Source: Trichormus sp. ATA11-4-KO1
GTDB taxonomy: Bacteria > Cyanobacteriota > Cyanobacteriia > Cyanobacteriales > Nostocaceae
Assembly: GCA_019358915.1 (NCBI GenBank)
Contig: JAHHIM010000030.1
Location: 1 to 54,127, forward strand
Direction: 5' to 3'
DNA: 54,127 nt
Shown: positions 1 through 54,127 of the stretch, in pieces
How positions within the stretch are numbered: position 1 is the first letter of the stretch
Layout: every line of letters starts with the position of its first letter
The notes under the pieces: model-generated
Database searches by the model: none
What the model was told of the DNA's origin: nothing
Seen by the model: the letters and a program-made list of their open reading frames with translations, nothing else
Made by a program: the position numbers and the translations under genes

Positions 1-87
1 AATTGGTATGAATTGCAAAGGAACTTATTCACTTTGGTTGTGCGTGATTACATTGTAGAAAATCTTACCAATACTTGTGCTGCTTAA
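1..87 (+). CDS. Possible 3' end of a CDS entering from the left edge (NWYELQRNLFTLVVRDYIVENLTNTCAA*)
   Basis: Frame +1 is open from base 1 to TAA at 85-87 and converges on the next gene; too short to assign. Confidence 0.35.
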   Translation, partial: NWYELQRNLFTLVVRDYIVENLTNTCAA

Positions 88-138
88 TACACATGAATGG
101 AATTTTTTGTCAATGCGTAACTCCTAGTGCTATTCCAC

Positions 139-1344
139 TCAGCACTTTTTCAAATCAGGTTCTGAAAGTTGACTATCAAGATGGCGAAACAAAAATATCC
201 AAAGTGGTAGGGAACTATTAATGGCGATGAGTCGCACTAAATGACCTGTTGTCACAATTTCCACATTATGATTCAATGCCAGTGATACCAAAATCATTTC
301 TGGCGCTCCCCCTGGTGCTGTGACTAAAAGACAAGTTAACCAGTCCCAAGAGGTTAATTGCATGGCCAACATCGCAGCGATCGCACCAGCCGCCAGAGTC
401 ATACCTACAGACATAAAGGCGTAAACTATAGCTTTTTTATCTAAATTGGGTTTATCTCCCCAATACTCACCAATGGTAATTCCCAGCAGCAGTTGACCTA
501 ATAACTTGATGCATAATGGCGGGTTAAAGTTAACATCACCCACAAAAGGCAGCCAATGCAATAAAGGATTAAAAGCTATACCAATCAACAATGCACCAAA
601 AAACTCGGCAGCAGGAATTTTGCACAATGCAGCCAGATAAACGACTAATCCGGTAACCACTAATGCTAATAAGAGTAATCCTAGTTGGGATGGATTAAAA
701 CTCAGTAATGTATCTGTAATCGGCAAGGTTTGCGGACTGAGGAAATTAGTAACTGATGTCCGAGCAATTAAAGGAATAAGTAATACTACAGAGGTGACGC
801 GAATTGCCTGAACTAGCGCTACTAGAGTAACATTTCTATCGTAATCGGCAGCAATAGATGCCATGACTCCCACACCACCAGGAACCGTAGCCAGCATCGA
901 TGTTAATAGGTTGGTTTTACTCAAGCGGGAGTAAATGTACCCAATGCAGCTACCACTTAGCAGCAGAAATAAGGTGAGAAAAATAAATATAGGAATACCA
1001 GCAGCCAGACTGGTTAAATTGTTACTGCTACTTGAAGCACCAACAGACAGTCCAACTAGTGCCATACCCACCTTTCTGGCATTTCGATTAGGTTTGGGTG
1101 AATATTTATAAAAAATCCGACATCCTTGCAGAACTACTGTACCAGAAGCAAGTCCGCCAAATATCCAGGCAATTCCGCCAATGTGTAACTTTGCTAAGGC
1201 CAAACCCAAAGGCAATGCCAGTAGTATTTCTAGGCTCAAGACAATTAGTTGCTTGATAGATAACTGTTGTCGAGCAACAGCAGGATTTTTAGGATTGGCT
1301 TCCTCTGGAGGTGGAGCAACACTTAAATTGTGATTCATCGACAC
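139..1344 (-). CDS. AbrB (AidB-regulator)-family membrane protein, often labelled putative ammonia monooxygenase
   Basis: Multi-TM protein with an internal duplication: ATVPGGVGVM..VALVQAIRV and VTAPGGAPEM..VTTGHLVRL. Confidence 0.8.
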   Translation of the reverse strand: MSMNHNLSVAPPPEEANPKNPAVARQQLSIKQLIVLSLEILLALPLGLALAKLHIGGIAWIFGGLASGTVVLQGCRIFYKYSPKPNRNARKVGMALVGLSVGASSSSNNLTSLAAGIPIFIFLTLFLLLSGSCIGYIYSRLSKTNLLTSMLATVPGGVGVMASIAADYDRNVTLVALVQAIRVTSVVLLIPLIARTSVTNFLSPQTLPITDTLLSFNPSQLGLLLLALVVTGLVVYLAALCKIPAAEFFGALLIGIAFNPLLHWLPFVGDVNFNPPLCIKLLGQLLLGITIGEYWGDKPNLDKKAIVYAFMSVGMTLAAGAIAAMLAMQLTSWDWLTCLLVTAPGGAPEMILVSLALNHNVEIVTTGHLVRLIAINSSLPLWIFLFRHLDSQLSEPDLKKC

Positions 1345-1561
1345 TGGCTTTTTAAATTACTTTAACTATGCACTCAAACTAACGCGGTAAGCAAAGCTAT
1401 GTCCTCAGACTTATCGCTTAGGTAGTTTATATTTGTTGTGGATGGTACGCCGCCAGTGTACCTGTTCTTAAAAAAACATGAGGAATGGGGAATGGGGATA
1501 AATAATAATTTCTGACTCAGCACTTAGAAAGGCACTTAATACTCATCACCAGAGATAGGTG

Positions 1562-2503
1562 CTAAGTGTAAACAGCAGCTGCAAAACGTTCAGCCAAATT
1601 AATAATGTCCTGTTTACGGGCAATTTGGTTGATCCATGCTTGGGGAATATTTTCCACACCGTAGTAAATTCCAGCTAAACCGCCAACGACAGCAGCAGTA
1701 GTATCTGTATCTCCACCTAAGTTAATGGCTTTCAGTACCGTTTCCGAATAAGACGAGCTATTTAGTAAACACCACAGAGATGATTCCAAAGTATCAATCA
1801 CATAGCCACCAGAATTAATCTCTTCAACTGGTAGCTTAGCTATTTCGCCACTGAAGACCCTACCAAAATGTGGCTTTTCTAAGATATATTCACGCTCAGA
1901 GTAAATAGATTGAATTTTTTCTAACCCTTGTAAATAAGCTGCTTGGGGGTTAGCTCCTTCTAATAGTGCGACTGCAATACTAATATAAATGCCGCAGGCC
2001 ATTTGCGATCGCGCATGAGCATGAGTAATTGCCGAAACATCATGTACTCGCGCCATCAATTCGTTGAAAGTGACAATTTTATGACAATAAGCCATCGGCA
2101 AAATTCTCATCAAGGAACCATTGCCATTGCTGTTCTCCACCTTGCCACCTGCCTGATGCGGTAAAATACCCTGTTTGAGACGCATAATTGCAGCATGAGT
2201 AGTTTGACCGATATCAAACAAGTCTCCACGAGCAGTCCAGTAAGCTTGTTTGTACCAGCGCCAAAAAGAATTGGCGATCGCATCCAACGAATATCCTCTA
2301 CATAAACTTTCTGCCAAGCAAAACGTCAGCGAACTATCATCTGACCAAGTTCCCGGCGGTTGATTCCAAGTACCGTAACCTAGCATCGTTGTCACGGGAG
2401 ATTTAACTCGTTCAGCGCGGCTAGTAAACTCAACTGGCACACCCAACGCATCACCGACACATAAACCCATCAAACCAGATAACGTTTTTGTAGCGGTTAG
2501 CAT
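1562..2503 (-). CDS. ADP-ribosylglycohydrolase (DraG/ARH family), catalytic motifs intact
   Basis: GDALGVPVEF, WSDDS, GNGSLMR and GGDTDTTAA motifs. Confidence 0.92.
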   Translation of the reverse strand: MLTATKTLSGLMGLCVGDALGVPVEFTSRAERVKSPVTTMLGYGTWNQPPGTWSDDSSLTFCLAESLCRGYSLDAIANSFWRWYKQAYWTARGDLFDIGQTTHAAIMRLKQGILPHQAGGKVENSNGNGSLMRILPMAYCHKIVTFNELMARVHDVSAITHAHARSQMACGIYISIAVALLEGANPQAAYLQGLEKIQSIYSEREYILEKPHFGRVFSGEIAKLPVEEINSGGYVIDTLESSLWCLLNSSSYSETVLKAINLGGDTDTTAAVVGGLAGIYYGVENIPQAWINQIARKQDIINLAERFAAAVYT

Positions 2504-2985
2504 TATTCAATCTCCATGAAAAACCCCAAAATTCAACTTTATAGATTTCCTTTATAAGTTGTTGTTATAGCTGCTACAGCCTGTTGTTTCATTCTATGTG
2601 AAAAACCAGAAAAACAGATATTAATTAAGTATTCTATTTGCTATATTTTCACTAATTTTTAATTTTTACCTTGTGCCAGTTACTAAAGTGCCTACTTTTA
2701 ATAATATTCCCGGATAGCAAGATAGAAGAAGGAAATTATAACATTGTCGTTTAGATAGGTTAGGCATAATAAACCTAAAACTTACGCAAAATTTGCCAAA
2801 AAGCTTAATTTATCTAACTGCCAAGATGCCAAGAATTTATAGAGTGTGCTTAAGTCTTAAACCCTTGAAGTCTTGTGCATCAATAACAACAATCATTGCA
2901 GAAATTGTAGAAATTATCTGGAACTTTTTTATACGGTATTCGACCTTGAATATAACAGCAAAACTTACAAAGTTTTTTCAATATT

Positions 2986-3522
2986 ATGAAAAAGTTACTC
3001 AAATCTTTCGTGGCAATTTCTGCCCTATCTTCTGTTGTAATTGCGCCTCTTGTTCTCAGTGCCGGTCAAGCTGTTGCTCAACCACAAAAAGGTACTGATG
3101 CTAGTTATGTTGGTGCTGGTATTGCAGCTGGTGTAACCAATGGTGGACAAGATAATGATGCTGCTAACTTTGGTGGTAATCTCACAGGTCGTGTGAAATT
3201 AGGTAATACACCATTTTCTGCACGTGGTAACGTCCTGTGGAATGATCAGACGAGTGCTATCATTCCAGAAGTTTCCGTAGACGTACCAATTGCTAATCGC
3301 ACCAACGCTTACATAACTGGTGGTTATTCTTTTTTGGATAAAGATGGTTCACCCAGTCCCATTGGCAACAGAGATTCTGTAGTTGTAGGTGCTGGTGTGG
3401 AATCAGAGGTGGCTAACAACTTTCTCGTTTACACCAATGCCAAAGTTGGACTTCGTGCCTACGAAAACAGTCCCGCTTCTGCTATTAGCATTAATGGTGG
3501 TTTAGGCTATCGCTTTAGGTAG
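2986..3522 (+). CDS. Small outer-membrane beta-barrel protein with Sec signal peptide
   Basis: MKK + hydrophobic stretch + AVA signal, alternating beta-strands, C-terminal GLGYRFR beta-signal. Confidence 0.7.
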   Translation: MKKLLKSFVAISALSSVVIAPLVLSAGQAVAQPQKGTDASYVGAGIAAGVTNGGQDNDAANFGGNLTGRVKLGNTPFSARGNVLWNDQTSAIIPEVSVDVPIANRTNAYITGGYSFLDKDGSPSPIGNRDSVVVGAGVESEVANNFLVYTNAKVGLRAYENSPASAISINGGLGYRFR

Positions 3523-3565
3523 GAACTAGGGACTGGGAAATAGGGATTGAGTACTAGTCTTTTTT

Positions 3566-3627
3566 ACTCAGCACTCAGCACTCAGCACTCAGCACTCAGC
3601 ACTCAGCACTCAGCACTCAGCACTCAG
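3566..3627 (+). repeat. STRR heptamer tandem array (ACTCAGC) x ~9
   Basis: Read directly from the sequence. Confidence 0.95.
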
Positions 3628-3628
3628 A

Positions 3629-3676
3629 AAGGCTGGTTTTGTCTGTGTTTTAACACTTAACAAAACCGGCTTTTTG
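3629..3676 (+). terminator. Probable intrinsic terminator after the beta-barrel gene
   Basis: GGCTGGTTTTG...CAAAACCGGC inverted repeat followed by a T-run. Confidence 0.5.
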
Positions 3677-3790
3677 CCGTGTTAAAATTGGATTATTCCT
3701 CATATTTACGACCGAATTACCGGGGATCACTCAGCCGAAAATCTGCTTCGGCGTTGACCGATACCTTATTGAGAATACTATACAACTCTG

Positions 3791-5743
3791 ATGGTTAAAT
3801 CTGCTCCTGCCCCAATCGCTAACCGTAACAAGCCTTCTAAAGTAGAAGGTATCAAGGAAAAAAGTAATTTTTTACGTGAACCTGTAGCTACGCAGATATT
3901 AGAAGATACAACCCATTTTACCGAAGAAGCGGTACAACTTCTCAAGTTTCATGGCTCCTACCAGCAGGATAACCGCGATAATCGCGTCAAGGGACAGGAG
4001 AAAGATTACCAATTCATGCTGCGGACAAGAAATCCTGGGGGGTTTGTGCCGCCGCAGCTGTATCTAACTTTGGACAAGCTAGCTGATGAATATGGTAACC
4101 ACACGTTACGAGTTACCACCCGTCAAGGGTTTCAGCTGCACGGGATTTTAAAGCAGAATCTGAAGGCAGCGATCGCTACTATAGTCAAAAACATGGGTTC
4201 GACTTTGGGTGCTTGCGGTGACCTCAACCGTAACGTTATGGCACCACCAGCGCCCTTTAAAAATCGCCCAGATTACCAGTACGCTTGGGAATACGCCAAC
4301 AATGTCGCGGATTTACTGACACCGCAAACAGGCGCTTATTACGAAATCTGGTTAGACGGCGAAAAGGTAATTAGTGCAGAAGAAAGCCCAGAAGTAAAAG
4401 CTGCACGTCAGCGTAATGGTACTGGCACAATTATCCATGACAGTGAAGAGCCGATTTATGGCACTCACTATATGCCTCGCAAGTTCAAGGTTTGTGTGAC
4501 TGTGCCTGGTGATAATTCAGTTGATTTATATACCCAAGATTTGACTTTGGTAGTCATTACCAATCAGCAAGGAGAACTAGAAGGATTTAATATTTTTGCT
4601 GGTGGTGGCTTAGGCAGAACACACAATAAAGAAGAAACCTTTGCCAGATTAGCAGATGAGATTTGCTATGTAGCCAAAGATGATGTTTACGATTTAGTCA
4701 AAGCGATTGTTGCCACCCAGAGAGATTATGGCGATCGTACCGACCGTCGTCATGCCAGATTAAAATATTTAATCAATGATTGGGGTGTCGATAAGTTCCG
4801 CGCCCAAGTCGAAGAATATTTCGGCAAATCACTCGCACCCTTTAAACCATTACCAGAGTTTAAATATCAAGATTTTCTGGGTTGGCAAGAACAAGGTGAT
4901 GGTAATTTATTTTTAGGCATTTCCGTTGATAATGGTCGTGTCAAGGATGAAGGTTCGTTTCAGCTGAAAACTGCCCTACGGGAAATTGTTGAGCAATTTA
5001 ACTTACCCATGCGCTTGACACCCCACCACAACATTATTTTTTACGACATCGCACCAAATCAGCAACCAGCCATTCAAGCAATTCTCAACCGTTGCGGTAT
5101 CGTTTCTGACCCCAACACTATCGAACCTTTAGTACGGTATGCGATGGCTTGCCCGGCTTTACCCACCTGCGGTTTGGCAATTACTGAGTCAGAACGGGCA
5201 ATTCCAGGCATTTTAGAACGGATTCGCAACCTGTTAGATAAACTTGGTTTACAAAATGAACATTTTGTGGTAAGGATGACAGGATGTCCCAATGGCTGCG
5301 CTCGTCCCTACATGGCAGAATTGGGATTTGTGGGTAGCGCTCCCGAATCTTACCAAGTTTGGCTGGGGGGTTCACCAGACCAAACACGTTTAGCGCAAGC
5401 TTATACAGAAAGGCTACACCATAATGATTTAGAAAGCTTTCTAGAACCGATTTTTATTTATTTCCAAAAATCGCGCAAACCAGGGGAAAGCCTCGGTGAT
5501 TTTTGCGATCGCGTGGGTTTTGATGCTCTGCGTGAATTTGCTGCTAAATATCAGCCTGAAACCATTGCACCACAAGCAACTCAACCGACGGCTAAGACGA
5601 CTAAATCTCCCAGTAGATCCCGGCATCGGATTAGCCTCCAAGATGAAGTTTACGAAACATTAAAGGCAACCGCCGCCAACCAAGGTAAACCAATGACTGA
5701 ATTAGTGAATGAAGCAATCAAAACTTATTTGGAGATGAATTAA
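3791..5743 (+). CDS. sir: Ferredoxin-dependent sulfite reductase with C-terminal ribbon-helix-helix-like extension
   Basis: [34 protein letters not shown] and [10 protein letters not shown] siroheme/4Fe-4S motifs. Confidence 0.96.
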
Positions 5744-5929
5744 CAGTGAACAGCTAAATCCCTGGATCTAAGTCCCCCAGCATACGCCTGATAACTGATA
5801 ACTGATTTAATCGGTGTTGCTGATTGAGAAAAGGTAATTTTGGCATTTCATACTCTAAATTTAGCAACGCCATTTCATCAGTTTTAAAGAAAAAGCTGGG
5901 GCGAAAAAGAATGTGCTTAAAATAAGATC

Positions 5930-5960
5930 GCTGCACCTGTAATATGGTGCAGCTTTTTTT
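5930..5960 (+). terminator. Intrinsic terminator downstream of sir
   Basis: GCTGCACC-8 nt-GGTGCAGC followed by TTTTTTT. Confidence 0.7.
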
Positions 5961-5989
5961 AGATTCAAAATTTAATTCCCAATGAGCAA

Positions 5990-7042
5990 ATGTGGCTAAT
6001 TAATCAAGTTCGTCGTTGGAGTAAAGCACAATTTACCCAGCTAAAGGAGAGCAATAGCGGTGAGTGGCACTGGTTATCAGAAAAACCCATGCCAGTAGCT
6101 GGACTTAACCGTAGCCTCTGGCGGGGAGCTGTACCCTCCAAGAACTTTTACATCTTGCTGTTTTTATCTGGGATTATCTCTACTGTGGGACTGCTGGCTA
6201 ATAGTGCAGCCACAATTATCGGGGCGATGATCGTTGCGCCGTTGATGGGGCCGATAATTGCGATCGCCTACAGTATGGTTGTGGGTAATCAGCGTCTGTT
6301 AAAACGCGCTAGCTTTACGCTATTGACTGGGGTTGTGCTGACTGTTGTCACTTCCATGCTCATTGCCAGAATTGTAGGTATCAGAACCTTTGGCCCAGAA
6401 ATTTGGGGGCGAGTTAGTCCGACTTTACTAGATTTGGCGGTAGCTTTGGCAGCAGGTGCAGCTGGAGCATATGCCAAATCACGCCGTCACGTTGCCGATG
6501 CTTTGCCAGGAGTAGCGATCGCTGTAGCTTTAGTTCCACCTTTGAGTGTGATGGGTATTGGCATCGCCATGGCTTCCCAATCGGTTGCTATTGGTGCTTC
6601 TTTACTGTTTTTGGCAAACTTAATCGGTATCATTTTTAGTGGTGCGCTGGTGTTTCTAGGGCAACGCTACGGTTCCATAGAAAGAGCGCGTCAAGGTTTA
6701 ATTTTATCAATTGGGGCGATAATTCTTCTGGGTTTACCTTTAGGATTTTCTCTAGATAACTTGCTTCTGAAAGAACGCACACGTCGCAGTATTGAGTATT
6801 TGCTTTACCGCAGAACTCTGACATTTTCTAGTAGAGATATTCGCAGTATTAAAGTACAGCGACAAGAAGATTCTCTAATTGTTGAACTAGAAGTAGCAGC
6901 TCCCATCGGTGCAATTTCGGAAAATCAGGTGAACATGGTGCGGGATTTTGTGCAACAAAACTTAAAAAAACCGTTAACTTTAAATGTGCGGGTAATTCCC
7001 ATCCAGGAATTTACAGCCCCGGCTGCCAATTCACTAAAATAG
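5990..7042 (+). CDS. TIGR00341/DUF389 family membrane protein
   Basis: IIGAMIVAPLMGPI and ALPGVAIAVALVPPL motifs. Confidence 0.88.
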   Translation: MWLINQVRRWSKAQFTQLKESNSGEWHWLSEKPMPVAGLNRSLWRGAVPSKNFYILLFLSGIISTVGLLANSAATIIGAMIVAPLMGPIIAIAYSMVVGNQRLLKRASFTLLTGVVLTVVTSMLIARIVGIRTFGPEIWGRVSPTLLDLAVALAAGAAGAYAKSRRHVADALPGVAIAVALVPPLSVMGIGIAMASQSVAIGASLLFLANLIGIIFSGALVFLGQRYGSIERARQGLILSIGAIILLGLPLGFSLDNLLLKERTRRSIEYLLYRRTLTFSSRDIRSIKVQRQEDSLIVELEVAAPIGAISENQVNMVRDFVQQNLKKPLTLNVRVIPIQEFTAPAANSLK

Positions 7043-7078
7043 GGTAGGTTATGGGCAGTAGGGAATGGGGAAATTCCT

Positions 7079-7185
7079 ACTCAGCACTCAGCACTCAGCA
7101 CTCAGAAAGGCACTCCCCTTCGACTTCGCTCAGGGCAAGCGCACTCAGCACTCAGCACTCAGCACTCAGCACTCAGAAAGGCACT
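7079..7185 (+). repeat. Composite repeat: duplicated (ACTCAGC)n-AAAGGCACT arms around a small dispersed repeat CCCTTCGACTTCGCTCAGGGCAAG
   Basis: Read directly from the sequence upstream of rsmE. Confidence 0.85.
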
Positions 7186-7190
7186 TTGTC

Positions 7191-7898
7191 ATGGCGCAAC
7201 TACAACGAATTGCGATCGCACCCCATCAACTCCAACAAGGGCAAATTTCCCTGACAAAAGAGCAACAACATTATCTCAGTCGAGTGTTGCGGTTACGTGC
7301 AGGCGATCGCTTTATTGCTATGGATGGCAAAGGAAAATGGTGGTTAGCTCAGTTAGAAGGAGAGCAAGCCCAGGTTTTAGAAATACTAACTGTAGAAACA
7401 GAATTATCTGTATCAGTCACACTTATGGTAGCCTTGCCTAAAGGCAATGGATTCGATGAAATCATCCGGTGTTGTACTGAATTGGGTGTAACTTGTATTA
7501 CTCCAGTGTTGAGCGATCGCACCTTACTGCATCCTAGTCCCCAAAAACTCGAACGTTGGCGGCGTATCGCTACAGAAGCCGCCGAACAATCAGAGCGCGC
7601 TTTCGTGCCGACAATTTTAGAACCTGTCGCTTTTAGTCCGGCGATTTCTACTAGTGTGGCAAATCACCGTTACATTTGTGAAGCGCGTGGCGATTATCCG
7701 CATTTAAACAATGTCATTAAAGATGACAGCACGGAAATTGTCATTGCTACCGGCCCAGAAGGAGGATGGACTCAACCAGAAATTGATAGTGCGATCGCCT
7801 CTGGATTTCAACCAGTTTCCCTTGGTCGTCGGATCTTACGAGCAGTTACAGCACCAGTAGTGGCATTAACCTTAGTTTCCGCAGGTTGTGAAGTATAA
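7191..7898 (+). CDS. rsmE: 16S rRNA (uracil-1498-N3)-methyltransferase; start moved to ATG 7191
   Basis: HYLSRVLRL, TELGV, GPEGG and SLGRRILRAVTA motifs; the in-frame stretch from 7065 is translated repeat. Confidence 0.93.
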   Translation: MAQLQRIAIAPHQLQQGQISLTKEQQHYLSRVLRLRAGDRFIAMDGKGKWWLAQLEGEQAQVLEILTVETELSVSVTLMVALPKGNGFDEIIRCCTELGVTCITPVLSDRTLLHPSPQKLERWRRIATEAAEQSERAFVPTILEPVAFSPAISTSVANHRYICEARGDYPHLNNVIKDDSTEIVIATGPEGGWTQPEIDSAIASGFQPVSLGRRILRAVTAPVVALTLVSAGCEV

Positions 7899-7969
7899 AT
7901 GATTTATCCCCACCTAAAGCTTTATATCTTTGCGTGAGGTATTTTACCAGTGTGCGTTGAAAGTAAGCG

Positions 7970-9040
7970 ATGATTGAGCAAGTTGCCACCGCCTTTGAGC
8001 GTAAAGACTATTACACAGCTGCCAAATTACTCAAACAGCTATTAACAGAATCACCAGAAAATCCTTGGGTGCAATTTTATCTTGGACGGCTGCATGAAGT
8101 ATCCCAAAAGCGCCAAGAAGCTGAGAACATTTATCGGCAACTGCTGCGGAGTACAACCAACACTAAAATAGTGACGCAAGCACGCCAAGGTTTACAGCGA
8201 CTACAAGAAATTGAGCAAGAAGAAAGACAACGCGCCATTACCAAAGCAACATCTGAACCCAGTCATACTGAACTTGGTGTACTAATCTTAAAACCTTTGA
8301 GCCAAGAACTGAAAACCATCGCTGCACCAAAATTTGCTCAGATTATGCAGCTAGACCCTTACAGCGCAAGATTGTTACTACCAAGTCGCGGCTGGCGATT
8401 ATATCGTACTGGACAAGTGGGAGAACTCAAATATTATGGTACACAGCTAGAGCAAGCTGGAATTCCTTGCTTTTGGACAACAATAGCTGCTATTCAACAA
8501 ATTCAAGTTTTTCAAGTTAAATACTTCTCAGAATCTAACCCACAACTTACTGTTGTTTGTCGCAATCAAGAAAATCAACTCGGTTCCCTCACTTTTGACT
8601 GGTCGGAGGTCACAACCAGGGTAGTAGGACTTTTACCCATTTTTGAAGAAGTTGTAGATCGCAACGTCAGAGGTAAACTAGAACGCAAAACTCAAACTCA
8701 AGACTATGCCCAATTTTGTGACTTACACTTACCTGACAGACATTGCATTTTGCGACTTTATGATCATGGTTATGAATTTCAGCAAGGTATAGAGATTACT
8801 CCCCAAGTTAGCCAAAATACAATCAGAATTAATTGGAATAGTTTACTAGAATGGATGGAGCAATATCTGCCACAAGTAAAAATTTGGTCAGATTTCACGC
8901 CCTTTGCAGAAACAGTATTAGATCAAACAGAAAAGCTGGGTAACATCCAGTCTCACATTCACCTGTTTCGTAGGGAAAAGACTAATTGGGACCCAGCGTT
9001 TCACTTATATAGTGGTTTAATATTTGTCAACTTCACCTGA
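7970..9040 (+). CDS. Tetratricopeptide-repeat protein, cyanobacterial conserved hypothetical
   Basis: N-terminal TPR pattern (AAKLLKQLL..PENPWVQFYLGRL..EAENIYRQLL). Confidence 0.75.
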   Translation: MIEQVATAFERKDYYTAAKLLKQLLTESPENPWVQFYLGRLHEVSQKRQEAENIYRQLLRSTTNTKIVTQARQGLQRLQEIEQEERQRAITKATSEPSHTELGVLILKPLSQELKTIAAPKFAQIMQLDPYSARLLLPSRGWRLYRTGQVGELKYYGTQLEQAGIPCFWTTIAAIQQIQVFQVKYFSESNPQLTVVCRNQENQLGSLTFDWSEVTTRVVGLLPIFEEVVDRNVRGKLERKTQTQDYAQFCDLHLPDRHCILRLYDHGYEFQQGIEITPQVSQNTIRINWNSLLEWMEQYLPQVKIWSDFTPFAETVLDQTEKLGNIQSHIHLFRREKTNWDPAFHLYSGLIFVNFT

Positions 9041-9099
9041 AAACGGGAAAGGGAGATGAGTAATATAGACAATAACTCATTCCCCATACCTGATAATAC

Positions 9100-9576
9100 T
9101 TAGCCAGGGGTTTTAACCTGACGTGCCATATCCAAATAAGTACTCATATTTGCACCTGGACGGCGACGACCGTTCGAGCCAGTAGCCGAAGGAGCAAGAT
9201 ATTTGGGCGCAAACGTAGTTTCAGTTGGTTCCTTGATGCTTGTGGTTGCTGCTGGCGCTTTGCCATTCTTTGATGCTTCTACTTTGGCCGCTTTAGGAGC
9301 TTTCGCTGTTTTAGCAGTAATAGGCGCATTGCTCTTTGCAGATGCAGACTCCACTGGCTCCGTTACAGCTACTGCTACCGCAGCTTTTGTCCCGTTGGAT
9401 GTTGCTGCTGGTTTAGCTGCTACTGCTGGAGATACTTCTTTAGGTTTAGCTGCTGGGGATTTTTCAGCCGCAGGTTCATCTAGTTCCAAATAGTAGCTGT
9501 TACTTTTTTTACCTGGTAACAACCCAGTAATGAAACCTAGAATATTGGTGATTAACTTTTTGATAAAACCGAACAT
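9100..9576 (-). CDS. Hypothetical protein, Ala/Lys/Pro-rich low-complexity core with ordered termini
   Basis: ATG with AGGAG upstream; amphipathic N-terminus and RRRPGANMSTYLDMARQVK C-terminus. Confidence 0.75.
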   Translation of the reverse strand: MFGFIKKLITNILGFITGLLPGKKSNSYYLELDEPAAEKSPAAKPKEVSPAVAAKPAATSNGTKAAVAVAVTEPVESASAKSNAPITAKTAKAPKAAKVEASKNGKAPAATTSIKEPTETTFAPKYLAPSATGSNGRRRPGANMSTYLDMARQVKTPG

Positions 9577-10054
9577 TAGAATTGCTCCTGCCTTTGATGT
9601 CTGTAAACTTGGCCGTAGTGTGAAAAAATACGGCAGAATATTACATTTTTTGTGCCACGCTATGCTTTAAGAGTGACAAGCCTTATTGGTTTGTACTTAA
9701 TTAACATTGTAGTAACACTACAGAGCAAATGTTCTCAACTCTTTATTGCAAGCACTCGCAACCTGTAGATATCGAAAATTAATTATTAAATTTTACTGTA
9801 ACTAAGAGCAATAATCTGAGAGTTTACTTAATAAAATTTAACATTTTTTTGTTTACTAAACATCGATTCCCATGAAAAAACTGGACTAATTACAGAAGTA
9901 GGAAAGGGGACAAGAGGACAAGGTGAGAATTACAGAAATAATTTCACTCCAACTCCCCATTTTCAACCAGTGGTAGAAGTGTCATAGCTTATCTACAGGC
10001 AGTGACGCTACTCAGTTAAATTTCCAACAGACTTGATGCAGGTAAACTTGGGAG

Positions 10055-10723
10055 ATGAACACCAAAAACCAGCAGCGCAACTCCGTATTATTGGTACATG
10101 GCATTGATGACACGGGAGCTGTTTTTCGTCAAATGACGGGTTACTTAAGAAAACTGGGTTGGTCTGTGTATACCCTCGATTTGGTTCCTAATAATTGTGA
10201 TGCCGGTCTTGATGTATTGGCACAGCAGGTAGCCGATTATGTAGCCACTAACTTTGCTCCAGAACAACCATTAGACTTGGTAGGTTTCAGCATGGGAGGA
10301 ATTGTCAGCCGCTACTATGTGCAACGACTAGGCGGAATTAACCGTGTACAGAGGTTTATCACTATCTCATCACCTCATCATGGAACTGTAATTGCGTATG
10401 CTTCTCAACGTCCTGGTTGCTTACAAATGCGCCCCAACAGTGCTTTTATCCAGAATTTAAATTCTGATGCTCTAATATTAGAACAGCTAAATTTTACTTC
10501 TATATGGACACCTTATGATTTGATGATCGTTCCCGCAAATAGTTCACAAATGCCACTGGGACAAGAAGTAATAGTGCCAGTTGCTCTACACTCCTGGATG
10601 TTGACAGACTCTAGAAGTTTAGCAGCAGTAGCCGCAGCTTTGGCAGAGCCAATTAAGCCCTATCACCGATTTGGGTATACTCATAATTTCCAAAAATCGC
10701 CTCTGGGTGGCGGTAATATTTAA
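10055..10723 (+). CDS. Alpha/beta-hydrolase, lipase/esterase-like
   Basis: LVHG oxyanion motif, GFSMGG nucleophile elbow, downstream Asp and His. Confidence 0.9.
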   Translation: MNTKNQQRNSVLLVHGIDDTGAVFRQMTGYLRKLGWSVYTLDLVPNNCDAGLDVLAQQVADYVATNFAPEQPLDLVGFSMGGIVSRYYVQRLGGINRVQRFITISSPHHGTVIAYASQRPGCLQMRPNSAFIQNLNSDALILEQLNFTSIWTPYDLMIVPANSSQMPLGQEVIVPVALHSWMLTDSRSLAAVAAALAEPIKPYHRFGYTHNFQKSPLGGGNI

Positions 10724-11084
10724 ATTCCATCAAGTTATAAAAAGGATCTTCCAAAAAGAAAGTACGATGCTCCAAGGGAGAACCAACAAAGCGGTTTTTG
10801 GGTACTTCGCGAAAAAGTAGCTGTTTTGTTTGTGCCTTGTCTAGTAATTCCTCCCAGTCATCTTCCTGGATAAAAATTAGTCCAAAATGTCGTGGATAAA
10901 TAGTGCGTTGGCGTGTCAGGGGTTCTTTAGTGACGTGAGCCACCAATTGATGACCGTAGAGGTTGAGAATCAGCGCTTGGGGGTTTTCACGGCCAGGGAT
11001 ACAACCTAGGGCATCAACATAATAGGCTTTCGTTTGGGCAATGTCAGTTACAGGAAAAGCCAGATGAAATAAAGTTTGGCTCAT
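10653..11084 (-). CDS. VOC family (glyoxalase-like) protein
   Basis: FHLAFPV, GHQLVAH, RHFG and FLEDPFYNLMEFK motifs. Confidence 0.88.
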   Translation of the reverse strand: MSQTLFHLAFPVTDIAQTKAYYVDALGCIPGRENPQALILNLYGHQLVAHVTKEPLTRQRTIYPRHFGLIFIQEDDWEELLDKAQTKQLLFREVPKNRFVGSPLEHRTFFLEDPFYNLMEFKYYRHPEAIFGNYEYTQIGDRA

Positions 11085-11374
11085 AGATGGCTAGTGTTGC
11101 AGAGACTAGTATTTGATACTATCTACAAATTTATTCCTTAAACTTTAGTTGTGGTCAATTTGCACACAGTTTTATATAAATTTAACTTATATCCTGGTGA
11201 CGATATTGCGTGGAGTAGGGAGTAGAGGAGATAACTCATATAAGTTCTTTTACCTCTGCCGCTTTTTCCTAGTCTTCCCTGTTTGTTCTATCCTTCACCT
11301 GTAAAAGGAATAGAGCTGATGGGAATTCTATTTGATTTTTGTAAAAACTCACATGTGTTTCCTTCTGACTTGAA

Positions 11375-11405
11375 AGTGCTGAGTGCTGAGTGCTGAGTGC
11401 TGAGT
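11375..11405 (-). repeat. STRR array (ACTCAGC) x ~4 on the minus strand
   Basis: AGTGCTG tandem copies on the plus strand. Confidence 0.9.
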
Positions 11406-11565
11406 AAAAATTCTAGTCTCTAGCTTCTAGTCTCTCTTTCATACTTGGCTGTGAAACTCGTTTCATTGGGACTTCCCTGTCCCCTGTCATCTTCCTAGGA
11501 ATCCAGCACCCAAGTTCTAAAATTGGTTATTCTGTTGATATTCTGGCAAAACTACTCATGATTGA

Positions 11566-12381
11566 TTGCTGATGTTATCTTTAATTGACTCTGCAAATCC
11601 CTGGTTAGTCGCAATAGGATTGAACACAATTTTATTGGGTTTAGTGGGGATTGCTCCCAAGAAGCTACTCACTCCAGCAGGAATATTCCACGCCTGGTTA
11701 CTTGGAGTACTTATTTGGGGAACCCTAGGCTGGCAAGGATATGTGGTAGTAATGTTTTATTTTTTGGTTGGTTCTGGGGTAACGCGTATCGGGATGGCAC
11801 AAAAAGAAACAGAAGGAATAGCGGAAAAGCGTTCTGGAGCAAGAGGCCCAGAGAACGTCTGGGGTTCGGCTTTAACTGCGGCATTGTGTGCCGTGGGAGT
11901 AGGGATGCTGAATTCAGAATTGCTTATATCTATTCCCCAGTCTTTAGTTCTCAGTCTTTTGCCCTTACTTTTGTTAGGCTATGTAGCGAGTTTTAGTACC
12001 AAGCTCGCTGATACCACTGCTAGCGAAGTGGGTAAAGCCTATGGTAAACGCACCTTTTTGATTACCACATTACAACCAGTACCCCGTGGTACAGAAGGGG
12101 CAGTTAGCTTAGAGGGTACTTTAGCTGGGATAGTAGCTTCAATTGCGATCGCCTGTTTAGGTTGGGCAGTTGGTTTAATTGATTTATTGGGGATAGTGTG
12201 GTGTGTATTAGCAGCATTTATTGCGACTAATTTAGAAAGTGTAATTGGGGCAACATTGCAATCTCAATATAATTGGATGACTAATGAAGTAGTAAATATT
12301 TTCAATACATTGATAGGCGCGATCGCTGCTATGATCATTGCCTTATTATGGGCAATTATTAATGCTTCATTTGCTGGCTAA
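11566..12381 (+). CDS. DUF92/TIGR00297 membrane protein, homologous to plant VTE6 phytyl-phosphate kinase
   Basis: KRSGARGPENVWGS, KLADTTASEVGK and PRGTEGAVSLEGT motifs. Confidence 0.88.
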   Translation: MLMLSLIDSANPWLVAIGLNTILLGLVGIAPKKLLTPAGIFHAWLLGVLIWGTLGWQGYVVVMFYFLVGSGVTRIGMAQKETEGIAEKRSGARGPENVWGSALTAALCAVGVGMLNSELLISIPQSLVLSLLPLLLLGYVASFSTKLADTTASEVGKAYGKRTFLITTLQPVPRGTEGAVSLEGTLAGIVASIAIACLGWAVGLIDLLGIVWCVLAAFIATNLESVIGATLQSQYNWMTNEVVNIFNTLIGAIAAMIIALLWAIINASFAG

Positions 12382-12542
12382 TTTTTTCTAAATAATTTAC
12401 AAGTATTTTTGCACACTACTTTTGTAGTGTAGTTACTGTGTAGCTATACAACGGTTGAAATCGGTGATTATCTAAGTTTTAAAATTGCCAACGTATATTT
12501 TGTAATATATAAAGGTTTAGCAGTTCCTTATCAGTTTATTTC

Positions 12543-13301
12543 ATGGAATCTTCATCATTTCTGACCGTCAATGAACAACCAATTTCTATTAATCAAGCAG
12601 TAAAATATCTGCAAGCCAATGGAAAACTAGCACAGTTCATTGGCGATATTCTCCGGCAATATGTCATTGAGCAAGAAATCCAAACGCGAGACGACATCCA
12701 AATTAGTCCGGCTGCCACAGAACAGACAATTATTGATTTTCGCCTCAAAAATCAACTAACTGACCCTCAGATTTTTCAGGAATGGTTAAAGAAAAATGCT
12801 ACAGACTACGCTACCTTTTACGAATCAATTGCTTTTGGCTTTAAGTTAGAAAAACTTAAAGTTCTGATTACAGAAACAAAACTCCCAGAATATTTTATTG
12901 AACGTAAGATTTTTCTGGATCGAGTAATTGTCTCTCGTATAGTTGTAGACAATCAAGAACTGGCAGAAGAACTACAAACCCAAATTGATGAAGGAGGTAG
13001 CTTTGAGCAACTAGCAAAAGAGTACTCACTGGCAGAAGATCGCATTGTCAACGGCATGATGGGGCCAGTTAGTCGAGGAACAATGCCAGATAAATTGAGG
13101 GCAGCTGTTGATGTAGCTAACCCTGGAAAATTGGTCGGTCCCATAGAAATAGAAGGACGTTATGGTTTGTTTCGAGTAGAACAATTTCTACCAGCGTCTT
13201 TAGAAGATGTTCAACTAAAGCAAGTACTACAAAATGAATTATTTGAGAAATGGCTAGTAGAGAAAATTCAAAAGCTGACGGTCAAACTACAAATGAGCTA
13301 A
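12543..13301 (+). CDS. Parvulin-type peptidylprolyl isomerase associated with the T1SS
   Basis: SFEQLAKEYS..NGMMG rotamase motif; overlaps the start of the ABC transporter. Confidence 0.85.
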   Translation: MESSSFLTVNEQPISINQAVKYLQANGKLAQFIGDILRQYVIEQEIQTRDDIQISPAATEQTIIDFRLKNQLTDPQIFQEWLKKNATDYATFYESIAFGFKLEKLKVLITETKLPEYFIERKIFLDRVIVSRIVVDNQELAEELQTQIDEGGSFEQLAKEYSLAEDRIVNGMMGPVSRGTMPDKLRAAVDVANPGKLVGPIEIEGRYGLFRVEQFLPASLEDVQLKQVLQNELFEKWLVEKIQKLTVKLQMS

Positions 13302-15919
13302 AAGTTCTGAATAGTCAATCTCTACGAGTAAACGCCCTAGATTCTGTACCTTGGGAACAAGCGCCCTTATGCTGGCTAAATTCCGAGGAAAAATCACGAT
13401 TACACAATCAAGCGGAAATCCGTCAATATCGACTAGGGGAAAAAATTTGGTCAACCGCAGCAGGAGGTGAGCAATTTTTTATTGTTGCTGGTAAAGTCCG
13501 CTTGCGGGAAGAAGGTGAAGGTAAGCCTTTAGCAGCCTTACAAGCAGGGGATTGGTTTGGTGACTTATATCAACTTGCTGTGGAGTGTAAAGCTGTAGCT
13601 GCTAGCAAAGAAGTAGTAGTAGTGTGTTGGGATAAAGCACTGTGGGCAGAGTTTTCCACACCGCAAATTGAAGAGTTTTGGCGAGGAGTAGAAGCGGAGG
13701 AGGGGATAGGGGGACAAGGGGACAAGGAAATTTCCCCCCATCCCCCCATCTCCCCATCTCCCCATCCCCTCATCCCCTCATCCTCCACTTATCCCTTTGT
13801 TTCTAATTGGAACACAGCTGCTGCTTGTTTAACCATGGTGGCGCAATACTTGGAACATCCTGTGAAATTGGAATGGGTGCAACGTCAACTGAGAGGACAA
13901 CGCCCGAAAAATCTGGTGGAAGCAGGAGAAAAGTTAGGGTTGGTGTTGCGACGGTTGCAAGTCAGTTGGGGTGAGTTGCGGCAGTTATCGTTTCCAGTTT
14001 TATTACAGTGGCAATCAGACACTTCATCTTCAATCAACACTCCCCAGTGGGTAGTAGCCTATGGAGTGAAAGGCTCTAATCTGATTATTGCTAATCCTCT
14101 CAACCTTGATCATACTTGTGAAAGCTTACCCCAATCAGCAGTTGAGGATTTTTGGGATGGTAGTTTGTGGCAGGTAGAACTTGTATCCCAGCAAGAAAAA
14201 TTTAACCTTGGTTGGTTCACTCCAGCAGTTTGGAAGTACCGGGGATTGCTAGGAGAAGTGTTACTAGCGTCCTTTACGTTGCAACTGTTGGGATTAGGGA
14301 CTCCACTGATTACCCAAGTCGTCATTGACAAAGTGATGGTGCAACAGAGTTTGCCCACTCTCGATGTCATGGCGATCGCACTTTTATTAATTGCTTCATT
14401 TGAGTCTCTACTCGGCATTCTGCGGCTATTTATCTTTACTCATACAGCTCGGCGTTTAGATTTGAGCTTATCAGCACAACTATTTCGCCATTTGATGCGT
14501 TTGCCTTTAGCTTATTTCGAGTCGCGGCGTGTGGGAGATACTGTAGCCAGAGTTCAAGAACTCGAACAAATCCGCCAGTTTCTTACAGGTACAGCATTAA
14601 CGGTGATTCTAGACAGCATATTTGCTGTGGTGTACTTGGTATTGATGTTTTACTACAACATCCCACTGACCTTTGTGTCTTTGGCTGTGCTGCCGTTGTT
14701 TGCTGCTTTAACAATTATTGCCACACCTATTCTGCGTAACTGGCTCAACGAAACCTTTAACCGCAGTGCCGATAGCCAATCATTTCTGGTAGAGACAGTC
14801 ACAGGAATTCACTCAGTTAAAGCTCATGCAGCCGAATCAGTAGCCCGCGATCGCTGGGAAGGCTTATTTGCTCGTTTTATCCGTACAGGTTTTAAAGCTT
14901 CTACTACCTCTAACATCAGCAGTAATATAGGTGACTTTCTGACTAAATTTTCTTCTTTACTAATTCTTTGGTTTGGTGCCAAATTAGTCATTGAACAAAA
15001 ACTAACAATTGGTCAGCTTGTAGCCTTTCAAATGCTTTCGGGTAGAGTCACCGGGCCGCTTTTGCGTCTAGTACAATTATGGCAAAATTTACAACAAGTT
15101 TTGCTTTCTGTAGACCGCATTGGTGACATTCTTAACGTTGCCCCAGAAGCTGAAGTTGGTACAGGCTTAGTATTACCACCTCTCAACGGTCAAGTCACAT
15201 TTGAGCAAGTCTTTTTCCGTTATCAGCCACATATTGAACCAGTTCTCAAAGGTATTTCTTTCAATATAGAACCAGGGCAATTCATCGGCATTGTCGGACG
15301 TAGTGGTTCTGGTAAAAGTACCCTTTCTAAATTATTACAACGCCTCTATCAAATTGAATCAGGACGCATCCTCATTGATGGTTTTGATATTAAAAGTGCA
15401 GATTTAGCTTCACTAAGACAACAAATTAGTGTAGTTCTCCAAGAAGACTTTTTATTCAACGGTTCCATCTTGGAAAATATCACTCTGGGTAATCCCGATA
15501 TTAGTGCAGAACAAGTAGTAGAAGCTGCCAGACTTGCCGTAGCCCATGACTTTATTAGTCAATTACCCTACGGTTACGAAACCAATGTTGGCGAACGAGG
15601 GACGGCTTTATCAGGTGGACAAAGACAGCGTATAGCCTTAGCAAGATTATTTCTTTCCCCAGCGCCAATTTTAGTGTTAGATGAAGCTACCAGCGCTTTA
15701 GATAGTGAAACTGAACAGCAAGTATTGCAAAACTTACAAAAAATTTCTGCTAACCGGACTGTCTTCCTCATTGCTCATCGCTTTGCACCTCTTAAACGTG
15801 CTGATTTGATTTTAGTATTAGAGCAAGGTGTAATTGCTGAACGCGGTACTCACTCACAGTTATTACAGCAGAAAGGATTGTACTGGTCACTATATCAACG
15901 GCAGCAAGCAAATATTTAG
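13250..15919 (+). CDS. HlyB-family type I secretion ABC transporter (cNMP-binding + C39-like + TMD + NBD)
   Basis: GDWFG cNMP-like domain, GRSGSGKST Walker A, LSGGQRQR signature, LVLDEATSALD Walker B. Confidence 0.92.
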   Translation: MASRENSKADGQTTNELKVLNSQSLRVNALDSVPWEQAPLCWLNSEEKSRLHNQAEIRQYRLGEKIWSTAAGGEQFFIVAGKVRLREEGEGKPLAALQAGDWFGDLYQLAVECKAVAASKEVVVVCWDKALWAEFSTPQIEEFWRGVEAEEGIGGQGDKEISPHPPISPSPHPLIPSSSTYPFVSNWNTAAACLTMVAQYLEHPVKLEWVQRQLRGQRPKNLVEAGEKLGLVLRRLQVSWGELRQLSFPVLLQWQSDTSSSINTPQWVVAYGVKGSNLIIANPLNLDHTCESLPQSAVEDFWDGSLWQVELVSQQEKFNLGWFTPAVWKYRGLLGEVLLASFTLQLLGLGTPLITQVVIDKVMVQQSLPTLDVMAIALLLIASFESLLGILRLFIFTHTARRLDLSLSAQLFRHLMRLPLAYFESRRVGDTVARVQELEQIRQFLTGTALTVILDSIFAVVYLVLMFYYNIPLTFVSLAVLPLFAALTIIATPILRNWLNETFNRSADSQSFLVETVTGIHSVKAHAAESVARDRWEGLFARFIRTGFKASTTSNISSNIGDFLTKFSSLLILWFGAKLVIEQKLTIGQLVAFQMLSGRVTGPLLRLVQLWQNLQQVLLSVDRIGDILNVAPEAEVGTGLVLPPLNGQVTFEQVFFRYQPHIEPVLKGISFNIEPGQFIGIVGRSGSGKSTLSKLLQRLYQIESGRILIDGFDIKSADLASLRQQISVVLQEDFLFNGSILENITLGNPDISAEQVVEAARLAVAHDFISQLPYGYETNVGERGTALSGGQRQRIALARLFLSPAPILVLDEATSALDSETEQQVLQNLQKISANRTVFLIAHRFAPLKRADLILVLEQGVIAERGTHSQLLQQKGLYWSLYQRQQANI
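13696..13786 (+). repeat. In-frame G-rich/C-rich STRR-type insertion in the ABC transporter linker
   Basis: GGGGACAAGGGGACAAGG...CCCCATCTCCCCATCCCCTCATCCCC. Confidence 0.8.
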
Positions 15920-15986
15920 TTGAAACTAGAGGCGAATAAGTAAAACTTTAGAGTTGCCCTCAGTGTAACCTGCATGATTAAGTCTT

Positions 15987-16054
15987 CTTTGTGTCTTAGT
16001 GTCTTTGTGGTGAAAAATAAATGCTTTTTAACACGAATTTACTAAGACACAAAG
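15987..16054. repeat. Palindromic element with a perfect 14-bp inverted repeat
   Basis: CTTTGTGTCTTAGT ... ACTAAGACACAAAG. Confidence 0.8.
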
Positions 16055-16260
16055 TAAAAATATCTGTAAATACAAACAATATAAAATTTTTAGAGAAATC
16101 CATTTTTAAGTAGGATTTTTTGTCAAAAAAGTTGCATTTTGCTATTTCATTTCATAGTATTTTTTGGCAAAGGGGGGAAAGTCACCCTTTAAAACCTTAG
16201 GGAGCAGGTTTTAACAGTTATTGCTGCCAAAAAACTACTCTATTTGAGGAGAAAGTATTC

Positions 16261-17811
16261 ATGCCCACTGATGATCTTAGTCACAATTTTTTTCCTCATA
16301 AAGGGCTAAATTTCACTTCTATTTCCTCGGTAGATACTTTTCCAATTCAACATGACTATAGCTGGGGTTTAAGTAATCGTAGTAGCTTTAATTTAGAAAG
16401 TGATGTTACGGCAAATTCTGCCCGTACCGCAAACTATAATTCTACCTCTGGCTATGGCTTGATTAACGCCGCCGCCGCAGTGGCAAGAGCTGCTGGTCAA
16501 AATACTTTTGCTAATGTTCCTCATCTTGGTGGCAATAATTGGGGGGGAGATTTAATTAAAGCGCCAGCAGCTTGGGCACAAGGATACACAGGTCAAGGTG
16601 TTGTGGTTGCTGTTCTGGATACTGGGATTGACTACAACCACGCAGACTTGCAGAACAATATCTGGACGAATCCTGGAGAAATTCCGGGTAATGGCATAGA
16701 TGATGATGGTAATGGCTATGTTGATGATGCCCAAGGCTGGAATTTTGTTAATAGAAGCAATAATGTTCTAGACGTCAACGGTCATGGTACTCACGTCGCC
16801 GGCACTATTGCTGGGGAGAATAATGGCTTTGGTGTGACTGGTATTGCTTATAATGCCAAGATTATGCCAGTTAAAGTCTTGGATGATTCTGGCACGGGTT
16901 CATTTAGCGCGATCGCAGATGGCATTTACTATGCTGTGAATAATGGCGCTAATGTGATTAACCTAAGTCTGGGTGGCGCTTTTCCTAACAGCACCCTGGA
17001 ATCAGCAATTGAATATGCTAGTAGCAAAGGTGCAGTCGTTGTTATGGCAGCAGGTAATAACGGTTTTCCATTCCCTGGCTATCCTGCTAGCTATGCCAAC
17101 AAGTGGGGACTTGCAGTTGGCGCAGTAGACAGAAACAATAACATGGCTAACTTCTCTAACCGAGCGGGAACGAATTCACTTGCCTACGTGACAGCCCCAG
17201 GCGTTGGTGTCTATTCTTCAGTTCCAGGTAATCAATATGCTCAGTACAGTGGCACATCTATGGCGACTCCGCATGTTGCTGGTGTAGTTGCTTTGATGTT
17301 GAGTGCCAATCCCTCTCTAACTGATGCTCAAGTACGTCAGATCATTATCGAAACAGCAGGAAATAGTACACCAGTTGCTACCTCTAGCTTTCAGGTTAGC
17401 TCTCTCAATCTCAGTTCTCTGGTTTCTCAGGCGATTTCTCACGAAACATCTTTGACAAACAGGTTTGCACTACCTTATGGGAATAACTCTCTAGAATTTT
17501 CTGGTACAAAGTTTCCAGTCTACGCAGAGATGATAGGCAATAGGATATCAGCTACTACTATTAATTTTGATTTTGAAGTTATACCACTAACCGTAAGCAA
17601 TGCAGCAACTGCCTACTACTCATCTGACAGCAAAATCTCGTCGATGCATCTAGGAATTCAAGAGCAATTCCAGTACTACGATCACGCTTTCAGCAACAGC
17701 ATTAGTCAAGATGATGACCAGAATAATGGTGATTTTACAGATATTGAAACAATTTTGAGTCAATTCCAAAAGCAGGTAGATGAGTTGCGGAGATATTTTG
17801 GTGGCTTCTAA
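16261..17811 (+). CDS. S8 family subtilisin-like serine protease
   Basis: VAVLDTG (Asp), HGTHVAG (His), AAGN oxyanion, SGTSMATPHVAG (Ser); GAGGAG RBS. Confidence 0.95.
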   Translation: MPTDDLSHNFFPHKGLNFTSISSVDTFPIQHDYSWGLSNRSSFNLESDVTANSARTANYNSTSGYGLINAAAAVARAAGQNTFANVPHLGGNNWGGDLIKAPAAWAQGYTGQGVVVAVLDTGIDYNHADLQNNIWTNPGEIPGNGIDDDGNGYVDDAQGWNFVNRSNNVLDVNGHGTHVAGTIAGENNGFGVTGIAYNAKIMPVKVLDDSGTGSFSAIADGIYYAVNNGANVINLSLGGAFPNSTLESAIEYASSKGAVVVMAAGNNGFPFPGYPASYANKWGLAVGAVDRNNNMANFSNRAGTNSLAYVTAPGVGVYSSVPGNQYAQYSGTSMATPHVAGVVALMLSANPSLTDAQVRQIIIETAGNSTPVATSSFQVSSLNLSSLVSQAISHETSLTNRFALPYGNNSLEFSGTKFPVYAEMIGNRISATTINFDFEVIPLTVSNAATAYYSSDSKISSMHLGIQEQFQYYDHAFSNSISQDDDQNNGDFTDIETILSQFQKQVDELRRYFGGF

Positions 17812-17865
17812 CTTTCTTGTGCTATCAAAAATCGGCAATTTACTTGTGATAGGCTGATATGTATT

Positions 17866-18645
17866 TTATCGTAAAAGCTGAACCATTTGTTGAGCAACAC
17901 CAATTGCTGATGCGGGATTTTGTCCAGTCACTAAGCGATCGCTAACCACAACATGGGCTTGAAAATTTGGGGCTTTGGTATATTTGGCTTTGCGTTCAAT
18001 GAGTTTGGACTCTAGCAAGAATGGCATGACTTGTGTAAGTCCCACTGCTGCTTCTTCTTCATTAGTGAAAGCGGCAATTGTCTTGCCAGCAACAAGATAT
18101 GCTCCATCGGAAAGTTTAACATTCACAAGTCCAGCCGGACCGTGACATACTGCCCCGACAACCCCGCCTTGCTCATAAATCGCAGCCGTTAGTTGCGCCA
18201 GTTTTTGATTTTCTGGAAAATCCCACATTGTGCCATGTCCACCTGCAAAAAAAATTGCTTTGTATGCAGATGGCTTGACTTGTTGAGGAGACAAAGTATT
18301 TTTCACCTTTGTCATAATTGTGGGATTCTGAACAAACTGTTGATTTAGCGGATCGTTAAGTTTGTAACTTTCCGGATCTATAGGGGCTTCGCCTCCTTTT
18401 GGACTGACAAATTCTACTGTGAAACCTGCTTGAGTAAATACTGAGTAAGGATGAGCCGCTTCATCAAGATAAAAGCCTGTTTTCTTACCTGTATTTCCCA
18501 ATTGATCATGATTTGTTAATACTATCAGAATTATATTTGAACGATTTAGGTTTGAAGAAATAATCTTTTGGGCATTAACTGCAAAACAGCCTGTCAAGGT
18601 AACTGCTCCAACTAAAGTGGTCAACTTTTTTTTCAGGTTAAACAT
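17866..18645 (-). CDS. DJ-1/PfpI (Hsp31-like) type 1 glutamine amidotransferase-like protein with N-terminal signal peptide
   Basis: TGFYLDEAAHPY, GGHG, AVCHGP and TGQNPAS motifs. Confidence 0.9.
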   Translation of the reverse strand: MFNLKKKLTTLVGAVTLTGCFAVNAQKIISSNLNRSNIILIVLTNHDQLGNTGKKTGFYLDEAAHPYSVFTQAGFTVEFVSPKGGEAPIDPESYKLNDPLNQQFVQNPTIMTKVKNTLSPQQVKPSAYKAIFFAGGHGTMWDFPENQKLAQLTAAIYEQGGVVGAVCHGPAGLVNVKLSDGAYLVAGKTIAAFTNEEEAAVGLTQVMPFLLESKLIERKAKYTKAPNFQAHVVVSDRLVTGQNPASAIGVAQQMVQLLR

Positions 18646-18788
18646 TATTTAAGTCTCCAATTGAAAAGGATTAAATAGCTCCATACCGGAAGCTCTTTCC
18701 CAATTGCTAGGTATTTCTTAACCTCATACTAAAAGCAATTTGTCTAGAATACAAATTATAAAAATTTGGTCTTCCTATAAATAAATTT

Positions 18789-19676
18789 ATGGTTAGTTTC
18801 GAGTGGTATCGCAGCTTTATGGAGGTTTATCGAGTGGGAACAGTATCGGGTGCAGCCCAGGTGTTGCATCTGACACAACCAGCTGTGAGTCAACACATTG
18901 CTGCTTTAGAATCTGCCCTGGGAGTTCCGCTTTTTCAACGAATGCCACGACGTATGCTGTCAACTGAAGCAGGAAAGCGTTTATATACTCGCATTGCTTC
19001 AGCGATGGAAACCTTAGAATCTGTTTCAGTGAGCGCAGATTTAGCGAATACACCACTCTTGATTCGGTTGGGAACGCCTCAAGAATTTTTTACTGAACAG
19101 GTTATCCAACGCCTGAAAACTAGAGATACTTTATTTTCAATTCAGTTTGGACTGGCTCAAGAATTAATTGAACAACTTTTAAATAATCAATTAGATTGCG
19201 TCATTGCCACGCAAAAATTAGCGAAATCAGAATTGGAATATCAACTCATTTTTGAGGAAAACTTTTGGCTAGTGGGGCCGCCGGAGAGTGAAATTCCCAT
19301 TTCTCAAAATTTGCTTCCAGTTGACTTGTCATTACTAGCTGCGTGGCTCATTCAACAACCTTGGATTGCTTATAGCGACGAATTGCCCATTATTCGGAGA
19401 TTTTGGAGAATTGTATTTGGTTGGCGTTTAGATGTCAGTCCTCAGTTTGTGATTCCAGACTTGCGGAGTATTCGCACCGCGATCGCACATGGGCTTGGCT
19501 ACAGTATTTTACCCGATTACCTATGTCGTGAATGGATTGCCGCAGGTAAGTTAAAGTTGGTACTTAAACCTACTAAAGCAGTGACTAATCAGATTTGGTT
19601 GGCCTATCGCAAATCAGAACGACAATCACAAAAAACTACTATGCTGTTCAATTTACTATCATCTGAAAGTTTTTGA
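18789..19676 (+). CDS. LysR-family transcriptional regulator, divergent from the DJ-1 gene
   Basis: TVSGAAQVLHLTQPAVSQHIAALESALGVPLFQR helix-turn-helix. Confidence 0.95.
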   Translation: MVSFEWYRSFMEVYRVGTVSGAAQVLHLTQPAVSQHIAALESALGVPLFQRMPRRMLSTEAGKRLYTRIASAMETLESVSVSADLANTPLLIRLGTPQEFFTEQVIQRLKTRDTLFSIQFGLAQELIEQLLNNQLDCVIATQKLAKSELEYQLIFEENFWLVGPPESEIPISQNLLPVDLSLLAAWLIQQPWIAYSDELPIIRRFWRIVFGWRLDVSPQFVIPDLRSIRTAIAHGLGYSILPDYLCREWIAAGKLKLVLKPTKAVTNQIWLAYRKSERQSQKTTMLFNLLSSESF

Positions 19677-19771
19677 TGACAATTTCAGATCAAAAACTTT
19701 TATCTTCTAAAGTGATATTAAAGGATTTTCTTGTGAGATGAGTTATCTGATTCACCCCACAAGAAATAAAC

Positions 19772-21268
19772 CTATCTGACTGAAAATGCTTCACTAAATC
19801 TCCGAGTTACAGGCTCAATAATGAAAGTCAAAATTGACTTCTTCCGAGTGACAATTTCACCATTAGCTGCCATTCCGGGAGTAAATGCAACTTCTTGTCC
19901 CCGCACATTCATGGAATGTTGACTCAACTGAATTCTGGTAGGAAAAACTAAACCCAATTCTTGATCAACAACTGCATTAGGACTAACTTGTACAACTTCA
20001 CCAGCAATAGTGCCAAATTCCTGGAAGGGGAAAGTTGCCATTTTCACCTTTGCTTTCATACCCTGACGAATAAAGCCAATATCGCGGTTGAGGACTTTGA
20101 CTTCTAACAACATCTCTTCTCCAGCCGGCAAAATTGACAGTAACTCTTCACCGGCTTGGACTGGGCCTTTGGTTGCTTTAATTTTGTAAATTGTCCCTGC
20201 TACTGGAGCCTTAATGGTTTCCCCTGCTTGCTGCTTTCTGGCCTGTTCTAATTGACCATTAATGTTAGTCAATTCTTCTTTACGCTGATTTATCTGGGTC
20301 AAAATTTCACTTTGGCGCTCAGACGTTAAACGCTGTGCTTGCTTAAGAACACCTTGATAGGCTTGTTCAGTTTGGCGGATTTCTTGGGTTTGGGCAGTAA
20401 TATCTCTTTCTAAGGAGGCTACTCTGTCTTGAGCCTCTGTTACTCGATTTTGAGCATTAATCACCTCATCTTTTGCCCTGGTGATGTCTGTGTTGGCTCG
20501 ATTTAATCTTTCTTGGGCTTCCAGGTAATCAAGTCTGGGTACTGCACCAGGACTGACAAGGGTGCGGAGATTTTCTTCTCGTTGTTGAGCGATCGCCATA
20601 TTGCTTTCAACTTTTTCGACGATGTTTTCGGCGTTGACTACATTTGTTTGGGCGTTAACGACACTGCTTTGAGCATTGACTAAATTTTCTTGTAACCGTT
20701 TGAGGCGGACTTTCGCCTGCTCAATAATTGCTAATTGGCGATTTGCTTCTGCTTCCGCCACAGCTTGACGAGCTTGGTAGTCTTTCAGCCGCGATGCCAA
20801 AAGTTCATCTTGCAGTTTTGTCCCAGCCGTTGTCGTACCGATGCGTTCTGCTTCTAAACGTTGCAAGTCTTCTTGAATCAACTTGGCAGATTGAGCTAGG
20901 CGGGTAACATCTGTTTGTTTCAAGTCTGGATCACGTTGAATTAGGACTTGATCCTTCGTGACGTGATCGCCTTCTTGGACATTCACTGCCAAAATTGAGC
21001 CACCACCCAAGGATGTTACCGGACGCACTTGTGTCGAGGCGATTAATTCCCCTGGGGCGATCGCGACTTCATCTATTTGAGAGAAATTTGCCCAGGCGAT
21101 CGCCCCAAATACTACTAAGCTCATCGTTCCCGCTAAAACTCTCGTATAAAGCGGTGGTAATTCCTGTACAGCTTTACCCACTTCATAAGATAGTTGGTCT
21201 TCTGGTTTAGCAAACTGCTGTTTTGTTTGACGTGCTTGAGCAGCATTGGCAACTAGGGAATATTTCAT
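19772..21268 (-). CDS. HlyD-family T1SS membrane fusion protein
   Basis: Single N-terminal TM, long coiled coil, IKAPVAG, DIGFI..G..FPFQEFG, PGMAANGEI. Confidence 0.93.
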   Translation of the reverse strand: MKYSLVANAAQARQTKQQFAKPEDQLSYEVGKAVQELPPLYTRVLAGTMSLVVFGAIAWANFSQIDEVAIAPGELIASTQVRPVTSLGGGSILAVNVQEGDHVTKDQVLIQRDPDLKQTDVTRLAQSAKLIQEDLQRLEAERIGTTTAGTKLQDELLASRLKDYQARQAVAEAEANRQLAIIEQAKVRLKRLQENLVNAQSSVVNAQTNVVNAENIVEKVESNMAIAQQREENLRTLVSPGAVPRLDYLEAQERLNRANTDITRAKDEVINAQNRVTEAQDRVASLERDITAQTQEIRQTEQAYQGVLKQAQRLTSERQSEILTQINQRKEELTNINGQLEQARKQQAGETIKAPVAGTIYKIKATKGPVQAGEELLSILPAGEEMLLEVKVLNRDIGFIRQGMKAKVKMATFPFQEFGTIAGEVVQVSPNAVVDQELGLVFPTRIQLSQHSMNVRGQEVAFTPGMAANGEIVTRKKSILTFIIEPVTRRFSEAFSVR

Positions 21269-21358
21269 AGTTTATTGGGGAGTGGGATAGGAGGATGGGG
21301 GGATGGGGGAACAAGGTGAGTATTTTTGTGCTTTTGCGCTTGTCCCCCACTCCCTAAT

Positions 21359-22252
21359 TCAAACTGCAAGATAGCGCCGTAAAAAACTTTCTAAGTTTTC
21401 CAATTGAAAATTGAAAATCCTCTCTAAGTTGGCTATTTCCTCTTTTCTACAGAAAAATTCATTGGACAGCAATGTTCTATAGGTTCCTAAAGCTTTTTGT
21501 AATTGGGGGTTAAATAAACCAAAGGCATTTCGTAACCCATCAACAACAAACAGTGGTGAATTAATTACTACTGGCTCTTTGTGGAAAATCTGACTAAAAA
21601 TCCGGGGAATATCCTCACGTAGTAAAATTTCCGGGCCCCCGACTGGTAAAATTTGGTTATGTGCGCCTGCAACTGTAACTGAGTCCACCACTATCCTCGC
21701 TAAATCATCTGTACTAACAACTGAACTCCGGTTTTTGGGATCACCAATGAGCAGATACAACCCTGTTTCGCGAAATCGTTCTGCTAGTGGCAGTAAGTTC
21801 GATGCTAGTCCAGATGGGCGTAAAATAGTGTAATTCAAGCCACTAGCTTCTAGATATTGCTCTACTGCTCTTTTGGCTTTAAATACGGGAGCATCTTCAT
21901 ATCCTCGCTCAGCACCAAGTACCGAAATGAAGACAAAGTGTTTGACTCCATGAGCTTTTGCTTGGTCAATGAGTTCAATATTGGCACGGTAGTCTAGGGA
22001 TAAGGCATCACTATCAGAACCGTGGGCACTAATAATATACTCGACACCCCAACAAGCTTTTTCAATATCCTTTTCCCGTCGCAAATCACCGATGAAAATA
22101 TCTGCTCCTCGGTGTTCTAACTCACCGTAACGCGAAGTCAGGCGGACAAATGCCCGCACCGACTTCTCCTGTTGGCGTAGGAGTCGCACGACTCGGCGGC
22201 CAATTCCTCCTGTTGCTCCAGTTACCAGAAACATATAATTAGGTAAAATCAA
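21359..22252 (-). CDS. Atypical SDR / NAD(P)-binding oxidoreductase (start probably at MFLVTG)
   Basis: LVTGATGGIG Rossmann motif, YTILRPS. Confidence 0.88.
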   Translation of the reverse strand: MILPNYMFLVTGATGGIGRRVVRLLRQQEKSVRAFVRLTSRYGELEHRGADIFIGDLRREKDIEKACWGVEYIISAHGSDSDALSLDYRANIELIDQAKAHGVKHFVFISVLGAERGYEDAPVFKAKRAVEQYLEASGLNYTILRPSGLASNLLPLAERFRETGLYLLIGDPKNRSSVVSTDDLARIVVDSVTVAGAHNQILPVGGPEILLREDIPRIFSQIFHKEPVVINSPLFVVDGLRNAFGLFNPQLQKALGTYRTLLSNEFFCRKEEIANLERIFNFQLENLESFLRRYLAV

Positions 22253-22374
22253 TACTCTCAGCTTCTAGTGTCTCTAAAATGCTCGTTTAATGCTAAGAGG
22301 CTGAGGAAACTCTAAAAATTAAATTACCCAATTTTTGCATCCATCCCCCCGCTCACTCAGCGATGGGTTTATTT

Positions 22375-25170
22375 TCATCCCTTAGCCAATTTCTCATTAC
22401 TGGCCTTTAATTTCGGATAAGCAATGCGTTTGTGGTGAAATTGCTGCCAAACATCGACAAAGATTTGGGCAATTTGTGACATTTCTTGCCGTGTCAGCCC
22501 TGAATCTACCATTTGGTTATCTTGCCATCTGGCACGGAGAATATTATTGAGCATTGTTAAGGCTTGTTCTGGGGTAGCGTCTTTGAGCGATCGCAGGGCG
22601 GCTTCACAGGAATCTGCTAACATGACTATTCCTGTTTCCCGTGATTGGGGAATTGGGCCATCGTAACGAAAATCTGCTTCATCTACTGTCAAGTTGGGAT
22701 CTTCCTGAGCCATTTGCTGTGCTTGGTGATAGAAATAAGCAATTAGCATTGTTCCTTGATGCTCAGGAATAAAAGCTTGAATAGCCGTAGGTAAAAGGTG
22801 TTTCCGCGCCATCACTAACCCTTCACTGACGTGCTTTTTGATAATCTCTGCACTCTTCCAAGGATCGTCAATCTCTGTTTCATGTTTATTCGGCCTCCCC
22901 ATTTGATTTTCAATAAAGCTGAGGGGGTCGTGCATTTTGCCGATATCGTGATATAGAGTGCCAGCCCTGACCAGTTCTACATTACATCCCAGTTTTTTAG
23001 CAGCAGCCTCGGCCAGGGTAGAAACAAACAGGGTATGCTGAAAGGTTCCCGGGGTTTCCGTCGCTAGTCGTTTTAATAAAGGGCGATTAGGATTCGCCAA
23101 TTCAGCTAATCTAATAGGTGTAACTAAATCAAATAATTTTTCCAAATAAGGACTTAAGCCTAAGGCGACAATACTCCAAGCTAAACCGGATAATGCAAAT
23201 AACCCAGCTCCTTGAAGTACGCTATACCAGCCGGCTCCAAATGCTGCACCAATGAGGAGCTTAATCATCAGGTACGTACCACCCTGAGTTAAGGCAATGG
23301 CAACACCCAATAATGCTAATTCTTCACGCGATCGCAACCTTTGCGCCATGCAGCTGCCCAAAATTCCTGCCGCCCCACCAGCCACAAGCGCAATTAGGCT
23401 AATTTCCATAGCCATGGGGAGAATGAGCAATAGCAGTCCCACAACTGTCACGCCCAAAGCAGGTGCGTAGAAGCTACCCAACAATAAACCCACGGCACTC
23501 CAAGTCGTATAAGGTATACCCAAAGTGAGGATTCCCGGGGTACTTAAGGTCAACAGCAGTACTAACAGGTAATCGCGTTGCCGCAATTTATACTGCATTC
23601 GCCTTTTCACTAAAACAAAAATGCCCACTGCACCCGACACAACACCAGAGAGTTGCAACAACCCCAACCAGTTATTCTCCCTGCGAATTAGTTGATAATG
23701 CTCCAAAACATCAAAGTGCCATTGAGTAATATTCTCTCCTTTGATCACAATCACTTCACCTTGCCGCACCTCCACCATCACAGGTGATACTCCATCTGAT
23801 GCCTTGATGATTCTTTGTCTAGTTTGTTCTTCATCTTTCTTCAGATTCGGCTGTAGTGAAGCGGTTAACAGTTTGGTTGCCAAAAATTCAGCATTTTTTG
23901 GCACAAATGTTTGCACTTGTAGGCTCACGGCATTTTGTAAAATGCTTGACGGCAATCCTGGGGGAATTCCTTGAGCCAAAATTCTCTCTGCACTCTGGCG
24001 AATTCCTGTTTTTGTTTGTGCCCACTCGTTATCTGATAGTTCCAGTAGAGTAGTGTCGTTATAAAGTTGTTTTAAGTTAGTAGACTCTCGCTGTAACAGT
24101 TGGAACTTGGCTTGGGAATATGCTTGGCGCACTTGGGAGATTTGGACAATGAGTGAGGACAAGTTTTGTTCTGAAGTCGTGAGCCGATAAGCTTTTAGTT
24201 CTGCTACTGCTTGATTAAAGTAAGTTGTTGGGGCAACATTAACGGGTTTTACTTCTAAAGGAGACAGATAAAGGGGCAGATTATTGGAGTTGAGGAGAGT
24301 AGAAAGCGATTGATGTGCTGGAATCAGCGAACCTGTGGATGATGGCAATAAAGGCAGATACTCTGAAGTGGGAAGTTTTTGGGCTACGCTACCTGGAAGC
24401 TTCATTTTGAGACTATTTCTGTATCTGCCAACTAAAAATCCTGATTTCTTTTGGCTAGTATTTTCTAAAGTTATGAGTAGCGCTTGCCATTCCGAGGCAG
24501 AAGCAGAGCGCAGATAATGCTGAACCGCAACCGACAAAACTGACGTGTCAAAAAAAGGAAAAGATCCGGCAGTAGTGCGGATTTCATTAGCCTCATCCAG
24601 AAGTTGCTGTAAATTTTTGTTGATTTTTTCCGTCTTTTGGATATCGACCATCAACACTGGTACGGAACTTCTACTTGCAGCTTGGCGCTGGGCTTCTGTT
24701 TCTTCTTTATCCTCAATGTTAGCAGTATAAGGCGCTCTCATCGTTTGTGGTGCGGGAGTCCCTACTGTCAGCTGGGGTTGATTATATAGTTTGTGCCCCA
24801 TAACTCCTGTGAGGGATACTACTGCGATCGCCAAAACAACGGAGGAACGCTTTTCATGCACCCAGCCTAGACATACTACATCAATCCCACGTTGAATTTT
24901 GACTGATTTTGTCATTGTTCTGAGCGCTATTTCTCGTTTTCGGTATTCGCTGTTGTCATTGGTTTTCAATAAATACAGGAGTAAATTATTGAGGATAGCA
25001 CTTTGGCGGTTGGTACTGTGTTGATTGCTCACTTCCCCAAGCAACTGTTTTCTACGGCGTCGTGCTTGGTATCGTCGTCGCCAGTAAGTGAGTTGCTTGC
25101 TCAAAGATTTAAAAAATCGCTGTGTTTTCATTACCTCTGGCTGCTGACTAGATAGCTCAAAACAAGACAA
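22375..25170 (-). CDS. 7TM-HD family phosphohydrolase, PgpH-like (putative c-di-AMP phosphodiesterase); start uncertain
   Basis: Extracytoplasmic domain + multiple TMs + PGTFQH, YHDIGK, EHQGT, YDGPIPQSRE, LADSCEAA. Confidence 0.88.
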   Translation of the reverse strand: MSCFELSSQQPEVMKTQRFFKSLSKQLTYWRRRYQARRRRKQLLGEVSNQHSTNRQSAILNNLLLYLLKTNDNSEYRKREIALRTMTKSVKIQRGIDVVCLGWVHEKRSSVVLAIAVVSLTGVMGHKLYNQPQLTVGTPAPQTMRAPYTANIEDKEETEAQRQAASRSSVPVLMVDIQKTEKINKNLQQLLDEANEIRTTAGSFPFFDTSVLSVAVQHYLRSASASEWQALLITLENTSQKKSGFLVGRYRNSLKMKLPGSVAQKLPTSEYLPLLPSSTGSLIPAHQSLSTLLNSNNLPLYLSPLEVKPVNVAPTTYFNQAVAELKAYRLTTSEQNLSSLIVQISQVRQAYSQAKFQLLQRESTNLKQLYNDTTLLELSDNEWAQTKTGIRQSAERILAQGIPPGLPSSILQNAVSLQVQTFVPKNAEFLATKLLTASLQPNLKKDEEQTRQRIIKASDGVSPVMVEVRQGEVIVIKGENITQWHFDVLEHYQLIRRENNWLGLLQLSGVVSGAVGIFVLVKRRMQYKLRQRDYLLVLLLTLSTPGILTLGIPYTTWSAVGLLLGSFYAPALGVTVVGLLLLILPMAMEISLIALVAGGAAGILGSCMAQRLRSREELALLGVAIALTQGGTYLMIKLLIGAAFGAGWYSVLQGAGLFALSGLAWSIVALGLSPYLEKLFDLVTPIRLAELANPNRPLLKRLATETPGTFQHTLFVSTLAEAAAKKLGCNVELVRAGTLYHDIGKMHDPLSFIENQMGRPNKHETEIDDPWKSAEIIKKHVSEGLVMARKHLLPTAIQAFIPEHQGTMLIAYFYHQAQQMAQEDPNLTVDEADFRYDGPIPQSRETGIVMLADSCEAALRSLKDATPEQALTMLNNILRARWQDNQMVDSGLTRQEMSQIAQIFVDVWQQFHHKRIAYPKLKASNEKLAKG

Positions 25171-25378
25171 TCCTCAGAGAAGTCCCAGAGGTGGCGGCGG
25201 ACGCGATGAGAACATCAGTGATGGGATATGGTTGAAGCCGATGGGCCACAATAGCTACCTACAGAGTAAGGTTATGTGTTCATAAGAAAATTGGTGAATA
25301 AAAAACAACTAAATTTTATAGTTGTTTGCTGGTAGTTGGTGTTTTGCGCCTAAAGTTTGAACAGCAACATAACAATTA

Positions 25379-26338
25379 TTAACGCGAACGGATGACGCGA
25401 GGAGCTGCAAAGACGCAAAGTTGAGCCGCCTGTTCGTCAGATATCACGCATCCTTTCTCTGGAAACTTCCCTGGATGTAGGGCAACATCATACACTCCTG
25501 ACCACACAGCAACAAGTGCATCAGCTAATTCTAGCATCTGGGAAAAATTTGCTAATTCCCCGACGGTTAAATTGGCTGAAGATAATAAAACTTGCCACTT
25601 AACAGGAATACCCACGGTACTGTTATAGGCTCCTGACAAAGCCCCAGTTATTGCACTTATAGTTTGTATCTGTAAAAACCCAGTTTCTTGTCGCCAGGCT
25701 TGTTTCTTGTGAGTAGAACGCGAAACCGCTAGCCGAAAGTCTTCCAAGGTGCTAAGAAAACAATAAAATGCCATAGCGACAGTATAAATCGACTCTTGTT
25801 CCCTACTTAGTTCGGCTTGCGCTGTTTCTAACCCAGCGCCTTGGTTTAATAACTCATCAACTTTTAATAATTGTTGTGGTAGGAGTGTGGGTGTTTCTCC
25901 GATAAAAGCGATTATTTCTGGGATGAGGGTTTGGGGTTGAAGTTGTTCTGTGAGGGATTGAGCGATCGCATACCCTACTGCTAGTGTGCCATCTCTGACC
26001 ATTGGGTCATACTCCCATATTTGCAACATATGCAGTAAGTTTTGGCGCAGTTTAATTGTATTTTCATGAAAAAAAAGAGCCACAGGTAGTGTGGCAATAA
26101 TAGCTTTTGGTGAGACTTTTTCAGTTATATCTAAATGAGGAGATTTTTGTTGATGACGCTCTAACCAGTTATCTAAATCTAATTTACCTAGATCGATTAA
26201 ACTTTTAGTACCCAAAACTGCTATTCTATTTACGTCAGAGCCAATTTGAGCGTGCTTGTCAGCATCCTTAGCTAACATTTCACCCAATAATGCCCCGACT
26301 AAAGTACCTCTAAACCGATTAATCAGTGAATAGCGCAT
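25379..26338 (-). CDS. ADP-ribosylglycohydrolase-fold protein with degenerate catalytic motifs
   Basis: RFRGTLVGALLGE N-terminus and AITGALSGAY..GIPVKW C-terminus; no TDD or GDTDT. Confidence 0.75.
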   Translation of the reverse strand: MRYSLINRFRGTLVGALLGEMLAKDADKHAQIGSDVNRIAVLGTKSLIDLGKLDLDNWLERHQQKSPHLDITEKVSPKAIIATLPVALFFHENTIKLRQNLLHMLQIWEYDPMVRDGTLAVGYAIAQSLTEQLQPQTLIPEIIAFIGETPTLLPQQLLKVDELLNQGAGLETAQAELSREQESIYTVAMAFYCFLSTLEDFRLAVSRSTHKKQAWRQETGFLQIQTISAITGALSGAYNSTVGIPVKWQVLLSSANLTVGELANFSQMLELADALVAVWSGVYDVALHPGKFPEKGCVISDEQAAQLCVFAAPRVIRSR

Positions 26339-26477
26339 ATCAAAAAAAATTAAAATTTTAAAAGAAATATTTTAACCCTTCCCAATCAGATGAAAAAAAT
26401 TTTCACCTCTTTTCTTAGCCTTATTTGCGTGTTTTGTGGTTAAATAAGTTACTTCTAAAACACAGAGACACAGAGGA

Positions 26478-26520
26478 GGACACTTGCGTGGGCGGGTTAC
26501 CCGACTTGAGCAAGGTGTCC
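26478..26520. repeat. Small dispersed repeat with terminal inverted repeats
   Basis: GGACACTTGC...GCAAGGTGTCC, embedded in a CACAGAGACACAGAG-type repeat. Confidence 0.65.
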
Positions 26521-26614
26521 GTAGCACCGAGAAGAAAAGATATTTAAAGATATTTTATGAGTCAACTTGAAAGGGTTAAAGAATTATTCTTGCACCTTTT
26601 TATCTTTAACTTTT

Positions 26615-27106
26615 TTAATTTTTTAAATGATGCACTAAAGCCTGTAAGCCCAGCAAATAACTTTGGACACCAAAACCGCTTATTTGTCCTATGGCTACGG
26701 GTGCTATATAAGAATGGTGGCGGAAGTCTTCCCGGCGATAAATGTTGCTTAAATGTACTTCTACCGTAGGTAAGTTAACACCAGCGATCGCATCGCGCAA
26801 AGCCACACTTGTATGAGTGTAAGCCCCTGGATTAATCAAAATTCCTTGATGCTTTCCTAATGCCTCATGAATAGCATCTATCAAAACTCCTTCATGGTTC
26901 GACTGCACGGGAATTATCTTTGCCTGAAACTTGAGGGCTTCTTCTGCTAGCCAGCGATTAATTTCAGCCAAACTTGAGGAACCATAAATTCCTGGTTCTC
27001 GCTGTCCTAGTAAATTTAGGTTTGGCCCGTGCAGCAGCAAAATGCTTAGAGGTGGCGATGACAAGTTCAATACCTTTAGGTTCTTAACGACGGCGCGATC
27101 GTTCAT
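26615..27106 (-). CDS. aroQ: Type II 3-dehydroquinate dehydratase (true start may be TTG near 27070)
   Basis: [46 protein letters not shown]. Confidence 0.96.
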
Positions 27107-27221
27107 TCACAGGAATCGGAATCAGTTCTGGTTCCGGTTCAGCTTCTGGCCCTAGTAGGGCTTCAATAAGCTTGCGTGCCAATTCTTTCAGCTTTTCTAG
27201 CACCTTTTCTATATAGTCCAT
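27084..27221 (-). CDS. 45-aa small protein [45 protein letters not shown] (not in ORF track)
   Basis: ATG at 27221 with AGGAG upstream, TAA at 27084-27086, amphipathic helix + [10 protein letters not shown] motif. Confidence 0.75.
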
Positions 27222-27517
27222 TGAACTGATCGCTCCTGAGATACTACCTCAATTTTTTTTTGACTAACAGCTACGCAGAATCAGCGCGCTTTTGCACCTC
27301 TGGTTTGTAGTTGGGCTGGATAAAAACTACCAAATTTTGGAAGTGAGTTATTTCTAAAATTTGGTGTTGTCATCTCCCTTGCTTTTTAGAGTATCACATT
27401 ACAAACCGACAAGACTGCTTCTGACTAAGGATTGGTATTGAGGATCAACACTCAAGAGTCCATAGCTAGCAAGTTTTACTACAACTATGGACTTTTGATT
27501 TTTGACGTTAACTAGCC

Positions 27518-30169
27518 TTAGCCTTCTGCATCATTTCTTTTAGCAACAGTCTTGGATGATTTAGCAGTTGACTTAGATCGAGAACTTGTTGATTTACTCG
27601 TTTTGCGAGTAGATTTCTTAGCCGATGCTTTGGTTGCTAATAATTGTAGCGCTGTAGATAGCGTTACATCTTCCACAGATTGACCTTCTGGAATACCCAC
27701 ATTAATTTTGCCGTGCTTGATATAGGGGCCGTAGGGGCCATCATAGATGTTCACTGGCGTATCGTCTTCGGGGTGCGCGCCTAGTTCGCGTAAGGCTGCT
27801 TTGGACTTGCTAGTGCTAGAGCCACGTCCCTTTTTCGGCTCAGATAATAACTCTAATGCCCGTTCTAGGGAAACTGTGAGTACATCATCACCAGCTTTGA
27901 GGGAGCGGTAATCTTTTCCTTCTTTACCTTGATCATGAACCACGTAAGGGCCAAAACGTCCCAAACTAGCTTGGATTTTACCACCTGTGACCGGATGCAC
28001 TCCTAATATCCGGGGTAAAGCCAAAAGACCCACAGCCATCTCCAAGGTGACATTTTCTGGTGTGACACCTTTGGGTAGTGAAGCTTGTTTGGGTTTGGGA
28101 TTTTCTTCGGTTTTGTCACCTAACTGCACGTAGGGACCGTAAGTGCCAATTTTCACATATATCGGTTCCCCTGTTTCCGGATGCCGACCTACTTGGTCAG
28201 GACCTGTGGTTTTTTGCCTGAGCAGTACTTCTACTTGTTTGGGATCGAGGTCAGCTGGTGTTAAGTCTTTGGGAATTGAAGCCGTAACTACAACACCATC
28301 ATTTTCGACTTCGATGTAAGGGCCATATTTGCCAATACGGACTTTGACATGTAAATTTTCTAATTCTACAGTTCTGGCTTTGCTGGCATCAATTTGATTT
28401 TCCTGCTCTTTAACTAAGGTTTCTAAACCTTTATCTCCTAGATAAAATTCCCGCAAGTAAGGTAACCACTTAGCTTCACCTGTGGCAATGTCATCTAGAG
28501 TTTGCTCCATTTTGGAGGTGAAACTAGGATCTACGACATCAGGAAAATGTTTTTCCAAAAGGTTGGTGACAGCAAAGGCGGTGAAGGTAGGAATTAAGGC
28601 ATTACTCACCAATTGGGCATAACCCTTATCGATAATTGTCCCGATGATGCTGGCGTAGGTACTGGGACGACCAATGCCTTCACTTTCTAGGGTTTTCACC
28701 AAAGTTGCTTCGGTGTACCTAGCTGGTGGTTGGGTTTCGTGACCTACTGCTTCTAGCTCGGTACAATCTGGATGATCCCCAACTTTTAGACTAGGCAAAA
28801 TAACTTCCTGGTCTTCCAGTGCTGCTTCAGGATCGTCGGAACCTTCGACATAAGCACGCAAAAATCCAGGGAAATCAATGCGCTTACCAGAAGAACGAAA
28901 GCCTGCATCTTCAACTTGTAACTGTACCGCAATTTGGGTTTGCCGACAGTCAGCCATTTGGCTAGCGACAGTACGTTTCCAAATCAAGTCATAAACAGCA
29001 AGTTCCCGACCGCTTAAACCAGTTTCTTGGGGAGTGCGGAAAGTGCTACCCGCAGGACGAATGGCTTCGTGGGCTTCTTGTGCGCCTTTAGATTTGGTGG
29101 TGTATTGCCGGGGTTGGGGGCTGAGGTAGTTTTTGCCGTAAAGTTGTTCTACACAACTACGAGCTGCTGCGATCGCCTGATCGGATAAATGTACCGAGTC
29201 TGTACGCATGTAGGTAATATACCCTTGCTCGTACAAATTTTGCGCAATTCGCATTGTGTCTCTAGCTGAGAGACGCAGTTTGCGGTTAGATTCTTGTTGC
29301 AGTGTCGAGGTGGTAAACGGTGGCGCGGGTTTACGCGTCACTGGACGTTCTTCGATGTCGGTAACGCTCCAGGTTTTCCCTGTCAGGCGTTCCTTGAGGT
29401 CTACTGCTTGGGCTTCGTTGAGCAATAAGACATTACGTCCTGCGGCAATTTGTCCGGTCGCTGGGTCAAAATCACTACCAGTGGCTATTTTAGTTCCTCC
29501 CAAGGTGATCAACTGGGCACCAAAGGCAGTTTTTTCCTGCACCAAGCTAGCTTTCAAATCCCAGTAAGTACCTTCATGGAAGGCGCGGCGTTGGCGTTCC
29601 TTTTTGACTAAAAGTCGCACAGCTACAGATTGCACTCGCCCAGCAGATAATCCCCAGGCGATTTTTTTCCACAGCAGGGGAGACAGGGTATAGCCAACTA
29701 ATCGATCTAAAATTCGCCGTGTTTCTTGGGCGCGAACTAACTGCTCGTCAATATTGCGGCAGTTCTTCAAAGCTTTTTTGATCGCGTCTTGGGTAATTTC
29801 GTGAAACACCATCCGCTTAGTCGGAACTTTTGGCTTCAGCAACTGGTACAGATGCCAACTAATGCTTTCACCTTCCCGGTCTTCGTCAGTTGCCAGAATC
29901 AGTTCATCTGCTTCTTTGAGGGCATCTTTGAGCTGGGTGACAACTTTCTTTTTGTCTTTGGGGACAACATACACCGGTTCAAAGTCGGCGTCTACATTTA
30001 CCCCCAGCTGTGCCCACCGTTCCGCTTTCACAGAGGCGGGAATTTCACTAGCCGATTGGGGTAGGTCACGGACATGACCCATAGACGCTTCCACCCGATA
30101 GTCTTTTGGCAGGTAGTTGCGAATGGTGCGAGCTTTGGTCGGAGATTCGACGATGACGAGAGTTGACAT
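27518..30169 (-). CDS. topA: DNA topoisomerase I (type IA) with Topo C-terminal repeats and basic tail
   Basis: [32 protein letters not shown] (catalytic Tyr), repeated GxYGPY. Confidence 0.98.
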
Positions 30170-30478
30170 GGAAATTTCAAGAAAAAAAGTAGCTGCTAAG
30201 CTAAACAGTCAAATTGAGGTAATTTCGGTGAAATGTCAAGATAAAACGTCACGCTTAGGGCTGTGATTTAATCCTTACATAAACTGCCCACTAGGTTGAC
30301 AATACACTAAATTTATGGCGCAGCCTTTCCTAGCGGATAGGGTAGAGGAGTGCTAGGCATGAATTGCCAGCTATTTCAATCTTTAACTTATCTAGGGCAT
30401 GATTGGCGAATAGAGTTTTCAAAATACCCCTGAAGTTGAATATGGTGATACTTTACCTTAACTCCTTTAATTGAAACC

Positions 30479-30646
30479 GAAGGAAGGAGTTAGGAGGAAG
30501 AAGGATGAAGGATGAATTTGGGTGGGGATTCCGACTCCACCCAAATAAGTTCTGGCAAATCAAAGATTTGGCCGCTTTACCAATAAAGGCAGAGGGCAGT
30601 ATTCCTTCTGCCTCCTGCCCTCTGCCGAATGCCTCCTGCCTTCTTC
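30479..30646. repeat. Composite palindromic repeat element in the topA/rbp divergent spacer
   Basis: Purine-rich left arm, hairpin ATTTGGGTGGGG...CTCCACCCAAAT (30516-30546), pyrimidine-rich CTGCCT arm. Confidence 0.6.
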
Positions 30647-30816
30647 AACCAGTGGCATTTGCTGCATATACCTAACTCGATTTAATTGAACAATAAGCTA
30701 AAAAAATAATAAATATAGTCAAATTTGATGAATTATACCATAAATATGAAAAAAATAGGAAGATTTAAGCTTTTTCTAGATAAAAGTTATGTTAGGATAA
30801 TTTTGGAGAAGTTAAG

Positions 30817-30903
30817 TTCGGCGATACGAATCTTGTTTTTAGTAATAATTGCAAGCGGCTCTCCGGATGAACATCTCTGCATCAATGGATTCTGGAGAGT
30901 TTC
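30817..30903 (+). promoter_or_regulatory. rbp-type 5' UTR with a hairpin covering the Shine-Dalgarno sequence
   Basis: CTCTCCGGA (30859-30867) pairs with TCTGGAGAG (30891-30899), which contains GGAG; resembles known cyanobacterial rbp leaders. Confidence 0.6.
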
Positions 30904-31191
30904 ATGTCAATTTACGTAGGGAACCTATCCTACAGCGTCACAGAAGACGACCTCACTAAAGTATTTTCCGATTACGGCACTGTTAAGCGAGTTCAATTAC
31001 CCACAGATAGGGAAACTGGACGCGCACGGGGTTTTGGTTTCGTAGAAATGGAATCAGAAGCCGCAGAAGATGCTGCAATTGAGGCTTTAGACGGTGCTGA
31101 ATGGATGGGTCGTGTAATGAAAGTTAATAAAGCTAGACCACGAGAGGAGAAGGGTAGCCGCTCTGGTGGTGGATACTCACGACATTATTAA
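30904..31191 (+). CDS. rbp: RRM-type RNA-binding protein (cyanobacterial Rbp family)
   Basis: SIYVGNLSY (RNP2), RGFGFVEM (RNP1), short Gly-rich tail. Confidence 0.95.
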   Translation: MSIYVGNLSYSVTEDDLTKVFSDYGTVKRVQLPTDRETGRARGFGFVEMESEAAEDAAIEALDGAEWMGRVMKVNKARPREEKGSRSGGGYSRHY

Positions 31192-31259
31192 GTCTTGAGA
31201 TGGTTCAGCCAGGCAAATGCACAAACGGCGTTTGCTGATAAACAAATATACCATAATCG

Positions 31260-31290
31260 GCAGTTTAGTGCTTCACTGAACTGCTTGTTT
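31260..31290 (+). terminator. Probable terminator after rbp
   Basis: GCAGTTTAGTG-CTT-CACTGAACTGC then TTGTTT. Confidence 0.6.
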
Positions 31291-31443
31291 GTTAGTCATT
31301 GGTCATTAGTCATTAGTTGCTTCCTCACTCCCCCATTCCCCATTCTCCATTCCCTAGAAAGATAAATGCAACTTTAGTGAAGAACAATAGATAAAATGAA
31401 CTCAGCTAGCCTTAATGTCTAATCGCCAAAACCTATATATCTC

Positions 31444-33006
31444 ATGGATTTTGCTAATCTTGCATCCCAGTTAAATGCTGGAACGATTTTGCCAGAGGGA
31501 ATTGTAATTGTTACCCTCTTAGGGGTTTTGATTGTGGATTTGATTTTGGGGCGTACATCCTCACGTTGGATTGGATATCTGGCGATCGCAGGTTTACTGG
31601 CTGCGATTGGCGCCCTGTATTTTCAATGGGATGCTGTCAATCCCATCTCCTTTACCGGTAGCTTTATTGGTGACGACCTCAGTATAGTCTTTCGCGGGAT
31701 CGTGGCTTTGTCTGCGGTTGTGACTATATTGATGTCAATTCGCTATGTTGAGCAGAGTGGTACTGCTTTAGCAGAATTCATCGCGATTTTGCTAACTGCA
31801 ACCTTGGGAGGAATGTTCTTATCCGGGGCTAGTGAGTTAGTGATGATTTTCATCTCTCTAGAAACCCTCAGTATTTCCTCTTACTTACTCACAGGTTATA
31901 CCAAACGTGACCCCCGCTCTAACGAAGCAGCGCTGAAATACCTGTTGATTGGGGCCTCCAGTACGGCAATCTTTCTATACGGTGTTTCGCTGCTGTACGG
32001 TCTATCGGGTGGACAAACCGAACTAAATGCGATCGCCAATGGCATTGCCGCAGCTAACGTTGGTCAATCCTTGGGTTTGATCATTGCTCTCATTTTCGTG
32101 ATTGCAGGTATCGGTTTTAAAATTTCTGCTGCACCCTTCCACCAGTGGACACCAGATGTTTACGAAGGCGCTCCCACCCCAGTGATTGCCTTTTTATCTG
32201 TGGGTTCCAAAGCAGCTGGATTTGCCCTCGCTATTCGCTTACTAACAACAGCCTTCCCCCTCGTTGCGGAAGAGTGGAAGTTTGTCTTCACTGCCCTGGC
32301 CGTGCTCAGTATGATATTGGGTAACGTCGTCGCCCTTGCCCAAACTAGCATGAAACGGATGCTAGCTTATTCATCCATTGCTCAAGCTGGTTTTGTGATG
32401 ATTGGCTTGATTGCTGGTACTGAGGCCGGATACGCCAGTATGGTTTTTTACCTGATGGTTTACCTGTTCATGAATTTGTGTGGTTTTACCTGCATAATTC
32501 TGTTCTCCCTGCGAACGGGAACCGATCAGATTGCTGAATACTCTGGCTTGTACCAAAAAGACCCACTCCTGACACTGGGGTTGAGTATCTCCTTGCTGTC
32601 CTTGGGTGGTATTCCCCCACTCGCTGGGTTTTTTGGCAAAATTTACTTGTTCTGGGCTGGTTGGCAAGCTGGTCTTTACTGGTTAGTTTTGCTGGGCTTA
32701 ATTACCAGTGTAGTCTCCATCTACTACTACATTCGCGTAGTCAAGATGATGGTAGTCAAGGAACCCCAAGAAATGTCCGAAGTAGTGAAGAATTATCCGC
32801 AAGTGCGTTGGGATTTGCCTGGACTTAGACCTTTACAAGTAGGCTTGGTGGTAACTTTAATTGCCACTTCCATAGCTGGTATTTTGTCAAATCCCCTGTT
32901 TACGCTGGCGAATAATTCTATCTCTCGTACCCCAATGCTTCAAGCAACAACTGTTGATAGAACTCAAGTAAGTGCAATTTCCACAGAACAAGCCAAAGAG
33001 TTGTAA
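31444..33006 (+). CDS. ndhB: NAD(P)H-quinone oxidoreductase subunit 2 (NDH-1 chain N)
   Basis: [50 protein letters not shown]. Confidence 0.97.
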
Positions 33007-33066
33007 ATTGTACTTTTTTTAGCTCATCACTGATGCCATAGGGGTGCAAGGAATTGCACCCCTACT

Positions 33067-33159
33067 CACAGGAATCTTTATTACAAATTTTGCACCTTGG
33101 CCAAAATTAGAAAAGTAACTAAGTTGTCCCCCATGCTTTTCAACGATAATCTGATAGCT
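33067..33159 (-). pseudogene. Remnant of a histidine kinase C-terminus (end of HATPase_c)
   Basis: SYQIIVEKHGGQLSYFSNFGQGAKFVIKIPV matches the ends of the two neighbouring kinases (e.g. [31 protein letters not shown]). Confidence 0.75.
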
Positions 33160-33287
33160 GACAAAATGGTTCCATTGCGATCGCGCCATCGTTTCAGGTT
33201 GCTCGCAAGCTATCTTAACCAAATACAGTGCTAGTTGAGGGGAAAACCTGGGGATGTCTGGTCTAAACTGTCCTGCTCATTATCCGT

Positions 33288-33336
33288 GTTGGGTTATACC
33301 TACAGCAGGCTACGCGAACACGTTGCTCAACCCAAC
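33288..33336. repeat. REP-like palindrome with an internal short repeat
   Basis: GTTGGGTT ... AACCCAAC enclosing CCTACAGCAGGCTACGC. Confidence 0.5.
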
Positions 33337-33397
33337 TACATTTCTTGTTAACTGAAGTGTATCGGAATATAAATATATTTATTTGTAAATTATTCTG

Positions 33398-34702
33398 CTA
33401 ACGAATGGGAATAGTGATTACAAACTCCGAACCTTGTCCTGGTGATGAATTTACTTCTAAAGTTCCCTGGTGTTTTTCTATAATAATTTGACGGACGATT
33501 GATAATCCTAAGCCAGTACCTTGACCTACAGGTTTAGTTGTGAATAAATGCTCAAAGATTTTCTGCTGAATATCTGGCGACATTCCCACCCCATTATCCT
33601 TAATCCGAATCAAAACATGATTTTGATCTTCAGTTAGCCTAGTTTGGATAGTAATTTGATTGGGATTGGCTTCAATATCGCTATAGCTAAGCCCTAGATT
33701 AGATTCCTCTAAAGCGTCAATAGCATTAGCTAAAAGATTCATAAAAACTTGATTCATTTGACCGCTAAAGCATTTGACTTCTGGCAAATCATCGTAATCT
33801 CTGATTACTTCAATATCAGGACGACCTTCTGATAATTTTAAGCGGTGTTTGAGAATCAGGATTGTACTATCAATGCCATCATGAATATTACAGGAAACTT
33901 TGCGATCACTATCTTCTCGAGAAAAGGTTCGTAAACTGGTGCTGATGTTGCGAATACGCTGAACCCCCTCTTTCATAGAGCAAATTAAGTTAGGTAAATC
34001 AGCACGCACATAATCTAGGTCTATGGCTGCAATTTTTTCTTGAATTTCTGTAATTGGTTGAGGATAATGCTGCTGATAAAGGTCAATCAAATTAATCATG
34101 TCTTGAAAATATACCGAAGCATGACCGAGATTGCCATAAATGCAACCAACTGGATTATTAATTTCATGAGCAATCCCCGCTACTAATTGACCAAGAGCAG
34201 ACATTTTTTCCCTCTGTACAAGTTGCAGTTGAGATTCTTGTAAGTCTTTTAATGCTTGGGAAAGTGCTGCTGTTCTTTCTGATACTCGTTGTTCTAAATT
34301 TTTTGTAAAATTTCGTAATTCTAAATGAGTGTGGATTCTCGCTAATACTTCCTCCTCATGAAAGGGTTTAATTATGTAGTCAACAGCCCCTAAACCTAAA
34401 CCTTTAACTTTAGTATTTGTATCAGAAATTGCCGTCATAAAAATTATAGGTATATCACGAGTCTGCACATTTTCTTTCAATTTTTCACAAGTAGTAAACC
34501 CATCTATTTTAGGCATCATTACATCTAATAAAATCAAATCAGGCAGTCTATTTTCTACCTGCTGAAGTGCCATTTCTCCATCAATAGCGGTAGCAACCTC
34601 AAAACCTGCATCAGTTAAAAGCTTATAAATGACTCCTAAATTTGTCTGAGTATCATCCACGACTAAAATTAAGCATTTTTCTGGCATGGTAGACATTTTC
34701 AT
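33398..34702 (-). CDS. Hybrid REC-histidine kinase (receiver + HisKA + HATPase_c), cytoplasmic
   Basis: [50 protein letters not shown]. Confidence 0.93.
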   Translation of the reverse strand: MKMSTMPEKCLILVVDDTQTNLGVIYKLLTDAGFEVATAIDGEMALQQVENRLPDLILLDVMMPKIDGFTTCEKLKENVQTRDIPIIFMTAISDTNTKVKGLGLGAVDYIIKPFHEEEVLARIHTHLELRNFTKNLEQRVSERTAALSQALKDLQESQLQLVQREKMSALGQLVAGIAHEINNPVGCIYGNLGHASVYFQDMINLIDLYQQHYPQPITEIQEKIAAIDLDYVRADLPNLICSMKEGVQRIRNISTSLRTFSREDSDRKVSCNIHDGIDSTILILKHRLKLSEGRPDIEVIRDYDDLPEVKCFSGQMNQVFMNLLANAIDALEESNLGLSYSDIEANPNQITIQTRLTEDQNHVLIRIKDNGVGMSPDIQQKIFEHLFTTKPVGQGTGLGLSIVRQIIIEKHQGTLEVNSSPGQGSEFVITIPIR

Positions 34703-35630
34703 TCTTTGGTTTTTAGAGATTTTATAATTAAGGCAAATAAGTTAGCATTTACTCGTTTAGAAGGTGGGGTTATACCGTATGAAGCCATAATTATCGACAC
34801 TTTATTTCAGGTTTTAGTGCGACAAGTCAGGAAAAACCCTCTGCTATTCCTCAAATAGAGGAGTTTGGACGCTAAGATTCATTTTGCGATCGCTGCCCCT
34901 TATTCATCAGTTTTCCCAAAAATGTATCGACTTTTACTATCGCTATAGAATTGCAGTTGTATAAATTCGCAGTGACACAGAGCTTTACAGAATATCTTTG
35001 TTCATTCGCTGAGTCAGAGAACTCCAAGCATCGCGCTCATTTTAATTTTTCTAGTTTGTCATCCCTAATTTAAGTAATACTAGTATATGAATAAAATTTG
35101 CTACTCATTATTGAAAATACTTTGTATGTAATTTCTACTAGATAAAAATATTGTGGTAAAAAATTTTTCAGTATATTTTATTTATTTAGTAGTAAGAGTA
35201 AGGTAAATAGCTTACTTATATAGATTTTATCAGCGTGGGATAATTACGTAAAATTACTTGATAGCCTACTTGATAAATTACATCTAGACATAAAAACAAA
35301 TTCTTAAATTTACAGAAAATTACGGATATCATTTTTCATGAAAAATTAAACAATGGTGACATAGGTTTAGTTTGGGAAATATTGATCATAATTTAAAGTT
35401 GCCATCAGTAGTAATGCAGATATAATTTGCAAACTAAAAAATTTCTAATGAAGAAATTGAACATATCTAGCCAGTCTCAGAGGATATTTCCAAACTTTTG
35501 GGCGAATATATCTGTATTGCTGAATTAATTTGCCTTAGTTGTTTATTTTAATAGTAATTAAACTTTTATAAACAGCAAGATTGATAGCAAATTTTACAAA
35601 TTTTAAGTATTGAATCAGGAGGTATTAATA

Positions 35631-36338
35631 ATGAAACAAGTTATTAAATTTATTGAAAACAAAAAGCAAGAGTTTGCTGATTTGCCGCTATTTGAGTTCA
35701 TGCGAGACAAAAGCATCGACCCCAGACAAAGACTATCTTGGGCTTCCTATGCTGCTCCTTTTATTATGAATTTTGGAGAAATGAACAAATATGTTTTCCG
35801 AGATGAACCAACCAGCGATCCTATTCAGGCAATTATTAATAAACATTCTTATGAAGATGATCATCATTGGTTGTGGTTTCTAGAAGATTTCAAACACTTG
35901 GGTATTGACCAATCATTAAAACTTAGTGAAGCATTGAGATTTCTTTGGGGTGAAGAGACAGAAATTTCTCGATGGTTAGTATATCAACTTTACAAATATA
36001 TTTTACAAGCTGATTCTCTACAAAAATTAATAGTCATTGAGGTGATTGAAGCAACTGGAAACGTTATGTTTTCAGTTGCAGCAGACATTGGCAAAGAAAT
36101 GAAGGCAATTACTCAAAAAGAATTTTTGTATTTTGCCAATTTTCATTTAAATGTAGAAACTGGACACACAACAGGTTCACCTGGAATAGAGGAATTTATC
36201 CAAGAAATTCAACTAACAGAAAAAACTCGCCAAGAAGCGTTTGAAATAGTTGAGCAGGTATTTGATGTTTTTACAAAATTTACACATGAACTTTTGGTTC
36301 ATGCAAAAAAAAGCAAAATCGAGCAAGTCAAGTATTGA
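35631..36338 (+). CDS. Heme-oxygenase-like diiron oxidase (HDO), AetD-like; start moved to ATG 35631 (235 aa)
   Basis: AGGAGG RBS at 35617-35622; all-helical; D76-x2-H79 (EDDHHW), E140, H172-x3-E176-x2-H179; recalled end-to-end resemblance to AetD. Confidence 0.75.
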   Translation: MKQVIKFIENKKQEFADLPLFEFMRDKSIDPRQRLSWASYAAPFIMNFGEMNKYVFRDEPTSDPIQAIINKHSYEDDHHWLWFLEDFKHLGIDQSLKLSEALRFLWGEETEISRWLVYQLYKYILQADSLQKLIVIEVIEATGNVMFSVAADIGKEMKAITQKEFLYFANFHLNVETGHTTGSPGIEEFIQEIQLTEKTRQEAFEIVEQVFDVFTKFTHELLVHAKKSKIEQVKY

Positions 36339-36487
36339 AAGTTAGATAAATCAAGTTCTTAATTTAGCTAATTTTCATAACTATATAGTTTTTAAATCCT
36401 TGTATTTCTAGTTGTTTGGGAATATCAGGTAGATTGACAACATATAAGTTGTTCAAACTTAATCAACAGAATTGAAAAGGTAAAACC

Positions 36488-38077
36488 ATGAACATAGTAG
36501 CAGAGTTTGAATATTTAATTATTGGCGCTGGTCCTGCTGGATTGCAGCTAGGGTATTTTCTAGAAAAATCCAATTCTAATTACTTGATATTAGAAGCAGG
36601 TAATACGCCAGGAACTTACTTTAAAGATTTTCCTAGGCATAGGAAATTAATCTCAATTAATAAGGTTTATACAGGTTATGATAACCCAGAAATTAACCTC
36701 AGATGGGATTGGAATTCTTTACTGAGTGATAGTGAGGAAATGTTGTTTAAAAATTATAGTAGAGAGTATTTTCCTTGCACAGATGAACTCGTGAGATATC
36801 TCAATGATTTTGCTACATACTTTAATCTGAAAATTCAATATAATTGCCAAGTATCCAGGATTGCTAAAAGCGACAAATTCATGGTTATAGATAGCAATGG
36901 TAACGTTTATTCGGCAGATCGTTTAATCATAGCTACAGGTTTTTCTAAACTATATATTCCCCCAATTCCTGGTATAGAGTTGGCAGAAAAATATACTGAT
37001 GTTTCCATAAATCCAGAAGACTTTGCAAATCAAAAGGTATTAATTATCGGTAAAGGTAATTCTGGGTTTGAAACTGCTGATAATATAATTGGCACAGCAG
37101 CATTGATCCATATGGTTAGTGAAACTCCCATATCTATGGCATGGAAGACTAAGTATGTAGGACATCTAAGAGCAGTTAATAATAATTTTCTAGATACTTA
37201 TCAGCTAAAGTCACAAAATGGAATTTTGGACGCTAGTGTAACTCATATAAAACGACAAAACGGCAAATTTTTAGTATCTTTCTCTTATAAACATGCTAAT
37301 GGAGAACAAGAAGATATACTTTATGACCGCATAATTTTATGTACTGGATTTCGTTTTGAAGATTCTATGTTTGACGAGTCCTGTAAACCTGAGCTAACTA
37401 TTAATAACCGCTTCCCTAATCAAACCAGTGAATGGGAGTCAACCAACGTTAAAGATTTATATTTTGCTGGAGTCCTGATGCATATGCGGGATTATAAGAA
37501 GAAGCAATCTGGTTTTATACATGGATTTCGCTATAATATTCGAGCATTGCACAGCTTCTTAAAGCTTAAATACGATAATCAAGAGTTACCTTATGAGTCA
37601 ATTGCTCCCACTCCTGAAAGTTTAACAGAGACAATCTTCAAGCGGGTTAATATTAGTTCAGGATTATGGCAGCAAACAGGTTTTCTCTGTGACTTAATCG
37701 TTATCTCAGATGTCGAACAAGTAGCACGATACTATCAAGAACTACCTGTAGACTACATACATGACAGTAATAGTGACATTGACCACTACTACACAGTTTC
37801 TTTAGAATTTGGATATGAGGTTGAGAAAATGCCAGATCCTTTTGCCATCAACCGCGTCCATAAAGATGATACTAACAATGCTTCGCAAAGTGCTTTTATT
37901 CATCCCATCATTCGCCATTTCTCCGGTAACACACTGATTGCAGAACATCATGTCATTGAAGATTTAGCTGCTGAATGGGTAGAAGATGTCCACATTCAGC
38001 CATTACTGGAGTTTTTGCAAAATCAGCTATCAAGCAAAGTATCTCTGCCGAGATTAGCCTCATCAACTCCCCACTAA
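36488..38077 (+). CDS. FAD/NAD(P)-dependent oxidoreductase, FOXRED2-like
   Basis: GAGPAG and GKGNSG Rossmann motifs, IATG and LCTGF; FPRHRKLISINK and LRWDWNSLL recalled as a FOXRED2-family signature. Confidence 0.8.
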   Translation: MNIVAEFEYLIIGAGPAGLQLGYFLEKSNSNYLILEAGNTPGTYFKDFPRHRKLISINKVYTGYDNPEINLRWDWNSLLSDSEEMLFKNYSREYFPCTDELVRYLNDFATYFNLKIQYNCQVSRIAKSDKFMVIDSNGNVYSADRLIIATGFSKLYIPPIPGIELAEKYTDVSINPEDFANQKVLIIGKGNSGFETADNIIGTAALIHMVSETPISMAWKTKYVGHLRAVNNNFLDTYQLKSQNGILDASVTHIKRQNGKFLVSFSYKHANGEQEDILYDRIILCTGFRFEDSMFDESCKPELTINNRFPNQTSEWESTNVKDLYFAGVLMHMRDYKKKQSGFIHGFRYNIRALHSFLKLKYDNQELPYESIAPTPESLTETIFKRVNISSGLWQQTGFLCDLIVISDVEQVARYYQELPVDYIHDSNSDIDHYYTVSLEFGYEVEKMPDPFAINRVHKDDTNNASQSAFIHPIIRHFSGNTLIAEHHVIEDLAAEWVEDVHIQPLLEFLQNQLSSKVSLPRLASSTPH

Positions 38078-38083
38078 ATAGAT

Positions 38084-39628
38084 ATGGCAATTCAGCATAT
38101 TTGCATTATTGGTGCGGGGATTAGTGGTCTAGTCACAGCTAAGACATTTATTGAAGAAGGCTACGAAGTCACCGTGTTCGAGAAACAGAAAGGACTCGGT
38201 GGCGTGTGGGAAGGTTCTCGGACTTACGTAGGGTTAACCACCCAGAACCCTCGCGACACGTATGCTTTCTCCGATTATCCCATGCCTGCATCTTATCCAG
38301 AGTGGCCTACAGCTGAGCAGATGCGGAATTACTTGGAGTCTTATGCACAGCACTTTGGCATTGTCGAAAAGATTCGATTTCAAGCAGAAGTTACTCAACT
38401 AAAAAGAAAAACTGGGATACAACCAGGATGGATAGTTGGCGTTAAATCACAGGAAAATTGCCACAGTAAGACAAAACATGAGCAACACGAGTTTGATTTT
38501 GTTCTTGTGTGCAATGGTCTGTTTAATCTCCCCAAAACGCCTTTATTACCTGGTAAGGAGGATTTTATTGCATCTGGGGGTAAGGTGCTACATTCCACCG
38601 AGTTTAATGATAGTTCCCTACTAAAAGATCAGCGGATAATTGTTGTAGGCTTTGGCAGGTCTGCAACTGACATAGCTAACTATGTTGTCCCTCTAGTCAA
38701 AGAATGCACTCTTGTTTTTCGTCACACCTTGTGGAAATTTCCGAAATTTTTCCTGGGTTTGGTCAATCTGAAGTATGTTCTTTTAACCCGCTTTGCAGAG
38801 GCTTGGTTGCCTTACCGTCAACTGCGAGGGATGGAGTGGGTACTACATACTTTAGGAAAACCCTTAGTGTGGGCTTTCTGGAAGACAAATGAAATTCTCC
38901 TGCGATTACAGTTCGGTCTTGATGCTTGTGGGATGTTGCCTGATAAACCCCTGTATAAATCGGTAAACTGTTCTAGCGCGATCGCTGCCACAAGTTTTTA
39001 TAAGTACTTGTCCTCTGGCAAACTCAAGGCCAAAAAAACAGCGATCGCTCGGTTTGTCACCAATGGAGTAGAACTAGACAATGGTGAGCAGTTGCACGCA
39101 GACATAGTTATTTTTGGGACAGGATTTCGCCAGGATGTCCCCTTTCTCGAAGAAAAGTATCGTCAAATGCTGATCGATGACCAAGGCTATTTCCACCTAT
39201 ATCGCAATCTGATTCACCCTGATATTCCGGAAATAGGCTTTGTAGGCTATAACTCTAGTTTCTTTTGCCAATTAACCTCTGAGGTGGGAGCATGGTGGCT
39301 AGCAGAGTATGTCAAAGGTAATTTGGTTTTACCCTCACACACCGAAATGATCCAGGATATGGATGCGGAGTTCCACTGGCGGCAGACTAAGTTGCCGCCA
39401 GGTGGAGGTAGTGGGGGATGTATATCTCCATTTAACTTTCATCACCTCGAACAACTGATGCAAGATATGGGAGTGAGGCATCACCAGAAAGGCTGGCAGC
39501 GAGTTGCAGAAGTAATGATGCCAGTCAATCCATCCGCCTATAAACACATCCGACAACAATTGCGAGGAAAAAGGCTTCCATCTGCAAATAATTCTGAGAC
39601 AGTTAAAAGTTTAAAAGTAAATTACTAA
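38084..39628 (+). CDS. Flavin-containing monooxygenase (class B, FMO-like)
   Basis: GAGISG, FEK..LGGVW, GKVLHSTEF (FMO-type HS motif), GFGRSA, IFGTGF. Confidence 0.9.
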   Translation: MAIQHICIIGAGISGLVTAKTFIEEGYEVTVFEKQKGLGGVWEGSRTYVGLTTQNPRDTYAFSDYPMPASYPEWPTAEQMRNYLESYAQHFGIVEKIRFQAEVTQLKRKTGIQPGWIVGVKSQENCHSKTKHEQHEFDFVLVCNGLFNLPKTPLLPGKEDFIASGGKVLHSTEFNDSSLLKDQRIIVVGFGRSATDIANYVVPLVKECTLVFRHTLWKFPKFFLGLVNLKYVLLTRFAEAWLPYRQLRGMEWVLHTLGKPLVWAFWKTNEILLRLQFGLDACGMLPDKPLYKSVNCSSAIAATSFYKYLSSGKLKAKKTAIARFVTNGVELDNGEQLHADIVIFGTGFRQDVPFLEEKYRQMLIDDQGYFHLYRNLIHPDIPEIGFVGYNSSFFCQLTSEVGAWWLAEYVKGNLVLPSHTEMIQDMDAEFHWRQTKLPPGGGSGGCISPFNFHHLEQLMQDMGVRHHQKGWQRVAEVMMPVNPSAYKHIRQQLRGKRLPSANNSETVKSLKVNY

Positions 39629-39685
39629 TTGAGCAGGAGATGATTGCAGTTACACTCATCTCTTTAATCTATAACTTTCTCATTG

Positions 39686-39715
39686 AGCAACCGCATTTCA
39701 CGGTTGCTTATTTTC
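39686..39715. terminator. Probable (bidirectional) terminator between the oxidase operon and the giant kinase
   Basis: AGCAACCG-7 nt-CGGTTGCT between convergent genes. Confidence 0.6.
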
Positions 39716-39719
39716 ATAA

Positions 39720-42700
39720 CTATTGAATTGGTATTTCAATCACAAACTCAGAACCTTTATCTACCTCAGAATTACAAGTTAACTTACCCTTGTGTTTGTC
39801 CACGATAATCTGATAACTAATTGACAAACCCAATCCTGTACCACTGCCTACTGGCTTCGTGGTAAAAAATGGGTCAAATATTTTTTGCCGTACAGATGCT
39901 GTCATCCCTAGACCGTTATCAGCCAACCGAATCCTGAGTATATTTAAGTCTACTATTTCAGTACAAATGCGAATTGTGGGAGTGTTAGTTGTTTGATCAC
40001 TAACCTGTAAATCCTCCAAAGCATCAATTGCATTACTGAGGATATTCATAAATACTTGATTGAGTTGACTAGCGTAACAAGTAACTTCCGGTACGTGTCC
40101 GTATTCTTTGATGATTTCAATTTCACGGCGATTTTGATCTCCACATCGTTTTGCCTCTGTGCTATTTTTCTTAAGTCGATGCTGCAAAATCATCAAAGTG
40201 TTGTCTAATCCTTCATGAATATCTACAGGTTTCATTTCGGCTTCATCCAAACGGGAGAAGTTACGTAAGCCCAAAATAATGTTTCGGATACGCGAACTTC
40301 CGACTTTCATAGAATCTATAGTTTTTGGCAAGTCTGTCGCTAGAAAATCTACATCAATTTCTTCAGCTTTCTCTTTAACTATAGGGGAAGGAAGAGGATA
40401 CTCTTGTTGATAAATAGCAATCAACTCCAGCAAATCTTTAACATATTCACTAGTATGAGCAATATTACCGTGAATAAAGTTAATAGGGTTATTGATTTCA
40501 TGAGCAATTCCCGCCACCATTTGACCCAAAGAAGACATTTTTTCACTTTGAATTAATTGGGTTTGAGTGCGTTGTAATTCGTGTAGAGCTTGTTGTAAAG
40601 TTTGATTTTTTTCGTTGAGTTCTGCTGTTCTTGCAACGACTTTTTCCTCTAATGTGTGGTTATATTCCTCCAATTTCTTATTAGCTTGTGCCAGATTAGT
40701 GTATAGCATAGCATTCTCTAGTGAGATTGCAGCTTGAGTAGTTAGAAGTTTGAGGAGTTCTAGGCGATCGCGTGTAAATGCTCCCGTAGTCAGATTATTT
40801 TCTAGGTAAAGAATGCCAAGTAACTTACTTTGATTAATCATCGGAATACACAATAAACTCTTTGGTTCTTCACGGGTAATGTAAATATCTGCCGCTAAGG
40901 AAGCTTGAGCTTTTGCATCATCAATAACTAATATCTCTCGCGTACGTTTGACATAATTAATTAAGGAAATAGGAACATCATAGCTGGACTCTAGGCGAAT
41001 TGATGTAAATTCTGTGTAGGTAGGAGTAAATGTTGAACTGGCGCTAACTGCGGTAACATTTAAGTTCAATTCATCGCTTTCGCTCAAAATTAGCACACAT
41101 TTAGAAGCTCCCACATTCTCCATTACAACTTCCATCAAAGTAGAAAGAAGTTCCTGCAACTCAATTTCCCCAGAAAGTGCTTGAGAAGCTTTAATCACAG
41201 CTGCTAAGTCCAGCATATCTGACATACTGGTATTAGAGCCAATCACAGTTTCATTAGTACTCAAAATGGATTGAGTACTAGGCGTAGATCGAGTTAAACT
41301 AAGTTCAGAAGTGCTTCTCTCACTGGAATTCAAGCTAAGTTTTTCTTGTTGAATAATAGAGCTAAGTAATTGAGGATAGCGTTTTTGCAAGTCATTAACC
41401 TTTGCTAATGCACCCCAACGCACATATCCATAGTAGGCATCAATGAGGTAGGTTTGGGCAATCTTCTGCTTGCCCCATTCTAAATAAAATTTACTAGCAA
41501 GTTCATGAGCTAGAGCTTCTTCATGGATATACTCATGTTCTTTAGCGAGAGAAATGGCATAATCATAATATTTCATTGCCTCTAGATATTGGTCTAAAAC
41601 TCGATATTTTTCAGCTTTTACTAAATAAAATTTATGTAAATGATTTATCGGCATATGATCTGCCCATTTACGTATTTTTTCCTGATTAGCTAGCACTTTA
41701 GTCAAGATTTCTGCTTGTTGAGAGAAATCAACATCATCATATGTTGCTAGCAATGCGAGGGAACTGTAAAAATATAATTGAGGAACCACGAATTGTCCGG
41801 CGGTACTGAGTAAATACTGTTCTGCTCTTACAGCATTTTCAATTGCTTCAGGGTAATTAGCAAAGAGATAACACAGATGAAGCTTACACAAATAAACATA
41901 TAAAATAGAAATTCCATCATTAGCTTTTATCTGAACTGGCAGAATTTTTGTCTCATCATAAGCTTCACCAATCAAATAACAAGGATTTTGCACATCACCT
42001 ATGAGATTTAATACTGTCTGTCGATAAATCTCAATCCAGTAAAAGACTCCATTTTGTTGGAGTTGGCTGGCCGCATAACTATAGTTTGCCATCTCCCGCT
42101 CAAGTCCTGTCAGTTCCTTACCACTAAAGTAGGAAATGTAGCAGTATGAATATAAAGAATAACCAGCAAATTCTAAATCTCCTGTTTCTAATCCAGCAGA
42201 ATAAGCTTCTAACAGAGGCTGGAAAACTTCCTTGACTGGTTCCTTCCAATGCCTAACATGGGCATTAAATGTTTGGATAACTTTAGCTTTAATTTCTTTA
42301 ACATTGAACCGTGATAATAGACTTGTAGCTAATTTGCCAAACTGATAACCAAGTTCAATATCTTCCAAAGGCCCACACAGCATTAAACCATAAGCAACAT
42401 AAACAAAAGCCGACAAAGGAGAATTGCCATATTTGAGCGATAAGTTGATTTGTTTAACAATAATTAGCGGAAATACTTCAGGAACAGCTTGACAGGCAAG
42501 AGCCATGGCACTGGATAAAATACGCATTACTGCCAGTGCTTCTGGTTGTGTCATCTCTGGTAAATCAATTAGTTCCTCAATACTGCGATTAGCGAGAATT
42601 GAAGCTGTGATTTCCATTTCTTTTTGCACATCAGCTTGGTTAGGATGCTCTGGGAATTCCACCCCTAACAACTTTAAAAAAGCTAGTGCAGCCTTGACAG

Positions 42701-45365
42701 CTTCTTGTGCTTTGCCCTGCGCCCCGTATGCTTGAATTGTCACCTCATAAACTTTTACTTTCTCCAGCAGTGTTTTAGCCTTTGCCAACACAACTTGAAC
42801 AAGTCGCTTTGTCTGCTCAAATTCACCATTCAGATATGCAGCTTCTGCCGCAGTTTCATACAAAGCAAGAGTTAGCTCATATTTAATATCCCAACTATTA
42901 CTTGCCAGCAGTTCAATTCCAGTAGTTAAATATTTCATTGCAGCTGAATAAGCTGTTGATGTCATAGCTTTATGACCAGCAATCAGGTTCATTGCAGCTA
43001 GTTCATCTCGTTTAGCTTGATTAGTAATGAATTCCACTGCAATATTGAACTGATTAACCAGTTCAAAAATCTTTTCTTCCCGTTCTTCAACAGGAATATT
43101 CTTCAATAGAAGTAGCCCAATTTTTAAGTGAATTGGTTTTTTTTGCTCTGTAGGAATCAAAGTATAAGCAGCTTGTTGTACACGGTCATGTACAAATTTA
43201 TACTTAATTAATTGATAATTAGTCGTTAATAATTTGTGCGATTCTTCGCGATTGGTCATGACCTGTTGTTCACTATTATCTTCTGGCAAAAAATTATAGC
43301 CCTCATTTTGAGGTAAAACTAATCCATCAAGCAAGGCTGGCCATAGGTCTGCTGCTGTATCTACTGCACTTTTTTCATTAATGATAGCAAGAGTTTTTAG
43401 GTCAAATTCATTACCAACACAAGCTGCAAGTTTCAACAATTTGTGAGTATTCTTTGGCAGCTTTTCTATTTGAATTGCCATGAATTCTACTACATCATCT
43501 GTGAGAGATAATGCTTTAATTTTTTTTATGTCATATTGCCAGTGACCAACATCAAAATTTAATAGAATTAGTCCATCATCATATAAAGACTTAAGAAATT
43601 GAGTCACAAAGAAGGGGTTACCTTTAGTTTTCGCAAACACCATTTGTGTTAAAGGAACAGCAACTACTTCAGGACAATGAAGGGTATCAGCAATCAAATG
43701 GTTTAAATCAGACTGATTTAAGGGTAAAAGATTGATGATATGAATAGCTGCACCCAGTTTGGCAATTTCGTGCAGTGTCAAATTCAATGGATGTGCATTT
43801 GAAACTTCATTATCTCTATATGCACCAATCAGTAGTAAACTACCCTTATCCTCAGCTAACTTATGTATTTCACCTGTAAGACTAGAAGAGGTAGCCTCAC
43901 TCATTAATAATTGGATAAATTTCAAAGAAACCGTATCTGCCCATTGTAAATCATCCAAAAAAATTACCAGAGGATGCTCTTTAGTTGTAAAAACTTGAAT
44001 AAATTTTTGGAACAATAAATTGAAACGATTGTAAGCGGCACTACCAGAAAGTTCTACAACTGGAGATTGCTTACCAATAATCCGTTCAAGTTCGGGAATT
44101 ACATCAGTAATTATCTGACCTTGTGTACCCAATACCAATAAAATCTTTTCTTTCCATTGGAGAATTTGGGCATCATTTTCTGAGAGTATTTGCCCAACTA
44201 AATCCCGAAAAGCTTGTACAAATCCTGATAAGGGGATATCACGTTGGAACTGATCAAATTTCCCTTTGATAAAGTAACTACGCTGCCGCAAAATTGGTTT
44301 ATGAACTTCGTTAACCACAGCAGTTTTGCCAATTCCAGAGAACCCCGTAACTAATATTATTTCAGTTGTCCCATGTGTCACGCGGTCAAAGGTAGCGAGT
44401 AGAGTTTCAACTTCACTTTGACGACCATAAAGTTTTTCGGGAATGACAAAACGATTGGAGATATCTCGACTTTTCAACTCAAAATGTGCAATATTTCCTT
44501 TTTCTTGCCATTGGTTTCGGCACATTTCCAAGTCATACTTGAGTCCGTATGCACTTTGATAGCGATCTTCGGCATTTTTTGCCATCAGTTTGCTGATAAT
44601 CTCAGATAAGATCGGAGGAATATTGGCATTAACCCGATTGACTTTTGGTGGCTCTTTGGCAATATGAGAGTACACTAACTCCATTGGTTCAGTACTATTG
44701 AAAGGTAACTGTCCGGTGAGAAGTTCAAAGAAGGTAACACCCAAAGAATAAAAGTCAGTGCGGTAGTCAATTCCTCGATTCATCCGTCCCGTTTGTTCGG
44801 GAGAAATATAAGCTAAAGTGCCTTCTAAAACATTGGGATTTGAGAGAACTTGAATTTCTTTTGGTAAGAGGGTAGCAAGACTAAAGTCGATAAGTTTAAT
44901 CTCATATGTGGTGGGGTGAATGAGAATGTTGGCGGGTTTGATGTCTTTGTGAATGATGCGATGGCGGTGCAGTTCTTCAAGAGTGGAGGCAACTTCAATG
45001 GCAATGTGGAAAAACTTACTCAAAGAAACAGCACTTTGCTCCAACTCTGGCTCTTTTCGTTGCCACTCTTTGAGGGATATCCCACCAAAATCTTCCATCA
45101 CTAGGACATAGCCGTTGCGGTGATTTTCTAAGCTATGGGGTTTAATTATCCCAGGGATTTCGAGGTTTTGAGTTATGGTGTATTGATTACGGAACTGAGA
45201 AATTTCAGCAAAGGTAGGATATTCATTCCGCATCAGTTTGAGAATGACAGGTTTTTGATCTTGCTCTCTGATGCCCCGATAAACTAGGGTTTTACTACCT
45301 GAATAAATTTGCTCAGTAATGCGATAGCCAATTATAGGATATACAGTATCTAATACTATTAACAT
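39720..45365 (-). CDS. Multidomain Ser/Thr kinase - AAA ATPase - GAF - histidine kinase (HstK-type)
   Basis: [62 protein letters not shown]. Confidence 0.95.
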
Positions 45366-45931
45366 TCTAGTCTATGCTCATACTTTTATTTCTATGCTTC
45401 ATTATTCCCATTACCAGGCGATCGCTATCATTAAATAGTCAAGTTTTTTAGTGCTTTTGTTTAACTTATTCTTAAATTTTATATAAAGTTAAAAAATATA
45501 TTAGTGTCAACTTCACCCCTTGACTAAGTATGTACTTTACTTTAATGAAAATGTTAGTTTTAATAATTAAAATGAGCTATATTTAGGCTGTTTTTAAGAA
45601 TTATTTTCATTTTTAAATGCAACTAGAATCGGTGTATTTACCCAAACAAAAAAACTGCCGTTAACTCCAATTTATAGGTAATTTACGGCAGAATAGATTG
45701 ATAGCTGCTTGTAAAAAAAATAGTATGCCTTTGAGATGACTTTTGCTATTAGCCTGATGTTTCTCACATCAGGTGGTTTGTCAATCTCTCAAATCAAGTG
45801 GCATATTTAGATGCTACTCATTTTTTCTATTTTTAAGTTTTTTGAACTAACTATTGTTACCTGGATTTAATTGGGTATTCTTTTTCGGAACTAGACATTA
45901 AGAGCAGCAGGGTTCATAGTAAGCGCAAATC

Positions 45932-46561
45932 CTACTTGAATTTTTGTTTAATAAATGTCACTACCTGAGCTAGCTGTTTCTTCAAGCCATCAATTTCTGC
46001 TTGCATTTTGACAATTTTTTCATTCAGCGCATTTACTTCTGCTGAAGCAGCTACTTCAGCTTCAGAGGTTACTACGGTAGTATTTGCAATAGTAGAAGTT
46101 GCTGCCGTGCCATTTTTAAGGGCAATGGTTGCTACTGTACCATTTGTTGCAACAGCTGCTACTGGAACTAGCTCTGGGCGAGGCTGTTTCGCCTTAGCCA
46201 TCGCTGACTTAATCGCATTAATCAGTTGTTTCTGGTCAAAAGGCTTTCCCAGAAATTCAAAATATTCAAAAGGTTCAGGGATTTTCTCCGTCACCTCCTC
46301 CTTGCGACCAGACATGATCACTAAAGGAATCTTCCTTAACTCAGGCTGCGCTTGAACTTGCTGGAAAACTTCCCAGCCGCTCATTTTAGGCAAGAGAAAA
46401 TCCAACATGATCAAGCTGAGTTTTTCCTGACGGATGAAATTGAATCCTTCTAAACCATCTTTGGCTTCTAATACCTCGAAATTGCCCGGAGGCAGCATTT
46501 CTCGTACTTTTACCCTGACAACTGTAGTGTCATCGATAACTAAAATTTTGTTACTTGCCAC
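45932..46561 (-). CDS. Response regulator: receiver + low-complexity linker + C-terminal coiled coil
   Basis: LVIDD, MLDFLLP, GKPF; no DNA-binding domain recognised. Confidence 0.88.
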   Translation of the reverse strand: MASNKILVIDDTTVVRVKVREMLPPGNFEVLEAKDGLEGFNFIRQEKLSLIMLDFLLPKMSGWEVFQQVQAQPELRKIPLVIMSGRKEEVTEKIPEPFEYFEFLGKPFDQKQLINAIKSAMAKAKQPRPELVPVAAVATNGTVATIALKNGTAATSTIANTTVVTSEAEVAASAEVNALNEKIVKMQAEIDGLKKQLAQVVTFIKQKFK

Positions 46562-46819
46562 GACTTATTGCTCTAACAGAAATTTTAAGTGTAAATAGCG
46601 GCTATGCCGATTAACCTTGAGAATGCTCCCACTATATCCAAATTTTTTATTGATTGGGGGATAGTATATTTCGGTATAAATGACATTATTAGTGGTAGTT
46701 TACAAAACTAGTGCTTATATTCTTTTAAATTTGTGTCATGGTGATATTTAAGGCTTGAACCTTGCTCCAGTGCAGAGGAAATTCGCCCCAAAGTACTTTC
46801 GGATCTTGCTTGGATATCT

Positions 46820-47746
46820 ATGACTTCGTTACAACCAGCCCAACTCAAGTCAGAAATTATGGCAATGCCTAGCTGGTTACGTCGCCCCATTGGCAAGGCT
46901 AGTGAACTTTCTACTGTACAACGCATTATTAAGCAACGCCAAATTCACACGATTTGTGAAGAAGGCCGTTGCCCCAACCGGGGAGAGTGCTATGCCCAAA
47001 AAACGGCGACTTTTTTACTAATGGGCCCAGTTTGCACGCGCTCTTGTGCTTTTTGTCAAGTAGATAAAGGTCACGCACCGATGCCTATTGATTCAGAGGA
47101 ACCACGCAAAGTAGCAGAAGCAGTGCAGCTTTTGGGATTACGTTATGTGGTACTGACTTCTGTCGCCCGTGATGACTTGCCAGACCAGGGAGCGGGGCAG
47201 TTTGTGAAAACGATAGAGACAATTCGTCAGTTAAACCCAGAAACTCAAATTGAAGTGCTGACACCAGATTTTTGCGGTGGTGCAGGTGCTGGGGAATCAG
47301 GACAACGGCAAAGAATAGGCACAATTGTCACAGTTAAGCCAGCTTGTTTCAATCACAATGTAGAGACAGTGAGGCGATTAACTGGCCCAGTCCGTCGGGG
47401 AGCAAAGTACGATCGCTCGCTACGAGTGCTGGCTATAGTCAAAGAAATCGACTCAACTATCCCCACCAAATCAGGTTTGATGCTGGGACACGGTGAAACT
47501 AGGGAAGAAGTCATTGCCACAATGGCAGATTTAAGGGCGGTAGGGTGCGATCGCCTGACTATTGGCCAATATATGCGTCCTTCCTTGGAACATTTGCCAG
47601 TGCAAAAATACTGGACACCAGAAGAATTTGATGCCTTGGGCAGCGTAGCATGGGAAATGGGATTCAACCACGTTCGTTGTGGGCCTCTGGTTCGTAGTTC
47701 TTACCATGCGGGTGAAGATAGGGGACAGGTGACAGGGGACAGGTGA
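46820..47746 (+). CDS. lipA: Lipoyl synthase
   Basis: [24 protein letters not shown] motifs. Confidence 0.96.
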
Positions 47747-47890
47747 CAATAACCAAAATACTTTCTCATCCTCCCTATTCCCTCATCCCCCATCTCCATT
47801 CCCAAAGACAAAAACATTTTTAAAGAATTTGGGTTTTTGGTACAGCTGTTTGGTATTTCTTAGAAAGTCGTGACATTTGGAGAACCGCTT

Positions 47891-48028
47891 ATGACTGCTA
47901 AAAGCAAGAATTCCGCTATTGCCGATAGTGGTGCTAAACCTCCCTACGCCTTTCGCACAGGTTGGGCAATACTACTGTTAGCTATCAATTTCTTGGTTGC
48001 AGCTTATTATTTCCACATCATTGAATAA
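47891..48028 (+). CDS. psaX: Photosystem I subunit PsaX, 45 aa (not in ORF track)
   Basis: MTAKSKNSAIADSGAKPPYAFRTGWAILLLAINFLVAAYYFHIIE; GGAG RBS. Confidence 0.95.
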   Translation: MTAKSKNSAIADSGAKPPYAFRTGWAILLLAINFLVAAYYFHIIE

Positions 48029-48049
48029 TTAGAAGTGGAGTGGTGCTGC

Positions 48050-48916
48050 TCAAATCGTGCCTTTGAATAAACCTTTGGGGCGAATGAGCAGCACCAAAAT
48101 CATAATTAATAGCGCTATACCTTGTTTATATTGAGAACCTAACCAAAGAGTGCTGAGTTCTTGGGCAATACCAATGATAAAAGCGGCGGCGATCGCTCCA
48201 TAGGGGTTGCCGATACCACCCAAAATCACTGAGGCAAACAAGGGTAAAATTAAAAACCACCCCATGTTTGGGCGTACAGCTGTAATCAATCCGTACATAC
48301 TGCCACCCATAGACGTAAGTGTGCCAGCAATTAGCCAAGTCCAGAAAATTACTTGCTCTACATTGATGCCAGAAACTCTAGCTAAGTCTAGATCATCAGC
48401 AACTGCTCGCATAGCTTTACCAATTTTGGTGTTTTGTAGTAGGTAGTGCAAAGCTAAAATTGCCAATACTGCTAACCCTAGTACCAACAATTGATTTTGT
48501 GGTACTTTTAGACCGAAAATATCCCAAGCTGGGGTAACGGGTAAATTGTAATTTTGGTTTTGGCCGCCCCACAGGAAAATAATGCCGTTGCGGAGGAATA
48601 AAGCAAGTCCAATAGAAATAATAATTAGTGTTGTGGAAGTGGCACGAATAGAGCGCATCCTAGACCACAACAATTTTTCCGCAACCAGCATCACCGTTAC
48701 TGTTCCCGCCGCCGCCAGAATGATTGATAGCCAAATATTTATCCCAACAGTATTGACTAACAAAGTTAAGTAGGCTCCCAAAGTCAAAAAATCACCGTGG
48801 GCAAAATTTGACAACCGTAAAATCCCGTAGGTAAGAGTGAGTCCTACGGCTGCTAGAGCGATAATGCTGCCTACGGCAATTCCGTTGACGATCAGTTGAG
48901 CAAGTTGTGTATCCAT
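48050..48916 (-). CDS. natD: Branched-chain/neutral amino acid ABC transporter permease (LivH/NatD-like)
   Basis: GLTLTYGILRLSNFAHGD, GKAMRAVADD..ARVSGI, VILGGIG; the symbol is less certain than the family. Confidence 0.8.
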   Translation of the reverse strand: MDTQLAQLIVNGIAVGSIIALAAVGLTLTYGILRLSNFAHGDFLTLGAYLTLLVNTVGINIWLSIILAAAGTVTVMLVAEKLLWSRMRSIRATSTTLIIISIGLALFLRNGIIFLWGGQNQNYNLPVTPAWDIFGLKVPQNQLLVLGLAVLAILALHYLLQNTKIGKAMRAVADDLDLARVSGINVEQVIFWTWLIAGTLTSMGGSMYGLITAVRPNMGWFLILPLFASVILGGIGNPYGAIAAAFIIGIAQELSTLWLGSQYKQGIALLIMILVLLIRPKGLFKGTI

Positions 48917-49102
48917 AGTTTTAACTAAATTCAGCTACTGCAAAGAAATTGTCAGTGAGTGATTTTTAATAAAAATGTTTAGTTGAGCAGTTACAATCGA
49001 CACTTTAAGGTTATTGTTTAGCAATATACAAAAATAGTGAGTTAATATACATAGAATCTTGTGCGCATTTTTGTGCCAAGCTAAACTTGTTCAACGGTCG
49101 AG

Positions 49103-50905
49103 TTGACCATGCCGCAGTATTCAAGCTTACCAGAACGAAACTCACAGATAGATACAACGCCAACAGTTTTGACAACAGTCCAGCAACTTCGCGCTGAGTT
49201 GTGGCTGGAACGCAGTTTGAACCAGTTGCAAGCTCGCCTGAATGATTGTCTACTTTCTGCTTGTACTACTGTCCCACAAGGAGCAGCCACGGAAGCAGAA
49301 ATTTTTCAAACAGTGGTAGATGAACTCGACCGTGCTTTGAATAGTATTAGGGTAGCGATCGCTTTGTGGCAACCGCAACAAAATGTTGCCCAAGTTTGCT
49401 ATGTTTCTCGTTCTTCATCCCAACTTCCACCGCATCCAGTTTTCCAGAATCAAGGAAAAAAGCTGCGATTGAAATTGCAAGAAGTGATAGAACTCGAAGA
49501 TTTGCAGCAGCTTGAGAGCCAACAACCACAGATTACCTGGCGCTTAACTGATGATGCTAATGGCGTTATTGGTTGGCTAATTATTACTAAAGCTTTCCCA
49601 AAGCCTGATTGTGAATCATTTACAGGATTCACAGCGCAACTGCTGGCGCGCTCTATTAGGCAGTGTGCTACTGCACTAGCACAGTTGAAAAAAATCAAAT
49701 CTTTACAACAACGTTCTCAGCAGTTGGGTAGCTCTAATCAACAACTAGAGCGCACTAATCAACTCAAAAATCAGTTTCTGGCTAATACCAGTCACGAAAT
49801 CCGCACACCTTTAAGTTCCATCATTGGTTTTACTCATCTGCTGTTAGCCCAAGGCTACGATACAACCAGTGAACGCCATCAAGAGTATTTAAATATCATT
49901 CAGTCTAGTGGCAAGCACTTGTTAACATTAATTAACGACATTTTAGACCTCTCCAAAATTGAAGCTAACCAGCTGGAGGTGGAATGGGAAAACGTGAATG
50001 TCCCAGAGATGTGTCGCAATGTTTTGGCACTTGTGAAAGAGAAAGCCGCTAGCAAAGGCTTGAAACTGTGTTTAGAATTAGATCCTGATGTCACAACCAT
50101 AGTTGCTGATCCCCTCCGACTCAAGCAAATGCTATTAAATTTGCTGTTTAACGCTCTCAAGTTTACCAGCACAGGTACTGTTGGCTTAAATGTTGTGGCT
50201 AAAGGTGGATTTGTACATTTTATAATTTGGGATACAGGGATTGGCATCTCCAAAGAAGACCAAACTCGACTGTTTCAACCCTATTTCCAAATTACTAACG
50301 CTGTAGCTAGTCGTGGTGAAGGTACTGGTTTAGGGTTAACTGTGACTCGCAAATTGGCTGAAATGCATTGTGGTCGAGTGGAAGTAGAATCTCAAATTGA
50401 CCACGGTTCGCGTTTTACTATCATCCTTCCCATCAAAGCTTGTGGGCAAGTGGAGGAAAATGGGGGAGATAAGGGTGATAAGGGTGATGAGGAAGTAAAC
50501 AATACACCCATTACACCCAGCATTTCTCCTGATATTTTATTGGTAGAAGATGACTTACCCAATGGCGAATTGATACGCATTTATTTAAGTAAATTGGGAT
50601 ATCAGGTGACTTGGGTCAAGAGCGCTACCGCAATGTGGCAAGCTCTCACACAGCTAAACCCGGCACTAATATTAATGGATATTCAGTTACCAGATGGAAA
50701 CGGTTTAAAGCTAGTGCGGCAGTTGCGAAATAATCCGCAGTATCGGATGATGCCAGTTATTGCCCAAACAGCAATGGCTATGAAAGGCGATCGCGAAACT
50801 TGTTTAGCGGCTGGAGTCAACGATTATATTTCTAAACCGATTGATTTACCTCTGTTAGCCAGTCTGGTTGCAAAGTATAGTCAATCACCAAAATCAAAAT
50901 TATAA
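49103..50905 (+). CDS. hrmK: Hybrid histidine kinase/response regulator, probably HrmK-like (hormogonium regulator)
   Basis: SHEIRTPL, NLLFNALKFT, GTGLGL, C-terminal REC (LMDIQLP); the architecture is secure, the HrmK name rests on recalled N-terminal similarity. Confidence 0.6.
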   Translation: MTMPQYSSLPERNSQIDTTPTVLTTVQQLRAELWLERSLNQLQARLNDCLLSACTTVPQGAATEAEIFQTVVDELDRALNSIRVAIALWQPQQNVAQVCYVSRSSSQLPPHPVFQNQGKKLRLKLQEVIELEDLQQLESQQPQITWRLTDDANGVIGWLIITKAFPKPDCESFTGFTAQLLARSIRQCATALAQLKKIKSLQQRSQQLGSSNQQLERTNQLKNQFLANTSHEIRTPLSSIIGFTHLLLAQGYDTTSERHQEYLNIIQSSGKHLLTLINDILDLSKIEANQLEVEWENVNVPEMCRNVLALVKEKAASKGLKLCLELDPDVTTIVADPLRLKQMLLNLLFNALKFTSTGTVGLNVVAKGGFVHFIIWDTGIGISKEDQTRLFQPYFQITNAVASRGEGTGLGLTVTRKLAEMHCGRVEVESQIDHGSRFTIILPIKACGQVEENGGDKGDKGDEEVNNTPITPSISPDILLVEDDLPNGELIRIYLSKLGYQVTWVKSATAMWQALTQLNPALILMDIQLPDGNGLKLVRQLRNNPQYRMMPVIAQTAMAMKGDRETCLAAGVNDYISKPIDLPLLASLVAKYSQSPKSKL

Positions 50906-51166
50906 GAAGATAACGAATAATTTTTTCTCATATGTTAGCAAGACAGCAATAATTTCCTAGACTCATCGAAGGCATTTGGTATATGCTCTTACTGTTTATC
51001 GATTCGTGAGGAAGTATTGTGACAAAGGTTACTTGTATTTACTTAACCGCACCGTTATACACCTTCTTTATTTGTGTGTATGCGACACAAGTAACTTACA
51101 CGAATCTATTTAGATAGCTGCGATCAAACAAGGAAGTTACCCAGCATTGGCAGCCCCAAACCTTTA

Positions 51167-51268
51167 CTAAAATTCATTACCAGTTTTTATAAAGTCGTCG
51201 TTTGTCGAGCAACAGATAATCTTGGTAATAATTCGGTCAGATAGGTTTTCATCCAAAAGCAGTTTCAC
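51167..51268 (-). pseudogene. Truncated DUF5615/PIN-like toxin (MKLLLDENLSDRIITKII..., stop after 33 aa)
   Basis: GTGA overlap with the DUF433 stop codon; family-typical LLLDENLS start. Confidence 0.75.
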
Positions 51269-51489
51269 ACAGATGCAACAAATAATTTTTTTTCACGATC
51301 AGCCGCAAAGGCGAGACAGGCTTTGATGTCTTCAGAGGTTAGTTCAGAAAAATCTGCTAAAATTTCTGCTTCTGTCATACCACTTGCTAAATATTCTAAA
51401 ACGTCGTACACAGTGATTCGCATTCCTCGGATACAGGGCTTACCACTGCGTTTTCCAGGTTCAATTGTAATGATGTTGTGGTAATCCAT
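51265..51489 (-). CDS. DUF433 family antitoxin-like protein
   Basis: GKPCIRGMRITVYDVLEYLASG..EDIKACLAFAA. Confidence 0.93.
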   Translation of the reverse strand: MDYHNIITIEPGKRSGKPCIRGMRITVYDVLEYLASGMTEAEILADFSELTSEDIKACLAFAADREKKLFVASV

Positions 51490-51570
51490 AAATTAGCAGT
51501 TGGCAGAAATATTTGCTTACATCAATAATATCGAGATACTTGACTTCCTGCTCACAGATGCGATGTGCCG

Positions 51571-51843
51571 CTAAAGTTTATCCGCAATGTGTTGGGTAGC
51601 CTCTGCTGAAGTACGCACTGGGATAATCTCAAAATGACCAAGATCACTCCAAGCTTGAATCCAAATGTCAAACAGAGATGGATCATCGGTACGCATGAGT
51701 TGAAAGCACCTGAAGTAGTTGAGGTCTACCCAACTGTCTACATACACAAGTCCAGGTAGTAATTGGCGACCCCGACCACGGACACGACGATAGATGTCAA
51801 CAGATGCGCCTGCGTTGAAGTATTCAATGACCATGTAGAGCAT
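51571..51843 (-). CDS. DUF3303-like small protein
   Basis: MLYMVIE, SWV...RCFQLM, W..WSDL..FEIIPV pattern. Confidence 0.7.
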   Translation of the reverse strand: MLYMVIEYFNAGASVDIYRRVRGRGRQLLPGLVYVDSWVDLNYFRCFQLMRTDDPSLFDIWIQAWSDLGHFEIIPVRTSAEATQHIADKL

Positions 51844-51940
51844 TTGCTAATACCTCTGTAGTCAACTTACTGTTCCAAAATAATGGCTAAGATAGATTTA
51901 GTGGGTGCTAAGTAAGGGATTCTGCCAAGATTAGGAAGTC

Positions 51941-52762
51941 ATGTTAACAGAAAAACTTGAGCAATTAAAAGCTTTATTTACAGAAATGGAGCAGGCTTTG
52001 ATTGCCTACTCTGGAGGCATTGATAGTACTTTGGTTGCTAAGATTGCTTATGATGTGTTGGGCGATCGCGCTTTGGCTGTGACGGCTGTTTCGCCTTCGC
52101 TGTTGCCAGAAGAGTTGGAAGATGCGAAAATTCAAGCCGCAACTATCGGATTTTTGCATAAAATTGTCCACACTCACGAAATGGACAATCCCAATTACAC
52201 CTCTAACCCTGTCAATCGTTGTTATTTTTGCAAAAGCGAATTACACGACACTCTCAAACCTCTAGCTTTGAAGTTGGGTTATCCCTATGTAGTGGATGGA
52301 GTAAATGCTGATGATTTACAGGATTATCGGCCAGGTATTCAAGCAGCTAAGGAAAGAGGCGCGCGATCGCCTTTAGCTGAAGTTGGTGTTACCAAAGTTG
52401 AAGTCCGTCAACTTGCACAACAACTCGGTTTACCTTGGTGGGATAAACCGGCGCAACCTTGTCTTAGTTCTCGGTTTCCCTACGGTGAAGAAATTACTGT
52501 AGCTAAGTTACAAAGGGTGGGTAGAGCAGAAATATACTTACGAAAGTTGGGTTGGCAGAATTTGCGTGTGCGTTCTGAAGGCGACACAGCACGGATTGAA
52601 TTACCGCCAGCACAAATTAAAGATTTTGTCTTAACTACGGATTTACAAGCGGTAGTGGCGGCATTTCAGGAGTTGGGATTTATTTATGTCACCCTCGATT
52701 TAGAAGGTTATCGTAGTGGCAAGTTAAATCAAGTTTTAAATCGGCAAGTCCTAGGTGTCTAA
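51941..52762 (+). CDS. larE: ATP-dependent sacrificial sulfur transferase LarE (TIGR00268)
   Basis: SGGIDS PP-loop, RCYFCK, DYRPG, PCLSSRFPYG. Confidence 0.9.
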   Translation: MLTEKLEQLKALFTEMEQALIAYSGGIDSTLVAKIAYDVLGDRALAVTAVSPSLLPEELEDAKIQAATIGFLHKIVHTHEMDNPNYTSNPVNRCYFCKSELHDTLKPLALKLGYPYVVDGVNADDLQDYRPGIQAAKERGARSPLAEVGVTKVEVRQLAQQLGLPWWDKPAQPCLSSRFPYGEEITVAKLQRVGRAEIYLRKLGWQNLRVRSEGDTARIELPPAQIKDFVLTTDLQAVVAAFQELGFIYVTLDLEGYRSGKLNQVLNRQVLGV

Positions 52763-52763
52763 A

Positions 52764-53852
52764 TTATTGTAATATTGCTGGCGATCGCTTCATTTCTATC
52801 TGTTGTAGTGCCGAACGCCAAACATCATACCCATCTGGAGACAAATGCAACCCATCTGTGGTTAACTCTAGGCGTAAATTGCCTTGAAAATCTGTAAACC
52901 AATGATAAATATCTAGATAATTAGCCTTTTCTTGTTGAGCAATCAGGGCTAGTTGTGTATTAATTTGCCGAATGCGACTATTGGAAATTGTCGGCAGCCG
53001 AGTAGGTAAAATTGATTGCATAATTATCTGAGTTTTGGGGTGAGTCTGCCGCAAACTGCGGATAATCCGGCGGTGATTACGCAAAATTTCTTCATCACTA
53101 GTACCTTTACGCAAGTCGTTAATCCCAGCCATGATGTAAATCACATTAGGTCTTGTTGCTGAAAATGCCCCTAATCTTTTTAAAATACCACCGGAAGTGT
53201 CTCCAGATATGCCTTGATTCAGCCACAATTTACCAGTAGGCAGTTTTTCTCTAGGAAACCACATGCTTAAAGAATCACCAACTAAAATACTTAAATGATT
53301 TACACCTTGACCTTGGCTGATGGCTTTGGCTTCTAAAGCTAATAACCCTTTCCAGTCTTCATAAGTTAGTTGATGCTCTTTCGTAGACTCCCATGATGAT
53401 TGCCTACCACCATCTACACGTGTATAAATCTGACCTGTTTTCAATGCCGCTAATCTTTGGTAGTAAAGTTGATTACCAGATGTCAATGGCAGGTTTGATG
53501 GTGGGGAACTGGGGTTAAATAATGACTCTGGTAATGGTAATTCCTGGTTATTAAATTGCGATTTCGGTAAGGAAATATCAAGACTGGTAACGTTTTGTTC
53601 TCCTACTGTTGGCTGTGCAATCTCTAGTGGTATTAACACTTGTTCATGAAATTCTGGTAAGGAAATGTTTAAGCTGGTGCTAATTTTTTCATCTATTCTT
53701 ATCTGCGAACTCTTGGGGGAATTCCACAGAAATTGAGAATTTTCTGGCAGAAAGACCGACAGATGTGGAAGAGCCGATGCTGGTATTGCCAATCCTGTTA
53801 ACAATCCTGCTGCCAACAGATAAGTATCCCTCATCGCTTTGTCTCTCCTCAT
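52764..53852 (-). CDS. SGNH/GDSL hydrolase with N-terminal signal and low-complexity region
   Basis: GDSLS, NQGISGD, GIND, DGLH blocks. Confidence 0.9.
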   Translation of the reverse strand: MRRDKAMRDTYLLAAGLLTGLAIPASALPHLSVFLPENSQFLWNSPKSSQIRIDEKISTSLNISLPEFHEQVLIPLEIAQPTVGEQNVTSLDISLPKSQFNNQELPLPESLFNPSSPPSNLPLTSGNQLYYQRLAALKTGQIYTRVDGGRQSSWESTKEHQLTYEDWKGLLALEAKAISQGQGVNHLSILVGDSLSMWFPREKLPTGKLWLNQGISGDTSGGILKRLGAFSATRPNVIYIMAGINDLRKGTSDEEILRNHRRIIRSLRQTHPKTQIIMQSILPTRLPTISNSRIRQINTQLALIAQQEKANYLDIYHWFTDFQGNLRLELTTDGLHLSPDGYDVWRSALQQIEMKRSPAILQ

Positions 53853-54127
53853 ACTTACTGCTTTTCCCTATGACAGCATCAATTGCCTGTGTTCAGGAAA
53901 ATTTTACTTAGGTTAGATTATTATTTTTATTTACACTGTACTGTGTAGTTCTGTAAAGCACGTTAACAAAATTATGTTTGATAATTTACACTCTCTTTAA
54001 AACCCACCTTCCGCACCCTAACTGTCACACATCAACAAAAAGCTGACGGAGTAGTACATAAGAACTAAGTTAGATTCAAGATTCCAGAGACTTAATGAGA
54101 ATAAGTAGTATTAAGTCTCTTGATTTG

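Follow-up and report, generated by a model that had tools for sequence, protein, structure and literature searches.

The locus described here raises two questions: what reaction is carried out by a stand-alone set of three oxidative genes headed by an AetD-like diiron enzyme, and what part the flavoprotein encoded by the middle gene plays in it. The initial annotation had taken the trio to be undescribed. The type of trio, an AetD homologue with a flavin enzyme and a flavin-containing monooxygenase (FMO), is already in print as the skt cluster (PMC11869266, in the part of that article available), and the pathway encoded here is best explained as a variant of it. What is new is a FOXRED2-like flavoprotein in the slot of a known tryptophan halogenase, and its fusion elsewhere to the iron enzyme. 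A literature search found no paper on a flavoprotein of this type as a partner of AetD/SktA-family enzymes, and to that extent the claim of novelty stands.

Layout of the three-gene locus

The window, that is, the whole stretch of 54,127 nucleotides that was analysed, carries the three genes co-directed on the plus strand at 35631-36338 (ORF1), 36488-38077 (ORF2) and 38084-39628 (ORF3), and these coordinates bear out the intergenic gaps of 149 and 6 bp originally reported. The reading frame of ORF1 extends from 35610 to 36338 on the plus strand with its ATG at 35631, and an AGGAGG read from the sequence at 35617..35622 (plus strand), 8 nt 5' of the ATG, resembles a Shine-Dalgarno element. ORF1 is separated from a divergent response-regulator/histidine-kinase gene by an AT-rich spacer at 34703..35630, annotated as about 930 bp and measuring 928 bp, with a GC content of 0.26-0.35 in 400-bp windows. 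The spacer contains a sigma-70-like site, TTGCCA-16-TATAAT, at 35399-35426 that matches at 11 of 12 positions; promoter-like sites in the region are not above chance (18 found, 18.8 expected from shuffles), and an Rfam search of the spacer returned no family at threshold. A closing terminator had also been proposed, and a hairpin of 10 pairs (5 of them G-C) with a T-run does lie at 39684..39710 on the plus strand, in the interval where the ORF3 and kinase genes converge, but terminator-like sites in the region are likewise not above chance (3 versus 3.2 in shuffles), and on its own the hairpin is weak evidence for a terminator.

A domain scan of ORFs of at least 150 aa found no NRPS or PKS gene within ~10 kb of the trio, in agreement with the annotation. 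Two transport-type genes are present in the window, one of the HlyD family (19772-21268) and a permease gene (48050-48916) ~8.4 kb downstream of the trio. The same gene order, a heme-oxygenase-like diiron oxidase (HDO) followed by an ORF2-type flavoprotein and an FMO, is seen again in six other loci (L003, L004, L005, L008, L010 and L042), and the trio is therefore not a chance arrangement.

An SktA-type oxidase and an SktC-type monooxygenase

ORF1 encodes a 235-aa HDO of the AetD/SktA family. No Pfam or NCBIfam family matched it, and its AetD likeness, claimed from the outset, rests on a full-length, gapless alignment of AetD chains (PDB 8ji2, 8twn, 8tww) with residues 1-230 (E 3.4e-50, 174 bits), in keeping with a common fold family. 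The 3-His/3-carboxylate ligands listed for the AetD family (PMC10654658) are all kept, as D76, H79, E140, H172, E176 and H179, at residue numbers identical to those of AetD. AetD is nevertheless farther from ORF1 than the SktA-type proteins are, with M139, A142 and S214 in place of I139, T142 and F214. Its product is a nitrile, not skatole, and its partners, the AetF/AetA halogenases, a P450 and a tryptophanase, are missing at the trio, which, as had been recognized, is not an aet cluster.

The closer relative is the skt cluster of Nostoc punctiforme NIES-2108 (Adak et al., JACS 2025, PMC11869266; cited throughout from the part available), which consists of SktA, SktB and SktC. SktA, an AetD homologue, converts tryptophan to skatole, cyanide and bicarbonate; SktB is a tryptophan brominase (tryptophan 5-halogenase), and SktC is an FMO. 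Like the trio, this cluster has three co-directed genes in the order HDO-flavoenzyme-FMO, its HDO and FMO are homologues of ORF1 and ORF3, respectively, it has neither a P450 nor a tryptophanase, and its host belongs to the Nostocales. Eight loci of the same architecture (L006, L007, L009 and L024-L028) served as stand-ins for the published sequences. The HDOs of these tryptophan-halogenase-type loci are 64-70% identical to ORF1, and agree with it at 19 of the 21 positions compared within the pocket or close to it (8 taken from papers, the other 13 added as neighbours); at the remaining two, 139 and 210, ORF1 has I where they have T/L and V where they have L. Compared by eye with the printed SktA sequence, 49 of the first 71 residues of ORF1 agree, about two thirds. 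A quick HDO tree places the window HDO inside a 5-row ORF2+FMO clade (SH-aLRT 96), which is sister (92) to an 8-row tryptophan-halogenase+FMO clade (99). Judged from sequence, ORF1 is an SktA-type enzyme and a probable skatole synthase; the shared pocket residues do not show whether its substrate is ring-substituted.

ORF3 (514 aa, plus strand) is an FMO, as first annotated (PF00743, FMO-like, E 5.2e-47), and has the two GxGxxG-type motifs, GAGISG and GFGRSA, that had been read as Rossmann motifs. It is 56-77% identical to the FMOs of tryptophan-halogenase-type loci and 57-96% identical to those of ORF2-type loci, and on visual comparison its N-terminus is similar to the SktC gene given in the PMC11869266 supplement. 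The trio very probably specifies a pathway of the skt type, with enzymes of the SktA and SktC types.

By homology to SktA, the only one of these enzymes for which the chemistry has been demonstrated, ORF1 would be a substrate-triggered diiron oxidase. Its substrate, free L-tryptophan or a tryptophan substituted on the ring, would bind to Fe1 by the amino and carboxylate groups, and cleavage between C-alpha and C-beta with O2 would release HCN and CO2 along with skatole or a substituted skatole. ORF3 might then oxidize the indole product further, which is a guess, as is the SktC step in print, because the authors could not assay SktC (PMC11869266). The chemistry put forward in the initial annotation survives in part: an AetD-family diiron enzyme acting with two flavoproteins on a free amino acid fits, with tryptophan as that amino acid, but the nitrile or oxime does not, the known reaction being that of SktA.

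The flavoprotein in the middle slot

ORF2 (529 aa, plus strand) belongs to PF13738 (Pyr_redox_3, E 2.4e-52), has no PF04820 match in a Pfam scan, and carries two GxGxxG-type motifs, GAGPAG and GKGNSG, so that both flavoproteins have the two Rossmann motifs ascribed to them. The FOXRED2-like label fits as a lead, since an automatically named FOXRED2 cluster appears at rank 11 (score 0.98) in a feature search with ORF2. From its sequence ORF2 is a FAD/NAD(P)H flavoprotein and is not SktB, the latter being a PF04820 tryptophan halogenase (PMC11869266) with which it shares no homology. ORF2 nonetheless takes exactly the place of SktB in the gene order, and would be an NAD(P)H/FAD-dependent partner of the iron enzyme.

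Several observations tie this flavoprotein to the HDO family. ORF2 relatives adjoin HDO genes in three genomes (G242, G278 and G268) and several deep clades; the HDO gene is adjacent in 3 of 3 sampled genomes with a relative at least 66% identical (the source genome not counted), and in 8 of 79 metagenome loci with a relative, or 6 of 11 where identity is at least 60%. Nine natural HDO::ORF2 fusions of 833-912 aa were found (P0214, P0218, P0224, P0233, P0235-P0237, P0239 and P0241), with an N-terminal part 45-54% identical to ORF1 followed by a part 68-70% identical to ORF2. These are single chains with an extra C-terminal tail of ~100 residues and are not known to have an FMO gene next to them, whereas the window has two genes 149 bp apart. 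The six iron-ligand positions are His or carboxylate in 7 of the 8 fusions compared (P0241 was left out), two of the 7 having D for E176; the eighth, P0233, has N in place of H179. Conserved adjacency and natural fusion make ORF2 a dedicated HDO-family partner, and it very probably works with ORF1 in some way.

The middle slot itself is variable. Among HDO-X-FMO loci, X is a PF04820 halogenase in the eight stand-in loci, an ORF2-type protein in the window and the six loci sharing its gene order, and a relative of the CmlS-like halogenases in L040 and L041, so that three unrelated flavoenzymes, two of them from halogenase families, share one place. This sharing counts in favour of the reading tentatively preferred here, in which ORF2, as a class-B-type flavoenzyme, would halogenate or hydroxylate free tryptophan on its indole ring, ahead of cleavage by ORF1. 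So does the source genome, which has no true tryptophan halogenase, its sole PF04820 hit scoring 35 bits with a model that also hits 6 of 14 control genomes. A link to tryptophan chemistry is provided by a locus with the order HDO-ORF2-IDO (L086) together with an IDO-like::ORF2-like fusion (P0249).

The fold speaks on both sides. An AF2 model of ORF2 (pLDDT 92.8) has YpdA (Z 32.4), 3d1c (Z 31.3) and the type II FMO SMFMO (4a9w, Z 30.6) as its best listed neighbours, with rmsd 2.5-3.0 over 314-345 residues (for YpdA 2.5 over 314, Foldseek TM 0.84-0.85). Among the matches listed, type II FMOs score Z 29-31 (4usr 29.8, 4usq 29.3) and amine N-hydroxylases Z 25-28.5, so that true monooxygenases dominate, again in favour of a tryptophan-modifying ORF2. 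The YpdA and type II FMO matches cover residues 4-363 at only ~20% identity, and ORF2 has a further conserved C-terminal alpha/beta domain of ~170 residues with near-invariant D402, H472, P473 and H488. With AetF and Bmp5, the single-component FMO-type halogenases brought up in the annotation, it shares NADPH and FAD use and the two-Rossmann group B layout, and AetF moreover partners an AetD-family enzyme and itself acts on free tryptophan. No specific likeness to them in sequence or structure was seen: none of the halogenases solved or characterised is similar to ORF2, AetF does not appear among the best 60 profile and best 50 structural matches, and ORF2 is nearest YpdA and the type II FMOs, unlike AetF, a B2 FMO (PMC10306068). 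K241, near-invariant and part of a conserved segment that follows the NADPH motif, may correspond to the catalytic Lys258 of AetF, which is only a lead. The absence of a halogenase-like match, with a reductase as best structural match, counts against tryptophan modification, as do the contexts of the wider family that would not suit a tryptophan halogenase, namely Na+/H+ exchangers (three loci and one fusion), FAAL-ACP fusions, P450 genes (L095, L096, L108 and L117) and FMN_dh genes (four loci). The same holds for the HDO loci that have no flavoenzyme and for the acceptance of unsubstituted tryptophan by SktA (PMC11869266).

It is possible, if doubtful, that ORF2 is instead the physiological NAD(P)H reductase of ORF1, reducing the diferric site back to diferrous once a turnover is complete, either directly or by way of reduced flavin, in which case the pathway would start from unmodified tryptophan and yield plain skatole, HCN and CO2. 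YpdA (bacillithiol disulfide reductase, Bdr), which heads the structural matches, is a reductase that depends on NADPH; next among the listed matches come thioredoxin reductases, then ferredoxin reductases of the TrxR type. By our own electron count, O2 requires 4 electrons, of which 2 are provided when tryptophan is converted to skatole, HCN and CO2. The published SktA assays contained Fe(II) and ascorbate, and the available part of the article names no natural reductant (PMC11869266). Partners across the family are iron oxygenases needing reduction: HDO, IDO and P450 enzymes, a TauD-type protein (L143), a MauG-like protein (L100) and, at a distance of 1.6 kb, a CmlA-like diiron hydroxylase (L083). 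The fusions have the iron domain N-terminal and the flavoprotein C-terminal, the order found in self-sufficient oxygenases, and ORF2 stays 66-74% identical across loci where its HDO partner drops to 36-49%, which fits a generic role. Against a reductase, in 36 of the 59 HDO loci sampled no flavoenzyme of the three kinds lies near the HDO gene, and the iron enzyme therefore needs no such partner; 20 loci have a halogenase-type one instead. The slot would moreover have been taken over by enzymes of another function. ORF2 also has no ferredoxin-like or other electron-carrier domain, and scores 85.6 bits with a YpdA model whose cut-off is 339.9. Its A17 stands where the glycine-rich motif of YpdA presumably has a cysteine, and the FAAL-ACP fusions and NRPS neighbours of the family look more like substrate oxidation.

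Action of ORF2 after ORF1, oxidizing skatole as bacterial FMOs do indole, or disposing of cyanide or a carboxynitrile co-product, is unlikely. It would place two successive flavin monooxygenases in the cluster and leave the halogenases in the same slot unexplained; ORF2 and an HDO gene occur together in L053 and L081, where there is no FMO, and no cyanide-handling family resembles ORF2 in Pfam and NCBIfam profile scans. The closest true enzymes to ORF2 among the matches listed are, it is true, type II FMOs, enzymes for successive steps of a pathway are often fused, and the esterase and O-methyltransferase genes that follow the FMO in the extended clusters of L010 and L006 point to several oxidative tailoring steps. 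The cyanide released by SktA must also be handled by the cyanobacterium, but the published cluster, in the part available, assigns the later steps to SktC alone and calls for no second enzyme (PMC11869266).

Least likely of all is that second-shell changes divert ORF1 itself from skatole to a nitrile, an aldehyde or another cleavage, giving a product not yet described, much as the initial annotation had supposed: AetD and SktA do differ in product despite shared ligands and similar pockets, position 139 is among the sites that distinguish them (PMC13108848; M in AetD, T in SktA, I in ORF1) and overall identity to SktA is modest, but this position alternates between T and L within the tryptophan-halogenase-type clade, where the other compared positions are constant, T142 and F214 of ORF1 are the SktA residues (PMC13108848), and retention of an SktC-type FMO suggests the same kind of product.

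Sensor kinases beside the trio

Convergent with the trio is a gene for a giant sensor kinase of 1881 aa (39720..45365, minus strand; Pfam Pkinase, AAA_16, GAF, HisKA and HATPase_c), with a 209-aa response regulator (45932..46561; Response_reg, E 4e-17) upstream of it on the same strand. The divergent gene on the other side encodes a 434-aa hybrid response regulator/histidine kinase (33398..34702, minus strand; Response_reg and HATPase_c). The giant kinase is a recurrent neighbour of the AetD/SktA HDO family: relatives of this Ser/Thr-kinase/histidine-kinase lie at most 7 kb from the HDO gene in 29 of the 59 sampled family loci and in 11 of 15 cyanobacterial genome loci. The window and several skt-type relatives have in common ndhB, a response-regulator/kinase gene and the giant kinase. 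In Microcoleus-type loci (L030-L039), relatives of the 434-aa hybrid regulator come after the giant kinase gene, and the source genome holds six full-length paralogues of the giant kinase.

The trio and the skt cluster

The three genes of the trio are largely a known cluster, of which both the type and the chemistry of the key enzyme have already been published. The skt cluster of Nostoc punctiforme NIES-2108, also of three genes, was described by Adak et al. (JACS 2025, PMC11869266), and the accessible portion of that paper assigns roles to its products. SktA, a homologue of AetD (39% identical), converts 5-bromo-tryptophan, and also tryptophan, to (bromo)skatole, cyanide and bicarbonate, and is the only enzyme for which formation of these three products comes from a biochemical assay. 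SktB is a flavin-dependent tryptophan 5-brominase that needs no separate reductase, and SktC is an FMO that was not obtained in soluble form and for which oxidation of the skatole ring was proposed; according to its authors, the cluster has neither a P450 nor a tryptophanase. Within a large family of cyanobacterial heme-oxygenase-like diiron oxidases (HDOs), only SktA and AetD have been characterised, and genomes bearing the cluster may make skatole-type odorants together with free cyanide. The printed sequences of SktA, SktB and SktC were compared by eye, and in the computations their place was taken by loci of the published architecture.

In the window, the HDO gene ORF1 (35631-36338, + strand) begins with an ATG at 35631 that is preceded by AGGAGG 8 nt upstream, the longest frame opening with a TTG at 35610. 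After 149 bp it is followed by ORF2 (36488-38077, +), a PF13738 flavoprotein, and after a further 6 bp by ORF3 (38084-39628, +), a PF00743 FMO. The ORF map and site scans bear out the arrangement proposed in the initial annotation, of three co-directed genes with these gaps behind an AT-rich spacer and closed by a hairpin. The spacer upstream of ORF1 spans 928 bp (GC 0.26-0.35) and holds one good sigma-70-like site (35399-35426), and a hairpin with a T-run lies at 39684-39710, between ORF3 and the convergent kinase gene, though promoter- and terminator-like sites are no commoner here than in shuffled sequence and are thus weak marks. The left flank carries genes for topoisomerase I, NdhB (ndhB) and a 434-aa response regulator/histidine kinase, and the right flank an 1881-aa Ser/Thr-kinase, AAA_16, GAF and histidine-kinase gene and, beyond it, one for a 209-aa response regulator. 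Within about 10 kb of the trio no NRPS or PKS genes were found, and a permease gene (48050-48916) lies about 8.4 kb downstream. A search of Rfam over 33000-40500 returned only a sub-threshold snoRNA match (26.6 vs 50 bits), taken as chance.

GC content climbs along the operon, from 0.33 in the HDO gene through 0.36 in ORF2 to 0.44 in the FMO gene, and third-position GC does likewise. The step between the first two genes and the third was considered as a sign of recent transfer and rejected, because the identical gradient occurs in 9 of the 9 loci compared (the window and L003-L010); it is a family trait.

ORF1 aligns without gaps over its residues 1-230 to residues 11-240 of the AetD chain (phmmer against the PDB, E 3.4e-50), with no Pfam or NCBIfam family matched, and, compared by eye, shares 49 of its first 71 residues with the printed SktA. 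The 3-His/3-carboxylate iron ligands of AetD reported in the accessible text of PMC10654658 (D76, H79, E140, H172, E176 and H179) are all kept in ORF1, with numbering unchanged. Among the second-shell residues said to set SktA apart from AetD in the passages shown of a 2026 HDO review (T139, T142 and F214; PMC13108848), ORF1 has I139, T142 and F214, and position 139 may not be diagnostic, since it varies between T and L among the HDOs of loci with a tryptophan halogenase. Over 21 positions within or next to the substrate pocket, 8 of them named in papers (41, 44, 139, 142, 146, 167, 214, 221) and 13 added as neighbours, the window HDO equals the halogenase-partnered HDOs at 19, the two differences being at 139 (I vs T/L) and 210 (V vs L).

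The third gene is likewise shared with the skt cluster, in which an SktC-like FMO directly follows the flavoenzyme gene as ORF3 follows ORF2. ORF3 shares 56-77% identity with the FMO genes of loci with a tryptophan halogenase, and its start resembles, by eye, that of SktC as printed in the supplement. The striking difference is in the middle gene. In the skt cluster a PF04820 halogenase, SktB, stands between the HDO and the FMO, and by the accessible text SktB is a classical tryptophan halogenase, unlike ORF2, which has no PF04820 match. The middle genes of three loci of this architecture (L006, L007 and L009) match PF04820 at E 1e-140 to 1e-149; in the window's genome only a 35-bit partial match was found, away from the trio. 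The initial annotation knew of no description of the gene trio, which does not hold for the cluster type, described as skt in the accessible text of PMC11869266, and stands for the ORF2-type partner. This partner, its fusions with HDOs and the link to a kinase were not found in open-access PubMed Central papers or bioRxiv, and, as far as these sources go, are new parts relative to the published cluster. The words 'fusion' and 'fused' are absent from the HDO review as available (PMC13108848), and the passages shown do not mention a flavoprotein partner.

Partners of the diiron oxidase in other genomes

A scan of the genome collection located 19 HDO loci, and the suggestion that co-occurrence be checked was answered by five of them (L003, L004, L005, L008 and L010), which repeat the order of HDO, ORF2-type flavoprotein and FMO seen in the window. 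In L013 an HDO and ORF2 are present and the sequence is cut after ORF2, in L006, L007 and L009 a PF04820 halogenase stands between HDO and FMO, and in L014 the order is SDR, HDO, FMO. Five Microcoleus/Oscillatoriales loci have an HDO followed by a CmlS-like halogenase relative, without an FMO, and all of these partners are absent from the four loci outside the cyanobacteria. In two loci a BD-FAE/alpha-beta-hydrolase esterase gene follows the FMO gene (L010:11891-13922 and L006:12183-13061), and in L010 an O-methyltransferase gene follows the esterase gene too, which suggests tailoring pathways longer than the three-gene unit.

HDO relatives occur in 47 of the 401 genomes sampled from the phylum (E 1e-10 or better), and ORF2 relatives in only 5 of the 401, the window's genome included (E 1e-40 or better). 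From 71 listed HDO places 59 were fetched, leaving aside the window, 7 further paralogue places of genus g24 (36-37% identity) and 4 weak or fragmentary matches. Near the HDO gene, 5 of these 59 loci have a tryptophan halogenase with an FMO, 15 a CmlS-like flavoenzyme (2 of these also with an FMO) and 3 an ORF2-type gene, with none of these flavoenzymes in the remaining 36. Wherever a sampled genome has an ORF2 relative at least 66% identical (G242, G278 and G268), it lies beside an HDO gene; G242 has the gene order of the window, FMO included, and G278 and G268 have ORF2 followed by HDO. The HDOs of these three genomes share just 36-49% identity with ORF1, and their ORF2 relatives 66-74% with ORF2.

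The association extends to fusion. Eight close ORF2 homologues are two-part HDO::ORF2 proteins of 833-912 aa, in which an N-terminal stretch with 45-54% identity to ORF1 leads into one with 68-70% identity to ORF2, and P0241 is a ninth. In 7 of the first 8 fusions all six iron-ligand positions hold His or a carboxylate, with D replacing E176 in two of the 7; P0233 has N instead of H179. Among 79 ORF2-family loci from a metagenome scan, 8 have an HDO gene immediately upstream, comprising 6 of the 11 loci whose ORF2 relative is at least 60% identical, together with L115 and L160. No HDO gene is directly upstream in L142 (73%), L089, L091, L144 or L152, so adjacency of ORF2 and HDO is frequent and not obligatory. 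The ORF2 family is a testable candidate partner of the HDO, with adjacent genes in several deep clades and natural fusion proteins of the two.

The family clearly has further contexts besides HDOs, all uncharacterised. Neighbours were sought by scanning 93 of the 114 nearest ORFs in the metagenome loci, HDO-like and most very short ones having been left out. One unit, L086:5107-9275, lies after ndhB and encodes on one strand an HDO, an ORF2-type protein (74% identical) and a member of the indoleamine 2,3-dioxygenase (IDO) family (E 3e-112), a second tryptophan-oxidising iron enzyme in the same unit. More distant members, 45-60% identical, stand beside P450 genes (L095, L096, L108 and L117), FMN_dh genes (L092, L099, L102 and L126) and Na+/H+ exchanger genes (L096, L122 and L144); NRPS modules adjoin ORF2-family genes in L089 and L091, a TauD-type gene in L143 and a MauG-like gene in L100. 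Distant fusions join the family to FAAL-ACP (P0242, 59% identical to ORF2, and P0247), to an IDO-like domain (P0249) and to a Na+/H+ exchanger (P0254). The genome G284 has no HDO and a 40-42% ORF2 relative (L083:60-11717) in a PKS/NRPS region with KR-DH, ER-ACP and condensation domains, where it adjoins a Na+/H+ exchanger gene, with a CmlA-like diiron beta-hydroxylase gene 1.6 kb away. Among 401 genomes of Pseudomonadota, no family member was found at E 1e-50 or better within the best 3 candidates of each. Of four non-cyanobacterial genomes with HDO relatives, only G401, a Silvanigrellales-like genome, has a member. This protein, P0243 (locus L084, contig G401:C864), is about 790 aa long; it is ORF2-like over its C-terminal 510 residues, and for its N-terminal 270 residues neither the HDO profile nor any Pfam family gave a match.

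In a quick maximum-likelihood tree of 88 HDO sequences (IQ-TREE, SH-aLRT support only, midpoint-rooted), the window HDO falls in a 5-row clade in which every member has ORF2 and an FMO (support 96). Its sister (92) is an 8-row clade (99) in which a tryptophan halogenase and an FMO accompany every HDO; L010 and L013, both of ORF2 type, form the next outgroup together with L014, and ORF2-partnered and ORF2-fused HDOs are scattered through several deeper clades. The simplest reading of this midpoint-rooted quick tree is that ORF2 would be an old partner of the HDO family, replaced in one lineage by an SktB-type halogenase.

Candidate roles of the ORF2 flavoprotein

ORF2 matches PF13738 (Pyr_redox_3) over profile positions 1-305 of 305 (E 2.4e-52), and its glycine motifs, GAGPAG at residues 13-18 for FAD and GKGNSG at 188-193 for NAD(P)H, have the layout of group B flavoprotein monooxygenases. 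At E 1e-30 or better 598 clusters match the family, which extends as far as human FOXRED2; a FOXRED2-named cluster is among those nearest to ORF2 by features, as a lead only. An RWDWNS motif and the C-terminal domain are kept down to 34% identity, and this conserved domain of about 170 residues (about 345-515) has near-invariant D402, H472, P473 and H488. All curated NCBIfam models score below their cut-offs and the literature searched holds no example, so the family appears to have no characterised bacterial member in open-access PubMed Central papers or bioRxiv.

A first model of ORF2, built with 30 close homologues, was discarded (pLDDT 64, uninformative Foldseek matches), and the model used came from 54 diverse relatives (pLDDT 92.8), with structure matches covering residues 4-363. 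The best match is YpdA (Z 32.4), followed by the putative FMO 3d1c (Z 31.3), type II FMOs (Z 29-31), amine N-hydroxylases (Z 25-28.5) and thioredoxin reductases (Z about 25); FMOs and N-hydroxylases together match the fold at Z 24-31. Despite the best fold match, ORF2 scores only 85.6 bits on TIGR04018, the model of YpdA-type bacillithiol disulfide reductases, against a cut-off of 339.9. The two-Rossmann FAD/NADPH layout matches that of AetF/Bmp5-type halogenases, and AetF is not among the sequence or structure matches listed. In AetF, Lys258 is a catalytic lysine in an insertion of the NADP domain, facing a tunnel (PMC10306068); K241 of ORF2 is near-invariant and lies in a conserved stretch about 50 residues past the NADPH motif.

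The leading possibility, held at somewhat less than even confidence, is that ORF2 modifies tryptophan ahead of the HDO, taking the part that SktB plays in the skt cluster. One slot in these loci is filled by three unrelated flavoenzymes, two of them halogenase families, and the window's genome is without a tryptophan halogenase, the HDO pocket is unchanged, the ORF2 family is linked to IDO, and true monooxygenases make up most of the structural neighbours. Against this, ORF2 has no likeness to AetF or to any halogenase among the matches listed, and the contexts of its family are odd for a halogenase. Next in order, and also tentative, is a role for ORF2 as the NAD(P)H reductase of the HDO diiron site, for which the top structural match, itself a reductase, argues. 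By our own electron count two external electrons are needed per turnover, and the assay was run with ascorbate; moreover, the recurrent fused or adjacent partners (HDO, IDO, P450, TauD, MauG-like and CmlA-like) are all iron oxygenases, and ORF2 is far more conserved than its HDO partner. Yet most HDOs have no such partner, ORF2 lacks an electron-carrier domain, and the carrier-protein fusions look like oxidation of a substrate. The ORF2 family would be either the HDO's own reductase or a flavoenzyme that modifies tryptophan, the third such kind and unrelated to the other two. That ORF2 acts after the HDO is improbable, and a product of ORF1 other than skatole is very doubtful.

The neighboring giant kinase

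The 1881-aa kinase gene (39720-45365, - strand) that converges on the trio belongs to a recurrent arrangement. Of the 59 sampled HDO loci, 29 have a relative, recognised by its N-terminal part, in their 7-kb flanks, a count that overstates independence because many of these loci are close relatives; by our own estimate, adjacency by chance would be expected at about 2%, or at roughly one of the 59 loci. It is present at 2 of the 5 loci with a tryptophan halogenase, 12 of the 15 with a CmlS-like enzyme, all 3 of ORF2 type and 12 of the 36 without a flavoenzyme, as well as at 11 of the 15 cyanobacterial loci of the genome collection. The gene may be convergent and directly after the operon (the stop ends being 5 bp apart in L043), divergent and upstream, as in Microcoleus-type loci, or co-directional and downstream (L058-L061). 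The link spans four families and HDOs just 36-68% identical to ORF1, and hints at a signalling role, in which case cyanobacteria may make skatole or cyanide as part of signalling and not as ordinary secondary metabolism.

A broader scheme, which taken whole we regard as rather unlikely, would make the FOXRED2-like flavoprotein the natural redox partner of HDOs and of other iron oxygenases (IDO-like, P450) to which it is fused or adjacent; HDO and flavoprotein would then form a self-sufficient tryptophan-cleaving unit, and its volatile indole or cyanide product could be a signal tied to the giant kinases.

The window's genome (5.97 Mb) has six full-length paralogues of the kinase, in the window and on contigs C4, C14, C15, C32 and C55; the copy on C4 comes nearest to the window's (71% identity), and no HDO gene is recorded in its vicinity. 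The genome has another, short match to ORF1 outside the window (L002, G000:C15:23372-23512; 47% over residues 17-63, within a 107-aa frame), which may be the remnant of another HDO gene, and a paralogue of the giant kinase lies about 34 kb from it on the same contig.
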